The notes under the pieces: model-generated
Told to the model about the DNA's origin: nothing
Seen by the model: the letters and a program-made list of their open reading frames with translations, nothing else
Database searches by the model: none
DNA from: an uncultured delta proteobacterium
GTDB lineage: Bacteria > Myxococcota > UBA727 > VGSZ01
Assembly: GCA_963775425.1 (NCBI GenBank)
Contig: CAVZJB010000011.1
Location: 448,001-512,000, forward strand
Reading direction: 5' to 3'
Length of the DNA stretch: 64,000 nt
Translations under genes and position numbers: made by a program
In this document: positions 1-64,000 of the stretch, piece after piece
Numbering within the stretch: the stretch's first letter is position 1
Layout: each line of letters starts with the position of its first letter

Positions 1-2
1 TC

Positions 3-3000
3 GGCGAACCCGGGATCGGTCCAACCGTTGGTGGACGTCGGGCGCTCACCGTCGTGGCAGGGCAGGCACGTCGACGGCGTGGCGTCGCCGACGTTGTGGA
101 AGCGGCCGCCGGAGAACGAGGTGTACGAGCCGCCGCCGTGGCAGGTGATGCAGTCGGTCAGGGCCGCCGCGGTGGTGTGATCGAACGTGACACCCGCGGG
201 CAGCGACGCCGCGCTCGCGTGCGTGAACGTCGTCGCCGGGCGCGAATTGGCGTGGCAGTCGATGCACGACCCGGGCTGCGGCAGCGAGGCAGCGTCGAGC
301 GAGTCGTGGAACACCGTGGGCGTGTCGCCCGCCGCCCACGTCGTCGCCGGCGACTGCACCGTCGGCGGCACGTGGCAGACGCTGCACTCGACCGGGACGA
401 GCGCCGTCGTCGTCGGCGCGTCGTTCACCCACGCGACGGCGTCGTGCTTCATCTCGCCCGAGGCGGGGTTGCGCGGCGGATCGGTGGCCGTGGGGCCGAC
501 GAAGCCGGTGGGCATGGACGTGAAGTGGCACTCCGTGCAGCGCGTGGGCTCGGCGATGAAGAGGTTCTCGAGGGAGGAGTGGAATTCGCCGGGGTAGTAG
601 TTGACGGTGTCGCTGTGGCAGTTGGTGCACGTGTTCATCACGGCCACGTCGACCTGCGCGGTCAGGTGGTCCATCGGCATCGGCATGGTCTCGGTGACCG
701 CCTGCAGGCTCTCGATGGAGGTGACGGTGTACGTGGGGATCTGCGCGTTCACGTCGATGGAGCGCAGCGGGTCGTTGACGAGGTTGGCGGGGAGCAACCC
801 GTCTTCGCCATGGCACAAGGTGCACGTGGCGGGGTTGTTCATGCGGCTCTCGTCGTGGTCGAAGTCCCAGGCCGCCGCGTACGCCGCGCCCGTCGTGGTG
901 GTCGCGATGCTCCCGGCCGCGGGGGTGACGTGGCACGCGGTGCAGTCGGTGCCGTAGAAGTGGTTGACGACGTCCACCGTCAACGACTGTCCGGGGTACG
1001 CCGGCGTCGTGATGGTCATCGTCGCCACCGTGAACGGCCGCGTGTCTCCGGCGCCGGAGGCGAGGTCCGTGGCGTTGTTCCACGGGGTGCCGACCAGGTC
1101 GCTCCCCGACTCGTGGCAGCTCCCGCAGTGCGTCTGGATGAGCGACGAGGCGTGGTCGTAGGCGACGGCGTTCCTGCCGCCGGTGGCGTTCGCGCCGTGG
1201 CAGGTCTCGCACGAGGTCCCCGTGGGCACCGTCGGGTGCGGCAGGTTGGCGATGCCGGGCTCGATGGTGGTGGCGTTGTCCGCGGGCGGCTGCGGCACGA
1301 GGAAGCCGCCGACGCTGATGAGCTGCGGGAAGCCGCCCTCGGCGCCGAGCCAGTTGGGCGCCGACGGCGTGCCGGTGCCCGGCCACGAGTGGCACGAGGC
1401 GCAGTCCTGCGTGCCGGCCTGGTCGGTGAACGCGGTGTGGTCGACGACGTAGCCGGGGCCGGGCTTCACGTTGACGTGGCAGTGGCTGCAGCGCCCGCCG
1501 CTGCTGTTGAGGATGAGCGGGCTGCTCGCGGTGAAGCGATCGTGGAACGTGGCCTGCGCCCACTCCTTGCCCTGCGCGGCGCCCGACGGCGCGGGGCCCG
1601 CCTGCGTGTGGCAGAAGTTGCAGTCGTGGGCGCCGACGTTGGCGTCGCCGTGATCGATCTGATCGCGCGTGCCCGGCGCCACGCCGGTGGAGGCGTCGTC
1701 GGAGGCCGTGGACACCGCGGTGGTGTCGACGACGCCGGCGGGCATGTTGTTCCCCGCGCCGGGCGCGCTGCCGACGCCGTGACACTCCTTGCACGACGTC
1801 ACGCCGACCGACACCGACGCGTGGAACGGCGTCGACGTCGAAAACGCAGCCGGCGACGGCACCGCGTCCGCCGCATGGCAGCTCGCGCAGTCCTGCCCCG
1901 CCACGTAACGAGCCGTGTGGCTCATCCACTGCGCGCCGTTGTCCGCGGTGCCGCCCTGCGCGAGCACATAGCTCACGCCGCTCTGGGTGAGCGCGGACGG
2001 CTCGCCCGCGCCGTGGCACTCCTCGCACGTCGACGGCTGCGAGGCGGCGCCGGTGTCGAGCCCCGCGTGAAGGGCGCCCCCGGACCACCGCGCCGCCGTG
2101 GCCGGCGCCTGCGCGGCGTTGCCGAGCGCGGCGGCGTGGCAGGTCTGGCAGTTCTGGAACGGGATCTCCGCCGACGCGTGGTGCATGGCGTAGTCGGTGC
2201 CGGAGGCGACGTCGGCCTGCGCGGTGTTCGCGACGGTCGGGTAGTGGCAGAGGGTGCAGTCGGCGGGGACGGCGGCGCCGATGTTCCTGTGGAAGGCGCC
2301 GTCGGCCCACGTGTCGCCCGGGCTCGCGTGGCAGGTGCTGCAGTCGATCTGCGAGACGTTCGAGACGCTCACGCCGCCGATGTTCACGGGGCTCGTGAAC
2401 GCCACCGAGTGATCCATGGGGATGAGGTCGGAGCCGGCGTGCTCGACGATGTGATCGGGCGACCTGTGACAGTCCGCGCAGTGGCTCGTCGGCTGCGGCA
2501 GCGGCGTCACCGCGCCGCCCGGCGTGGCCGTGAACGCGTCGAGCGCCGGGTGGTACTGGCCGTTCACCAGCGACGTGACCGTGCCGTTCGTGTTGGTGTG
2601 GCAGTGGAAGCAGACGCCCTCGTCGGGGTTGGTGGGGCTGCCCGGGTCGAGCGCTGCGGGGAGCGCCGCCGACGTGTGCAGCATCTGGTTGTAGATCGTG
2701 GCCGTGATGGACGTGGTGCTCGTGACCAGGTTGTTGGGTCCCGAGCGCACGAGGCTGATCTCGCTGACCGTGAAGAACTGGTCGAGCCCGCCGATGGGCA
2801 CGTCGCCGGGGTACGTGACGCCGCCGGACCAGTCGCCGCCGGGCAATTCGCCGGTCGACGGGTCGAAGTAGTTGTCGAAGCGCGCGGTGGTGACGCTCGC
2901 CTGGTGGCAGCCAAAGCAGTCGCCCGTGCCGTCGTTTTGATGGTCGAAGCCGAGGAGGGCCGCCGCGTTGCCGACGCCGATGACGAGGTCGGGGCGCTGC

Positions 3001-4487
3001 GTGCTGTGGCAGGCGATGCAGGACTGGTCGACGGCGGTGCCGGGGGCGTGGGGGTAGTCGCCGCCCTGCCAGTTCTGGTCGACGCCGAAGGTGCCCGAGC
3101 CGGGGCCCGCGTGGCAGAGCACGCAGTCCTGGCCGGCGCCGTGGGTGGCGGCGGCGTTGCCGGTGAAGTCGAAGGGCCGGTCGCGGAAGCCGGTGTCGGC
3201 CCACGCCGCCGTCGACGTCGGCCGCTCGCCCTCGTGGCAGGGAAGGCACGACGACGGCACCGCGTCGCCCGCGTGGTGGAACCGGCCGTCGGCGAACGAC
3301 GTGTGTGAATCGCCGGCGTGGCACGCGGCGCAGTCGCCGCGCGCGGCGGGCGCGGCGTGATCGAAGACGACGCCTGGCGGCAACGACGCGTTCTGCGCCG
3401 TGAACGTCGTCGAGGGGCGCGAGTTGGCGTGGCAGTCGATGCAGGAGTCGGGCTGGGGGACGGCGGCGGCGTCGAGCGAATCGTGGAACACCGGCGGGCC
3501 GTTGGCGGTGGCCCACGTGGCCGCCAGCGTCTGCGACGGCGGCGTATGGCACAGGCCGCACTCGGTGGGGACGAGGCCTGACGCGGTGGGCGCGTCGGCG
3601 AGCCAGGCCACCGCGTCGTGCTTCATCTCACCCGAAGCCGGATCGCGCGGCGGGTCGACGGCGAGGGGCCCGACGAAGCCGGTGGGCATCGACGTGAGGT
3701 GGCACTCGGCGCACTGCGTGGGCTGCGGCTTGAACAGCGTGCCGAGCGACGAGTGGAGCCTGCCCGGGTAGTACGTGGCGGTCTCGGCGTGGCACGCGGT
3801 GCAGTCGAGCATGGTCTCGGCGTCGATCTGCGACGTCGCGTGCTGCATCGGCATCGGCAACGTCTCCACCGTGGGGGTGACGGCCGCGATGGACGTGCCG
3901 GCGTAGCGGGGCAGGAGCGCGTCGACGTCGACGTCCGCGAGCGGATCGGACGCGAGACCCGGCGGGAAGGCGCCGACCTCGGTCCAGTCGGTGGTGGAGA
4001 AGTGGCAGGCGCCGCAGTCGGCGCTGCCGCGGTCGGGGTGCGTGAAGCCCGCGATGGGCAGCGCGGCGAACGCGGCGCCCTCGTCGTGGCAGGTGGCGCA
4101 TTGGTTCTGGCCGCTCGCGTGATCGAAGATCGGCCGCTGCACGCCGCGCGCGTGGCACGCGTAGCAGTCCACGCTCTCGTACGCGTAGTCGCTGACGGTC
4201 TCGTGCAGGAGGTTCGTGGCGACGGGCTCGTGCTCGTGGCACGAGACGCAGTTGAACTCCTGGAAGGTGTCGCTGTTCGTGTGGCACTGCGCGCAGTCGA
4301 CGGCGTGCGGCCCGCTGTCGATGGGGAAGTACGACTTCGAGTGCTCGGCGATGGTGAGCCCGGCGAACACGGGTTTGCCCGGGTCGGTCGGGCAGCCCGC
4401 GGCGAGCGCGGTGATCGCGAGCGCGGCGAGCGCCGGCAGGAACCCGGCCCGCGTGATCTCCCGTTCATGGATTCCGGCCTTGCGCAT
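3..4487 (-). CDS. Giant lipoprotein multiheme c-type cytochrome (about 35 CxxCH motifs in window; 3' end beyond window edge)
   Basis: Hand translation from ATG 4487: MRKAGIHEREITRAGFLPALAALAITALAAG-CPTDP (lipobox), then CAQCH, CVSCH, CYACH, CATCH, CGACH, CTACH, CAECH ... CLPCH at 54-68, all in one frame. No stop before the edge, which is why the ORF track omits it. In-frame stops at 4521-4529 bound the start. Confidence 0.93.
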   Translation of the reverse strand, partial: MRKAGIHEREITRAGFLPALAALAITALAAGCPTDPGKPVFAGLTIAEHSKSYFPIDSGPHAVDCAQCHTNSDTFQEFNCVSCHEHEPVATNLLHETVSDYAYESVDCYACHARGVQRPIFDHASGQNQCATCHDEGAAFAALPIAGFTHPDRGSADCGACHFSTTDWTEVGAFPPGLASDPLADVDVDALLPRYAGTSIAAVTPTVETLPMPMQHATSQIDAETMLDCTACHAETATYYPGRLHSSLGTLFKPQPTQCAECHLTSMPTGFVGPLAVDPPRDPASGEMKHDAVAWLADAPTASGLVPTECGLCHTPPSQTLAATWATANGPPVFHDSLDAAAVPQPDSCIDCHANSRPSTTFTAQNASLPPGVVFDHAAPAARGDCAACHAGDSHTSFADGRFHHAGDAVPSSCLPCHEGERPTSTAAWADTGFRDRPFDFTGNAAATHGAGQDCVLCHAGPGSGTFGVDQNWQGGDYPHAPGTAVDQSCIACHSTQRPDLVIGVGNAAALLGFDHQNDGTGDCFGCHQASVTTARFDNYFDPSTGELPGGDWSGGVTYPGDVPIGGLDQFFTVSEISLVRSGPNNLVTSTTSITATIYNQMLHTSAALPAALDPGSPTNPDEGVCFHCHTNTNGTVTSLVNGQYHPALDAFTATPGGAVTPLPQPTSHCADCHRSPDHIVEHAGSDLIPMDHSVAFTSPVNIGGVSVSNVSQIDCSTCHASPGDTWADGAFHRNIGAAVPADCTLCHYPTVANTAQADVASGTDYAMHHASAEIPFQNCQTCHAAALGNAAQAPATAARWSGGALHAGLDTGAASQPSTCEECHGAGEPSALTQSGVSYVLAQGGTADNGAQWMSHTARYVAGQDCASCHAADAVPSPAAFSTSTPFHASVSVGVTSCKECHGVGSAPGAGNNMPAGVVDTTAVSTASDDASTGVAPGTRDQIDHGDANVGAHDCNFCHTQAGPAPSGAAQGKEWAQATFHDRFTASSPLILNSSGGRCSHCHVNVKPGPGYVVDHTAFTDQAGTQDCASCHSWPGTGTPSAPNWLGAEGGFPQLISVGGFLVPQPPADNATTIEPGIANLPHPTVPTGTSCETCHGANATGGRNAVAYDHASSLIQTHCGSCHESGSDLVGTPWNNATDLASGAGDTRPFTVATMTITTPAYPGQSLTVDVVNHFYGTDCTACHVTPAAGSIATTTTGAAYAAAWDFDHDESRMNNPATCTLCHGEDGLLPANLVNDPLRSIDVNAQIPTYTVTSIESLQAVTETMPMPMDHLTAQVDVAVMNTCTNCHSDTVNYYPGEFHSSLENLFIAEPTRCTECHFTSMPTGFVGPTATDPPRNPASGEMKHDAVAWVNDAPTTTALVPVECSVCHVPPTVQSPATTWAAGDTPTVFHDSLDAASLPQPGSCIDCHANSRPATTFTHASAASLPAGVTFDHTTAAALTDCITCHGGGSYTSFSGGRFHNVGDATPSTCLPCHDGERPTSTNGWTDPGFA

Positions 4488-4612
4488 CGTCCGCTCACCG
4501 TATGCGAGGACCGCGCCGCGTCACCATCATTCGCTGCGCACGAGACACAATTCGACGTCGTGACGTGCGCCGGGTGGGCGCGCCCGCGTGCGCGCACACC
4601 CCCCGCACACCC

Positions 4613-5474
4613 TCACTCGGCGACCTTCTTCTCGCCTGCCGCGATGCGCACCGGCAAGGTGTTCTCCGGACGCGGCAGGGGACAGGTGGCGAACGGCGTG
4701 AACGCGCAGGGCGGGTTGTAGGCGCGGTTGAAGTCGAGCGTGACCTTCCCGTTGCGGGGTGCGTCGGCGGAGAGGAAGCGCCCGGCACCGTGGGTCTCCG
4801 CCGGCGCCGTGGCGTCCTTGAACACGAAGAACAGCGCGCCGTCCTCGTCGACGGGCTCGAGCGTGACGGCGTGGCCGTCCACGGAGAAGTGCGCGCGCCC
4901 CGTGGCGAAGGCCTCCTGCGCCGGGCCGTGCGCGCTCGGGATCATGAGGCGCAACTTGTCGGCGCGTCGCCTCGATGACCCAGCGCTCGTCGACGGGGAA
5001 CGCGTCGATGCCGGGGAACTTCGTGCGGCGCTCGCTCCGTGCGTCCCACTCGCGGATCGCGAGCTGCCCGGTGCGCTCGATGAGCGCGACGGTCTTGTCG
5101 CCGAGGTGGAGCGTGTCCGGATGGCCGCTCGCGTCGCTGTGGAGGACCACCTCGCCGACGGGCTTGCCGTCTTCGGTGTAGCCGTCGCTCTCGCGCGCCG
5201 CGAGCGTCACCTGCGGCGCGCCGTCGACGGTGGCGAGCGTGAGCACGCCGGGCAGGCCGGGGACGGCGTTGTCGCCCGGGCGCAGCCATTGCAGCGCCAC
5301 CAGCGCGAGCCATCCGTCCGGCTCCTTCAACCGCTCGATGCGCTCGTCGTGCCACTTCTGCCACGCGGCGACGAACGGCGCGGCCGCGCGCGGCGCCGCG
5401 GGAGGGGCGTCCTTGTGGCACGCGCCCGAGAGCGCGACGGCGGTGACGACGGCGAGGGGGACGACGGCGCGCAC
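4613..5474 (-). pseudogene. DUF1684-family lipoprotein split by a frameshift near 4960-4965
   Basis: N-half in ORF 4527..5474 (LSGAC lipobox, GWLALVAL, FPGIDAFPVDERWVIEA). C-half in ORF 4613..4954 (LFFVFKDAT, GAGRFL, LDFNRAYNPPCAFTPFATCPLP). Confidence 0.8.
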
Positions 5475-5487
5475 GACGGCAGCCCGC

Positions 5488-6273
5488 TCACGCGGAGCGG
5501 CGTCCGCCCTGGCGGCGCTCGACGTCGACCTTGGACTGGTGCCCGAGGAACTCGGTCTCGAGCTCCTGCGTGGACTGCCGCGTGCGCTCGGCGAGGTCGC
5601 CGATCTCGCGCGCGACGACGGCGAAGCCGCGACCGTGCTCGCCGGCCTGCGCGGACAGGATGGACGCGTTGAGCGCGAGCAGGTGGATGCGCTTGGCGAT
5701 GCTGCGGATGATCTTCAAGAAGTCGCTGACCGCGCGCTGGCGCTCGCTCTGGATCTGATCGGCGAGCGCGATGATCTCGGCCTCGATGGACGACAGGCCG
5801 AGGAGCGCCGCGTTGCCCTCGCTCGCGGGGACGCCGCACAGGATGACGGCGACCGGGTCGCCGCCGACGAGGACGGGCTTGGCGTTCACGAGGAACCTGC
5901 GCTCACCGAGGTCCGCGCTGCCGCCGAACGTCTCGCCGCGCATGAGGCAGACCGTGGCCACCTCGCGCGGGAGCGGCACCGAGGCCAGGTCGCCGGCGAA
6001 GGAGGCGCTGGCGGCGACCGCCTTCTCCTGGAGGAAGAGCAGGGCCATCAGCCCCGCGCTGTCCGCGGAGAGGTTCAACAGCTCGCGGCCGATGGGCCCC
6101 GACAGCGAGCGCCCTCCCACGGCGAGGCCTCGGTCGTCATGGACGAGGCTGCCCTCGCGTCGAAGGAGCGCGAGGAAGAGGTCGCAGGTGCGGTCGGCGC
6201 GCTCGACGACCTGATCGCGCGCGAAGGCCTCGAGGCGGGCGGTGAGATGCTCATGGAGCTGAACGTCGGGCAC
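5488..6273 (-). CDS. Short soluble methyl-accepting chemotaxis-like protein (sensor domain plus MCP signalling hairpin tip)
   Basis: [36 protein letters not shown] is the conserved MCP tip; no long hydrophobic segment; GTG start assumed. Confidence 0.8.
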
Positions 6274-6348
6274 GGCGGAAGAATACACCGATGTAGGGTG
6301 GGGTGGGGTCGGGCGAAGCGATCAAAGACAGCGAGGCACGGAGAGCCG

Positions 6349-7632
6349 ATGATCCTCGATGTGCGGTCCCTCGCCCTCGCCCTGATCCTGTCCGCGCTCC
6401 TCGGGGGCTGCCAGCTCTTCTTCGGCGTGACCCCGTGTCGCCACAACGAGCCGTGCCCGGGCGGCGAGGTCTGCGACACCGGCGCGGGCATCTGTCGCTC
6501 CATCAGCGCGCTCCCGCCCGACGCCGGCGATCCTGGCGAAGGCGAAGGCGACCCGGGCGAAGGCGAAGGGGAGGGCGAAGGAGAAGGGGAAGGCGAAGGC
6601 GAAGGCGAAGGGGAGGGAGAGGGCGAAGGAGAAGGCGAAGGCGAAGGCGAGGGAGACATCACGCCGGTCATCCCCGCGGTCTGCGGCAACAACGTCGTCG
6701 AGCCCCCCGAGGAGTGCGACGACGGCAACCGCACGAGCGGCGACGGCTGCTCCTCCACCTGCCACACCGACACCAGCGTCACCGAGCAGGAGCTCAACGA
6801 CGAGCCGCAGGGACAGCAGGTCACCGTGGCGAGGACGCAGTTCGACATGCTCGGGCAGGTGGAGATGTTCTTCGACTCCAACGCCAACCAGAACGTGTCC
6901 GAGTACGACGGCTTCTGGCTCACGTTGAACAACCCGGCCGTGGTGCGCCTCGAGACCTTCGACCAAAACAACGCCGACGACTGCACCGGCGCCGCCGCCC
7001 ACTGCCTCGCCCTGTACGACAGCTCCGTCGACGGCGCCAACAGCCAGGCGCAGTTCGACGCGGCGTGGCTCCGGGGCGCGGCGCAAAACGGCGTCGGCAA
7101 CTGCGCGGGGATGACGGAGAACCTCGCCGCCGGCGACTACTGGGTCGAGATCACCGAGTGCGACTTCGACCAGCCGATCCCGAGCTACCGGGAACAGATC
7201 GCCGCGCTCGCCGATCGCGGGCCGGAGCACGAGCCCGACAACGACCGCGCCCACGCCGACCGCTCCGCCGCCGACGGCCGCGACGTGTCGATGTCGGGCA
7301 GCATCGGCAGCGCCGACGATGTCGACGTGTACGCCGTCGACGTGCCCCCCGGCCTCGGCCTGCGCGCCGAGGTGGTGCCGGTGACCTCGAAGAGCGAGTG
7401 CGACGCGTTCAACGCGCGCCTCGCCGTCCTGGACGCGAGCGGCACCGAGGTGGCGAGCCACGGCTCGGCGCTGTACGCGTGCGCCTCCGGCGACGGCACC
7501 GGCGCGGCGCCGCGCGACCCCTCGCTGCACAACGGGACACAGACGGCGCAGACGTTCTACGTCGCGGTCGCCAAAGGCTCGTCGGGCTTCACCGGCGCGC
7601 TGCCGTACCGCATCGCGTTCACGGTTCGCTGA
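6349..7632 (+). CDS. Lipoprotein with (GE)n linker, Myxococcales Cys-rich repeat (DUF4215-like) and PPC-like domains
   Basis: Lipobox LLGG-C; 16 consecutive GE pairs; CGNNVVEPPEECDDGNRTSGDGCSSTC; EHEPDND and DVDVYAVDV motifs typical of PPC domains. Confidence 0.8.
   Translation: MILDVRSLALALILSALLGGCQLFFGVTPCRHNEPCPGGEVCDTGAGICRSISALPPDAGDPGEGEGDPGEGEGEGEGEGEGEGEGEGEGEGEGEGEGEGEGDITPVIPAVCGNNVVEPPEECDDGNRTSGDGCSSTCHTDTSVTEQELNDEPQGQQVTVARTQFDMLGQVEMFFDSNANQNVSEYDGFWLTLNNPAVVRLETFDQNNADDCTGAAAHCLALYDSSVDGANSQAQFDAAWLRGAAQNGVGNCAGMTENLAAGDYWVEITECDFDQPIPSYREQIAALADRGPEHEPDNDRAHADRSAADGRDVSMSGSIGSADDVDVYAVDVPPGLGLRAEVVPVTSKSECDAFNARLAVLDASGTEVASHGSALYACASGDGTGAAPRDPSLHNGTQTAQTFYVAVAKGSSGFTGALPYRIAFTVR
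6535..6654 (+). repeat. Gly-Glu hexanucleotide repeat (GGN-GAR)n within a CDS
   Basis: ggcgaaggcgaaggggagggcgaaggagaa... with synonymous variation. Confidence 0.95.
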
Positions 7633-7682
7633 CTCAGCGACCGGAGGAGCGGCCGCTCGGATCGGCGACCGGACGGACCTCG

Positions 7683-9467
7683 TCACGGGCACTGATCGAG
7701 GCACCAGTCGACGTCGCCGTCGAGCGCCTTCAGCTCCTCCGCCGACATCGTGCTGAGCTGCGCCGCGCGCCGCAGCACGGAGCCGGCGCACGTCGGAGCG
7801 GGGCGGCACGCGCGCAGGGCGCGCACCCGGTCGCCGAAGAGCACGGGGCGCTCGTGCGGGTGCGGCGGGTTGTCCGGCGCCGGCCGCGCGTGGTGCACGT
7901 GGTGTCGCACGTGCTCGACCGGGGCGGGCGTCGCGCTGCCGGCGTCGGCGAGGGGCATCCCGCCGGTGCCGCCGTCGCTGCTCGCGGCGAGGGCGGTGGC
8001 ATCGGGGGCGGTGGCGTCGGGGGCGGTGCCGTCGGGGGCGGTCGCGTCGGGGTTCGGGGTGCCGGCGGGAACGACGCCGGGGGTGTCGACGCCGGTGGGG
8101 CCGGCGGCGTCGGGGGGGACGGCGGGAACGTACGGCGCCGGCCGCGCGACGACGGCGGGGGGGCGCAGGGCGACGATGGCGGCCGCGGTGACCGTGCACG
8201 TGGCGAGGACGGCGGCGGCAACGGTGGCGATGGGCGTGAACGCGCGGCGCCGCGGGATGGGGGCGGGCGCGCTGTGGGTCACCGTCGTCGTCGGAATCGA
8301 CACGGGCTTTTGCAGCGCGCGCATGCGGCGGACGGGCTGCTCGATGGTCTGGACGGCGTCGTCGTCGGCGGACTCGTCGTCGTCGACCATGTGCACGCCG
8401 ACGATCTGCGACGCCGTCACCGCGTCGGCGTCGAACGCGAACGTGCCCTTGACCGGCGTGTCCTCGACGGCGGTGCGCGCCCACAGGGCAGCCGCGTGGA
8501 ACGACGTGGGCTCCTGCAACAAGAGCGCATGCGCGCGGCGCTCCTCCTCCTCCTCGCCGCCGAACAAGTCGGTGAGGAGCTGCCGCAGCGCCTCGGAGGA
8601 CCCGCGCGTCGTCGACGCCGCGAGCACGGACTCCTTGAGCTCCTGCGCCGTGGGCCGCTGCGCGCGGTCGACGGCGAGGCCCTTCTTCAAGGCGTGGCGC
8701 AGCGGCTTCGGCAACTCGAGCAGCGCCGGTGGCCGCGGCTTGGTGCCCGAAGCGACGTGAACGAAGATGGCCTCGAGCGGCTTGTCGCCCCAGAACATCC
8801 GCCCCGACAGGAGCTCCGTGGCGACGATGGACGCCGCCCAGACGTCGGTGGCGGCATCGACGGGCTCCGCGCGCGCCTGCTCCGGCGACATGTAGCGGAC
8901 CTTGCCGATGGCCTGGCCCGCTTGCGTGAGCTCGCGCTTCACCGTTGACCGCGCGATGCCGAAGTCGATGAGCTTCACCTCGCCCGCGAAGCTCACCATG
9001 ACGTTGTGCGGGCTGATGTCCCGGTGGACGATCTTCAGCGGCTCGAGGCTGCGCGGGTGGCGCGCCTGGTGGACGAACGAGAGCGCGTCGAGGAGCTCGC
9101 TGATGATGTAGAGCGCCGCCTCCTCGGGGATGCGCACGCCCTGGCGCTTTGCTTTGCGCAGCACCGACTGCAGGTCGCGGCCGGCGACGTGCTCGACGGC
9201 CATGTAGGCGGTGCCCTCGGCGCGGCCGACGTCGATGACCGAGGCGATGTTTCTGTGCGTGAGGAACGACGTGGTGCGCGCCTCGTCGAGGAAGCGCAGC
9301 AGGAGCGTGTCGTCGGCGCCGAAGCTGCCGCGCACCGTCTTGACGACGCAGAGGCGCTCTCCTTCGCCGAGCTTCTGGTGGGCGAGGTACACGTCGCCCA
9401 TTCCCCCCGACGCGAGATGCCGGAGCAGCAGAAAGGGCCCAAGGGGGCGGGGGAGCTCGATCGACAT
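7683..9467 (-). CDS. Membrane-anchored Ser/Thr protein kinase
   Basis: GGMGDVY, HRDISPHN, DFG, YMSPEQ; TM segment ATVAAAVLATCTVTAAAIVAL; Pro/Ala-rich linker and Cys-containing C-terminus. Start taken at MSIELP. Confidence 0.92.
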   Translation of the reverse strand: MSIELPRPLGPFLLLRHLASGGMGDVYLAHQKLGEGERLCVVKTVRGSFGADDTLLLRFLDEARTTSFLTHRNIASVIDVGRAEGTAYMAVEHVAGRDLQSVLRKAKRQGVRIPEEAALYIISELLDALSFVHQARHPRSLEPLKIVHRDISPHNVMVSFAGEVKLIDFGIARSTVKRELTQAGQAIGKVRYMSPEQARAEPVDAATDVWAASIVATELLSGRMFWGDKPLEAIFVHVASGTKPRPPALLELPKPLRHALKKGLAVDRAQRPTAQELKESVLAASTTRGSSEALRQLLTDLFGGEEEEERRAHALLLQEPTSFHAAALWARTAVEDTPVKGTFAFDADAVTASQIVGVHMVDDDESADDDAVQTIEQPVRRMRALQKPVSIPTTTVTHSAPAPIPRRRAFTPIATVAAAVLATCTVTAAAIVALRPPAVVARPAPYVPAVPPDAAGPTGVDTPGVVPAGTPNPDATAPDGTAPDATAPDATALAASSDGGTGGMPLADAGSATPAPVEHVRHHVHHARPAPDNPPHPHERPVLFGDRVRALRACRPAPTCAGSVLRRAAQLSTMSAEELKALDGDVDWCLDQCP

Positions 9468-9600
9468 CGGCGCTGCTACGAAGATAGCGCGTCGGCGTCT
9501 CGTACATCGCCGCAGGACCGCGGCGGAGATCCTCCCGACGTCCGGTGCCGGCCGGCAACGGGATCCGCGCCGGCGCCGCGTGTAGCATGAGGCGCCGGCC

Positions 9601-10470
9601 ATGTTGGCGACGACCCTGACCCTGACCGCGCTCCTCGCTGCGAAGACCGTGGCCGTCGTCGACCTGTCGTCGCCGAAGTCGCCGGCGGTGGCCGAGGCTT
9701 TCCGCAAGATCCCGCCGCTCAAGTCCGTGGCCATGCCCACCGGTCGCACCAACGCCGCCGTCAACGACGCCGAGAGCCTCGGGCTCATCTGTAGCGTCGA
9801 CGACGGGCCGTGCCTCGAGAAGCTCATGGTGCTCATCCGCGTCGACGAGATCGTGGCGTTTTCGGCGGCGGCCTCGACGGTGGCGGTGGTGCACGTGATG
9901 GGGCAGGGCAAGGCCCGCCGCGCCCGCGTCAAGGCCAGGTTCTCCCCGGCGGCGACGGCGAAGGCCGCCTGGGCCGCCCTCTCCGCCCCCGAGGCGCCCG
10001 ACGCGCACGGCGACAAGGGGCCCGGTGACGACGGCCACAAGGGGGGGACCGGCGACGGGCCCGGCGACAAGGGGATCGGCGACAACGGGCCCGGCGACAA
10101 CGGGCCCGGCGACACGGGCGGCGACAAGGGGATCGGCGACAAGGGGATCGGCGACAAGGGGATCGGCGACAAGGGGATCGGCGACAAGGGCGGCGACAAG
10201 GGGCCCGGCGACACCGGCGGCGAAGGGGGCGTGTCCCCCGCGCTCGCCGTCGCCATCGGGGGCGGCGCGCTCGGCGTCGCGTGCGGCGCGGCGACCATCG
10301 GGCTCTACGCGGACCTCGCGCGGCAGGCGAACGCGGCCAACGAGGGCACGGCGCCGCTGCCCGAGAGCTTCGAGACCACCGCAGGAATCACGTGGGCGCT
10401 CGCCGGGTGCACGGCGGTGTCCGGCACCGCGGCGATCATCGGCGCGGTGCTGGCGGCGACGGCGCCGTAG
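9601..10470 (+). CDS. Hypothetical exported/membrane protein with GD(K/N)G(I/P) pentapeptide repeats
   Basis: Signal-like N-terminus, repeats GDKGI/GDNGP/GDKGP, two C-terminal hydrophobic helices. Confidence 0.7.
   Translation: MLATTLTLTALLAAKTVAVVDLSSPKSPAVAEAFRKIPPLKSVAMPTGRTNAAVNDAESLGLICSVDDGPCLEKLMVLIRVDEIVAFSAAASTVAVVHVMGQGKARRARVKARFSPAATAKAAWAALSAPEAPDAHGDKGPGDDGHKGGTGDGPGDKGIGDNGPGDNGPGDTGGDKGIGDKGIGDKGIGDKGIGDKGGDKGPGDTGGEGGVSPALAVAIGGGALGVACGAATIGLYADLARQANAANEGTAPLPESFETTAGITWALAGCTAVSGTAAIIGAVLAATAP
10009..10215 (+). repeat. 15-nt tandem repeat ggcgacaaggggatc and variants
   Basis: Several exact copies at about 10120-10190 with degenerate copies on both sides. Confidence 0.9.
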
Positions 10471-10475
10471 GCCCT

Positions 10476-11051
10476 TCAGGCCTCGTCGGGCTCGCTCGCC
10501 TCTTCTTCTTCTTCGGCGGGCGCCTCGGCCTCGGCCTCGGCGTCGGCGTCGGCGGCGGCCTCGGGCTCCTCCTCGGCGGCTGCGGGCTCGGGCTCGACCT
10601 CCGCGGCGACGATGACCTTCACCTGCGCGGCGACGTCGGCCTCGAGGCGCACGTCGACGGTGTGCACGCCGAGGGTCTTGATGGGCTCCGCGAGCTTGAT
10701 GTCGCGGTGGTGGATGTTGTGGCCGATGGCGTTGAGCGCCTTGGAGATGTCGCGGCTGGTGATGGAGCCGAAGAGCTTGTTCTGCTCGCCGATCTTGGCG
10801 GTGATGGTCACCTGCACCTGCGCCATGTCTTTCGCCTTCTTCTCGCTCTCGCTGCGGAGCAGGCGGCGCTTGTGCTCGATGACCTTCTTCTGGTGCTCGA
10901 AGAAGGTGACGCGCTTGGGCGAAGCGGGGAGAGCGAGGCCCTGGGGGACGAGGTAGTTGCGCGCGTATCCGGGGCGCACGTTGACGAGCTCACCGACGCG
11001 GCCGAGGTTGGGCACGTCGCGGGCGAGGATCACGGGAACATTCTGGGCCAT
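10476..11051 (-). CDS. rplI: 50S ribosomal protein L9 with acidic C-terminal tail
   Basis: DVPNLGRVGELVNVRPGYARNYLVPQGLA; KLFGSIT; PIKTLG. Confidence 0.97.
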   Translation of the reverse strand: MAQNVPVILARDVPNLGRVGELVNVRPGYARNYLVPQGLALPASPKRVTFFEHQKKVIEHKRRLLRSESEKKAKDMAQVQVTITAKIGEQNKLFGSITSRDISKALNAIGHNIHHRDIKLAEPIKTLGVHTVDVRLEADVAAQVKVIVAAEVEPEPAAAEEEPEAAADADAEAEAEAPAEEEEEASEPDEA

Positions 11052-11138
11052 GTGTCTCTCCTGTGCCGCGCGCTCCGAAACGGAGAGCCGCGGCGAATGA
11101 CGCTGCGTACGCAGCGCCGGAATGATGAACGGGCGCGA

Positions 11139-11657
11139 CTACTCGCGGTCGCGGAAGTCGTCGTGGCTGTCGTCGTCGCCGCCGCCGCCGCGGTGGCCGC
11201 CGCCGCCGAACTCGCGGTCGTAGCGGTCGTAGCCGTAGCGGTCCTCGTTGTCGTCGTCGAAGCCGCGGCGCTCGCGCTTCTCTTCGCGCTCCTTGACGAC
11301 GGGGGGCTGCAGCACGTCTTCCTCGGCCTCCTTGGAGGCGGGGTCCACGCTCGGATCGATGAGCACCGTCTGGCGCAACATGATCGTCTCCTCGATGGCG
11401 AGGGTGCGCTCGTACTCGGCGACGATGCCGGGCTTTCCGAGGTAGCGGTGGTGGACGAACATGCCCTTCTGCTGCTTCTGGCGCTCCCAGGCGAGCTTGC
11501 GGCGGCCCCAGTTCGTGATCTTGAGGTGCTTGCCGCCTTCGCGCTCGACGATGCCCTTCATCTTGGTGATGAAGGCGATGGCGGCGGTGTCTTCGACATC
11601 GGGCTTGATGACGTAGATGGTTTCGTATTCACGCAGGTGGGCGGCGGAAAGGGACAC
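11139..11657 (-). CDS. rpsF: 30S ribosomal protein S6 with extended charged C-terminus
   Basis: REYETIYVIKPD; WGRRKLAW; GTG start preceded by GAGG. Confidence 0.93.
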   Translation of the reverse strand: MSLSAAHLREYETIYVIKPDVEDTAAIAFITKMKGIVEREGGKHLKITNWGRRKLAWERQKQQKGMFVHHRYLGKPGIVAEYERTLAIEETIMLRQTVLIDPSVDPASKEAEEDVLQPPVVKEREEKRERRGFDDDNEDRYGYDRYDREFGGGGHRGGGGDDDSHDDFRDRE

Positions 11658-11883
11658 GACGAACCTCGAAAATGAGATCGAGGCACATAGCACCCCGCGC
11701 GGCCCTGGCAAGGCGCTTCTGCCGTCCCGGGGCCGTCCCGGGGCGGGGGGGCCGGTTCGAGGGGCCGTCGGTCATGCGCCCGTCGCCGCTTCACCGGATG
11801 CGAGAAAGCAGCTCCCATCGGCCAGCGGGTCGAAACGCAGATGAGCGGATCACACCGACACAGACATACGTGGAGGTGCTCCG

Positions 11884-12825
11884 ATGACGGCGATCGAGGT
11901 CGACACGTGCAAGCCCAGGCCCGCCGCCTTGACGGCGTCGGCGGCGAAGCAAGCGGAAGCGAAGGCCCCGCCCTCGTCCGACGCGGCCGCGCGGGCCAGC
12001 GAGGCCGCCCACGCCCTGTGGGCCTCGCACGCGCCGGCGGCGTCGCGCTCGGCGCCGCCGCTTCCGCGCGCCGCCGCGCGGCCGTCGTCGTCGAAGCTCG
12101 ACACGCTCCTGGCGGCGCACCCGGAGATCAAGACCAACCAGGACCTCATCAACCACTGCTACCGAGACGGCGGCGGGACCTGGGACGGGGCCTCGAAGGT
12201 CGCCAGGCGAAGCGGCGTCACGCTCAACGAGCTCGTGAAGGATCGCCACGGCGACGTCGCGACGACGGCGTCGCGGCACCGGACGACGCAGCCGGAGCGG
12301 CCGCCGGCCTCCGGGCCGGCGCGCACGGAGGCGCCGTCGGCGCCGTCGGCACCGTCGGCACCGTCGGCACCGGAGCACGCGGGCACTGCGCGCGAGGTCC
12401 GGCCGTACCGGCCCGTCGACGTGCAGAAGCTCCAGGACGCGTTGCCGCCGCAGGCGAAGGCCCTGGCGCAGACGTTCGCCGACGCGGGCAAGAAGTACGG
12501 GGTCGATCCGGTCGTGCTCGCGGCCATCGCGAAGCACGAGACGGGCAACTTCACGTCGAGCGCGTTTCGCAACAAGCACAACGCCATGGGCGTGTCCGGC
12601 AGCGGCGGACCCAAGCGCTTCGCGGACGCCGCAAAGAGCATCGACCAGATGGCGCGGCTCCTCGGCTCGACGACGTCGGGCCCCTACCGGGGCTGCCGCA
12701 CCGTCGCCGACGTCGGCCGCGTCTACGCCCCCGTCGGCGCGGGCAACGACCCGCACCGCCTCAACGGCGGCTGGCCCGCCGGCGTCGCCCGCTACGCCGA
12801 CGAGCTCGCCGCCCGGGTGCGCTGA
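11884..12825 (+). CDS. Peptidoglycan hydrolase with C-terminal glucosaminidase/lysozyme-like domain
   Basis: AGKKYGVDPVVLAAIAKHETG, NNAMG-like HNAMG, YAPVGA; GGAGG RBS; no signal peptide. Confidence 0.75.
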   Translation: MTAIEVDTCKPRPAALTASAAKQAEAKAPPSSDAAARASEAAHALWASHAPAASRSAPPLPRAAARPSSSKLDTLLAAHPEIKTNQDLINHCYRDGGGTWDGASKVARRSGVTLNELVKDRHGDVATTASRHRTTQPERPPASGPARTEAPSAPSAPSAPSAPEHAGTAREVRPYRPVDVQKLQDALPPQAKALAQTFADAGKKYGVDPVVLAAIAKHETGNFTSSAFRNKHNAMGVSGSGGPKRFADAAKSIDQMARLLGSTTSGPYRGCRTVADVGRVYAPVGAGNDPHRLNGGWPAGVARYADELAARVR

Positions 12826-12918
12826 CGAGCGGCGTCGCGAGCGCCGGCCGGCCCCCCCGCACCCGTTGTGACGCGGCGCATCGTGAGCCGGGGCGCGGGG
12901 CATGTAAAAGGAGCGCGG

Positions 12919-13707
12919 ATGCTCGTCGTCGTCGCTGCCGTGCTCGCCGTCGCCGCTCAGGCGCCGCAGCCCGCGTACCGGGTCGGCAGCGCCACCAACC
13001 GCGTGGCCATCCTTCCCGTGCGCTGCGAGCGCGACCTCGACCCGTCCTTGTGCGCCGCCCTCGGCGAGTCCGTCGCCGTCGAGGTCGCGCACGATCCGCG
13101 CCTCGACGTCGTCAGCCCGCGCGACATCGACGTCCTCCTCGGCGCGCAGACCGTCGCCGATCTGTCGAGCTGCGAGCGCGACGACTGCTTCGCGCGCCAG
13201 GACTTCACGCGCATCGACGCCTCGTACCTGCTCGCGCTCGCCGTCGGCCGCATCGGCGACGAAGCGCGGCTCGTGATCCGCGTCGTCGACCTCAAGCGCG
13301 GCGCCGTCATCGATCGCGATCAAGGCTCGGCGCCCGCCCACGACGAGCGCGCCATCGAGCGCGCGTCCCGCGCCCTCGTCATGGGCGTCCTCGTGCGACG
13401 CGGCCTCGCCCAGCCGCCGGTGACCACGCGCGAGGAGCAGGGGCTCGGCGGCGTGTTCTGGGCGGGCCTCGGCTCCACCGTCCTCGGGGCGGCCGCGCTC
13501 GGCGGCGGCGGCTTCCTCGGCGTGCAGGCCTTCACCCAGACGCGCCAGATCACCGATGACGTCGACGCCGGCGCCCTCGGCCGCGCCGGCTTCGACCAGC
13601 AGGCGAGCGCCGCGCGCCAGAGCGCCCTCGGCTCCGACCTCCTCGTCGCCACCGGCGGCGCCCTCGTCGTCGCGGGCGGCGTCATGATGATCGCGGGGGC
13701 CCTGTGA
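12919..13707 (+). CDS. Hypothetical exported protein (TolB-N/CsgG-like alpha/beta domain plus C-terminal hydrophobic helices)
   Basis: AAGGAG RBS, signal peptide, RVAILPV, LVIRVVDL, two C-terminal Gly-rich hydrophobic segments. Confidence 0.65.
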   Translation: MLVVVAAVLAVAAQAPQPAYRVGSATNRVAILPVRCERDLDPSLCAALGESVAVEVAHDPRLDVVSPRDIDVLLGAQTVADLSSCERDDCFARQDFTRIDASYLLALAVGRIGDEARLVIRVVDLKRGAVIDRDQGSAPAHDERAIERASRALVMGVLVRRGLAQPPVTTREEQGLGGVFWAGLGSTVLGAAALGGGGFLGVQAFTQTRQITDDVDAGALGRAGFDQQASAARQSALGSDLLVATGGALVVAGGVMMIAGAL

Positions 13708-14948
13708 CGCCCGCCCGCGGCACGCTCGCGGCCGCCGTCGTCGCCGTGGGCGGGGCCTTCCTCGGCGGCGGGTGCTCGCTGTGGGTCGACGGCGAGCTCA
13801 CCGCCGCGTCGTCGAAGATCGGCGACGGTGGCGAGGGCGAAGGCGAGGGTGAAGGCGGGGGCGAGGGGGAAGGCGAGGGAGAGGGCGACACGGATCCCGC
13901 GTGCGAGGACCGCGAGCGCCTCGTCGTCGTCACCAAGGATCCCGAGGATCCGCTGCACGTCTACAGGCTCGTCGCCGGCGGCATCGTGCCGCTCGCGCCC
14001 ACGGGGTTCGTGCCGCCCGACGGCGCGCTCGTCGACGAAAACGGCGACAGCGCCGCCAACATCGAGGGCGCCGCCTTCGAGAAGGACGCCGCGGGCACGC
14101 TGTTCTTCCTCGTCGACAGCAGCCGCTTCTACGCGGTGGACCCGTCGACGCTCCTGCAGCTCGAGGTGCGTACGCCCGAGAAGGCCGTGCGCGCCACCGG
14201 CTTCAGCTCCATCAACGGCGTCACCGCCACCCCGCGCTTCGTCATCGCCGCCGGGCTGTCGGGGCTGGCCGGGCTCGACCGCCAGGGCGCCGTCGCCTCC
14301 GGCACCGTCGACCTCGGCTCCGGCGGGTTTCACAGCGCCGTCACCTTCAAGAACGCCGGCGTCACCTTCGTCGCCGCCAACAGCGAGTCCGGCTACCAGG
14401 TGCTCGCCACCGCCGACGAAAACGGACAGCCCGCGGCCGCCGCCGGCGCCGACGACGACACCCGCTTCGGGAGCTTCGGAGGCTCGCAGGCGCGCCGCGG
14501 CCTCGCGTACGACGCCGTGACCGGCTCGTTGTTGCTCGGCGACGACGACAGCGTCATCGTGCCCAAGGCGCCCGGCTTCGCGCTGCCGCCGGCCACGTCG
14601 GACTACGCGCTGCCGAGCGGCTCGTTCGTCAGCGCGCTCGGCGCGCGCGGCGGCAAGGGCTACGTCGCCACGGAGAGCGGGGACGTGTTCGAGATCGATC
14701 TCGCGCAGGATCCGCCGCAGACGGTGGAGGTGTCGTCGTGGGACACCCTGACGACGGCGGGCATCCCGCAGCAGGTGCTCGTGGGCTGCAAGCGCGTGGT
14801 GCTCGTGGTCGGCGGCTTCGGCGGCCCCACCATCTTCCAGTACGCCCGAGACACGCTCGAGCCGTTCGGCGGCGGGCCCGAGGTGCACGACATCATCGAC
14901 GCCCTCCTCGTCGACAAGGCCGACCTCGCCCTCGCCGGCGATCTCTGA
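13704..14948 (+). CDS. Lipoprotein with (GE)n linker and probable beta-propeller domain
   Basis: LGGG-C lipobox; GEGEGEGEGGGEGEGEGEG; beta-strand-rich repeats; GTGA overlap with the upstream gene. Confidence 0.7.
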   Translation: MTPARGTLAAAVVAVGGAFLGGGCSLWVDGELTAASSKIGDGGEGEGEGEGGGEGEGEGEGDTDPACEDRERLVVVTKDPEDPLHVYRLVAGGIVPLAPTGFVPPDGALVDENGDSAANIEGAAFEKDAAGTLFFLVDSSRFYAVDPSTLLQLEVRTPEKAVRATGFSSINGVTATPRFVIAAGLSGLAGLDRQGAVASGTVDLGSGGFHSAVTFKNAGVTFVAANSESGYQVLATADENGQPAAAAGADDDTRFGSFGGSQARRGLAYDAVTGSLLLGDDDSVIVPKAPGFALPPATSDYALPSGSFVSALGARGGKGYVATESGDVFEIDLAQDPPQTVEVSSWDTLTTAGIPQQVLVGCKRVVLVVGGFGGPTIFQYARDTLEPFGGGPEVHDIIDALLVDKADLALAGDL

Positions 14949-14972
14949 GGGCGAGCGGCGGCGTTCAGCCGA

Positions 14973-15530
14973 TCAATTGATCTCGGTGTCGTCGATGCCC
15001 TGGGCGCGCAAGGCGTCGAGCACCTGGGTCTCGCCGGTGCGCTCGTAGCGGTCGACGAGGCCGAGCACGCGCTTGTCGTCGACGGGCTCGCCGAGGCTCA
15101 TGGCGGTGAGGAGCTCGACGAGCTCGCGGAAGCGGTCGGACAGCTCGGCGAACAACGCCGACGACGACGCCGCCGTCGGCCGCATCAGGCCGGCCACGGA
15201 GGCGTAGGCGCTGCCGCCCATGGACACGTAGTACTCGACGCTGTTCACCGCTTCGCTGAAGAAGCCGGTGAGGTAGAGCGACTGATCCCCCATGTGCTTG
15301 TAGATGCGGACGGCCTCGCCGGCCTCCGCGTCCTGCGCGCGCGAGAAGAGATCGGCGAGCACCGGCCGCTCGCCCGGATCGGTGCCCGCGTAGACGTTCT
15401 CGCTCCGGATGAACTCGACGAGCAGGTTCACCAGATAGACCTGCGCCGTTTCACTCACGCGGACGGACGTCTTTTTCATCGCGCTCGTCAGCGCGTCCCG
15501 AAAATACTCACGGCTCGAAGCGACCAGCAT
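14973..15530 (-). CDS. Conserved hypothetical alpha-helical protein
   Basis: Protein-like composition; [34 protein letters not shown]. Confidence 0.75.
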
Positions 15531-15593
15531 CCGTTCGGCTCCTTCTCATGCCGATTCTATCAAGCGTGCGGAACCCTGCGAAATCGTGACCCC

Positions 15594-15621
15594 TTGACGG
15601 CTCGCTGCCGGGGGATACGTT
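15594..15621 (+). promoter_or_regulatory. Putative sigma70-type promoter of groESL
   Basis: TTGACG-N16-TACGTT immediately upstream of the CIRCE. Confidence 0.5.
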
Positions 15622-15624
15622 CCG

Positions 15625-15651
15625 CTGGCACTCGGACCGGTCGAGTGCCAA
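15625..15651 (+). promoter_or_regulatory. CIRCE element (HrcA operator)
   Basis: CTGGCACTC-N9-GAGTGCCAA versus consensus TTAGCACTC-N9-GAGTGCTAA, just before the groES RBS. Confidence 0.93.
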
Positions 15652-15663
15652 CAGGAGTTTTGC

Positions 15664-17620
<1,957 letters not shown>

Positions 17621-17639
17621 CGCCCGCGCTGCGATGAAC

Positions 17640-17674
17640 GAAAGGGCCGTCCTTCGGGGCGGCCCTTTCCTTTT
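17640..17674 (+). terminator. Rho-independent terminator after groEL
   Basis: gaaagggccgtcc-ttcg-gggcggccctttc hairpin followed by ctttt. Confidence 0.88.
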
Positions 17675-17747
17675 GGGGCGCGCGCGGACATGCTGGTAAA
17701 ACCGTTGGCACCCCGGACGGGGGTCCCAGGGGAGACGAGGGCAAGCG

Positions 17748-18485
17748 ATGGCGGCGACGAAGAGCTCTGAACGGCGGGACGGGCCGCGCATCGATCTCCG
17801 TCTGCGGGTTCGCTTCGAGGGCGGCGACGCCAAGGGCGAGGCCGAAGCGAGCGACGTCTCTCCCAAGGGCCTCCGGCTCGAGAGCGACAAGCCCGTCGCC
17901 AAGGGCACCCAGCTCAAGCTCCACGTCGACGCCGGCGAGGTCGAGGAGCTGCAGGCCATCGGCGAGGTCACCTGGTGCCGCGAGCGCCCCTCGCCCACCG
18001 GCAAGACCATGTACGACGTCGGCGTCGCCTTCGAGAGCGACTGGCTCGCGCGCGACCGCGGCCCCCTCGGCTCGGCGCTCGCCCGCATCTTCGCCATGAA
18101 CTCCTACGAGCCGGCGCGGAGCTTCGAGCGCACCCCGGTGTCGTTGAAGGCCACCTCGGCCGCGCCGTCTCTCGAGCTCGAGGTCGGCAACGTCTCCATC
18201 GGCGGGATGCAGATCCGCAGCAAGGGCCCGCTCGGCGAGAACCTCAAGGCCGGCACCGGCGTCGTCGTCGACATCGACGCCGAGGGCGGCACCCGCTCCA
18301 TGCGCGGCAAGGTCGCGTGGGTCGCCGGCCAGCGTGCCGGCGAGCTCCCGCCCGCGAGCCCGCGCATGTCGGACTCCTTCGGCGTGGAGTTCCCGGACAT
18401 CAGCCCCGAGGACCGCGCCCTGCTCGAGCGCATCCGCACCGGGCAGACGGACCCCGACAAGATCACGGTCGCCCTCGATATGTAG
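17748..18485 (+). CDS. Tandem PilZ-domain protein (c-di-GMP receptor candidate)
   Basis: RDGPR...DVSPKG and RSFER...NVSIGG (RxxxR plus D/NxSxxG twice); GEVTW/GKVAW; GVAF/GVEF. Confidence 0.85.
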   Translation: MAATKSSERRDGPRIDLRLRVRFEGGDAKGEAEASDVSPKGLRLESDKPVAKGTQLKLHVDAGEVEELQAIGEVTWCRERPSPTGKTMYDVGVAFESDWLARDRGPLGSALARIFAMNSYEPARSFERTPVSLKATSAAPSLELEVGNVSIGGMQIRSKGPLGENLKAGTGVVVDIDAEGGTRSMRGKVAWVAGQRAGELPPASPRMSDSFGVEFPDISPEDRALLERIRTGQTDPDKITVALDM

Positions 18486-18501
18486 CGCCGGTCGCGCCGG
18501 A

Positions 18502-18948
18502 TCAGGCGGGGACGGCGGCGCGTTCGTCGGCGCCCACTTCGGCGGAGCCGTCGACGGTGATGGTGCCGTCGTCGGCGATGGTGACCTTGAAGTGCTGCAG
18601 CGGGTTCGGCGCCGGGCCGTTCAGCACGCTGCCGTCGGGGTTGTAGGCCGAGCCGTGGCAACCGCAGTGGATGGTGCCGTCGGCGTCGACGGTGCCGTCG
18701 GGGCCGCTGGTGTCGCAGCCGAGGTGGGTGCAGATGGCGGTCATCGCGTAGACGCCGCCGGCGTCGCGGCCGACGAGGACGCTGGCCTCGGGGACCTGCT
18801 TGACGTCGCCTTCCGCGAGGTCCGAGACGTTGCCGGCTTCGATGGGACCCGACGGCGGACCCCCACACGCGAGCGGCAGCCCGCCGACCGTCAGGCACCC
18901 CGCCCCCGCTCCCATCACCTTCAAAAACACGCGCCGCGTCGTCGTCAT
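18502..18948 (-). CDS. Tat-exported Rieske [2Fe-2S] (lipo)protein
   Basis: TRRVFLK twin-arginine motif, LPLA-C, CTHLGC and CGCHGSAY motifs. Confidence 0.92.
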   Translation of the reverse strand: MTTTRRVFLKVMGAGAGCLTVGGLPLACGGPPSGPIEAGNVSDLAEGDVKQVPEASVLVGRDAGGVYAMTAICTHLGCDTSGPDGTVDADGTIHCGCHGSAYNPDGSVLNGPAPNPLQHFKVTIADDGTITVDGSAEVGADERAAVPA

Positions 18949-19095
18949 CGTGAGGCTCTCCACGTCAGGAAGGAGGCAGCATAGTGCAACCCCGGCGCCG
19001 AGGCGAAAACGGCACCATCGGTCACGATACGGCGACGACGACTCCGGCGCGGGTACGGGCTTGTGTCGGGGCCCACGAAAGACAAGAACGCGGGG

Positions 19096-20091
19096 ATGGA
19101 GAACCTTCGCGCGCGCATCATCGGGACCGGCGGCTGGTGCCCGCCTCGCGTGGTCACCAACGCGGACATGGCCAAGATCGTCGATACGAGCGACGAGTGG
19201 ATCCGCACCCGCACCGGCATCGTCGAGCGCCACCTGATCGAGAAGGAGGGCGACCTCGCCTCGACGGAGATGGCCGAGCCGGCGTGTCGGGCCGCGCTCG
19301 AGAGGGCCGGCGTCTCGCCGCTCGACATCGACATGATCGTCGTCGGCACCGTCACGCCCGACCTCCGCCTCCCCTCCGCCGCGTGCCTGCTCCAGGCAAA
19401 GCTCGGCTGCAAGAACGCCAGCGCCTTCGACGTCGTCGCCGCCTGCGCCGGCTCGCTGTACGCGCTCACCGTCGTCGACAAGTTCATCCGCACGGGGACC
19501 GTCAAGCGCGCCCTCGTCGTCGGCGTCGAGACCATGACGTCGATCACCAACTGGAGCGACCGCAACACCTGCGTCCTCTTCGGCGACGCCGCCGGTGCCA
19601 TGGTCGTCGAGGCGGCCCCCGCCGACGGCCCCGGCGTCCTCGACACCGCCATCTACTCCGACGGCACGGCGTGGGAGCACCTCTACATCCCCGCCGGCGG
19701 CAGCAAGACGCGCATGACGCAGGAGCTGCTCGACGGGCAGGCCGATCGCATCAAGATGAACGGGCGCGAGGTCTACAAGATCGCCGTGCGCGCGCTCGTG
19801 GACGCCGCCGAGAAGATCCTGAAGAAGAACGGGCTGACGTCGTCGGACGTGAAGCTCGTCGTGGCGCACCAGGCGAACATCCGCATCATCGAGGCCGTGG
19901 CCGAGCGCGTTCACATCCCCATGGAGCGCTTCGTCATCAACATCGATCACTACGGGAACACGTCGTCGGCGTCGGCCCTGGTCACCTTCGATGAGGCCGT
20001 CCGCGACGGCCGGATGAAGCCCGGCGACCTCGTGCTCATGCTCGCCATCGGCGCCGGCATGGCGTGGAGCGCCATCCTCTACCGCGCCTGA
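19096..20091 (+). CDS. fabH: 3-oxoacyl-ACP synthase III
   Basis: DTSDEWIRTRTGI, AACAG, LFGDAAGA, HQANIRI, YGNTSSAS. Confidence 0.96.
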   Translation: MENLRARIIGTGGWCPPRVVTNADMAKIVDTSDEWIRTRTGIVERHLIEKEGDLASTEMAEPACRAALERAGVSPLDIDMIVVGTVTPDLRLPSAACLLQAKLGCKNASAFDVVAACAGSLYALTVVDKFIRTGTVKRALVVGVETMTSITNWSDRNTCVLFGDAAGAMVVEAAPADGPGVLDTAIYSDGTAWEHLYIPAGGSKTRMTQELLDGQADRIKMNGREVYKIAVRALVDAAEKILKKNGLTSSDVKLVVAHQANIRIIEAVAERVHIPMERFVINIDHYGNTSSASALVTFDEAVRDGRMKPGDLVLMLAIGAGMAWSAILYRA

Positions 20092-20149
20092 GCGACCCGC
20101 CGCGGGCCGCGTTCGAGCGGGCGTGCGACAGGGTTGGTAGGCTCTCCGC

Positions 20150-21550
20150 GTGGAGTCGCTCCTCCGCGCCTCGCTCGCTACGTTCGCGGCGCTCTCGATC
20201 CTCGGGGGGCTCTCGGCGTTGATGAAGATCGAGCCGCCGCACAGGCTCGACAAGCTCTTCGTCATCGTCCACCACGCCTTCGCGCTCCTCCTCGCGGTCG
20301 CCGCGCTGCTCGCGGCGCGCGTGGGCGGCGGCGACGGACGCGCCCTGTTGCTGTCGGCTGCGGCGCCGCTCCTGGTGCTGTGTCTGCAGGACGTCGTCAG
20401 CCCGCGCGTCGCGCTCCTCGGCGTCCCGCTGTTCGCCACCGGCGTGCTCGCGCAGGTGCTGGTGCTCGTTCACGCGATCCCCGCCGAGCTCGTCGGACCG
20501 ACGTGCGCGGGCATCGGCGCCGGCTCTTGCGCCGCCGGCGCGGTCGCCTGTGTCCTGCGCCGCCGCAGAGACAGGACCCCGAGGGTGCGGGCGCTCCTCG
20601 GCGCGCAGGCGCTCGCGCTGACGCTGGCGGTGGTCGCGGCGCTCCTCGGGTTCCTGCCCAACGACGTCGGCGCGTCCGCCTGGGCCGTCGGCCTCGGCAC
20701 CGCGGGCGCCGTCGCCACCGCCGCGCGGCTCGCGCCGCGCGCGCCGCCCGGGACGCGCGAGATCCTGAGCGGCGCCGTGGTCTTCTCGCTGTTGCTCGCG
20801 GTCGGGTCGGCGGCGTCGCTGCCGATCGCGGAGTCCTTGATCGCCGCGGGTTGGGCGGCGCAGGTGTCGGTGGCGGTCTTCGCTCTCGTGCGCGCGTCCG
20901 TCGACGTCGGGCGCGCCACGGCGCTGCCCCCGCGCGAGCCACCGCTCGACGTGGCGCTGCCGTCGGCGCAGGCGCTCGGGGCCATGGCGCCGTTCCTCGA
21001 CGACGCCATCTTGCGCCGGCCGGGACGCCCGCGCGTGATTGCGCGCGTCCCTGCGCGCCGGCTCCTCGACGCGGCGCTCGATCGCGCGCGCGGCGCGCAG
21101 CCCGCCCTGCGCGGCCGGCGCGAGGACGTCCTGCGCGTCGACGTGGTGGGCAGCGAGGTCGACGTCGACGTCGACGGCGACCCCGCCGACCTCGCCGAAG
21201 CGCTGTGTGCCGTCCTCGACAACGCCTTTCGCGCGCGCGTGGAACACCCCGACGTGCGGGTGGAGGTGCACCTGCGCGGCAGCCCCGCCGCGGTCACCTT
21301 CGAGATCTCCGACGTCCTGCCGGAGGGCGCCGAGCCCGCCCCCGGCGCCGGCATCGCCGACGCCGACGCCCCCTTCATGCACCCGCGCGCCGACGTCGAC
21401 CGCCCCGGCCTCGGCGTCTCCCTCGCCCGCGCCCGCGTCCTCGTCGAGCGAAACGGCGGCAAGCTCCTGACGCGCAGCTCCGCCGACGGCTCCACCGTGC
21501 AGGTGACGATGCCGCGCCGGATCCAGAAGGGCGCCGTGGGCCACGCGTAA
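20150..21550 (+). CDS. Multi-pass membrane protein with degenerate C-terminal HATPase_c domain
   Basis: About 8 hydrophobic segments; LAEALCAVLDNA (N box), PGLGVSLAR (G2); no H-box seen. Confidence 0.7.
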   Translation: MESLLRASLATFAALSILGGLSALMKIEPPHRLDKLFVIVHHAFALLLAVAALLAARVGGGDGRALLLSAAAPLLVLCLQDVVSPRVALLGVPLFATGVLAQVLVLVHAIPAELVGPTCAGIGAGSCAAGAVACVLRRRRDRTPRVRALLGAQALALTLAVVAALLGFLPNDVGASAWAVGLGTAGAVATAARLAPRAPPGTREILSGAVVFSLLLAVGSAASLPIAESLIAAGWAAQVSVAVFALVRASVDVGRATALPPREPPLDVALPSAQALGAMAPFLDDAILRRPGRPRVIARVPARRLLDAALDRARGAQPALRGRREDVLRVDVVGSEVDVDVDGDPADLAEALCAVLDNAFRARVEHPDVRVEVHLRGSPAAVTFEISDVLPEGAEPAPGAGIADADAPFMHPRADVDRPGLGVSLARARVLVERNGGKLLTRSSADGSTVQVTMPRRIQKGAVGHA

Positions 21551-21720
21551 CATCGCGCGCCCGCCGAGCAGACGGCGCGTCGTCGTCGTCCGGCGCACGT
21601 GCGCCGTCACGGTGAGGGGACTGCGATCCGGTTCTCGCGCCGCTGTGGCGGCGCGGGGCATGCGAGCCTCCGATCCGGCTCGTAGATCACGCCGACGGGC
21701 GCAACGCGATCCCCCCGCCC

Positions 21721-21846
21721 CGCGGTGGTCGCGGCCGCCGGTGCGCACGAGAGCCCTCCACACCGCTGCGAAGTCGCCACAGCGACACCGCTGCATCTTC
21801 CGCTTCGACGTCTCGGTGTCAGCGCACCGGCGGCGGGACCACCGCG
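21721..21846. repeat. Long imperfect inverted repeat (hairpin element) between convergent genes
   Basis: cgcggtggtc/gaccaccgcg (10 bp) and gccgccggtgcgc/gcgcaccggcggc (13 bp) arms. Confidence 0.8.
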
Positions 21847-21887
21847 CGTGCCGGCACTGACCCTTTTCCGCTGTGCGGATCACTTCT

Positions 21888-23186
21888 CTAGGGGTCGTCG
21901 ACGGGCGCGCGCTTCGCGCTCGGGTCGAGGCGCCGGCTGAGGAGGGCGCGGACGGCGTCGGTCGGCGCCGCCGCCAGCGCGCGCTCGCGATACCGGCGAC
22001 ACGTCTCGGCGTGGCCCGCGCGGCGATGGAGGTCGGCGAGGACCGCGTCCCAGAGGTAGGAGGCCTCGAGCCAGCGCGGAGGCGCCACGCCGTCGAGGAG
22101 CGCGAGCGCGGCTTCCACGCCCTGCCACTCGGCGACGGCGACGGCGCGGTTGAGCGCGTGAAGGGGCGACGGCGCGGCGCGCTCGAGCATGGCGTAGAGA
22201 TCGGCGATCTCCTTCCAGCGCGTGTCCGAAAACGACGGCGCGAAGCAGTGCTCGGCGGCGATGCCCGCTTCGGCGTGATAGCGCGAGAAGGTGCCGCCGC
22301 TCGCGGAGCGCGCGAGCCACGCGGCGCCGACGCGAATCCGGTCCTGGTCCCACAAGCTTCGATCCTGCTCCTCCAACAGCAGGAGGGCGCCGGCGCCGTC
22401 GACGCGGGCGGCGAAGCGCGCGGCGTGCAGGTGCATGAGCGCGAGCAACGCGAAGGTCTCGGGCGTCGCGCCGACGGGGTGCTCGGCGAGCAGCGTCGCG
22501 AGGCGCACCGCTTCGTCGCACAGCTCGTGCCGGAGCGCCGACTCCGCGCGCGCGCTCAGGTAGCCCTCGTTGAACAGCAGGTAGAGGACCTCGTGCACGC
22601 TCGCGATGCGCGTCGGCAGCGCGTCGAGCGGGAGTGAGGTGCGGCGCTCGACGGCGGTGCTCCGCAGCCGCTCGCGCGCGCGCTGCAGCCGCTTGTGCAC
22701 GTTCGCCTCGGTGGTGAACAGGCGCAACGCGATCTCCCCGGTGGAGAACCCGCACAGCGTCTTGAGGGCGAGGACCAGCCGCGACTCGCGCGGGATCTCT
22801 TCGTCGCAGCAAACGAAGAGCATGCGGAGCAGATCGTCGCGGACCTCGCCGGCGTAGTGCGCGGACGCCGGCGGCGCATCCACGGCCGCCATGCTCGCCA
22901 GCTCGGCCGCCGCCCCCTCGAGGATGCGCTTCCTGCCCGCGTCCTGTCGCAGCGCGCCGACGAGGTGGTTGCAGGCCACGCGATAGAGCCACGCGCCGGC
23001 GTCGTCGGGGACGCCCTTCGCCACCCACGCGCTCAGCGCCGCCGCGAGCGCGCTTTGCACCGCGTCCTCGACGAGCTCGATGTGCCGCACCCCGACCTTG
23101 CGCGCGAGCTGGGCCGTGAGCCTGCCGTACGCGTGGCGGAAGAAGTGCTCGACGAGCCCGGCCGCCGGGCCCTCGTCGCCGGTCAC
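21888..23186 (-). CDS. ECF sigma factor with long C-terminal extension (ECF42/DUF6596 type)
   Basis: EDAVQSA, WLYRVACN, LRMLFVCC, LYLLFNEGY, LLEEQDRSLWD, LNRAVA. Confidence 0.92.
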   Translation of the reverse strand: MTGDEGPAAGLVEHFFRHAYGRLTAQLARKVGVRHIELVEDAVQSALAAALSAWVAKGVPDDAGAWLYRVACNHLVGALRQDAGRKRILEGAAAELASMAAVDAPPASAHYAGEVRDDLLRMLFVCCDEEIPRESRLVLALKTLCGFSTGEIALRLFTTEANVHKRLQRARERLRSTAVERRTSLPLDALPTRIASVHEVLYLLFNEGYLSARAESALRHELCDEAVRLATLLAEHPVGATPETFALLALMHLHAARFAARVDGAGALLLLEEQDRSLWDQDRIRVGAAWLARSASGGTFSRYHAEAGIAAEHCFAPSFSDTRWKEIADLYAMLERAAPSPLHALNRAVAVAEWQGVEAALALLDGVAPPRWLEASYLWDAVLADLHRRAGHAETCRRYRERALAAAPTDAVRALLSRRLDPSAKRAPVDDP

Positions 23187-23569
23187 ATCTGCGCGCCGGC
23201 CATCTCACGCACCTCGATGCGCGCGCCCGGTCCGCTCGGCATCTCCTGCGCGATGCGCACGGCCTCCTCGATGCTGTCCGCGGACACGATCATGAAGCCG
23301 CCGACGACCTCCTTGGCCTCGACGAACGGCCCGTCGCTCACGCCCGCGGCGCTCACGAGCTTGCCGCCGGACTTCAGCTTGTCGCCCCAGTCCACGATGT
23401 TGTCCTTGAACTTGTCCTTCCAGGCGTTCCACTTCGCGAACATCGCCTGCATCTGCTCCGGCGAGGGAGCCGGCGAGGGAGCCGGCGAGGGAGCCGGCGA
23501 CGGCGCGGGCCCGGCTTGGCCCTGGGAAGGCGGGCTGCGATGGAGAAACAGGTACTTGTGGCTCGGCAT
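23183..23569 (-). CDS. YCII/DGPF-domain protein
   Basis: SDGPFVEAKEVVGGF, IEVRE; GGAGGAG RBS; overlaps the sigma start; APSP repeat insert. Confidence 0.92.
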   Translation of the reverse strand: MPSHKYLFLHRSPPSQGQAGPAPSPAPSPAPSPAPSPEQMQAMFAKWNAWKDKFKDNIVDWGDKLKSGGKLVSAAGVSDGPFVEAKEVVGGFMIVSADSIEEAVRIAQEMPSGPGARIEVREMAGAQM

Positions 23570-23759
23570 GGTCTCCTCCGTTATCCCCTTCGACGCGCGA
23601 GGGCACCCGGTCTGGACACCCACCCGTACGAATTTTCCTCTCTCCTCGCTGCGCCGCCCTCCGGTCTGCACTGTGCGAGCGCAGGAGGCGGCCGCCGGTG
23701 ATTTGCGGCCGCGGCCGAGCGACCCTTGCGCCGAGGCGTGCTCCGTGTAGCGTCGGCGC

Positions 23760-24821
23760 ATGATCGACGTCGTCGAGCTCACGGAGTCGCTGTGCTCCAT
23801 CCCGTCCGTCACCGGGGACGAGGCCGCCGCCGTCGACGACGTCGCCGCGCGCCTGAAGAAGCTCGGCGCCACGGTCACGCGGCAGCGGGTGCCCGACCAG
23901 GGCGAGGACAAGGCCGGCCGCGACAACCTCCTGGCGGTGCCCGCCGGCGCCGCCGCGCCCGAGCTGCTCTTGACCACGCACCTCGACACCGTGCCGCCGT
24001 TCCTGCCGCCCAAGCGCGTCGTCGCAGGCGGCGTCGAGCGGCTCACCGGCCGCGGCGTCATCGACGCCAAGGGCATCGCCGCGGCCATGATCGCAGCGTG
24101 GCAGACCCTGGTGGCCGCGGGCGAGACCCGCGTCGGCCTCCTGTTCGTCGTCGGCGAGGAGACCAACAGCGACGGCGCCCGCGCGGCCGCCGCCGGCTTC
24201 GCCCCGAAGGTGAAGCACTTCATCGACGGCGAGCCCACCGACGGCGTCCTCGTGCGCGCCATGAAGGGCGTGCTCGCCTTCGAGCTCGACGTCGACGGCG
24301 TCGCCGCGCACAGCGCGTACCCGGACGCCGGCAAGAGCGCCGTCCACCAGCTCATCGACGACCTCGCCCGCCTGCGCGCGGAGTCCTGGCCCGCCGACGA
24401 CGACGTCGGCGAGACCACGCTCAACGTCGGCGTGCTCGAGGGCGGCGTCGCCGCCAACGTCCTGGCGCCCCACGCGCGCGCCGTCTGCGTCATGCGCTGC
24501 AGCGCCGACGCAGACGCCCTCGAGGCGCGCATCCGGGGGCTGTTGTCGCCGTCGACGTTGATGGCGGTGCGCACGAAGAGCGGCCCGCAGCGCCTGGTGA
24601 CGCTGCCGGGCGAGGCCACCAAGGTGGTCGCGTTCGGCTCCGACGTGCCGCACCTCTCGCCGCTGTGCGCCGCCGCCGGCGGCCCGCTGCTCGTCGGGCC
24701 CGGCTCCATCCTCGACGCGCACACGTCCCACGAGGGCGTCGCCGTCGCCGACCTGCGCGCGGCCGTCGACGCGTACGCTTCCCTCAGCCGCCGCCTTCTC
24801 GCCGCCGGAGACGCCCGATGA
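23760..24821 (+). CDS. M20-family metallohydrolase (DapE/ArgE-like)
   Basis: [36 protein letters not shown]; directly upstream of dapD. Confidence 0.88.
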
Positions 24822-25756
24822 CCTCGCCCCTCGCCCCGCCCCTGCGCCCCGGCACCGTCGACGGCGGGAGCGTGCCCGACAAGGCGCGCGTCGACGCCGT
24901 CATGGCCGAGCTCGCACCGTTCCTGGACCTCGACGCCGCCGCTCTCATCGCCGACGACACCGCGCGCAACGCGCGCACCGCGTTCCGGCACTTCCTCGGG
25001 CTCCTCGAGGTGGGCGCCGTGCGCGCCGCCGGTCCCGTGGGCGCGGGCAAGGACGGCGCGCCGCGCTGGGAGGTCGACGCGCGGGTGAAGCGCGGCATCC
25101 TCTTTGGCTTCAAGCTCGGCAGGCTCGTCGAGCTCGGCGACGCCGCGCTGCCGTTCGTCGACAAGGACACCTACCCGGTGCGCGGCTTCGCCCCGGCCGA
25201 TCGGGTGCGCGTGGTCCCCGGCGGCTCGTCCGTGCGCCGCGGCGCGCACGTGGCGCCGAGCGTCACCATCATGCCGCCGGCGTACGTCAACGTCGGCGCG
25301 TTCGTCGACGAGGGCACGCTCGTCGACAGCCACGCGCTCGTCGGGAGCTGCGCGCAGATCGGCAAGCGGGTTCACCTGAGCGCGGCCGCGCAGGTGGGCG
25401 GTGTGCTCGAGCCCATCGGCGCCGTCCCCGTCGTCATCGAGGACGACGCGTTCGTCGGCGGCAACGTCGGCGTCTACGAGGGGACGCTCGTGCGCACGCG
25501 CGCGGTGCTGGCCGCCGGCGTGGTGCTCACCCGCTCCACCAAGGTGTTCGACGTCGTCAACGAGCGGGAGATCTCCGCCACGGCCGACGCGCCGCTCGAG
25601 ATCCCTGCCGGTGCGGTGGTGGTCCCCGGCTCGCGTCCGGCGTCGGGCGCGTGGGCCAAGGAGCGCGGGCTGCACGTCGCCACGCCGCTCATCGTGAAGT
25701 ACCGCGACGAAAAGACCGACGCCAAGGCGAGCCTCGAGTCCGTGCTGCGCGCCTGA
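24818..25756 (+). CDS. dapD: Tetrahydrodipicolinate N-succinyltransferase
   Basis: [44 protein letters not shown]. Confidence 0.95.
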
Positions 25757-25835
25757 GCGCCGTCGCCGCGGCTCCTCACACGCGCGCTGCCGGCGGGGGC
25801 GGACGGCGCGTGTTGTTACAGATGAGCGAAGAGCG

Positions 25836-28589
25836 ATGACGAAGCCCCTGCCCCCACGGCCCGAGGCGCCGGACGACCAGGCGCTCGTCGACGCGCTGGC
25901 GGGGCAATACGTCGTCGTCGCCCCCGACGTGCAGCTCACGGTCATCGCGGTGAGCGAGGCATACGCGCGCCTCGTGAGGTCCCGCCCCGAGGCAATCATG
26001 GGGCGGGGGCTCCTGGAGGTGCTCGCCGAGGATCTCCAGGACCGCGGCGCCTCGGTGGCGGACAGCATCGCCCGGGCGATCGAGTTGCGCGCGCCGGACG
26101 AGATGCCGCCCGAGCGCCGTGAGGATGACGGCGAGGAGCGCTGGCTTCGCGTGATCAACGCGCCGGTGCTCGGGGCGGACGGCGCGGTCCGCTCCGTCAT
26201 CCACCGCGTCGAAGACGTCACGTCTTGCGCGCGCAGGAGCGACGCCGGGATGGAGGCGCGCGCGAACGCGGTCGCGCAGATCGGGATCTGGTGGTTCGAC
26301 GTCGAGAACGACACGCGTCGCTGGTCCGACGAGCTCTACCGGATCTTCGGCGTCGCGCGAGGGACGGCGCTCAGTTGGGAGCGCCTCCTCGAGTGCGTCC
26401 ACCCCGATGATCGTGCGCAGCTCGCGCGCCTCCTGCCGGAGGCGAAGGGCGGTGCGACGATCGACTCCCAGTACAGGATCGTCGTCCGCGGTGAGACGCG
26501 CTGGGTGCGCGCGCGCACCGAGGTGCAGCCGGGCCCCGGGGGCATCCGCGTCGGCACCGTGCAGGACATCACCGATCTCAAGCGCGCCGAGGAGGACCTC
26601 GCCCGCGAGGAGGCGCTCCTGCGCAGCTTGTTCGAGGGAACCCCTGACGGGGTCTTCGTCGCCGACGGCGACGGCAACTACATCGACGTCAACCCCGCCG
26701 CGTGTCGCTTGCTCGGGTACTCCCGCGATGAGCTGCTCACCATGAACGTCAGGCAGCTCGTGGCGCCGAACGAGCTGCCGCGTCAGACGAGCCTGGTCGA
26801 CCGCCTGCGCGGCGGCGCGTTGGACGTCTCCGAGTGGCGCTTGAAGAAGAAGGACGGCACGTGGCTGCCGGTTGAGCTCAGCGCCAACGCGCTCCCCGAC
26901 GGCCGCCTGCAGGGGCTGGTGCGCGACATCACCGAGAGACGCCAGGCCGAGGACCGCCTCCGGCTCTCCGAGGAGAAGTACTCCGGCATCGTGTCCATGT
27001 CGGTCGACGCGGTCATCTCCATCGACGAGGACCAGCGCATCACCCTGTTCAACCAGGGCGCCGAGGCCATCTTCGGGTGGGCGCAGCGCGAGATCCTCGG
27101 GCAGCCGATCGACGTGCTGATCCCCGGGGCGCTCCGCGCGCTTCACCGAGAGCACATCGATGCTTTCGCTCGCGGCCCCGCCGCGTCGAAGCGGATGGGC
27201 GACCGAAACACCCCGATCGCCGGGAGGCGCAAAGACGGCGAGGAGTTCCCCGCCGACGCGGCCATCTCGAAGATCGACGTCGGCGGGCGACGCGTGCTCA
27301 CCGTGGTGCTCCGCGACGCCACCGAACAAAGGCGCGTGGAGCTCGAGGAGCGCTTCCTCTCCGAGGTCGGCGCGGTCCTCGCCAACACCCTGGACTTCGA
27401 CGACACGGTCGCGAGCATCGTGCGCCTCGCGCTCGACCTCGGCGACTGGAGCTTGCTGGTGGCGCTCGACGACGACGGCGGCATCCGCCGCACCGCGGTG
27501 TCGGCCGCGGACCCCGCGCGGCAACCCGCGGCGGACGCGCTCCGGAGCCTCCCCATCGGTCGCGGGCAGCCTCACCTCGGGCGCGAGGCGCTGTCGTCCG
27601 GGCGCCCCCACATCACGGTCTGTCGCACCGCCGAGCAAGTCCGCGACATGTTCCCCGACGACGAGCGCCGGCGGATCATCGAGGCGCTCGGCCTGGCGTC
27701 CGTGATGGAGGTGCCGCTGTTCGCCCACGGGCGGCTCGTGGGCGCGCTCGTGGTGGTCTCGGCTTCTCGTGTCAGGCGCTACGCCGCGACCGAGTTGCAC
27801 CTGCTCGACGGCCTCGGGCAGCGGGCGGCCCTGGCCCTCGAGAACGCGCGCCTGTACCACGCCGGGAAGGTGGCGCTCGAGGATCGCGACAGCGTGCTCG
27901 GCATCGTCGCGCACGACCTGCGCAACCCCCTCAACGCCATCCTGTTGGCGACGCAGGTGCAGGCCATGCGCGGCGCGGCGGGCGGGGGCCGGTCGGGCGA
28001 GACCATCAAGCACGCGGCGGAGCGGATGAACCGTCTGATCCAGGACCTGCTCGATGTCCGCCGCGCCGCCGCCGGCGGCCTCTCCCTCTCGCGCGAGCGC
28101 GTGGCACCGCGCGCCGCGTGCGAGGCCGCGGCGTCGGCGCAGCGACAGCTCGCGGAGGAGGCAGGGGTGGAGCTCGCCGTCGTCGCGCCCGCCGCCCTGC
28201 CGGACGCCTGGGGCGACGCCGGGCGCCTGTCGCAGGTGTTCGACAACCTGCTCGGCAACGCGCTCAAATTCACGCCGCGCGGAGGCCGCGTGACGCTCTC
28301 GGCGGCGCAGGAGGGGGACCACCTCTTGTTTCTGGTCGTCGACACGGGCCCCGGGATCCCCGAGGAGGTCCTCCCGCACGTGTTCGACCGTTTCTGGCAG
28401 GCCAAGAACGCCGACCGTGCGGGCGCAGGCCTCGGCCTCGCCATCGCCAAGGGGGTCGTGGAGGCCCACGGCGGTCGGATCTTCGTCGACAGCGTGCCTG
28501 GCCGAGGCGCCACGTTCGGCTTTACGATTCCGATCGCGCCGCGGTCCTCGTCGACGACCGGCGCCGAGCCGCCGCTCTCCGGCCGCTGA
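25836..28589 (+). CDS. Cytoplasmic multi-PAS/GAF sensor histidine kinase
   Basis: Several PAS motifs (VHPDDR, DVNPAAC, FNQGAEAIFG), GAF, AHDLRNPL, NALKFT, DTGPGI, GLGLAI. Confidence 0.95.
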   Translation: MTKPLPPRPEAPDDQALVDALAGQYVVVAPDVQLTVIAVSEAYARLVRSRPEAIMGRGLLEVLAEDLQDRGASVADSIARAIELRAPDEMPPERREDDGEERWLRVINAPVLGADGAVRSVIHRVEDVTSCARRSDAGMEARANAVAQIGIWWFDVENDTRRWSDELYRIFGVARGTALSWERLLECVHPDDRAQLARLLPEAKGGATIDSQYRIVVRGETRWVRARTEVQPGPGGIRVGTVQDITDLKRAEEDLAREEALLRSLFEGTPDGVFVADGDGNYIDVNPAACRLLGYSRDELLTMNVRQLVAPNELPRQTSLVDRLRGGALDVSEWRLKKKDGTWLPVELSANALPDGRLQGLVRDITERRQAEDRLRLSEEKYSGIVSMSVDAVISIDEDQRITLFNQGAEAIFGWAQREILGQPIDVLIPGALRALHREHIDAFARGPAASKRMGDRNTPIAGRRKDGEEFPADAAISKIDVGGRRVLTVVLRDATEQRRVELEERFLSEVGAVLANTLDFDDTVASIVRLALDLGDWSLLVALDDDGGIRRTAVSAADPARQPAADALRSLPIGRGQPHLGREALSSGRPHITVCRTAEQVRDMFPDDERRRIIEALGLASVMEVPLFAHGRLVGALVVVSASRVRRYAATELHLLDGLGQRAALALENARLYHAGKVALEDRDSVLGIVAHDLRNPLNAILLATQVQAMRGAAGGGRSGETIKHAAERMNRLIQDLLDVRRAAAGGLSLSRERVAPRAACEAAASAQRQLAEEAGVELAVVAPAALPDAWGDAGRLSQVFDNLLGNALKFTPRGGRVTLSAAQEGDHLLFLVVDTGPGIPEEVLPHVFDRFWQAKNADRAGAGLGLAIAKGVVEAHGGRIFVDSVPGRGATFGFTIPIAPRSSSTTGAEPPLSGR

Positions 28590-28650
28590 CGCTCGGCGGG
28601 GAGGAACCCGCGGCGGCTTCGGGCATCGAAGACGAACGAGAGGGAATTCC

Positions 28651-29235
28651 ATGACCATGAATGACATCGCAGTGATCGGCGGCGGCCCCGCGGGCGCCAG
28701 CGCCGCCGTCTTCCTTGCGCGCGCCAAGCTGTCCACGCTCGTCCTCGACGCGGACCAGGGCATCACCCGGCGGGCGCAGCTCGACAACGCGCCCGGCTTC
28801 CCCGAGGGGATCACGGGGCCGGCGTTCGTCGACAAGGGCCACGAGCACATCAAGCGCGCGGGCGCCACGCTGGTGAAGGCCAAGATCGCCTCGCTCACGA
28901 AGAAGGAGGACGGCTTCTTGCTCACCGCCGAGGGCGGGGAGACGTTCGAGGCCAAGCAGGTGCTCCTCGCCACGGGCGTCGGCGTCGACCTCGCCAAGCA
29001 GGCCGGCGTCGACGTGAAACCCGCCACCGAGCCGCGCATCAAGGAGATCGTCGCCGTCGACGGCGAGGGCCGCACCAACGTCGCCGGCGTCTGGGCCGCG
29101 GGCACCGTCGCCGGCGTGAGCGTCCACGTCGCCGTCACCGCGGGCGACGGCGCGCGCGTGGCCATCAACATCGTGAGCGCCCTGCGCGGCCAACGCCACG
29201 TCGATCACGACGTGCTCCCTGCGCCGCAGACGTAG
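28651..29235 (+). CDS. Short FAD-dependent oxidoreductase (TrxB-like FAD domain only)
   Basis: IGGGPAG, LLATG, TNVAGVWAAG; lacks the NADPH domain and CxxC. Confidence 0.85.
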   Translation: MTMNDIAVIGGGPAGASAAVFLARAKLSTLVLDADQGITRRAQLDNAPGFPEGITGPAFVDKGHEHIKRAGATLVKAKIASLTKKEDGFLLTAEGGETFEAKQVLLATGVGVDLAKQAGVDVKPATEPRIKEIVAVDGEGRTNVAGVWAAGTVAGVSVHVAVTAGDGARVAINIVSALRGQRHVDHDVLPAPQT

Positions 29236-29349
29236 CGAAGCGGCGCGGGCTGCTCCCTGGCGCGGGCCCGCCGCCGCGCTCTGGACGTGTGCGTCGCGCG
29301 CGGGGCGCGGGCGTTGCGCTTTGCGCGGGGATCGGTCGAGGCTCGTGCG

Positions 29350-30015
29350 ATGACCCCGGCGCCTCCCGCCCTCGAAGCGCGCGGCCTCACCGTGCGCTTC
29401 GACGGCCGCCCGGTGCTGGACGGCGTGGACTTCGCGCTCGCCGCCGGCGAGATCGCGGTCGTCGAGGGGCCGTCGGGCTGCGGCAAGAGCACCTTCCTGC
29501 GCGCGCTGGGCACGCTCCAACCCGTCGACGCGGGCACGCTCGCCCTCGGCGGTGCCCCCGCCGCGGGGATCGCGCCGCCGGCGTTCCGCGCGCGCGTCGC
29601 GTACGTGCCGCAGACGCCCGTGATGTTCGCCGGCAGCGTGGCCGACAACGTGCGCGCCGGACCGCGGCTGCGCGGCGTCAGGCTCGGCGACGACGACGTC
29701 GCGCGCCTGCTGTCCCGCTCCGCGCTGGCGCCGTCCATGGCGTCGCGCGCGGCGGGCGAGCTGTCGGGCGGCGAGAAGCAGCGCGTGGCCATCGCGCGCG
29801 CGCTGGCCAACGAGCCCGGCGTCATCTTGTTCGACGAGCCGACGTCGGCGCTCGACCCTGAAGCGAGCGCCGGAGTCATCGAGCTCGTCAAGCGCTGCGC
29901 CGCCGGCGGCTGCGGCGTCGTCGTCGTCACCCACGCGCGCGAGCAGGCGCGCGCGCTCGGCGGCACCCGCTACGCGTGCGAAGGCGGCCGCGTGACGAGG
30001 ACGGAGCCTGCATGA
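29350..30015 (+). CDS. fetA: ABC transporter ATP-binding protein (FetA/YbbL-like)
   Basis: [25 protein letters not shown]; paired with a UPF0014 permease. Confidence 0.8.
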   Translation: MTPAPPALEARGLTVRFDGRPVLDGVDFALAAGEIAVVEGPSGCGKSTFLRALGTLQPVDAGTLALGGAPAAGIAPPAFRARVAYVPQTPVMFAGSVADNVRAGPRLRGVRLGDDDVARLLSRSALAPSMASRAAGELSGGEKQRVAIARALANEPGVILFDEPTSALDPEASAGVIELVKRCAAGGCGVVVVTHAREQARALGGTRYACEGGRVTRTEPA

Positions 30016-30806
30016 GCTACGTCCACATCCCGCTCTGGCGCCTGCTCATCGTGCTCGCGCTGGTGCTCACGGCGTCTTTGGCGGTGTCCTGGCGCGCGGG
30101 GCTCGGCCTCGGCAAGGAGCTCGCCATCGGCGTCGCCCGCGGCGCCGTTCAGCTCCTCGCCGTCGGCTACGTCCTCGTCGTGCTCTTCGCCCACGATCTG
30201 CCCGAGTGGGTGCTCTTGATGCTCACGGTGATGCTCCTCGTGGCCGCGTGGACGAGCGCGCGCCGCGTGGAGAGCGGCCCGCCCGTCGCGGTCCTCGTGC
30301 CGCGCACGTGGCTCGCGATCTTCCTCGGCTCGGCGACGGCGCTGGTGCCGGTGTTCGCCCTGGTGGTCACGCCCGATCCGTGGTTCGGCGCGCGCACGGT
30401 GGTGCCCATCAGCGGGATGATCGTCGCCAACGCGATGAACGTCGTCGCCCAGGTGAACGAGCGCCTCTTCGCTACGGCGCGGGCCCAGCGCGCGGAGATC
30501 GAGCAGTGGCTCGCGCTCGGGGCCACGCCCAAGCAGGCGCTCGCGAAGCCCGTGCGCGACGCCGTGCGCGCCTCTTTGATCCCCACCATCAACGGCCTGC
30601 TCACCGTGGGGCTCGTGTCTTTGCCCGGGATGATGACCGGTCAGATCTTGAGCGGTGTCTCCCCCGACGACGCCGTGCGCTACCAGATCGTCATCCTCTA
30701 CCAGCTCGTCACCGTGGCCTCGGTCTCGGGCGGCACCGCCGCCTGGCTCGCGCGCCGCGCCCTGTTCACGCCCGGCGACCAGGTGCGCGCCCTCGGGCCG
30801 AGGTGA
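30012..30806 (+). CDS. fetB: UPF0014 iron-export ABC permease (FetB/YbbM-like)
   Basis: RGAVQL, PISGMIVANAM, LALGAT, GLVSLPGMMTGQILSG, AVRYQI. Confidence 0.88.
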   Translation: MSYVHIPLWRLLIVLALVLTASLAVSWRAGLGLGKELAIGVARGAVQLLAVGYVLVVLFAHDLPEWVLLMLTVMLLVAAWTSARRVESGPPVAVLVPRTWLAIFLGSATALVPVFALVVTPDPWFGARTVVPISGMIVANAMNVVAQVNERLFATARAQRAEIEQWLALGATPKQALAKPVRDAVRASLIPTINGLLTVGLVSLPGMMTGQILSGVSPDDAVRYQIVILYQLVTVASVSGGTAAWLARRALFTPGDQVRALGPR

Positions 30807-31044
30807 GCTCGCCCGCCGCGTCCGCGTCTCGGGCGCCGCCCTACGCAGCGCGGTTTGCAAATCGTCGCACCGTGCGCGTTTCGAACCCATTCGCGACGCC
30901 GGCGTGGGAAGCGCGCCGCTGTGCTCGGCCTTCGCAGCGCCTTCGTTCCTCGTGCCCTCGATCTCTCTCCCATCGCCCGCGGCCCATCCCCGGGGCCGGG
31001 ATTCCGGGGGTTGCCGCGGGCGCGCGGCCTCGTAGCATCCAGGC

Positions 31045-31539
31045 ATGCGCAGCCTCGCCTTCGCCCTCGTCGCGCTCGCCCTGGCGAGCTGTACCCCGCC
31101 CGAAGCCAAGGCCGCCGATGGCCGTTACGTCACCCAGGCGCTCGGCGGCATCGCGATGATCCCCTGGGAGCAGGCCCAGGGCGACTTCACGCAGCTCGCG
31201 CAGCCGGGGGCGCTCACGTTCGTGGAGCTCGCCGGCGTCCACTGCGGCGGCTGCAAGAAGAACATGCTGACCTTCAAGAAGCTCGCGCACGTCCGCCATG
31301 ACGTCGCCATCCGCGTGGTGATGTTCCCGCCGGACGTCTGCGACGACCGCACGACGCCGGAGTGCCGCCAGGCGCAGCAGTGGAGCCGGCAGATCGGCGG
31401 TTGCTACACGCCGACGGTCTGGGCCTTCGCCCCCGACGGCAAGCTGATCGCCCGCGATGACACCTGCAAGGACTCGCGGCCGGGCGCCGGCTTCTTCCAC
31501 GCCTTCGCTGCCCGTGAGCTGAAGCAGTCGGCGAGCTGA
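31045..31539 (+). CDS. Thioredoxin-like lipoprotein
   Basis: LAS-C lipobox; HCGGCK CxxC; YTPTVWAFAPDG (cis-Pro loop). Confidence 0.7.
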   Translation: MRSLAFALVALALASCTPPEAKAADGRYVTQALGGIAMIPWEQAQGDFTQLAQPGALTFVELAGVHCGGCKKNMLTFKKLAHVRHDVAIRVVMFPPDVCDDRTTPECRQAQQWSRQIGGCYTPTVWAFAPDGKLIARDDTCKDSRPGAGFFHAFAARELKQSAS

Positions 31540-31558
31540 CGCCACGGGAACACGTAGA

Positions 31559-31575
31559 CCTGTGGAAACCACAGG
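31559..31575. terminator. Hairpin between convergent genes (possible terminator)
   Basis: cctgtgg-aaa-ccacagg. Confidence 0.4.
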
Positions 31576-31581
31576 GTGTGA

Positions 31582-32400
31582 TTACCTGGGCCGTTCGAAG
31601 ACCACGAGGTGGCTGAAGCCACGCAGCAGGAAGCCCTCCCGCGCCGCCTGGAGCGTCCCCGGACCCCGCTCGAGGGCCTTGCCGTGCCGGATGATGGCGG
31701 CGTGCTCGATCATCTCGAGCCGGTGGTCCTCGGCGAGGGTGGCGAGCTGGAGCCCGAGGGGGTGGAACGCGCGCTTGCCGGCTTTGGCCTGGAGGACGTC
31801 GCAGACGAACATGGCGAGGACGCCGTCGGGGCGCAGCACCCTGCGGGCCTCCTTGATGACGTCGCCCATGGCCTGCCCCCAGGAGCCGTCGGCGGCGGAG
31901 AGCTTGCCGATGCAGGCGGGGTCGTCGGAGTAGCGCAGGTTGTCCGCGTAGGGCGGGTCGAAGAACACGAGGTCGACGCTGCGGTCCTGCAGCGGGAGCT
32001 TCCGGGCGTCGCCGGGCTCGACGTCGGCGCGCGCGGGGGCGAGGTCGAAGCCGCGGCCCTTGCGGCCGAGGTCCTGGCAGACGTCGAGGGTGGTGCCGGA
32101 GCCGCAGAAGGGGTCGACGACGAGGGCGCCGGGCTTGGACCACAGGGTGAGCACCTGCCAGACCACCCACGACGGCGTGGCCCCGCGGTAGCGCTGGCTG
32201 CCCTGCTCGCCGGTGCCGTAGTGCTGCGACGGGTAGTCCCACAAGGTCGTCGTGGCCGGCACGAGCGGCGGCTTCTTCAGCGGCCGGAAGCGCACGTAGG
32301 GGTTCTTGATGCCGGGGCTGTCGCGTGGGGGTGCGCTGCTTTGCGGTCCGGAGCGCCGACGCTCGTGTCCGTGGGCTCGCGGCGGTTTCTGTCGTTTCAC
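31582..32400 (-). CDS. Orphan SAM-dependent amino-methyltransferase (N6A/N4C DNA MTase or Trm11-like)
   Basis: VVDPFCGSGTT (motif I) followed by FFDPPY (motif IV); start at GTG is tentative. Confidence 0.82.
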   Translation of the reverse strand: MKRQKPPRAHGHERRRSGPQSSAPPRDSPGIKNPYVRFRPLKKPPLVPATTTLWDYPSQHYGTGEQGSQRYRGATPSWVVWQVLTLWSKPGALVVDPFCGSGTTLDVCQDLGRKGRGFDLAPARADVEPGDARKLPLQDRSVDLVFFDPPYADNLRYSDDPACIGKLSAADGSWGQAMGDVIKEARRVLRPDGVLAMFVCDVLQAKAGKRAFHPLGLQLATLAEDHRLEMIEHAAIIRHGKALERGPGTLQAAREGFLLRGFSHLVVFERPR

Positions 32401-32427
32401 GCGGCATCTGTATAGCGTCGCGGGAGC

Positions 32428-33696
32428 ATGGAGAAGCGCGAGTTTCTCGTCGTCGGCGCCGGCGTCTCCGGCCTCGCCTTCGCCAACGAGGTGCGGGACC
32501 GCGTGCTGGTGCTCGAGCGCGAGGAGGAGCCCGGCGGCTGGTGCCGCACGGTGAAGCAGGACGGCTTCGTCTGGGACTACTCGGGCCACTTCTTCCACTT
32601 CCGCCGCCCGGAGATCGACGCATGGCTGCGCGAGCGGATGCCCGCGAACAGCGTGCGCACCGTCGAGAAGCGCACGCGGGTGACGACGGTGGCCGGCGAC
32701 GAGGTGGACTTCCCGTTCCAGACGCACCTGCACCAGCTCCCGCAGCCCGCGTTCGTCGCGTGCCTCGCCGACTGGGCCGCGGCCGCGCGGGCGCCGGGCG
32801 CGGGCGCGGGGGCGCGCTCGTTCAAGGACATGCTCGAGCGCCGCTTCGGCCGCGCCGTCTGCGACAGCTTCCTCGTGCCGTACAACGAGAAGGTCTACGC
32901 CACCGACCTCGACCGCCTCGACAAGGACGCCATGGGCCGCTTCTTCCCACAGGCGTCGCTCGAAGACGCGCTCGCGGCGCTCGGCGGCGCGCGGCTGGCC
33001 ACGTACAACGACACCTTCACCTACCCCAAGCGCGGCGCCGTCCAGTACGTGCGCGCGCTGATGCGCGATCTCCCCGAGGGCGCCGTCGCGCTCGGCGAGG
33101 GCGTCGAGCGCGTCGACGTCGACCGGCGCGTGGTCCACACGAAGAAGGGGCGGCAGATCGGCTACGAGCACCTGGTGGCGTCGGCGCCGCTGCCGTCGCT
33201 GTTGCGGGCGTGCGGCGTGGCTCACGACGCCGACGCGTTCACGTCGAACCAGGTGCTCGTGCTCAACCTCGGCTTCGACAGGAAGGGCCGCGACGACGTG
33301 CACTGGATCTACTTCGCGGACCCGGCGCTGTCGTTGTACCGGGTCGGCTTCTACGACAACATCCTCGGCACCGACCGCATGTCGCTCTACGTCGAGATCG
33401 GCATGCCGGCCGGCGCGGACGTCGACGTCGACGCCGCCCGCGCCCGCGCCCTCGCCGACCTCGCCCGCGCCGGCGTCGTCGACGGCCATCGCCTCGTGGC
33501 GTCGCACGCGGTGGTGATGAACCCGGCGTACGCACACATCACGCGGCGGTCGCTCCTCGAGTCCGCGCGCACGCGGGCCGCCCTCGCCGACCTCGGCGTC
33601 CACGCCGTCGGCCGCTACGGCCGTTGGACCTACTGCTCCATCGAGGACAACATCGTCGAGGCCCGCGCGCTCGCCCGCGCCCTCGCCGGTCCCTGA
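32428..33696 (+). CDS. FAD-dependent oxidoreductase (protoporphyrinogen oxidase/UDP-galactopyranose mutase-like family)
   Basis: VVGAGVSGL, PGGWCRT, DYSGHFFH, PYNEK, GRYGRWTY. Confidence 0.85.
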   Translation: MEKREFLVVGAGVSGLAFANEVRDRVLVLEREEEPGGWCRTVKQDGFVWDYSGHFFHFRRPEIDAWLRERMPANSVRTVEKRTRVTTVAGDEVDFPFQTHLHQLPQPAFVACLADWAAAARAPGAGAGARSFKDMLERRFGRAVCDSFLVPYNEKVYATDLDRLDKDAMGRFFPQASLEDALAALGGARLATYNDTFTYPKRGAVQYVRALMRDLPEGAVALGEGVERVDVDRRVVHTKKGRQIGYEHLVASAPLPSLLRACGVAHDADAFTSNQVLVLNLGFDRKGRDDVHWIYFADPALSLYRVGFYDNILGTDRMSLYVEIGMPAGADVDVDAARARALADLARAGVVDGHRLVASHAVVMNPAYAHITRRSLLESARTRAALADLGVHAVGRYGRWTYCSIEDNIVEARALARALAGP

Positions 33697-33741
33697 TCGA
33701 CGACCGCGGCGTTCGACCGCCGCGACGTGCTCACAGCGCGC

Positions 33742-34503
33742 ATGGGCCTCTTCGGCGGACCGCTGAAGGATCTGCGGGCGCACCGCGCGCTGGGCGACCG
33801 TCTGCGCCGCACCGGCAAGCTCGACGAAGCCGCGGCCGCGTATCGCGCCCTGATGCGCGAGCTCGCGGCCGAGGGTTTGAAGCTGCGCGCGGCGGCCGCG
33901 TGCCGGCTCGTCCTCGAGGTCTCGCCGGGCGACATCGAGGCGCGTGAGACGCTCAAGGCGCTCACCGGCGCGGCCGCCGCCGACGACATCACGCTCGAGG
34001 TGCAGCCCACGGACGTCCTCGTCGAGCACCCGAGCGCGCCGCCGCCGCTCCCCGAGGATGACGACCTGCGCCGGCTCATCGCGCGCTCGGCGCGGCTGTG
34101 TGCGGGCGTGCCGGCCGAGGTCGCGGAGGCGGTGGCGCTGGCGTTCGCGCCCGCGGTGCTCCCGGCCGGCAGCCCGCTGATGCGCGGCGGGCGGGACAGC
34201 CCCGGGCTGTACGCGATCGAGGGCGGCGAGGTCGACGTCGTCGGCAGCGACGCCCCCGGCGGCGTCCGCCCCGGCGTCGTCGGCTGCGCGACGCTCCTCG
34301 GTGAGATGAGCGCGCTGCCGGACAACCGCGCGAGCGGCGACGTGCTCGCGCGCACGCCGGTGACGGCGCTGTTCCTCGCGGCCGACGCGCTGGGCGCGCT
34401 GTCCCTCCGACACCCGCCGCTGCGCGCGCGCCTGGACAAGCTCAGCATCTGCCGCCGCGCGCTCGACGCGCGGCTGCGGCCGGACTTCCCGACGCCGCTG
34501 TGA
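33742..34503 (+). CDS. TPR-like plus cyclic-nucleotide-binding domain protein
   Basis: LYAIEGGEVDV, LGEMSAL, RASGDV. Confidence 0.72.
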   Translation: MGLFGGPLKDLRAHRALGDRLRRTGKLDEAAAAYRALMRELAAEGLKLRAAAACRLVLEVSPGDIEARETLKALTGAAAADDITLEVQPTDVLVEHPSAPPPLPEDDDLRRLIARSARLCAGVPAEVAEAVALAFAPAVLPAGSPLMRGGRDSPGLYAIEGGEVDVVGSDAPGGVRPGVVGCATLLGEMSALPDNRASGDVLARTPVTALFLAADALGALSLRHPPLRARLDKLSICRRALDARLRPDFPTPL

Positions 34504-34643
34504 CCCGCGCCGCCCGGCCGGCCCGGCGTTCCAGGTGGAACGTCGGGCCGCGGCGGCGGCGCTGTGCCGGCGCGTCCGGGCGCGACGCGACGCCTGGCGC
34601 GGCGCGTGCGAACCGGCGGGCACACCCCAACGAGGAGCCCGCC

Positions 34644-35129
34644 ATGACCACCACTACCGCCACCGCCCACCTCTCCGCCAAGCCGTCGCTCTTTGCGCCC
34701 GCGCGCCTCCGCCGCGCCGCGCGCGCCGCCGCGGCGCTCGTGCTCGCGTTCCACGGCGCGAGCTGGGCCGTGGCCGGCTTCGTGATGAGCGGCTTCGCGC
34801 TCGCGGCGGCGTTTTCGCCGAGCGCGCTGAGCTTCACGGGCCTCCCCTCCGGCTGGGCGCTCGCGCTCCTCGCGGGCGCCGCGCTGTTCATGCAGGCCGA
34901 GGCCGCGCTGCACGCGCTCGCCGCCGTGCGCATCGGCCGGCCCGGCTGCCTGCGCGTCGTCCTCATGGCGCTCGCGCTGCCCGCGGTGCTCGTCGTCACC
35001 CCGCTGTGCATCGCGTGCGCGCACGGCAAGGGAGCCGAGGCCGCCGTCGGTCTGCTGCCGGGCGTGGCCGCCGTCGCCTTCGTCGCCTGGGTGGCGGCGC
35101 GGTGCTCGCGCGGGGGCCGCCCCTCGTAG
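34644..35129 (+). CDS. Hypothetical membrane protein (about 4 TM)
   Basis: GAGGAG RBS; hydrophobic segments. Confidence 0.6.
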   Translation: MTTTTATAHLSAKPSLFAPARLRRAARAAAALVLAFHGASWAVAGFVMSGFALAAAFSPSALSFTGLPSGWALALLAGAALFMQAEAALHALAAVRIGRPGCLRVVLMALALPAVLVVTPLCIACAHGKGAEAAVGLLPGVAAVAFVAWVAARCSRGGRPS

Positions 35130-35188
35130 CAGCGCTCCCCGGCGCGCCGTCGTCGAAGCGCCCGGCAAACGCCGGGCGCTTCTGCGTG

Positions 35189-36538
35189 TCACGCGTCGCC
35201 GGGATCGGGGCCGGCGAGCTCGCGCACGTGCTTGTCGCGCGGCACCAGGAGCGCGAACAGGCCCCAGGTCACGAGCACGATGCCCGCGTACACGGCGGCG
35301 AGGCCCGGGTTGAACCAGATCATGGCGGCGAGGCACACGACGGCGAGGACGAGCGCGACGCCCGGCACCACGGGGTACAGCGGCGTGCGGTACGGCCGCT
35401 CGAGCGCGGGCTCCTTGCGGCGGAGCTGGAACAGCGAGAGCATCGAGAGCACGTAGAGCGTCAAGGCGCCGAACACGGAGAGGGTGATGATGTCGCCGGT
35501 GTGCCCGGTGAACAGCGCGATGCATCCGACGGCCATGTTGGCGAGGAGCGCGGCCACCGGGGTCTTGCGCGAGGCGTGCACCTCGCCGAGCACGCGTGGG
35601 GCGTAGCCGACGCGCCCGTACTCGAGGATGGCGCGGCTGGCGGCGATGAGGATGCCGTGGAAGCTGGCGACGAGGCCGAGGAGGCCGACGCCGGTGAGCA
35701 CCGCGAACAGCGGGTGGCTGCGGTCGACGACGTGGCTGATGGCGAGCGGCAGCGGGGAGTCGTCGGTGACGGTGGCGCCGGGGTCGGCGTACACGACGCT
35801 CCTCCAGCCGTCGACGCCGACGGCGCCGAACAGGACGATGACCGTGAGCACGACGAGCGTGGCGATGGCCGAGAGGAACCCGCGCGGCAAATCCTTCTGC
35901 GGCGCGCGCGCCTCCTCGGCCACGTTCGCGACGCCCTCGATGGCCAGGTAGAACCAGATGGCGAACGGCAGCGCGGCGAAGGCGCCGCCCCAGCCGTGGG
36001 GCAGCGGATCCTTCGAAAACGCCGCCCACGAGAAGTGCGGGAGCGTGACGCCGCCGAAGACCAGGAGCTCGACGACGGCGAGCACCGTGACGACGAGCTC
36101 GAAGCTCGCCGACAGCTTCACGCCCCAGATGTTCACCAGCGTGAACACGAAGTAGGCGCCGACGGCGACGCCGAGGATGGGCACCGTCGGGAAGAGCTTG
36201 TTGATGTAGCTGCCGATGGCGAAGGCGATGGCCGGCGGCGCGAACACATACTCGACGAGCTGGGCGACGCCGGCGAGGAAGCCGGTGTGGGGGCCGAACG
36301 CCCGCGTGGCGTAGACGAAGGCCCCGCCCGCGCGGGGCAGGGCGCAGGACAGCTCCGCGTAGCCGAGGACGAAGCAGACGTACAGGAGCGTGACGGCGAC
36401 GGTGGCGACGAGCAGCCCGTAGGGGCCGCCCTCGGGGAGGCCGAGGTTCCACCCGAAGTACGCGCCGGAGATGACGTAGCCGACGCCGAGGCCCCAGATC
36501 ATCACCGGACCCAGGGTCCGTTCGAGCTTGTGTGCCAT
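35189..36538 (-). CDS. eat: Ethanolamine permease (APC family)
   Basis: WGLGVGYVISGAYFGWN, YAELS, FAPPAIA, PFAIWFYLAIEG, GLVASFHG. Confidence 0.88.
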   Translation of the reverse strand: MAHKLERTLGPVMIWGLGVGYVISGAYFGWNLGLPEGGPYGLLVATVAVTLLYVCFVLGYAELSCALPRAGGAFVYATRAFGPHTGFLAGVAQLVEYVFAPPAIAFAIGSYINKLFPTVPILGVAVGAYFVFTLVNIWGVKLSASFELVVTVLAVVELLVFGGVTLPHFSWAAFSKDPLPHGWGGAFAALPFAIWFYLAIEGVANVAEEARAPQKDLPRGFLSAIATLVVLTVIVLFGAVGVDGWRSVVYADPGATVTDDSPLPLAISHVVDRSHPLFAVLTGVGLLGLVASFHGILIAASRAILEYGRVGYAPRVLGEVHASRKTPVAALLANMAVGCIALFTGHTGDIITLSVFGALTLYVLSMLSLFQLRRKEPALERPYRTPLYPVVPGVALVLAVVCLAAMIWFNPGLAAVYAGIVLVTWGLFALLVPRDKHVRELAGPDPGDA

Positions 36539-36613
36539 GCGTCGCCGACCCTAGCGCGGCCTGCCCGCGGCCGCGGCCGTTGGCAGCCTCGTCCCCGCCG
36601 GGTACGAACAGGG

Positions 36614-38080
36614 ATGCTCAAGCTCTCCGGCCTTTCGCTCGCGCTCGCGTCGGTCGTCCTCGTCGTGGTCGCCGGCTGCCCGGGCCGCGACCCGACGACG
36701 GCGGAGGGCGAGGGCGAGGGCGAAGGCGAGGGCGACCTGCCGGCGGCGTGCGCGCTCGACACCAACCGCCCCGTCGCCGCCGCGCCGGGCAGCATCTACT
36801 TCGGTACCCGCACGCCCACGCTGGTGCCCCTCGACGCAGCCCAGCAAAACGCGGTGGTCGCCATCAGCGACACCGTCACCGACGGCGCGTTCTGCTCGGG
36901 CACCCTCATCAGCGACGACGTCGTCATGACCGCCGTTCACTGCACCGTCGACGACAGCGCGGTGAGCCTGCGGGTGCTGTTCGGCGCGGACGACCTGCAC
37001 CCCATCCTCACGCTCAACGTCCTCGAAAAGCACGAGACCGACGCCGACACCGACGTCTCCATCCTGACGCTCGAGCACGCCCCGGCCGACGACATCCCCG
37101 TGACGCCCATCCCCATCGCCGTGGACCCGCCCCAAAACGACGACGTCGGCGTGCTCGTCGAAAACGCCGGCTTCGGCGAGAACGAGGACGGCGGGTTCGC
37201 GGGGCGGTTCTTCGTCACCGAGCTGCTCGACGGCTTCGACCGCGCGTTCATCCAGGTGAACGGCGAAGGCCAGCGCGGCGTCTGCTTCGGCGACTCGGGC
37301 GGGCCGAGCTTCAGGGTCACCGCCGCCGGGGACGTGCGCGTCCTCGGGGCGCTGTCGTTCGGCGACGCCGAGTGCACGTTCGTCGACAACTACGCCCGCG
37401 CCGACGCCATCCGCTCGTTCATCGAGGACGTCACCGGGCCCACGCCCGTCGCCGCGTCGCAGGCGTGCCCGGCGGACGTCACGGCGGAGGGATCGTGCGA
37501 CGTGCACCAGGGCATCGCCACGTATTGCGAGGCGGGCGTCGTCGTCCATGACGCGTGCGGCGTCGGCGACATCTGCGGCGCGGACGCGTCGGGCAACAAG
37601 CGGTGCGTCCCCATCGCGGACAACGCGTGCGGCGCCGTCAGCGGCTACGGCACCTGCGACGGCCAGACGCTCACCTGGTGCGACGGCGGCGCGGTGAAGG
37701 AGCGCGACTGCGAGGCGTGCGGCGAGCGGTGCGCGCTGTTGTCGCCGGACGAGGGCTTCAGTTGCGTTCCCTCCGACTGCGGGGACCTCGATCGCCTCGG
37801 CGAGTGCGACGGCGCGGTGTCGAAGTGGTGCGACGCGCTCGGCCAGGTGGTGACCGAGGACTGCGGCGCCGAGGGGACCACGTGCGAATTCCTCGGCGAC
37901 GTCCTCGGCAACTACTGCCTCGACCAGGACGCCTGCCAGGGCTTCGACTACCAGGGCGCCTGCGACGGCACCGTGCTCACGTGGTGCGAGGACAACGCGC
38001 TCAACACCGTCGACTGCGCCGACACCGGCGGCACGTGCATCCACGTGGACGACGCGACCGGCTTCGACTGCTCGCAGTGA
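36614..38080 (+). CDS. Trypsin-like (S1) serine protease lipoprotein with GE linker and Cys-rich C-terminal repeats
   Basis: VAG-C lipobox; CSGTLI, TAVHC, DVSIL, CFGDSGGP; repeats G-x-CDG-x(4)-WC. Confidence 0.9.
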   Translation: MLKLSGLSLALASVVLVVVAGCPGRDPTTAEGEGEGEGEGDLPAACALDTNRPVAAAPGSIYFGTRTPTLVPLDAAQQNAVVAISDTVTDGAFCSGTLISDDVVMTAVHCTVDDSAVSLRVLFGADDLHPILTLNVLEKHETDADTDVSILTLEHAPADDIPVTPIPIAVDPPQNDDVGVLVENAGFGENEDGGFAGRFFVTELLDGFDRAFIQVNGEGQRGVCFGDSGGPSFRVTAAGDVRVLGALSFGDAECTFVDNYARADAIRSFIEDVTGPTPVAASQACPADVTAEGSCDVHQGIATYCEAGVVVHDACGVGDICGADASGNKRCVPIADNACGAVSGYGTCDGQTLTWCDGGAVKERDCEACGERCALLSPDEGFSCVPSDCGDLDRLGECDGAVSKWCDALGQVVTEDCGAEGTTCEFLGDVLGNYCLDQDACQGFDYQGACDGTVLTWCEDNALNTVDCADTGGTCIHVDDATGFDCSQ

Positions 38081-38184
38081 CACCGCGGCGCGGCGGGCGG
38101 TGGGGCGGCGGCCAAAAATTTGGAGCGTGATCGGGCTGCGCCTACCTTGGAGCCGGCCGGAGCAAGCCGGCCCAAGGAGGCTCC

Positions 38185-38301
38185 ATGCTGCCGATTCATG
38201 CCCCCGCTCGCGCCGCCGCCGCGTCCGCCGCGTCCGCCCTCGTCGGTGAGCGCGCCCCTCGAGAGACCGCCGTCGCCGTCGCCGGCGAGAGGCTCGCTTG
38301 A
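38185..38301 (+). CDS. Possible 38-aa small ORF coupled to the downstream gene
   Basis: AAGGAGG just before ATG 38185; its TGA overlaps the TTG start at 38298. Confidence 0.35.
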   Translation: MLPIHAPARAAAASAASALVGERAPRETAVAVAGERLA

Positions 38302-38750
38302 GGGCCACGCCCCGCCGCGCCCGGCGCGCCCCCCCTCCGGCGGCGCGCACCGCGCTGTCCGCGCTCGTGGTCGTCGCCGCGCTGGGCTCGGGGTGCGCGG
38401 CGGGGATCGGCGAGGTGCCGTTCGACGCACCGCCGCCGCCGCCGCTGTCCATCGCCGGGCCGGGGGAGGGGCTCGCCTACACGGCCGCCGACGACGAGGA
38501 CCCCGAGGCGCCGGGCATCCAGATCACGGTGCGCGTCGACGTCGACGACGAGGGCATCCAGCGGGTGGGCTTTTCGTTGCCCCGCGAGGGCCTCGCGCTC
38601 GATGACGTCGTCAGCGAGGATCTCGCCGGCCGCCGCGCGGCGTTCTTCCCCGTGACCCTCGACGCGGCCGCGGAGCACCCGGCGGTGGCGCGCGCGCCCG
38701 GCGTGGAGGTGCGAGCCGTCCTCGTCGCGGCCGTCGACGGCGCGCAGTAA
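38298..38750 (+). CDS. Hypothetical lipoprotein
   Basis: LGSG-C lipobox after a hydrophobic stretch; DEDPEAPGIQITVRV. Confidence 0.6.
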   Translation: MRATPRRARRAPPPAARTALSALVVVAALGSGCAAGIGEVPFDAPPPPPLSIAGPGEGLAYTAADDEDPEAPGIQITVRVDVDDEGIQRVGFSLPREGLALDDVVSEDLAGRRAAFFPVTLDAAAEHPAVARAPGVEVRAVLVAAVDGAQ

Positions 38751-38764
38751 GCTCCCCGAGGATC

Positions 38765-41700
38765 ATGGCCCTGCTCGCCGTCCTCGCGATCGCCTTCGCG
38801 CCCGGCCTCGCCGGCGCGCCCGCGGGGGAGGCGCCCGGCGACCCGTCGCGCTCGATCGGCGCGCCCGCTCCCGGGGGTCGCCGGATCACCGCCGTCGTCG
38901 TCGAGGGCGCCCGCGACGCCGCCGCCCAGCAGGCCGCGCGCGACGTCTTCGGCATGAAAGCCGGCGACACCCTCGACGCCGGCCGCGTGCGCCTCGGCAT
39001 CAAGCGCGTGTTCCTCACCGGCCCGTGGGCGGACGTCGAGGTCAGCGTCGCGCGCGCGGCCCCCGGCCCCGGGGTCGTGGTCTTCGTCAAGCTCGTGCCC
39101 GACGTCCTCATCGCCGACGTCTCCATCCAGGCCCCGTCGAGGCTGCCCCGTGAGCGCCTGCGCGACGCGGCCGCCATCGACGTCGGCGAGCGCTTCCGCC
39201 CCGAGCGCGTCGACGAGGCCGCCGCCCGCATCCGCATCGCCATGGCGGACCTCGGGTATCCGCGGGCCGAGGTGAAGGTCGACGTCGACGACTCCGGCGA
39301 CTACGCCCGCCGGCTGCGCTTCGTGGTCGATCCCGGGGAGCCCGTGCGCCTGCGCAAGCTCGTCGTCGACGGCGACCCGGCGTTGTCGCGAAGGGACGTC
39401 GAGGCGTTGCTCGGGGTCACCGAGGGCGAGCCCTTCGACCGGCCGCGGCTCGAGGTGGGCCTCGAGCGCATCAAGGCGCTCCTCATGCGGCGCCGCCACC
39501 TGGGCGCCAAGGTCGGCGTGGTGCGCGTGACGCACGACGCCGGGCACCTCGGGGAGGGCGCCGAGGTCGTCGTCAGCATCGACGCCGGGCCGCGGTATCG
39601 CCTGCGCTACGTCGGCAACCACGCGCTGTCGGACGCCGCCCTGCGCGCCGTCCTCGACGAGGGAAAGATCGAGAGCATCGACGCCCTCGGCGTCGCGCGC
39701 GCCAGGAGCGCCATCGAGCAGCGCTATCGTGAAAACGGCTATGCGCGCGTGTCCGTCAAGGTCGACGACGTCCCTGCGCAGCGCCCGTACGACAGGGACG
39801 CCGAGCGCGAGCTGCGCTTCGTCATCGACGAGGGCCCGCGCGCCGAGGTCACCGACGTGCTCATCGAGGGTGCCAAGGCGCGAAAGAGCCAGGAGCTCGA
39901 GGACGAGGTCTGGAAGTCCGTCAACGCCGACGCGCCGGACCCGGGGCTCCTGCAACCGGTGGACCCCGGCGACGTCGACGACCTCCTGTCGCGGCCCACG
40001 GGCAAGGAGCGCAGCGCGGCCGGCCCGCGCCCGTTCGAGGTCAGCGACGAGTACCTCGAGCTGCTGCCGCGGCCGCTCATCGGCAGAAAGCCCGTGTACA
40101 TCGAGAGCGCCTTCGTGGAGGCCGGCCGCCGCATCGCCGACATCTACAGGAGCGACGGCTTCCTCGACGTCAGCGTCAAGGGCCCCTTCGCCGACTTCTC
40201 CGAAGACGGCAGGAAGATCAAGGTGCGCTACACCATCCGCGAGGGGCCGCGGGTCACGGTGAGCGCCGTCCGCTTCGTCGACGCGCGGCCGTGCGCGGCC
40301 AACGCGAGCTGCGCGCAGAACATCTCGTTTTCGGAGCTGCTCGACCAGGTGACCCTGGCGCCGGGGCAGGCGGCGAGCTTCGCGGCGGTGGCGGAGTCGC
40401 GCGGCACGCTCGAGAGGAACCTGCAGGACAAGGGTTACCCCTTCGCGCGCGTGACCGAGGGGCTCGAGCGGGTGAAGGCGCGCGCCGACGAGGTCGACGT
40501 CGTCTACACGGTGAACCCGGGGCCGCGGGTGGCCATCGGCAAGGTGCGCACGCGCGGAAACCGCGTCACGCGCGACATGGTCATCCTCGACCGGGTCACG
40601 CTCAAGCCCAACGACCTCTACTCCGCCAGCGAGGTGGAGCGCTCGCGCGAGCGGCTGGCCCGCATGGGCCTGTTCTCGTCGGTGTCCATCGAGCTCCTCG
40701 ACGACGACCCCACCGCCCCCGTGCGCGACCTCCTCGTGGTGGTCAAGGAGCGCCCCCAGTTCGCGGTGGAGGTCGGCGCAGGCGCGTCCGTGGAGGACGG
40801 CCCGCGCGCGTTCCTCGCCGGCGAGGTGCGCAACATCTTCGGCCTCGGCGTCGGCGTGCGCGGCCGAGGCCAGCTCAACTACCCGCGCGCCTTCTACGAC
40901 TTCCTGTACGACCCCGAGGACCCGAACAACCCGCTGTTGCGCTTCCCCACCACGGGCGACTTCCTCGTCGACTGGGGCCAGTTCTTCGAGGGGCAGGCGG
41001 TGCTCACAGGCGAGCTCCCCAAGGTCTACGGCGTGCCTTTCGACACGCGCTTGCACGTCGACACGGCCGCGCTTCGTCAGATCCGGCCGGCCTTCACCCT
41101 GAACCGCGCGTCCGTCCTCGGCGGCTTCGACATGCAGCCGTTTTCGTGGCTCCAGGTGGGCCCGCAGATCGAGGGCGAGTACTCGGACTTCGACTGCCCG
41201 AAGGACCTGAACCTCGGCCAGAGCTGCGGCGAGGGCACCGCCGGCATCACCCGCCGCCTCGACGCCGGCTTCATCCGCCAGACCACCTACCGCATCACCG
41301 GCGCCGTCGACCTGCGCGACAACCCCGTGCGCCCGCGTTCAGGGGTGTGGTTCTCGGGGACCACCGACGTGGCGCTCGGCTCGGGCCGGCTGCGCGAAAA
41401 CGGGAACGCCACCCAGGCCGCGGACGTGAACAGCGACTTCGTCAAGCTCACCGGCGCCGCCGCCGGCTACGTGCCGCTGTCGCCGACGTTCATCTGGGCG
41501 GTGTCCGGGCGCGTGGGCAACATCTTCCCCCTCGACCAGCAGGAGTACGTGCCGCTGTTCAAGCGCTTCTACCTGGGCGGCACCAACTCCATCCGCGGCT
41601 TCCGCGAAGACGAGATCCTCCCCGCCGACAACTGCGCCTTCCCCGCCACGTCGCAGGTCCCGCTCACCGCCGTGCCCACGGGCTGCACGGCCACCAGCCA

Positions 41701-41989
41701 GAGCCTCGGCGGCAACTTCGTCATGAGCCTCCGCAGCGAGATCCGCGTGACGGTGGTCGGCGATCTCGAGATGGGCACGTTCGTCGACGTGGGCCAGCTC
41801 GTCGAGGACGTGGCGGACGTCGCGCCCACGGGCTTCGCGGCCGGCGCGGGCGTCGGCGTGCGCTACAACACCCCCGTCGGGCCGTTCGCCATCGACCTCG
41901 GCTGGAAGGTGATCGACGGCCGCCGCCGCCTCCCCTCCCTGTCGTCTCTGGACCGGCTCAACCTCCATCTGTCGATCGGCTACTTCTGA
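38765..41989 (+). CDS. Omp85 family (BamA/TamA) outer-membrane protein with multiple POTRA domains
   Basis: Repeated POTRA motifs (GY..A.V, I.EGPR), RFYLGGTNSIRGF, GVGVRYNTPVGP, C-terminal SIGYF. Confidence 0.92.
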   Translation: MALLAVLAIAFAPGLAGAPAGEAPGDPSRSIGAPAPGGRRITAVVVEGARDAAAQQAARDVFGMKAGDTLDAGRVRLGIKRVFLTGPWADVEVSVARAAPGPGVVVFVKLVPDVLIADVSIQAPSRLPRERLRDAAAIDVGERFRPERVDEAAARIRIAMADLGYPRAEVKVDVDDSGDYARRLRFVVDPGEPVRLRKLVVDGDPALSRRDVEALLGVTEGEPFDRPRLEVGLERIKALLMRRRHLGAKVGVVRVTHDAGHLGEGAEVVVSIDAGPRYRLRYVGNHALSDAALRAVLDEGKIESIDALGVARARSAIEQRYRENGYARVSVKVDDVPAQRPYDRDAERELRFVIDEGPRAEVTDVLIEGAKARKSQELEDEVWKSVNADAPDPGLLQPVDPGDVDDLLSRPTGKERSAAGPRPFEVSDEYLELLPRPLIGRKPVYIESAFVEAGRRIADIYRSDGFLDVSVKGPFADFSEDGRKIKVRYTIREGPRVTVSAVRFVDARPCAANASCAQNISFSELLDQVTLAPGQAASFAAVAESRGTLERNLQDKGYPFARVTEGLERVKARADEVDVVYTVNPGPRVAIGKVRTRGNRVTRDMVILDRVTLKPNDLYSASEVERSRERLARMGLFSSVSIELLDDDPTAPVRDLLVVVKERPQFAVEVGAGASVEDGPRAFLAGEVRNIFGLGVGVRGRGQLNYPRAFYDFLYDPEDPNNPLLRFPTTGDFLVDWGQFFEGQAVLTGELPKVYGVPFDTRLHVDTAALRQIRPAFTLNRASVLGGFDMQPFSWLQVGPQIEGEYSDFDCPKDLNLGQSCGEGTAGITRRLDAGFIRQTTYRITGAVDLRDNPVRPRSGVWFSGTTDVALGSGRLRENGNATQAADVNSDFVKLTGAAAGYVPLSPTFIWAVSGRVGNIFPLDQQEYVPLFKRFYLGGTNSIRGFREDEILPADNCAFPATSQVPLTAVPTGCTATSQSLGGNFVMSLRSEIRVTVVGDLEMGTFVDVGQLVEDVADVAPTGFAAGAGVGVRYNTPVGPFAIDLGWKVIDGRRRLPSLSSLDRLNLHLSIGYF

Positions 41990-42031
41990 CGCGCGCGCAA
42001 CCAACCCGGCCGGCCGTGGCGGATTCGCAAA

Positions 42032-42116
42032 GCGCGCGTCCTCGTCGTCGAGGACGACAGCCCCGCGCACATGCTCACACATGTCCTCGCGCGCGACGGC
42101 TGCTTCGTCACGGGTC
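42032..42116 (+). pseudogene. Fragment of a response-regulator receiver domain
   Basis: Translates ARVLVVEDDSPAHMLTHVLARDGCFVT, then loses similarity; no in-frame start directly upstream. Confidence 0.5.
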
Positions 42117-42332
42117 GCCCGGGCAGCCCCACGAGGCGGGAGCCCTCTCGTCGCCCTTGCGCCCGCGTAGCAGGCGGTGGGACATTCGGGCCCGGGTGGG
42201 TGCAGGCCCGCTTCGCGTCTCAGGAATGGAAAAGTTGAAGCGGTCCCGAAGCGGTGGAGATAATGCCTCGACGGGAGCTTGATCACCAACGCCGGTAGGG
42301 ATGCAAAGGGAAGGCCCGTGCAGGACGGGAAC

Positions 42333-44246
<1,914 letters not shown>

Positions 44247-44318
44247 CCGCGCGTCGGCTCCGGCAACGACCCGTGGGGCGGCCACGACATACAGAGCGGC
44301 CGCGCCGGCGGCGGGAGA

Positions 44319-45011
44319 TCAGCGGAGGGCCCGCCGGCACGCCGTGAGGAGCGCCGCGAGCGCGCGCGCAGGATCGTGCGCGCCCGTGACGGCGCCGATC
44401 ACCGCGACGGCTGCGGCGCCAGCGTCGAGGCACGCGCGCGCGCTGCGATCGTCGACGCCGCCGAGGGCGACGACGGGCGGTCCCCCGGCGGCGCAGGCGC
44501 GCCCGAGGCCGGCGAGGCCGAGCGTCGCGCGCGCGTCCGCGGGCTTCGAGGCCGGCCGGAAGATGGGCGAGAGCGTGACGTAGTCCGCGCGCCTGCCGTC
44601 GTCGTCGCCCCGCAGTCCGCCGGGTCCCCTGCGGTGCGCCGCCGGTGCCAGGTCCCCGGCGTGCCGCGAGGCGCCGAGCAGCGCCCCGGGGGGGAGCGCG
44701 ATGCGGGCCTCGTCGACGCGGGCGCGGCCGTCGACGTGGACGCCGTCGAGCCCGAGGCGGGCGACCAGGCGCGCGTGCGTGTGGACCAGGAGCAGCGCCC
44801 CCGCGCGACGCGTCACCGGCCGGAGCGCGGCGCAGGCGCGGGCGACGTCGTCGACGGCGGCGCGCTTGTCGCGCACGAGCACGGCGACGCCGGCCCCGCG
44901 CCCGGCGGCGAGCGGGCCGAGCGCCCGCGCCACGGTCTCGACGACGCCCCGCGCCCGCGCGCGGCACGCGGCCGCGTCGGTGATCACGAGGAGGCGAAAG
45001 GGCAGGTCCAA
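44319..45011 (-). CDS. thiE: Thiamine-phosphate synthase (ThiE/TenI family)
   Basis: LLVITD, VRDK, DGVH, GASRH, ADYVTLSPIFRPASK, VALGGV. Confidence 0.8.
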   Translation of the reverse strand: MDLPFRLLVITDAAACRARARGVVETVARALGPLAAGRGAGVAVLVRDKRAAVDDVARACAALRPVTRRAGALLLVHTHARLVARLGLDGVHVDGRARVDEARIALPPGALLGASRHAGDLAPAAHRRGPGGLRGDDDGRRADYVTLSPIFRPASKPADARATLGLAGLGRACAAGGPPVVALGGVDDRSARACLDAGAAAVAVIGAVTGAHDPARALAALLTACRRALR

Positions 45012-45042
45012 GGTCTCCCCGCGCCGCGCCGGACGGCCAGGG

Positions 45043-46557
<1,515 letters not shown>

Positions 46558-46567
46558 TCAAGACGCC

Positions 46568-46882
46568 TCACACGTCTCCGAAGCGATACTCGTACGACTT
46601 CTCGCAGCCGTCGGCGCGCACGGAGATGCAGTCGCCGTCGGCGTCTCTGCGCAGGCAGACGACGTTGATCTTCTCGAGCGGACACTCGAGCTGCTTGGCC
46701 GCCGCCTTCTTCACCTCGTCGAACTCCGCGTCCGTCGAGGTGGCAGGCGCCGCGGGCGCCATGTCCTCGGGCGACGGCGGCTTGATGGGCGAGGCGGTGC
46801 CGTGGTGCTCGTGCTTGGTGGTGCCGCACGCAGCCAGGGCCGCGAGCGCGACGGCGACGGCGAGAATTCGAAAGCGCTGCAT
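46568..46882 (-). CDS. Small hypothetical lipoprotein
   Basis: LAA-C lipobox; four further Cys; GGAG RBS. Confidence 0.7.
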   Translation of the reverse strand: MQRFRILAVAVALAALAACGTTKHEHHGTASPIKPPSPEDMAPAAPATSTDAEFDEVKKAAAKQLECPLEKINVVCLRRDADGDCISVRADGCEKSYEYRFGDV

Positions 46883-46900
46883 GGTCTCCCCCGGGGTGGT

Positions 46901-47713
46901 TCAGCTCGTGCGCCCGATGACGCCGTCGATGGGGCTCGACGCCGACGCGTAGAGCTTCATGGGGATGCGCCCGGCCAGGTGCGCGAGGCGCCCGGCGCGC
47001 ACGCCGTCGCGCATGGCGGCGGCCATGGCGCGGGGATCCCGGGCCAGGGCGATGGCGGTGTTCATGAGGACGCCGTCGACGCCCATCTCCATGGCGCGCG
47101 CGGCGTCGGAGGGGACGCCGACGCCGGCGTCGACGATGACGGGGACGTCGGGGCGGCGTTCGCGCACGAGCTCGAGGATGATCCTCAGGTTGTGCGGGTT
47201 TCTGATGCCGAGCCCGGAGCCGATGGGGGCCGCCAGCGGCATCACCGCCGACGCGCCGGCGTCGAGCAGGCGCAGGCAGGCGACGGGATCATCGGTGACG
47301 TAGGGGAGGCAGACGAAGCCCTCTTTGACGAGCGCCTTGGTGGCCTCGATGGTGGCCGTGACGTCGGGGAAGAGGGTCTTTTCGTCGCCGATGACCTCGA
47401 CCTTGACGAGGCGCGCGCGCTCCTCCCCGAGGAGCTCGCGGGCGAGGCGCGCGGTGCGCACGCAGTCGTCGACGGTGAAGCACCCCGCGGTGTTGGGCAG
47501 GACGTGCATCGTCTTGGGGATGGTGTCCCACAGCGAGCGCTCGCCCGGCTTCGCCTGCGGCACGCGGCGGATGGCGACGGTGACCATCTCGCTGGCCGAG
47601 ATCTCCATGCAGGCGGCGGCGGTGTCGAGGTCGGGGTACTTCCCGGTGCCGACGATGAGGCGGCTGTGCAGCGAGACGGGCCCGATGACGAGCGGAGAGT
47701 CCTTGGTGGTCAT
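46901..47713 (-). CDS. thiG: Thiazole synthase
   Basis: [44 protein letters not shown]. Confidence 0.97.
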
Positions 47714-48276
47714 CGGGGTGGTGGGTAGCCCTCGGAGCCGCTCGAGAAAAGCCCCAGACGGGCGCGCAGGCTCGCGTCGTAGGTGCGGAATGCCTCCTCG
47801 CGCGCTTCGATGGACGGCGCGCCGAAGAGGAAATAGCCCGCGGCGAGGGCACCGAAGCCGGCGACCTCGACGACGCGGCCGGCGATGAGGACGGCCGTCC
47901 CGCTCTTGGCGTCGGTCGCGAGGAGCGGCACGCCGACGACGGTGGAGGCCGTGGAGGCCACCTGGCACACGGCGCCGGCGGCGAACAGCGAGAGGAACGC
48001 GGCGCGGTCGAGCTGGAAGCGGCGGACGGCGTCGGCGGTGGCGCTGTCGGCGTCGACGGCAGCCAGCAGGTCCGCGGGCTCGGCGCGCGCGCCGCCGTTG
48101 AGGCGCAGCGGCGCCGAGAAGAACAGGGCGCCCGCCGGCGGCTCCCCCGCGGGCCGGTGGGCCTCGTAGAACGCCCGGCGCTCGCCGAGGGGCGCCGTCG
48201 CCACCGGCGCCTCCTCGAGGGCCGTGTGCGCGCACGCGGCCAGGGAGCACACGGCGGCGGCGAGGGCGGCGCGCAT
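47710..48276 (-). CDS. Hypothetical lipoprotein with two hydrophobic helices
   Basis: LAA-C lipobox; ATGA overlap with the thiG start. Confidence 0.6.
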
Positions 48277-48305
48277 GCGGACGGTGTAGCAACCGCGCGC
48301 TGGGC

Positions 48306-48509
48306 TCAGCCGCCGCCGACGAGGGTGACGATCTCGAGGACGTCCCCGTCCTTCACCGGGCGCGCGGGCCGCTCGGCCTTGGGCACGATGGCGCCGTTCA
48401 GCTCGACGGCGACCCGCTCCCGCGGCATCCCCAGCGCCGCGAGGAGGCCGTCCACCGTGGCGGGCGCGGGGTCGAGGGCGCGGGGCTCACCGTTGACGAC
48501 GAGGTGCAT
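48306..48509 (-). CDS. thiS: Sulfur carrier protein ThiS
   Basis: MHLVVNGE...VAVELNG...[14 protein letters not shown] (C-terminal Gly-Gly). Confidence 0.95.
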
Positions 48510-48612
48510 CGCTGCGCTGTAGCCGATGGACGGGCCCACGGAAAGCGCCGGTGCGCGTTGCCGGCCACGACGGCGGCGGCTAGATCGACGGGTCCCAGTT
48601 TCAGGAGTGCGC

Positions 48613-49800
48613 ATGCTTGGCTTCGGCAAGAAGGTCGATCTCGACAAGGACCGCGAAAAGATCATGGACGCCCTGCGCGCGGTGGCCTGCCCGGGCATCT
48701 GCGACGACATCGTCGGAGGCGGCGTCGTCGGCGAGCTCACCGCCGACAAGGGCACCCTCACGGTGCAGCTCCTCTTGCCCACCCCGGCCCTGAAGGGGCG
48801 GCGGGACCTCGAGACCGCCGTGGTCGACGCCGTGAAGAAAGTCGTCGACGCCGACGTCGAGCTCGACTGCAAGGGCAACGTCCGCGCCTCCGCCGGCTCC
48901 CCCGACGGCAAGCAGGACCTGCCCGGCATCAAGAACGTCGTCCTGGTGGCCTCGGGCAAGGGCGGCGTCGGCAAGAGCACCGTCGCCTCCAACCTCGCCG
49001 TGGCCCTCGCGCGCCTCGGCTGCAAGGTGGGCCTCCTCGACGCCGACATCTACGGCCCCTCGGCGCCCACCATGTTCGGCATCGCCGACGGCACCCGCCC
49101 GGGCACCGTCCCGGGGCCGGACGCCTCGCGGCCCCTCATCGCGCCCCTCGACCGCTACGGCGTGCGCCTGATGTCCATCGGCTTCCTCGTCGACACCAGC
49201 ACCCCCATGGTGTGGCGCGGCCCGATGATCGCGTCGGCGGCGATGCAGTTGTTCAAGGACGTGGCCTGGGGCGAGCTCGACTACCTGATCGTGGACATGC
49301 CGCCGGGGACGGGTGACGTGCAGCTCACCATCTCCCAGCAGGTGATCGTCAGCGGGGCGGTGGTGTGCAGTACGCCCCAGGACGTCGCCCTCGCGGACGT
49401 CGTCCGGGCCAAGGCGATGTTCGACAAGGTGGCCATCCCCATCCTCGGTGTCGTCGAGAACATGAGCTATTTCGTGTGCGACCAGTGCAACAAGCGCCAC
49501 GAGATCTTCTTCCACGGCGGCGCTCGGAACGCCGCGGAACGCATGCGCGTCCCCTTCCTCGGCGAAATTCCGCTGGAGCCGGGCGTGGTGGAGGGGGGCG
49601 ACAACGGCAAGCCCATCGTCATCGGGGCCCCCGACAGCGCCTCCGCGCTGGCCTTCCTCGCCCTGGCGGAGGAGGTGGCGACGTCTCTGGCGAAGACTGC
49701 TCACGAGATGCCGGAGGCGCTCGCGGGCCCCTCCATCTCCATCAGCGGAGGCTCGATCGGCAAAGGCGCAAAGAAGGGGGGCTTGCCGATCGTGAGTTGA
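48613..49800 (+). CDS. mrp: Mrp/ApbC (NBP35 family) Fe-S cluster carrier ATPase
   Basis: SGKGGVGKST, DADIYGPS, WRGPM, DMPPGTGD, ENMSYFVCDQC. Confidence 0.94.
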   Translation: MLGFGKKVDLDKDREKIMDALRAVACPGICDDIVGGGVVGELTADKGTLTVQLLLPTPALKGRRDLETAVVDAVKKVVDADVELDCKGNVRASAGSPDGKQDLPGIKNVVLVASGKGGVGKSTVASNLAVALARLGCKVGLLDADIYGPSAPTMFGIADGTRPGTVPGPDASRPLIAPLDRYGVRLMSIGFLVDTSTPMVWRGPMIASAAMQLFKDVAWGELDYLIVDMPPGTGDVQLTISQQVIVSGAVVCSTPQDVALADVVRAKAMFDKVAIPILGVVENMSYFVCDQCNKRHEIFFHGGARNAAERMRVPFLGEIPLEPGVVEGGDNGKPIVIGAPDSASALAFLALAEEVATSLAKTAHEMPEALAGPSISISGGSIGKGAKKGGLPIVS

Positions 49801-49845
49801 TGTATTGTGCGCCGCCGGTTCGCATCTCTATCCGGAGGCACCACG

Positions 49846-50217
49846 ATGGCGAAGAAGAAGAAGAAGGCAGCGAAGAAAGCGGGCAAGAAGAAGGCAGCGA
49901 AGAAGGCGAAGAAGAAGGCCACGAAGAAGAAGGCCACGAAGAAGAAGGCCAAGAAGACCAAGTCGAAGCGCAAGCCCAACGCGGCGTTCATGACCCCCAT
50001 GACGCCGAGCGCTGACCTCGCCGCCGTCATCGGCAACAAGCCGATGCCGCGCACCGAGGTCACCAAGAAGCTGTGGGCGTACATCAAGCGCAACGGCCTG
50101 CAGGACCAGAAGAACAGGCGCAACATCAACGCGGACGACAAGCTGCGGGTGATCTTCAAGAAGCCCACGGTCAACATGTTCGAGATGACCAAGCTCGTCG
50201 CGAAGCACTTGAGCTGA
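49846..50217 (+). CDS. SWIB/MDM2-domain protein with Lys/Ala-rich histone-H1-like N-terminus
   Basis: KKAAKK repeats; PRTEVTKKLWAYIKRNGLQD, INADDKL, MFEMTKL. Confidence 0.92.
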   Translation: MAKKKKKAAKKAGKKKAAKKAKKKATKKKATKKKAKKTKSKRKPNAAFMTPMTPSADLAAVIGNKPMPRTEVTKKLWAYIKRNGLQDQKNRRNINADDKLRVIFKKPTVNMFEMTKLVAKHLS

Positions 50218-50321
50218 TCGGCTCGAGTTGCCGGGGCCCAGGGCCGCCGGTAGCTCAAGCTCAGGCGGTCGGAGACAAGGACTTCGGCAAACACCGAGCC
50301 CAAAGCTCAGAGCCGCCCAAG

Positions 50322-50349
50322 GAAATGCCCACCGCAAGGTGGGCATTTC
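50322..50349. terminator. Probable (bidirectional) intrinsic terminator
   Basis: Perfect 12-bp stem gaaatgcccacc-GCAA-ggtgggcatttc between convergent genes. Confidence 0.85.
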
Positions 50350-50372
50350 TGTTGCGGCGACGCGCCCCGCGC

Positions 50373-51341
50373 CTACGACGCAGGGGCGTGGATGCAGGCG
50401 ACGCCGACGGCGCCGATCTGCACGAGCGGCGGCTCGGCCTCGGCGCAGCGCGGCTCGGCTTCGGGGCAGCGGGTGCGGAAGCGGCAGCCCGAGGGGAGCT
50501 CGAGGGCGCTGCCGACGTCGGCGCGCGCCGGTGCGGCGGCGCGGTCGGCCGCGGCCGGCGCCGGCGACGCGGCCGTCGGCACCCGCGGGGCCGAGGCGAT
50601 CAGCAGGCGCGTGTAGGGGTGACGCGGCCGTGCAAACACCTCGGCGGCAGGGCCGATCTCGACGACCTTGCCGAGCACCATCACGGCCACGCGCGTCGAC
50701 AGGTGGCGCACCACGCTCAGGTCGTGGGCGATGAACACCAGGGTGAGCCCGAGCGTGTCGCGGAGATCGGCGAGCAGGTTCACCACCTGGGCGCGCACGC
50801 TGGCGTCGAGGGCGCTCACGGGCTCGTCGCAGATCAACAGCGCGGGCTCCACCGCCAGCGCCCGCGCGATGCCCACGCGCTGGCGCATGCCGCCGGACAG
50901 CTCGTGCGGGTAGCGGGCGAGCACCTCCTCGCCGAGGCCCACCTGCTCGAGCAGCTCCACCACGCGCGCCCGGCGGGCGGCGCCGGCCGCGAGGCGGTGG
51001 ATGTCGAGGGCCTCGCCGACGATGCCCTCGACGCGCATGCGCGGGTTCAACGACGCGTACGAGTCCTGAAAGACCATCTGCATCCGTCGCCGCAGCGGGC
51101 GCAGCTCGCGCTGGGACATGCGTGTGATGTCGACGCCCTCGAGCTTCACGACGCCTGCGGCGGGCTCCACCAGGCGCAGCACCGCGCGTCCAAGGGTGGA
51201 CTTGCCGCAGCCGCTCTCGCCCACGAGGCCCAGCGTCTCGCCCGCATCGACGCGAAAGGAGACGCCGTCCACGGCCCGCACGGTCTTGCCCCGCAGGCGG
51301 TAGCGCACCGCGAGCGCGTCGACCTCGAGCAGGGCGCTCAT
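50373..51341 (-). CDS. Oligopeptide ABC transporter ATP-binding protein (OppF/DppF-like)
   Basis: [37 protein letters not shown]. Confidence 0.93.
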
Positions 51342-52303
51342 GGCGGATCGATCATGTGGATGCAGCGGGCGAGCTGGTCGGGGCCGGCGGCCTCGAGGGC
51401 GGGCTCCTTGCGCCGGCAGTCCTCGTCGGCGCGATCGCAGCGGTCCTGGAAGCGGCAGCCCGCGGGGTGCTTGCCCGGGCTCGGCACCGCGCCGGGGATG
51501 GCGCGCAGGCGGTGGCGGCCGTGCTCGTCGACGACGTCGTCGACGCCCGGGATGGAGGCCAGCAGGCCGAGCGTGTACGGGTGGCGCGGGCGGCGAAACA
51601 CCGCCTGCACCGGGGCGCGCTCGACGATGCGCCCGGCGTACATCACGTAGACAATCTCGCAGGTCTCGGCGACGACGCCGAGGTCGTGGGTGATGAGCAG
51701 GACGCTCATCCCGATGTCGCGCTGGAGCGTGCGCAACAGGTCGAGGATCTGCGCCTGCACGGTGACGTCGAGCGCCGTGGTGGGCTCGTCGGCGATGAGC
51801 ACGTCGGGCTTGCACGCGAGCGCCATGGCGATCATCACGCGCTGCCGCATGCCGCCCGACAGCTCGTGGGGGTAGGAGCGGGCGCGCTCTTCGGGCGCCG
51901 GGACGCCGGTGACCTCGAGCATCTCCACCGCCCGCTTCCACGCCTCCTTGCGCGGCTTCTTCTCGTGGAGCCGCACCACCTCCGCCACCTGCTCCCCCAC
52001 CGTGAGCACCGGGTTCAAGGACGTCATCGGGTCCTGAAACACCATGGCGATGCGGTTGCCGCGCACCGCGCGCAGGTCCTTCTCGGGGAGCGTGAGCAGG
52101 TCCTGGCCGCGAAACTGGATGCGCCCGCTCACCTCGGCGCCCTGCAGCAGGCGCAGCACGGACAGCGCGGTGACGCTCTTGCCGGACCCGCTCTCGCCGA
52201 CGAGCCCGACGGTCTTTCCCGCGGGGACGTCGAGGGTGACGTCGTCGACGACGCGGACGCCGCCGAACGAAACCGTGAGCCCCTCGATGTGGAGCAGGGT
52301 CAC
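51338..52303 (-). CDS. Oligopeptide ABC transporter ATP-binding protein (OppD/DppD-like)
   Basis: [35 protein letters not shown]. Confidence 0.93.
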
Positions 52304-54447
52304 TTCTTGGTCTTCTCGCGCTCCTCCGCCGCTTTCTCGCGGAGGCGCTCGGACAGCTTCTGTTTGTCGACGTCGTCGAGGCTCATGATCATCGTGGCGA
52401 GCCCGGGCCCCGCCTTCCCGCCGTTGCCGGGAGCGGGACCGGAGAACGCGGCCCAGGGCGCGGGCGTGCCCGCGGGCTGCGGCGGCGCTGCCGGCACGTA
52501 CTGCGTCTGCGGCTCCGGCGGCGGCGTGGACGGCGGCGGCGGCGGCGTGGTGAGGATCTCGCGCGAGCGCGGGACGGCGGCGGCGGCGCGGTTGTCCTTG
52601 CGCGGGATGGGCCGCTCGGCGGCGTCGGCCCACTCCCTGGCCAGGTTCCGGGGGCCGAGGGCGCCGGCGTCGTCGACGGAGGCGAAGGCGCCGTGCGTGC
52701 GGTGGAGGACCGCGCGCAGGATGCGCACGGGCTCCGGCTGTCCGCCGCCCAGGACGAGCGGATCGTCGACGAGGGCGGCGTCGGCGTGGACCGGCGCCAT
52801 GTGGGTGACGCCGAGGGCGAGCCGGAAGCCCTCGCCCTTCGCGAGGGCGTCGTCGTCGTCGACGAGGGCGGCGGAGGCGGTGAGGACGGAGGTGCGCGAG
52901 ATGCCCTCGAGCGCCTCGATGGACAGGCCGGCGGCGGCCGCGGCCCCAGTTGCTGTCGCTGTCGCTGTCGGTGTCGGTGTCGCTGGCGCACGCGGCGCCG
53001 CTGCGGGGGCGGACGCGCCCGCGGCCGGAGCGGGCGCGCCGAGGGACGCGACGTCGTCGACGCGCGCCATCGCCTCGGTCACCCGGTGCAGGTGCATGCC
53101 CGCCACGGGCGAGGCGGGCGGGGCCACGCCGGCGATGGCGGCGGGCTCGTCGGGGCGCGCGGCGTCGGTGACGACGCTCGGGACGAGCCGCGTGACGCCG
53201 AGCCCGATGGGCGCGTCCTTGCCGGCGAGGAGCGCCGGCTCGTCGACGTTGGCGGCGGCGGCGGTGCGCGGGCGCAGCGCGATCACCTTGCCGCCGGCGT
53301 TGAGACCCTCGAGGAGATCGACGTCGAGGGGCGCGCCGGGGGCGAGCGCGATGGGCGCCGCCTTCACCGCCGGCATCATCGGGCGCGTCGCGGGCGCCAC
53401 CGGCGGCGGCGCGCCCTTGGCGCGGCTGGCGCCGGTGAAGGAGCAGCCGCAGTGGGGACAGAAGCGGGCCGACGCGAGGCGCGTGGCGCCACAATCGGGA
53501 CAAAAGGGAGCGGCCGCGAGCGCGTCGGGGGTCTTCGCCATCTCGGTCTCCGGGGAGCCACGGTCCTGCGGTGCCCCGGGGTCGGCGCGCCGCGCGGATC
53601 CCGTGGATCGCACGTTCGACGCCCCCCGCGCAACGCCGGGCTGCGTGTCGGACGCAGCCGCGGCGCTCCAGTCCGTCGGATCCGGCGCCGGCGCGGGCCG
53701 CTGATCCGCGTGATCCGCGGGCGGGACCGCCGACAGCGGCATCGACATCGTGGACAGCGGCGGCGCCAGCGCCGTGAAGCTCGGCTCGGGCTCCTCCACC
53801 TCGACGAGGTCCACGATGTCCCCGCCGACCCCGGGGAAGGGCAGGCGGCTGGCCGGCGACAGGACGCCGGTGACGACGGGGATGTCGTCGTCGTCGCCGA
53901 GCGCCTGCGCGGGCGGCTGAGGCTGCGCGGGGGCAGGAGGGGCGAGGTCGAACTCGACGCCGGCGAACTGCACACCCGGCGGCTCCGCCGCCTGCGTCTG
54001 CTGTCGGCTGCGCGCGTGGTAGGCGTTGATGGCGTGATCGACGCCGCTCTCGGTGGCGACGGCGGGCGCCACGCGGTGGCCGGTCTTGAACTTCACCGCC
54101 TCGAGGGCCTCGTGGTTCGTGGGATCGGCCATGGCGACGACGAGGAACGGCACGTTGCCGTCCCACTGCACGTCGGTGGGGAACAGCCCGAAGCGCCGGG
54201 CCATGTCCGCGGGGACGAGGCGCACGATGTCGTCGGCGACGGGCACGGTGAGGTCGGCGAGCGGCAGCCGCAGACGCTCCGCGAGGAAGCGCGCGAGGGC
54301 GTCTTCGCGCAGCACCCCCGCGTTCACGAGCAGGCGTCCGATGCGGCCGCCGTACGCCGCCTGCCTGTGGGAGGCCGCCGCGAGCTGCTCCGAGGAGACC
54401 ATCCCCGCCTCGAGCAGCAGCTCACCGACCGTCCTGCGCGCACCCAT
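52300..54447 (-). CDS. MshEN/GspE-N domain protein with zinc ribbon and long low-complexity region (no ATPase domain)
   Basis: [11 protein letters not shown]...[12 protein letters not shown]; AMADP; CPDC-x10-CPHC. Confidence 0.82.
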
Positions 54448-54502
54448 GGCCGAAGAGTCTCGCACCGCCGCTGTCGACGTGGCCAGCCGCGGCCGTTCCG
54501 GG

Positions 54503-55084
54503 TCAGCCGCGGAACATCCAGGGCACGTGGCCGCGCTCGGCGAGGAGCTCCGCGACCGCCTGAACGCCGCGGCGGTGCTCGTCGATGCGCGCCGCGAGGC
54601 CCGCGGGCGGGGCCGCCGGCGCCGGCGGGGCGGAGGCCGGGGCCGGCGACAGGGCCACGGCCCCGTAGAGCCGGCGGATGGCGACGGCGAGCGCTTGATC
54701 GCCTGCGAGGAAGGCCTCGATGCGGGTGCCGAGCAGGCGCGTCACGTGGTCGAGGGCGACGACGTCGAAGGGGTCGCTCATGGCGAGCTGGATGGCGCGC
54801 CGCTCGGCCACGTAGGCGAGGGGCAGCACGTGGAAGCGCTCGCACGTGGCCTGATCGACGCGCTGTTTGAGCGCGTCGGGCAAGTCGACGATGCCGTCGA
54901 GCTCCGCCTTGGGCAGGCCGAGCTGGCGGCAGAGGGCGAGCACGAGGATGTCCTCGGCGAGGGCGCCCATGCGCACGAGGATCCGGCCCAGGCGCCCGCC
55001 CCAGCGCTGCTGCTCCGCGAGCGCCGCGTTGAGCTGCAGGTCGCTGATGACCCCGGCCCTCAGGAGCATCTCGCCGATGCGCAC
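54503..55084 (-). CDS. Stand-alone MshEN/GspE-N domain protein
   Basis: RIGEMLLRAGVISDLQLNAALAEQ...RLGRILVRMG; AMSDP. Confidence 0.87.
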   Translation of the reverse strand: MRIGEMLLRAGVISDLQLNAALAEQQRWGGRLGRILVRMGALAEDILVLALCRQLGLPKAELDGIVDLPDALKQRVDQATCERFHVLPLAYVAERRAIQLAMSDPFDVVALDHVTRLLGTRIEAFLAGDQALAVAIRRLYGAVALSPAPASAPPAPAAPPAGLAARIDEHRRGVQAVAELLAERGHVPWMFRG

Positions 55085-55115
55085 CCACGAAGAGTAGCCG
55101 AAGCCGCGGGCGGGG

Positions 55116-55943
55116 CTACAGCGGCAGCAGGATGGTGCCCGGGGGCGGCTCGAGGTGAAACGCCTCCGCTGGGAGCGGCGGTCCGTTGAACGTCACGTCG
55201 CTGGCGATGAAGTCGAGCGCCTGCTTGGTGTCGACGACGGTGACCCGCCACGAAAACGGCATCACCGACGTCCCCACGGGCCGCAGGTCGCCGTACGCGA
55301 CCTCGAGCGACGGCAACCCGTCCTTGCGATAGTGCGTCCAGTGCACGATGGCGTCGTCCGCCGCGCGCACCGTGATCTCGAAGGGCGCGTCGCCCTCGGG
55401 CTCGAACCAGACCTCGTACGTGCCCTTCTTCTCGTCGACGCTCATGAGCTTGCCCGGCGTGCGATCGGGCGGGTGCGCGAGGAACACCTCGACGACCTCC
55501 TTGGGCCACAGCGGCAACGGCAGGATCTTCTTGATCGCCTCCTCGGTCACGGGGCCGCGGCGAAACACCGGCTTGCCCGACGTGGCGTCGTAGAGCGTGA
55601 CGACGTCGCCGTCGGTGACGAGGATCTGCTGCGGCTGCTCGAAGAAGGACCGCACCGCCACGCTCAGCATCGCCGGCGGCTGCAGCGCGACGTCGAGGTC
55701 GGCGCTCATGACGGCGCCCTGGAGGCCCGGCAGCTTGGCCTTCACCGTCCCCGCCATCCGCACCCGCCGCGCCGCGGCCTGGTGCACGCGCGCGCTGGCG
55801 ACGGCGTCGGTGAGGTTTGACAAATCCACGCGCGGCACCCGCGGCGGACACCCCGCGACGAGGAGCACGGCGACGCCGGCGACCGCGCCGCGCACCGCGC
55901 CATGGCGCGCCCGAGCTCTTCGTCCGATCGGAGCACCGGTCAT
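55116..55943 (-). CDS. LolB-like/DUF4292-type lipoprotein
   Basis: VAG-C lipobox; beta-rich LolA/LolB-type pattern; directly downstream of a TPR lipoprotein. Confidence 0.65.
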   Translation of the reverse strand: MTGAPIGRRARARHGAVRGAVAGVAVLLVAGCPPRVPRVDLSNLTDAVASARVHQAAARRVRMAGTVKAKLPGLQGAVMSADLDVALQPPAMLSVAVRSFFEQPQQILVTDGDVVTLYDATSGKPVFRRGPVTEEAIKKILPLPLWPKEVVEVFLAHPPDRTPGKLMSVDEKKGTYEVWFEPEGDAPFEITVRAADDAIVHWTHYRKDGLPSLEVAYGDLRPVGTSVMPFSWRVTVVDTKQALDFIASDVTFNGPPLPAEAFHLEPPPGTILLPL

Positions 55944-57820
55944 GCGCCGCCCCCCTTGTTCAGCTTCTTCCACAGCGCCTCCACGCGCGGGCGGACGGGG
56001 TCGTCGTCGTCCAGGACGCCGCGCGCGCGGGCGGCGACGTCGAGGGCCGCGTGGGCGTCGCCTTGCTTGTCGAGCGCGGCGGCGAGGTGAAAGAGGATCT
56101 CGCCCTCCCCGGGAGAGAGCCTGTCGGCGCGGCGTAGGGTCTCCACGGCCTTGTCGACGTCGCCGGCCACGAGCTGGCACCAGCCGAGCGTGTCGACGAC
56201 GTAGCCGTTCAGCGGGTCCTGCACCACGGCGCGCCAGGCGTAGCGGCGCGCGTCCTCGGCGCGCGCGCCGGCCTCGGCCAACGTGAACGCCACGAAGTTG
56301 AGCTGGTCGAGGCCCTTGAGGCCGCGGTCCATGAGGCGCTCGACAATCTCCACCGCGGGCATCGGCTGCTTCTGCCGGTCGAGGTGGCGCGCGAGCGCGA
56401 ACAGCAGATCGGGATCCTTGGGGCGCGCCCGCAGCGCGTCGTCGAGGACGGCGCGCGCGTGCTCGACGTCGCCGAGCTCCTCGTTCATGCGCGCGACGAC
56501 GGAGACGATGTCGGCGTCGCTCGGGTCCGCGGCGAGGGCGGCGGCGGCGTCCGCGAGCGCGTGGTCCTTGTCGACGCCGCCGGCCTTGGCGACGACGGTC
56601 TCCGCTTCCAGCAGCGGCGGCGACGGGCCGAGCGCGGCGATCCGCTTTTCGAGCACCTTGCCGGCGTCGCGGGGCTTGTGCGCCCGCGCCAGCGCGCGCG
56701 CGCAGACGGCGGCGACGACGGCCGACGCGTCGGCGCCCGCGGGCTCGTCGACGGCGGGGCAGGCGGCGGCGACGGCCTTGTCCGCTTCGTGCGCGGCGAG
56801 GCGCAGCCTCCCAATCTCCGCCGCCGCGCGCGCCGACTTGCGCCCCGCGTGCCCCTCGAGCGCTTCGGCGGCGCGGGCGATCTCCCCGGAGCGCTCGTAG
56901 GCGTCGGCGATGAGCAGGCGCATGTCCTCGCTGCCGTTGTCGTCGAGCCACGCCGTGGCGAGCGCGTCGGCCTCGGCGGTGGCGCCGGCGAGCACGTGCG
57001 CGCTCAAGAGGTCGCGGCGCACGTCGCCGCCGTCGCCGGCGGCCGCGGCCAGCGACCTGGCCACGGGGAGCGCCTCGTCGAAGCGGCCGAGGCCCCACAG
57101 GAGCGTCAGCTTCAAGGAGAGCGCGTCGGCGTCGCCGGCGTCGCGGTCGAGCGCGCGCGCGACGTGCTTGAAGGCGCGCTCGACCTGGCCGCGCTCGGCG
57201 AAGGCGCGCGCGAGGGAGATGTAGCCGTCGACGGCGCCGGGCTCCTTGTCCATGAGCGTCTCGATGACGTGCTCGGCCCCGTCGAGGTCGCCGTCGTCGA
57301 CGAGGAGCTCGGCGAGCTGCATGGAGGTGTCGCGGTCGCCCGGGGCGACGGAGAGGGCCTCGCGGTAGGCCTTGCGCGCGGCGTCGTGGTCGCCGGCCAC
57401 GGACCACGAGGCGCCGACGATGCGCCACGCGGGGACGTACTTGCGGTTGATGGCGAGCGCGTCCTGCGCCGACGCCCGCGCCTGCTCGACGTCGCCGGAC
57501 TCGAGGTAGGCCTCGGCGAGCCGCGTGTGCAGGTACGGCGAGCGCGGGTCGTGGATGACGGCCTCGCGCAACAGTTGGATGCCGGCGGGCACGTCGCCCG
57601 TCTGCAGGCGCATCTCGGCCTCGAGGACGGAGCGATAGGCCTCCGCGGAGATCTCGGGATCCGGCGCCGGCGCCTCGTCCTCGCGCGGCGCGGCGGCCGC
57701 CGCCGGCGGCGGCACGGTGAAAGGCGCGGGCGCCTCGCGCACGGCCGGGGACGACGCGCAGGCGCTCACGGCGCAGACGACGCCGGCGACGACCCCCCCG
57801 AAGCCGGCAGGGCGTCGCAC
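55940..57820 (-). CDS. TPR-repeat lipoprotein
   Basis: VSA-C lipobox; multiple TPR-like helices; LNFVAFTLA...DTLGW...EILFHL. Confidence 0.87.
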   Translation of the reverse strand: MRRPAGFGGVVAGVVCAVSACASSPAVREAPAPFTVPPPAAAAAPREDEAPAPDPEISAEAYRSVLEAEMRLQTGDVPAGIQLLREAVIHDPRSPYLHTRLAEAYLESGDVEQARASAQDALAINRKYVPAWRIVGASWSVAGDHDAARKAYREALSVAPGDRDTSMQLAELLVDDGDLDGAEHVIETLMDKEPGAVDGYISLARAFAERGQVERAFKHVARALDRDAGDADALSLKLTLLWGLGRFDEALPVARSLAAAAGDGGDVRRDLLSAHVLAGATAEADALATAWLDDNGSEDMRLLIADAYERSGEIARAAEALEGHAGRKSARAAAEIGRLRLAAHEADKAVAAACPAVDEPAGADASAVVAAVCARALARAHKPRDAGKVLEKRIAALGPSPPLLEAETVVAKAGGVDKDHALADAAAALAADPSDADIVSVVARMNEELGDVEHARAVLDDALRARPKDPDLLFALARHLDRQKQPMPAVEIVERLMDRGLKGLDQLNFVAFTLAEAGARAEDARRYAWRAVVQDPLNGYVVDTLGWCQLVAGDVDKAVETLRRADRLSPGEGEILFHLAAALDKQGDAHAALDVAARARGVLDDDDPVRPRVEALWKKLNKGGGA

Positions 57821-57824
57821 GGGA

Positions 57825-58667
57825 TTACTCGACGTCCTTCAGCACCGCGCGCGCGTCGCGCTTGTCGAACTTCTTCCAGTCGTTCGGCACCGACGAGCGC
57901 TTGGCGTTGAGGCACGCGTTGGCCCACTTCTTCGCCTGCGCCTTGTCGCCCTTGTCCCGATAGAATTCGGCGAGGTTGACCATGGTGGGCGTGAAGTTGG
58001 GATCGTGCTTGAGGATCTCGAGGTACGCCTTCTCGGCGCGATCGTCGCTGCCGCCGGCCACCCACGGCACCTTGTGGTCGATCTCGGCGAGCGTCTGCTT
58101 GGCGTAGCTGTGGTGCGGGTTGAGCTGGAGGGCGCGGCCGAGGCCCTTGCGCAGCTCGGGCAGCATGAACAGCGAGTTCATCACGCCGCGGGTGCGACCG
58201 ATGACGGCGAGGTTGGCCATGTCCCAGAAGATGGCGTCGACGTCGTTCTTGTCGATGGCGATGCCCTTCTTGGCGGCGGCGCGGCCCTTCTCGTAGTCGG
58301 CGATCTTGGTCTTGTCGGCGGTCTCGAGGTCGCCGAGGCGCAGCCACGCCCGCGACTCGTCGGCGTAGCCGGCGGCGCGCGCCTTGGCGGACAAAGAGGC
58401 GTCACCGAGCTTCTTTTCGTACAGATCGATGGCCTTTTTGAGGTTGGCCTTGGTGTTGGCCTGCACCTCGACGAGGTCCTTGGCCTCGGCCAGGGGATCC
58501 GCGGGCGCGGCCGGCGCTGCGTCCGCGGGGGGCGCGTCGGCGGCGGGCGCCGCCGGGGCGGCGGGCGCGGGCGCAGCGGCGGGCGGCGCGTCGGCGCGTG
58601 CGTGCCCCACGGCGAGCGCGGCGCAGGTGAGCAGGGCGAGCGAAGCGGGCTTGACGGACGACGACAT
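57825..58667 (-). CDS. Exported TPR-like protein
   Basis: Signal peptide, PA-rich linker, DAIFW, VPWVAGGS. Confidence 0.75.
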   Translation of the reverse strand: MSSSVKPASLALLTCAALAVGHARADAPPAAAPAPAAPAAPAADAPPADAAPAAPADPLAEAKDLVEVQANTKANLKKAIDLYEKKLGDASLSAKARAAGYADESRAWLRLGDLETADKTKIADYEKGRAAAKKGIAIDKNDVDAIFWDMANLAVIGRTRGVMNSLFMLPELRKGLGRALQLNPHHSYAKQTLAEIDHKVPWVAGGSDDRAEKAYLEILKHDPNFTPTMVNLAEFYRDKGDKAQAKKWANACLNAKRSSVPNDWKKFDKRDARAVLKDVE

Positions 58668-58722
58668 GGGCACCCCGGGGAACGGCGACCGCAGGAGCGG
58701 CCGCCCGAGCAACGGGCGCAGC

Positions 58723-59400
58723 CTAGTGCATCCGGGCGGTCTCCGTCGCGATGCTTTGCAGGAGCAAGGTGGCGAGCGCATCGTTGGCGCACCTGAGACG
58801 ACGGGCGACCGAGCTTTCTTCGAGCGCCCGCTGACGCGCCGCGACGTCCTCGAGGACGGCCGCGCACACGACGTCGGCGAGCACCCGAGGCTCCTGCACC
58901 CGGAGCGGGAGGTCGCCGAGCGTGTCCTTGCTGTCCGGACACGCCTCGAGCAAGCGCGCGTAGCACGAGCGCAGCGCGCGCAGCTCCGCGTGCGCGTCTT
59001 CGCCGTCGTCGCCGCACTCCACGAGCGCGGCGGCGGCGCGGCGATAGAGCTTGCCGTCGGCGGGCAGCTCGTCGACGAGCTCCGCGCGCGCGACGCCCTG
59101 CAGCAGGATGTGGAAGCGACCGTCGGGCAGCCGCTCGTGGTGCACGATGCGGCCGACGCCGGCGACGCGGGCGACGCCGGCGACGGGAGCGTCGAGGCAA
59201 TCGTCGTCGATGCGCACCACCGCGAAGTGCTGGTGTCCCGCGAGCACGTCTTCGGTGAGCGCCCGGTAGCGGGGCTCGAACACGTGAAGCGGCAGCAGCG
59301 TGTGCGGGAAGAAGACCGTGCCGGGGAGCGGGAACAGCGGCAGCTCGCGCAGCGCCGTTTCGAGGTTGCCGTCGAGAGCGAGCGCGGCGCGCCGCTTCAT
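58723..59400 (-). CDS. Lon N-terminal substrate-binding domain protein (no protease/ATPase domain)
   Basis: LPLFPL, LPLHVFEPRY, LPDGRF. Confidence 0.9.
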   Translation of the reverse strand: MKRRAALALDGNLETALRELPLFPLPGTVFFPHTLLPLHVFEPRYRALTEDVLAGHQHFAVVRIDDDCLDAPVAGVARVAGVGRIVHHERLPDGRFHILLQGVARAELVDELPADGKLYRRAAAALVECGDDGEDAHAELRALRSCYARLLEACPDSKDTLGDLPLRVQEPRVLADVVCAAVLEDVAARQRALEESSVARRLRCANDALATLLLQSIATETARMH

Positions 59401-59440
59401 GTGGGGTTCTCAACGACCACGGTTCGCGTAGTCTAGCAAA

Positions 59441-60040
59441 GTGAGCGACGAGCACGAGCACCGTATCGGACTCGAGCCGAGCCGCCCCTTCGACGGGCCC
59501 GCGTTCGAGGAGGCCGTGCGGGCGCTCGTGCGGGCCTGCGGCGTCGACGACGAGCCGCACATGGCGGAGACGGCGTCGCGGGTGCGCGCCCTGTGGGAAA
59601 AGCGACTGCTCGGCGGCTACGGACAGGATCTGGCGCGCGTCCTCGGCGCGGGCTTCGAAGACACGCGCGAAGACCTCGTGGTCATCCGCGGGATCTCGGT
59701 GCACGGCGTCTGCCCCCACCACCTCGTCCCCTTCCGTGGCGTCGCCCACGTCGCGTACGTCCCCGGCGGCCGCCTCCACGGCTTCGGCCGCATCGCGCGC
59801 CTCGTCGACGCCGTCGCCCACCGCTTCACCTACCAGGAGTGGCTCACGCGCGACGTCGCCGACGCCCTCGTCGAGCACGGCAAGGCCAAGGGTGCCGCGT
59901 GCATCGTCGAGGCCGAGCAGCTCTGCCTGCTGCTCGGCGAGGACCGCCGCGGCGAGGAGCGCGTGGTGACGCGCGCCTACGCGGGCGCGTTCGGGACGGA
60001 ATTGCAGGCCGAGCTCCACCGCCTGGTGGATCTGCGATAG
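59441..60040 (+). CDS. folE: GTP cyclohydrolase I-like protein (divergent)
   Basis: ETASRV, CPHHLVPFRGVAHVAYVP, QEWLT, QLC. Confidence 0.78.
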   Translation: MSDEHEHRIGLEPSRPFDGPAFEEAVRALVRACGVDDEPHMAETASRVRALWEKRLLGGYGQDLARVLGAGFEDTREDLVVIRGISVHGVCPHHLVPFRGVAHVAYVPGGRLHGFGRIARLVDAVAHRFTYQEWLTRDVADALVEHGKAKGAACIVEAEQLCLLLGEDRRGEERVVTRAYAGAFGTELQAELHRLVDLR

Positions 60041-60086
60041 ACGGGCCCTGACGCGCCGCGTAACCTCCCGGGACGGGGCGATCCCG

Positions 60087-61834
<1,748 letters not shown>

Positions 61835-61835
<1 letters not shown>

Positions 61836-62446
61836 TGTCGAGCGCCCGCCCCGCGGGCGCGGCGGCAATGGGGGCGCGCGCGGTCGCCGTCGTCGTCCGC
61901 GCCGGTGTCGTCGCCGCCGGTGTCGTGGCCGCCGGCGCCGCCGTCGCATGCACGCCCACGCCCGCGCCCGCGCCCGCGGCGGCGGCCGGCGGCCCGGTGA
62001 GCGACGACGGCGGCGCGGCGCACGACGCGCCGGCGGCGCGCGGGGCCCGCTCGATCAGCGACCGGACGGAGCGGCCGCGCTTGATCGACGCGCCCGCCGG
62101 AGAGGTGACGAGCGTCGTCACCGCGCAGCGGGCGGAGAGCGCGCGCGCGGGGCGGCGCCTGCTGGTGTACGTCGGCGCCACGTGGTGCGAGCCGTGTCAG
62201 CGCTTCCATCAAGCCGTGGCGCGCCACGAGCTCGACGACCTGCTCGCCGGCGTCGACCTCCTCGTGTTCGATCTCGACAAGGACCGCGAGCGGCTCGACG
62301 CCGCCGGCTACGGCTCCCGCTTGATCCCGCTCCTCGTCGTCCCCGACGGCGCCGGCCGCGGCACGGCGCGGCGCATGGAGGGCTCCATCAAGGGCCCCGG
62401 CGCCGTCGACAACATGGCGCCCCGCCTGCGCGCGCTCCTGCGCTGA
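61835..62446 (+). CDS. Thioredoxin-family lipoprotein
   Basis: AVA-C, GATWCEPC, LIPLLVV; start uncertain (61835 or 61868). Confidence 0.8.
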
Positions 62447-62488
62447 CGCGCGCCCGGCCCTTGCGCCGGAAGCGCGCGCCCCGCTACA

Positions 62489-62504
62489 CTGAACAAACGT
62501 TCAG
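62489..62504. promoter_or_regulatory. LexA (SOS) box overlapping the putative dinB promoter
   Basis: Palindrome CTGAAC-aaac-GTTCAG; TTGCGC (62461) and TACACT (62485) promoter-like hexamers. Confidence 0.8.
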
Positions 62505-62521
62505 AATCGGGGGACGGCGCC

Positions 62522-63763
62522 ATGCCCGAGCCACCGCCGGCGCGGATCTGCTGCCTCGACCTCGACACGTTCTTCGTGTCGGTGGAGCGCATCCTGGACC
62601 CGCGCCTCGTGGGGGTGCCGGTCGTCGTGGGCGGGCCGCGCGGCGGCCGCGGCGTGGTGACCGCCGCCAGCTACGAGGTGCGGCCGCACGGTGTCCGCTC
62701 CGGCATCTCGCTCGTCGAAGCCGATCGCCTCGCGCCGCCGGACACCGTCTTCCTGTCGGGCACGCACGGCGTGTACGCCGACTACGCGCAGAAGGTCCGC
62801 CTCATCGCGCAGGACTTCACGCCCGAGAGCCGCGTCGCGAGCATCGACGAGATGTACCTCGACTTTCGCGGCTGCGAGCTGCTCTACCAACGCCCCGGCG
62901 ACGCCGACGGCGACGCCGTCATCGCGCGCGTGTGCCGCGAGATGACCAACCGCATCCGCGACGAGCTCGGCCTGCCGGCGAGCTGCGGCATCGGCTCGAC
63001 GAAGACCATCGCGAAGGTCGCCTCGGGCGTGGCCAAGCCCGCGGGCGTTCGCCTCGTGCGCGCCGGCGAGGAGGCCGCGTTCCTCGCGCCGCTCCCGGTG
63101 CGCAAGCTCCCGGGCATCGGCCCGGTGGCGGAGCGGCACCTCGTCGCCCTGGGCATCGCCACGCTCGGGGCGCTCGCGGCCACGCCGCTCGACGTGCTGC
63201 AGCCGGTCTTCGGCATGCGCGCCAGGGAGCTCCGGGCGCGCGCGCAGGGCTTTGGCAGCGCCGAGCTCGGCCGGGAGCGCCCGCACTTCCGCGAGCACGA
63301 CCCCGAGGGCGAGACGCTCGGCAGCATCTCCAACGAGCGCACCTTCTCCGAGGACCTCCGCGATCCGCGCGACGTGCAAGCGCGCCTGTGCGCGCTGGTC
63401 GAGCGCGTGTGTTGGCGCGCGCGCAAGCGGGGCGTGAAGGGGCGCACCGTCACGCTCAAGCTGCGCTACGCCGACTTCCAGACCCTCACGCGCAGCCGCA
63501 CGTTCGCCGCCGCCACGAATTCCGAGCTCGATGTCCTGCCCGTGCTGCTCGCGCTCTACACGAAGGCGCGGACGCGCGACACGCGGGTGAGGCTCGTGGG
63601 CGTGCAGCTCAGCAACCTGTCGACGCAGGACCCGCAGCTCGCACTGGAGCTCGACGTACAGGAGCGCCTCCACAAGAGCGTCGACTCCATCCGTGACAAG
63701 TACGGCTTCGACGCCGTCGGCGCCGCCGAGGCCCGCAAGCGGCGGCCACGCCGGCCGCGGTGA
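62522..63763 (+). CDS. dinB: DNA polymerase IV (Y family)
   Basis: DLDTFFVSVE, ASYE, SIDEMYLD, AKVAS..AKP, LPGIG, TLKLRY. Confidence 0.95.
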   Translation: MPEPPPARICCLDLDTFFVSVERILDPRLVGVPVVVGGPRGGRGVVTAASYEVRPHGVRSGISLVEADRLAPPDTVFLSGTHGVYADYAQKVRLIAQDFTPESRVASIDEMYLDFRGCELLYQRPGDADGDAVIARVCREMTNRIRDELGLPASCGIGSTKTIAKVASGVAKPAGVRLVRAGEEAAFLAPLPVRKLPGIGPVAERHLVALGIATLGALAATPLDVLQPVFGMRARELRARAQGFGSAELGRERPHFREHDPEGETLGSISNERTFSEDLRDPRDVQARLCALVERVCWRARKRGVKGRTVTLKLRYADFQTLTRSRTFAAATNSELDVLPVLLALYTKARTRDTRVRLVGVQLSNLSTQDPQLALELDVQERLHKSVDSIRDKYGFDAVGAAEARKRRPRRPR

Positions 63764-63856
63764 TCGCGCCGGCGCGCTCCTGGGGCTCGCTCGCGGCCGC
63801 GCCGCCGGGGTCCCCGACACGCCAGCGGCGCGGAGGACGCGGCGTTAGGCTTGGGG

Positions 63857-64000
63857 ATGCTCGACGTGATCGTCGTCGGCGCGGGCGTCGCCGGGCTCGC
63901 GTGCGCGCAGGCGCTGGTGCGGGGCGGGGCGAACGTGCGTGTGCTCGAGGCCCGTGATCGCATCGGCGGTCGCGTGTGGACCGCGCACGACGACGCGCTC
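63857..64000 (+). CDS. Flavin-containing amine oxidase family protein (5' part, truncated by window)
   Basis: [17 protein letters not shown]...[14 protein letters not shown]. Confidence 0.85.

Follow-up and report, generated by a model that had tools for sequence, protein, structure and literature searches.

What kind of protein is encoded at the left edge of a 64,000-nucleotide window from a myxobacterial contig (G000:C11:448001-512000; GC content, 72.7%), where a reading frame crowded with heme-attachment motifs runs off the end of the DNA? The frame lies on the minus strand and extends from the ATG at 4487 to window base 3 through 1495 codons with 0 stops, as the preliminary description had stated. 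The ORF track misses the gene, as was also noted there, because the frame runs off the window; it appears only when open-ended ORFs are allowed. Followed leftward on the contig, the frame ends with a stop at C11:445609, giving a protein of 2292 residues with 53 CxxCH motifs and 0 N in the stretch. The first count of about 35 hemes and still running is thus exact for the window, which contains 35 motifs, and is superseded by 53 for the whole protein. The features of the gene are as follows.

G000:C11:445609-452487: whole gene for the 53-heme lipoprotein cytochrome c, running 2391 bases past the left window edge
3..4487, minus strand: window part of this gene (aa 1-1495 of 2292), from the open frame, CxxCH count, GC3, and Pfam
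4392..4487, minus strand: lipoprotein signal peptide (aa 1-31) and lipobox Cys32 (LAAG-C), read in the translation by eye and regex
3942..4391, minus strand: N-terminal 5-heme domain (aa 33-182), with CxxCH at 65, 80, 108, 130, and 158, outside the internal repeat
768..3941, minus strand: module A (aa 183-1240), 24 CxxCH, defined by the internal repeat
3..767, minus strand: start of module B (aa 1241-1495; 255 residues, 6 of 24 CxxCH), the remainder lying left of the window

The 53-heme lipoprotein cytochrome is a real gene of an uncultured soil myxobacterium. The GC content at the third codon position is 0.965, compared to 0.62 at position 1 and 0.58 at position 2, which marks a true coding frame, unlike the long spurious frames of this GC-rich window. 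In the window part, 70 of the 71 cysteines lie inside CxxCH motifs, with Cys32 as the sole other one, and 2000 shuffles of its residues average 0.17 motifs and never exceed 2 (35 observed). The full protein has 53 motifs compared to a mean of 0.26 in 2000 shuffles, so that the motif repetition greatly exceeds chance expectation. Scans of the two flanks for promoters and terminators, uninformative in a genome of 73% GC, yield no promoter-like site and one weak terminator-like site upstream of the gene. The host was presumed to be myxobacterium-like, in agreement with the named relatives, which come from Myxococcota metagenome-assembled genome (MAG) records.

The long internal repeat inside the gene invites the suspicion of a dead gene or assembly artefact, in which a repeat misassembly has chimerically joined two copies. 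This is scarcely credible: the two modules are only ∼74% identical in DNA over the stretch compared, too diverged to collapse or misjoin, and the contig of 1.15 Mb contains no N. Furthermore, 14 proteins of other assemblies share the layout of 53 motifs in ∼2270 residues with all motifs aligned, the third-position GC content stays at 0.965 along the frame, and a search of the whole frame C11:445609-452487 for an in-frame stop finds none.

Behind the lipobox, the protein carries a 5-heme domain at the N terminus, followed by a tandem pair of 24-heme modules of ∼1050 residues each; its calculated mass is ∼232 kDa for the mature apoprotein and ∼264 kDa with hemes. An export signal is found at the N terminus, where a hydrophobic stretch leads into the sequence ITALAAG-C, as read by eye and regex. 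All 15 two-module relatives have a cysteine at the position aligned with Cys32, each time after a hydrophobic stretch, so that both the LAAG-C lipobox and the description as a giant lipoprotein-type multiheme cytochrome c stand. Module A is 56.6% identical to residues 1241 to 2288 over 1065 columns, and the heme spacing is nearly equal in modules A and B. As far as sequence comparison can tell, the 53-heme chain is the product of a doubling of a 24-heme block. Three generic heme-domain models of Pfam score above their cutoffs: PF22113 with 212.8 bits (cutoff of 30), PF14522 with 197.2 bits (24.8), and PF02085 with 65.3 bits (22.9). PF22113, which describes domains II and IV of MtrC/MtrF, matches 11 stretches, and the single-tile matches are marginal at 23 to 37 bits. 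Among curated families, these generic models alone match the protein, with no specific match. No NCBIfam model exceeds its cutoff, and a phmmer search of solved structures (PDB chains; E ≤ 0.01) gives no match. Full-length identity to a characterised cytochrome family, checked by sequence against PDB chains and in NCBIfam, is therefore absent.

A search for relatives returns 87 matches. The protein belongs to an uncharacterised family, mainly of Myxococcota, with 29-, 53-, and 77-heme forms, corresponding to 5 + 24n. Fourteen other proteins of 2230 to 2308 residues carry exactly 53 motifs, the one-module forms carry 26 to 29 motifs in ∼1260 to 1330 residues, and one three-module relative carries 77. 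The 5-heme head occurs at the N terminus of nearly all family members. Matches from Bacteroidota contain 64 to 91 motifs, one per 25 residues, and are 21 to 24% identical with E values of 1e-12 to 1e-26. A larger search at E ≤ 0.001 yields only 264 cluster representatives out of 1.84 billion. In two groups of 53-heme proteins, the modules pair within their own group, and the test of a tree that unites all first modules leads to its rejection (p-AU, 4.85e-05). Judged from these alignments, the gain of modules is recurrent across lineages.

Conservation within the family bears on the chemistry of the hemes. In the alignment of 15 two-module proteins, all 53 CxxCH motifs, the lipobox cysteine, and 51 other histidines are invariant in 15 of 15, in line with the earlier observation that many motifs are preceded by a lone histidine. 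Across 46 aligned modules, 20 of 24 CxxCH motifs are invariant in 46 of 46, and 23 nonmotif histidines are at least 85% conserved. This pattern fits hemes that are almost all bis-His coordinated and of the electron transfer type, and a catalytic site appears disfavoured. With nearly all 53 hemes having a conserved second histidine, the protein would carry or store electrons rather than act as an enzyme.

An enzymatic role would take the form of a reductase or oxidase acting on a soluble or mineral substrate, similar to octaheme or HAO-type enzymes, in which the other hemes would feed one or a few catalytic ones. The 51 invariant nonmotif histidines leave at most 2 of the 53 hemes without an invariant histidine, a niche for such a site, and several methionines are conserved in the 24-heme module. 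However, the nearly invariant His49 could ligate one of these two remaining hemes, and neither CxxCK nor any other variant heme motif occurs in the protein. No catalytic cytochrome family matches in Pfam, in NCBIfam, or among solved structures by sequence, and duplication of a whole module is hard to reconcile with one active site. A redox enzyme is thus improbable.

Structure prediction adds little to the choice between shapes. The AlphaFold2 model of module A, built from the 46-row alignment, reaches a pLDDT of 61.1 and a pTM of 0.38; low quality is to be expected when a heme protein is modelled in its apo form. Foldseek gives 0 matches to this model in the PDB at E ≤ 0.001, and a wide VIA-align search gives 0 chains at Z ≥ 2. 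The model is too poor to distinguish a linear wire from a compact shape.

The host genome contains the means to mature such a protein. Maturation genes of the ccm or res type had been named as something to look for, and System II is present, with ResB (202.9 bits) and ResC (84 bits, ResC/CcsA family) side by side at C3:493343-496114; CcmE was not found in the 94.55%-complete genome. Genome-wide, 18 frames have at least 4 CxxCH, with 255 motifs in total. The genome also encodes two heme-copper oxidases, indicating that the organism is not an obligate metal respirer. A porin and a periplasmic cytochrome, which the preliminary description proposed to look for downstream, are not encoded beside the gene at this locus. 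The neighbours are instead genes for DUF1684, MCP-signal, Ser/Thr kinase, FHA-GGDEF, and DsbA-like proteins. The ortholog in the related genome G001 follows a pyruvate phosphate dikinase gene, and synteny with the window neighbours is absent from the stretch upstream of it. In 9 related loci, the same comparison gives only paralogous Ser/Thr kinase matches.

Candidate partners are encoded elsewhere in the genome. Two clusters, at C4:372514-380572 and C11:166930-179984, each encode a membrane-anchored flavoprotein of the 4Fe-4S/FAD type, a secreted cytochrome with 30 hemes, and a predicted outer membrane beta-barrel; the nearest lies ∼266 kb from the 53-heme gene on the same contig. An apparent flavoprotein-cytochrome fusion at C11:166924-171807 was rejected, as the BLAST coordinates correspond to two frames overlapping by one base and thus to two genes. 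The C-terminal membrane part of the flavoprotein matches in the ESM Atlas only an unnamed cluster, partly with Pyr_redox domains. The 544-residue cluster protein is predicted as a long-stranded beta-barrel (pLDDT, 78), and Foldseek relates the model to 313 solved chains at E ≤ 0.001; the matches listed are all outer membrane barrels, chiefly porins and exporters along with pilus ushers. The predicted model supports the assignment of a barrel fold to this protein. Both barrel genes of the host follow a gene for a lipoprotein cytochrome with copies of the head domain, of 8 hemes in the C4 cluster and 29 hemes in the C11 cluster. The likeness of the heads is weak, at 29 to 40% over ∼100 to 200 residues, and heme repeats are low in information. 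The predicted complex of the head domain (aa 33-200) with the C4 barrel scores 0.01 compared to a mark of 0.32 and counts neither way.

In related genomes, members of the family are found next to such genes. A flavoprotein, 30-heme cytochrome, or barrel gene is present in 14 of 80 related loci. Where the flank reaches at least 5 kb, the count is 13 of 34; the loci are not independent samples. In four loci (L017, L020, L027, and L090), the family member directly follows the end of the barrel gene, on the same strand. The multimodule loci, whose flanks are short, include none with a cluster gene.

The protein probably functions at the cell envelope, as a cable for electrons or as a store. The preferred reading, to which a probability of roughly 0.55 is given, is a lipid-anchored 53-heme electron carrier or store that serves as the exchangeable outer partner of a trans-envelope conduit. 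The conduit would consist of the flavoprotein, the 30-heme cytochrome, and the barrel encoded twice elsewhere in the genome, and the 53-heme protein, presumably located at the outer surface as a wire or store, would act as its outer partner or capacitor. The 5-heme head may be the shared docking element, with the 24-heme modules extending length or capacity as lineages add them by tandem duplication. Electrons could flow inward or outward, with minerals, humics, or other cells receiving them in the outward case. An observation against the conduit link is the solitary position of the gene in this genome and of its ortholog in G001.

The same solitary position in both genomes favours a reservoir facing the periplasm, attached to the inner membrane or to the periplasmic side of the outer membrane, that buffers respiratory electrons as acceptors fluctuate and has no link to a porin. 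Cluster genes are absent from 21 of the 34 long-flank loci, the two oxidases speak against obligate metal respiration, and a set of 53 hemes, most of them bis-His, would serve for storage no less than for conduction. PMC11495043 proposes a capacitor-like role for giant cytochromes. This reading is possible, if doubtful: in the 13 long-flank loci with cluster genes, the family member lies beside the barrel, 30-heme, or flavoprotein genes, four times directly after the barrel, and the lipoprotein cytochrome holds the outer position in known porin-cytochrome systems, according to the portion of PMC4245776 drawn on here.

The conduit reading can be taken further, to a speculative and, as a whole, unlikely model. 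Aerobic-capable soil Myxococcota would carry an expandable heme cable, with a 5-heme docking head and n 24-heme modules, n having been raised independently in several lineages. The cable would plug into a quinone-independent trans-envelope circuit running from a cytoplasmic FeS-flavoprotein with its own membrane domain through a 30-heme cytochrome long enough to span the periplasm to an outer membrane barrel. Module number would set reach or charge capacity, and alternative outer partners of 8, 29, and 53 hemes would be kept.

Giant multiheme cytochromes recur in metagenomes, and to our knowledge, none has a known structure, partner, or role. The 53-heme family offers a handle through its clean 24-heme repeat unit, its natural one-, two-, and three-module versions, and its conserved head, and the operon context in many relatives names the flavoprotein, the 30-heme cytochrome, and the barrel as candidate partners. 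If the reading of this context is true, extracellular or envelope-spanning electron transfer reaches aerobic-capable soil Myxococcota and the family provides a testable case of the growth of a heme wire by module duplication; if it is wrong, the protein joins the other large cytochromes that are uncharacterised.

By size alone, the protein is not novel, since cytochromes with more than 100 hemes are already published. Giants from metagenomes include proteins of Saprospiraceae, a Paludibaculum MAG protein with 112 motifs (in print in PMC11495043), peat proteins with up to 116 (bioRxiv 10.64898/2026.05.27.727921), and Desulfuromonadia proteins with 53 and 69, as given in these two sources and PMC11492766. 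Like the 53-heme protein, they are described there as single chains with tens of CxxCH motifs that are predicted to be secreted and proposed to act as wires or capacitors. They belong to other families, and the 5 + 24n layout and its Myxococcota range do not appear in the text passages of the three sources covered here.

The GSU1996-type c7 polymer cytochromes of Geobacter are also built from repeated small heme domains, and the cytochrome c7 model PF14522 is above its cutoff here. GSU1996 has 12 hemes and is periplasmic. The repeat unit here comprises ∼1050 residues with 24 hemes, compared to a triheme domain in the GSU1996 family, and the nanowire_3heme model of NCBIfam (TIGR04257) is not among the matches listed at E ≤ 0.01. 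The filament nanowires OmcS, OmcE, and OmcZ show no likeness, either by sequence to the solved chains or by the poor module model.

The 53-heme protein shares the lipoprotein signal and the PF22113 match with MtrC, OmcA, MtrF, and UndA, which function with MtrAB in Shewanella, and the likeness to MtrC/OmcA is confined to the level of this generic pentaheme domain. In related genomes, family members can adjoin genes for a barrel and a secreted multiheme cytochrome. PMC11492766 indicates that the genes for OmcA and UndA can lie apart from the barrel operon, as the 53-heme gene does. In contrast to the 10 to 11 hemes of MtrC-type decahemes, 53 are present here, and the two pentaheme and two beta-barrel domains of MtrC are replaced by a 5 + 24 + 24 layout. 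Domains I and III, the beta-barrels of MtrC-type proteins, have no counterpart in the low-confidence AlphaFold2 model of the module. Against the DmsE/MtrA-type model of NCBIfam, the 53-heme protein reaches 34.6 bits compared to a cutoff of 192.2, and the candidate partner barrel and the 30-heme cytochrome belong to families other than MtrAB.

The Pcc system of Geobacter, with the porin OmbB, the 8-heme OmaB, and the 12-heme lipoprotein OmcB, follows the same logic of porin, periplasmic cytochrome, and outer lipoprotein cytochrome, the comparison being one of layout. Clusters of the pcc type occur in Myxococcota as two-gene clusters in Anaeromyxobacter, with cytochromes of 12 to 14 hemes and, in the portion of PMC4245776 covering them, no outer cytochrome. 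Unlike Pcc, the clusters described here also include a membrane-anchored flavoprotein of the 4Fe-4S/FAD type and a cytochrome with 30 hemes.

The minus-strand frame at the left edge of the window is stop-free over 1495 codons, from the ATG at 4487 to window base 3, as claimed in the preliminary description, and the roughly 35 CxxCH motifs reported for it prove to be exactly 35. Within this window part, 70 of 71 cysteines lie in CxxCH motifs, and the sole exception, Cys32 in ...ITALAAG-C, belongs to the proposed LAAG-C lipobox. The window corresponds to C11:448001-512000 of the genome under study (G000). Extended leftwards on the same contig (C11, 1.15 Mb), the frame continues to a stop at C11:445609 and encodes 2292 aa with 53 CxxCH motifs; no in-frame stop interrupts the stretch C11:445609-452487, which contains zero N. 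The frame is missing from the ORF track because it is listed only when open-ended frames are allowed. The surrounding DNA has 72.7% GC and many long spurious frames, but the GC content of this frame is 0.965 at codon position 3, compared to 0.62 at position 1 and 0.58 at position 2, and it is therefore a coding frame and not one of these. In 2000 residue shuffles of the window part, CxxCH arises by chance with a mean of 0.17 and a maximum of 2. The whole protein contains only three cysteines outside the motifs, C32, C2229, and C2235, and the calculated mass of the mature apoprotein is ∼232 kDa, or ∼264 kDa with 53 hemes.

The heme sum of 5 + 24 + 24 = 53 follows the architecture of the protein:

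Residues 1-32: signal peptide and lipobox
Residues 33-182: 5-heme head domain
Residues 183-1228 and 1241-2288: internal repeat (modules A and B), 56.6% identity over 1065 columns, each with 24 motifs at near-equal spacing and a 102-residue heme-free stretch at the matching place

The DNA of the compared repeat stretch is only 74% identical, and the same layout recurs in 14 other assemblies; both argue against an artefact, which is highly improbable. Three Pfam families match the protein over their cutoffs:

PF22113 (MtrC/MtrF domains II/IV): 212.8 bits, in 11 stretches
PF14522 (cytochrome c7): 197.2 bits
PF02085: 65.3 bits

Against single 220-aa tiles, PF22113 gives marginal matches only, with 23 to 37 bits each (11 tiles, residues 1-1320). 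No NCBIfam model scores over its cutoff, the best being a DmsE-type decaheme cytochrome with 34.6 bits versus the required 192.2, and a phmmer search finds no solved chain at E≤0.01.

Many motifs had been described as preceded by a lone histidine. Across the 15 two-module proteins, all 53 motifs and Cys32 are invariant, and so are 51 nonmotif histidines, of which the head contributes 4, module A 24, and module B 23; His49 is nearly invariant. Among the 24 motifs of a module, 20 are invariant across all 46 modules aligned, and conservation reaches at least 85% for 23 nonmotif histidines. In c-type cytochromes, one extra histidine per heme is characteristic of bis-His, six-coordinate transfer hemes; the pairing of individual histidines with individual hemes is inferred. 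Given this pattern, it is quite unlikely that the protein is an enzyme in which a few hemes are left open. The genome under study (G000) contains System II for cytochrome c maturation, which the preliminary description had proposed to look for, and shows no match for CcmE. It encodes two heme-copper oxidases and 18 frames carrying 4 or more CxxCH motifs (255 motifs in total), of which the 53-heme protein is the largest. At the level of sequence, the protein is established as a real 53-heme cytochrome that is conserved, exported, and lipid-anchored; it belongs to a modular family, and its genome has the means to mature it.

A word-indexed search yields 87 proteins at E≤0.001. Sorted by motif counts and BLAST mapping of head and module, the family takes the following forms:

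Head and one module: 29 motifs, about 1260-1300 aa, with a related group of 26-28 motifs
Head and two modules: exactly 53 motifs, 2230-2308 aa, 14 proteins besides the one under study
Head and three modules: P0003, 77 motifs, 3346 aa
Irregular forms, in which some module copies are partial: 38, 57, 69, 70, 73, and 78 motifs

Where record names are present, they read "hypothetical protein" from metagenome-assembled genomes (MAGs) labeled Archangiaceae, Myxococcaceae, Anaeromyxobacteraceae, Myxococcales, or Deltaproteobacteria; the titles of eight genome loci with family members resemble these labels. An exhaustive search with module A matches only 264 cluster representatives among 1.84 billion at E≤0.001, many of them fragments, and 117 at 1e-30. 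Among 40 relatives of G000, a full-length ortholog (61% identity, 53 motifs) was found only in the related genome G001, in a search with a stricter first-pass filter whose counts are lower bounds. In the same order, the 21 genomes of family f6 measure only 0.3 to 3.4 Mb, an odd contrast with the 5 to 8 Mb of G000's own family. Two metagenome contigs hold further multimodule members: a 5′-truncated frame of 2924 aa on L055 contains 68 or more motifs, and the member on L059 has 58 motifs in 2341 aa. The weakest of the 87 matches, P0076-P0088 (1556-2282 aa, 51-91 CxxCH, about one per 25 residues), all begin with an ...NPHG... motif; two are labeled as Saprospirales/Saprospiraceae MAGs and two as Deltaproteobacteria, most being without label. 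With only 21 to 28% identity to the 53-heme protein, they look unrelated and are a different giant-cytochrome family.

FastTree (56 modules, 37 proteins) and IQ-TREE in quick mode (30 modules) give concordant trees, from which the irregular forms and the greater part of the near-identical 26-motif group were omitted. Modules 1 and 2 of P0002, P0004, P0005, P0007, and P0011 fall into one clade (support of 100) and those of the remaining 53-motif proteins into a separate one, with one-module proteins branching between them; modules 1 and 2 of the three-module P0003 are sisters. A tree grouping all first modules, a constraint chosen after tree inspection, is 162 log-likelihood units worse (p-AU of 4.85e-05). 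This means that doubling occurred independently two or more times, or that a single doubling was followed by homogenization in one lineage.

In related loci, three genes often adjoin the family member:

Flavoprotein: about 760-960 aa, 4Fe-4S and Pyr_redox domains, hydrophobic stretches at both ends
Cytochrome: 30 motifs, in some calls split into 20 + 10
Cys-poor protein: about 550 aa, no Pfam match

The model of the Cys-poor protein shows about 22 long strands (pLDDT of 78.2 and pTM of 0.61 from a 13-row alignment). Foldseek matches it to 313 solved chains at E≤0.001, and among the matches listed, all are outer membrane barrels (for example chitoporin, MOMP, AlgE, Occ porins, and pilus ushers). 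One or more of the three genes are found in 14 of 80 loci (8 from genomes and 72 from metagenomes, which are not independent samples) and in 13 of 34 when only loci with a flank of 5 kb or longer on one side are counted; none occurs within the short flanks of the L055 and L059 members. In four loci (L017, L020, L027, and L090), the barrel gene shares the strand of the family member and ends directly ahead of it. The barrel family is present in 8 of 41 genomes searched, including G000, which carries the cluster twice:

G000:C4:372514-380572 (L024 6514-14575), minus strand: 8-heme lipoprotein cytochrome, barrel, flavoprotein, and 30-heme cytochrome, in this order
G000:C11:166930-179984, both strands: second, paralogous cluster
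C11 166930-171806, minus strand: flavoprotein and 30-heme genes with a one-base overlap
C11 175816-179984, plus strand: 29-heme lipoprotein cytochrome and barrel paralog

The C4 barrel (544 aa) has about 22 predicted strands and no Pfam match. The 957-aa flavoprotein combines an N-terminal hydrophobic stretch and 4Fe-4S and Pyr_redox domains with a conserved, multihelix C-terminal part of no known family, and the 30-heme cytochrome is predicted to be secreted. The C4 cluster resembles a conduit for electrons across the envelope, equipped with a dedicated cytoplasmic enzyme for electron input that may circumvent the quinone pool. The C11 paralogs are 58 to 66% (flavoprotein), 53% (30-heme cytochrome), and 47% (barrel, by tblastn) identical to those on C4. 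The 29-heme cytochrome is built from repeated domains of the head type; the head-type copies in the 8-heme and 29-heme lipoproteins show 29 to 40% identity to the 53-heme protein.

The 53-heme gene itself has other neighbors:

Window 4613-5474, minus strand: upstream DUF1684 gene (116 bits on the C-terminal piece), its end 126 bases from the cytochrome ATG
Farther upstream, cytochrome's strand: MCP-signal gene, then Ser/Thr kinase
Downstream: convergent FHA-GGDEF gene, then DsbA-like gene

Neither the porin nor the second cytochrome suggested by the preliminary description is present among them, and none of these neighbors is kept in related loci or next to the G001 ortholog, which has a pyruvate phosphate dikinase gene on its upstream side. 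The DUF1684 gene has a lipoprotein-like N terminus and halves in different frames that switch near 4950, which reflects either two separate open reading frames or a frameshift, in a broken gene or through an assembly error. A periplasm-facing capacitor without relation to the barrel is a less probable alternative for the cytochrome. We favor, with a probability of roughly 0.55, an outer and exchangeable partner that would carry electrons for the flavoprotein/30-heme/barrel conduit. Here, the head would be the docking part common to the conduit's lipoprotein cytochromes, and the 24-heme modules would extend reach or capacity.

Giant cytochromes as such are already in print. Published examples are 112 motifs in a Paludibaculum MAG protein and many-motif proteins in Saprospiraceae (PMC11495043), up to 116 motifs in peat proteins (10.64898/2026.05.27.727921), 53 and 69 motifs in Desulfuromonadia proteins (PMC11492766), and about 1400 RefSeq proteins with >10 motifs (PMC11475568). 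Full-text searches on Myxococcota multiheme and porin-cytochromes reveal no account of the family, of the 5 + 24n layout, or of the cluster beside it, although supplementary tables could list such proteins. The 53-heme protein differs from MtrC/OmcA in heme number and domain layout and resembles none of their solved or curated members in sequence. In its logic, it would resemble the outer lipoprotein cytochromes of the Mtr/Pcc systems (PMC4245776).
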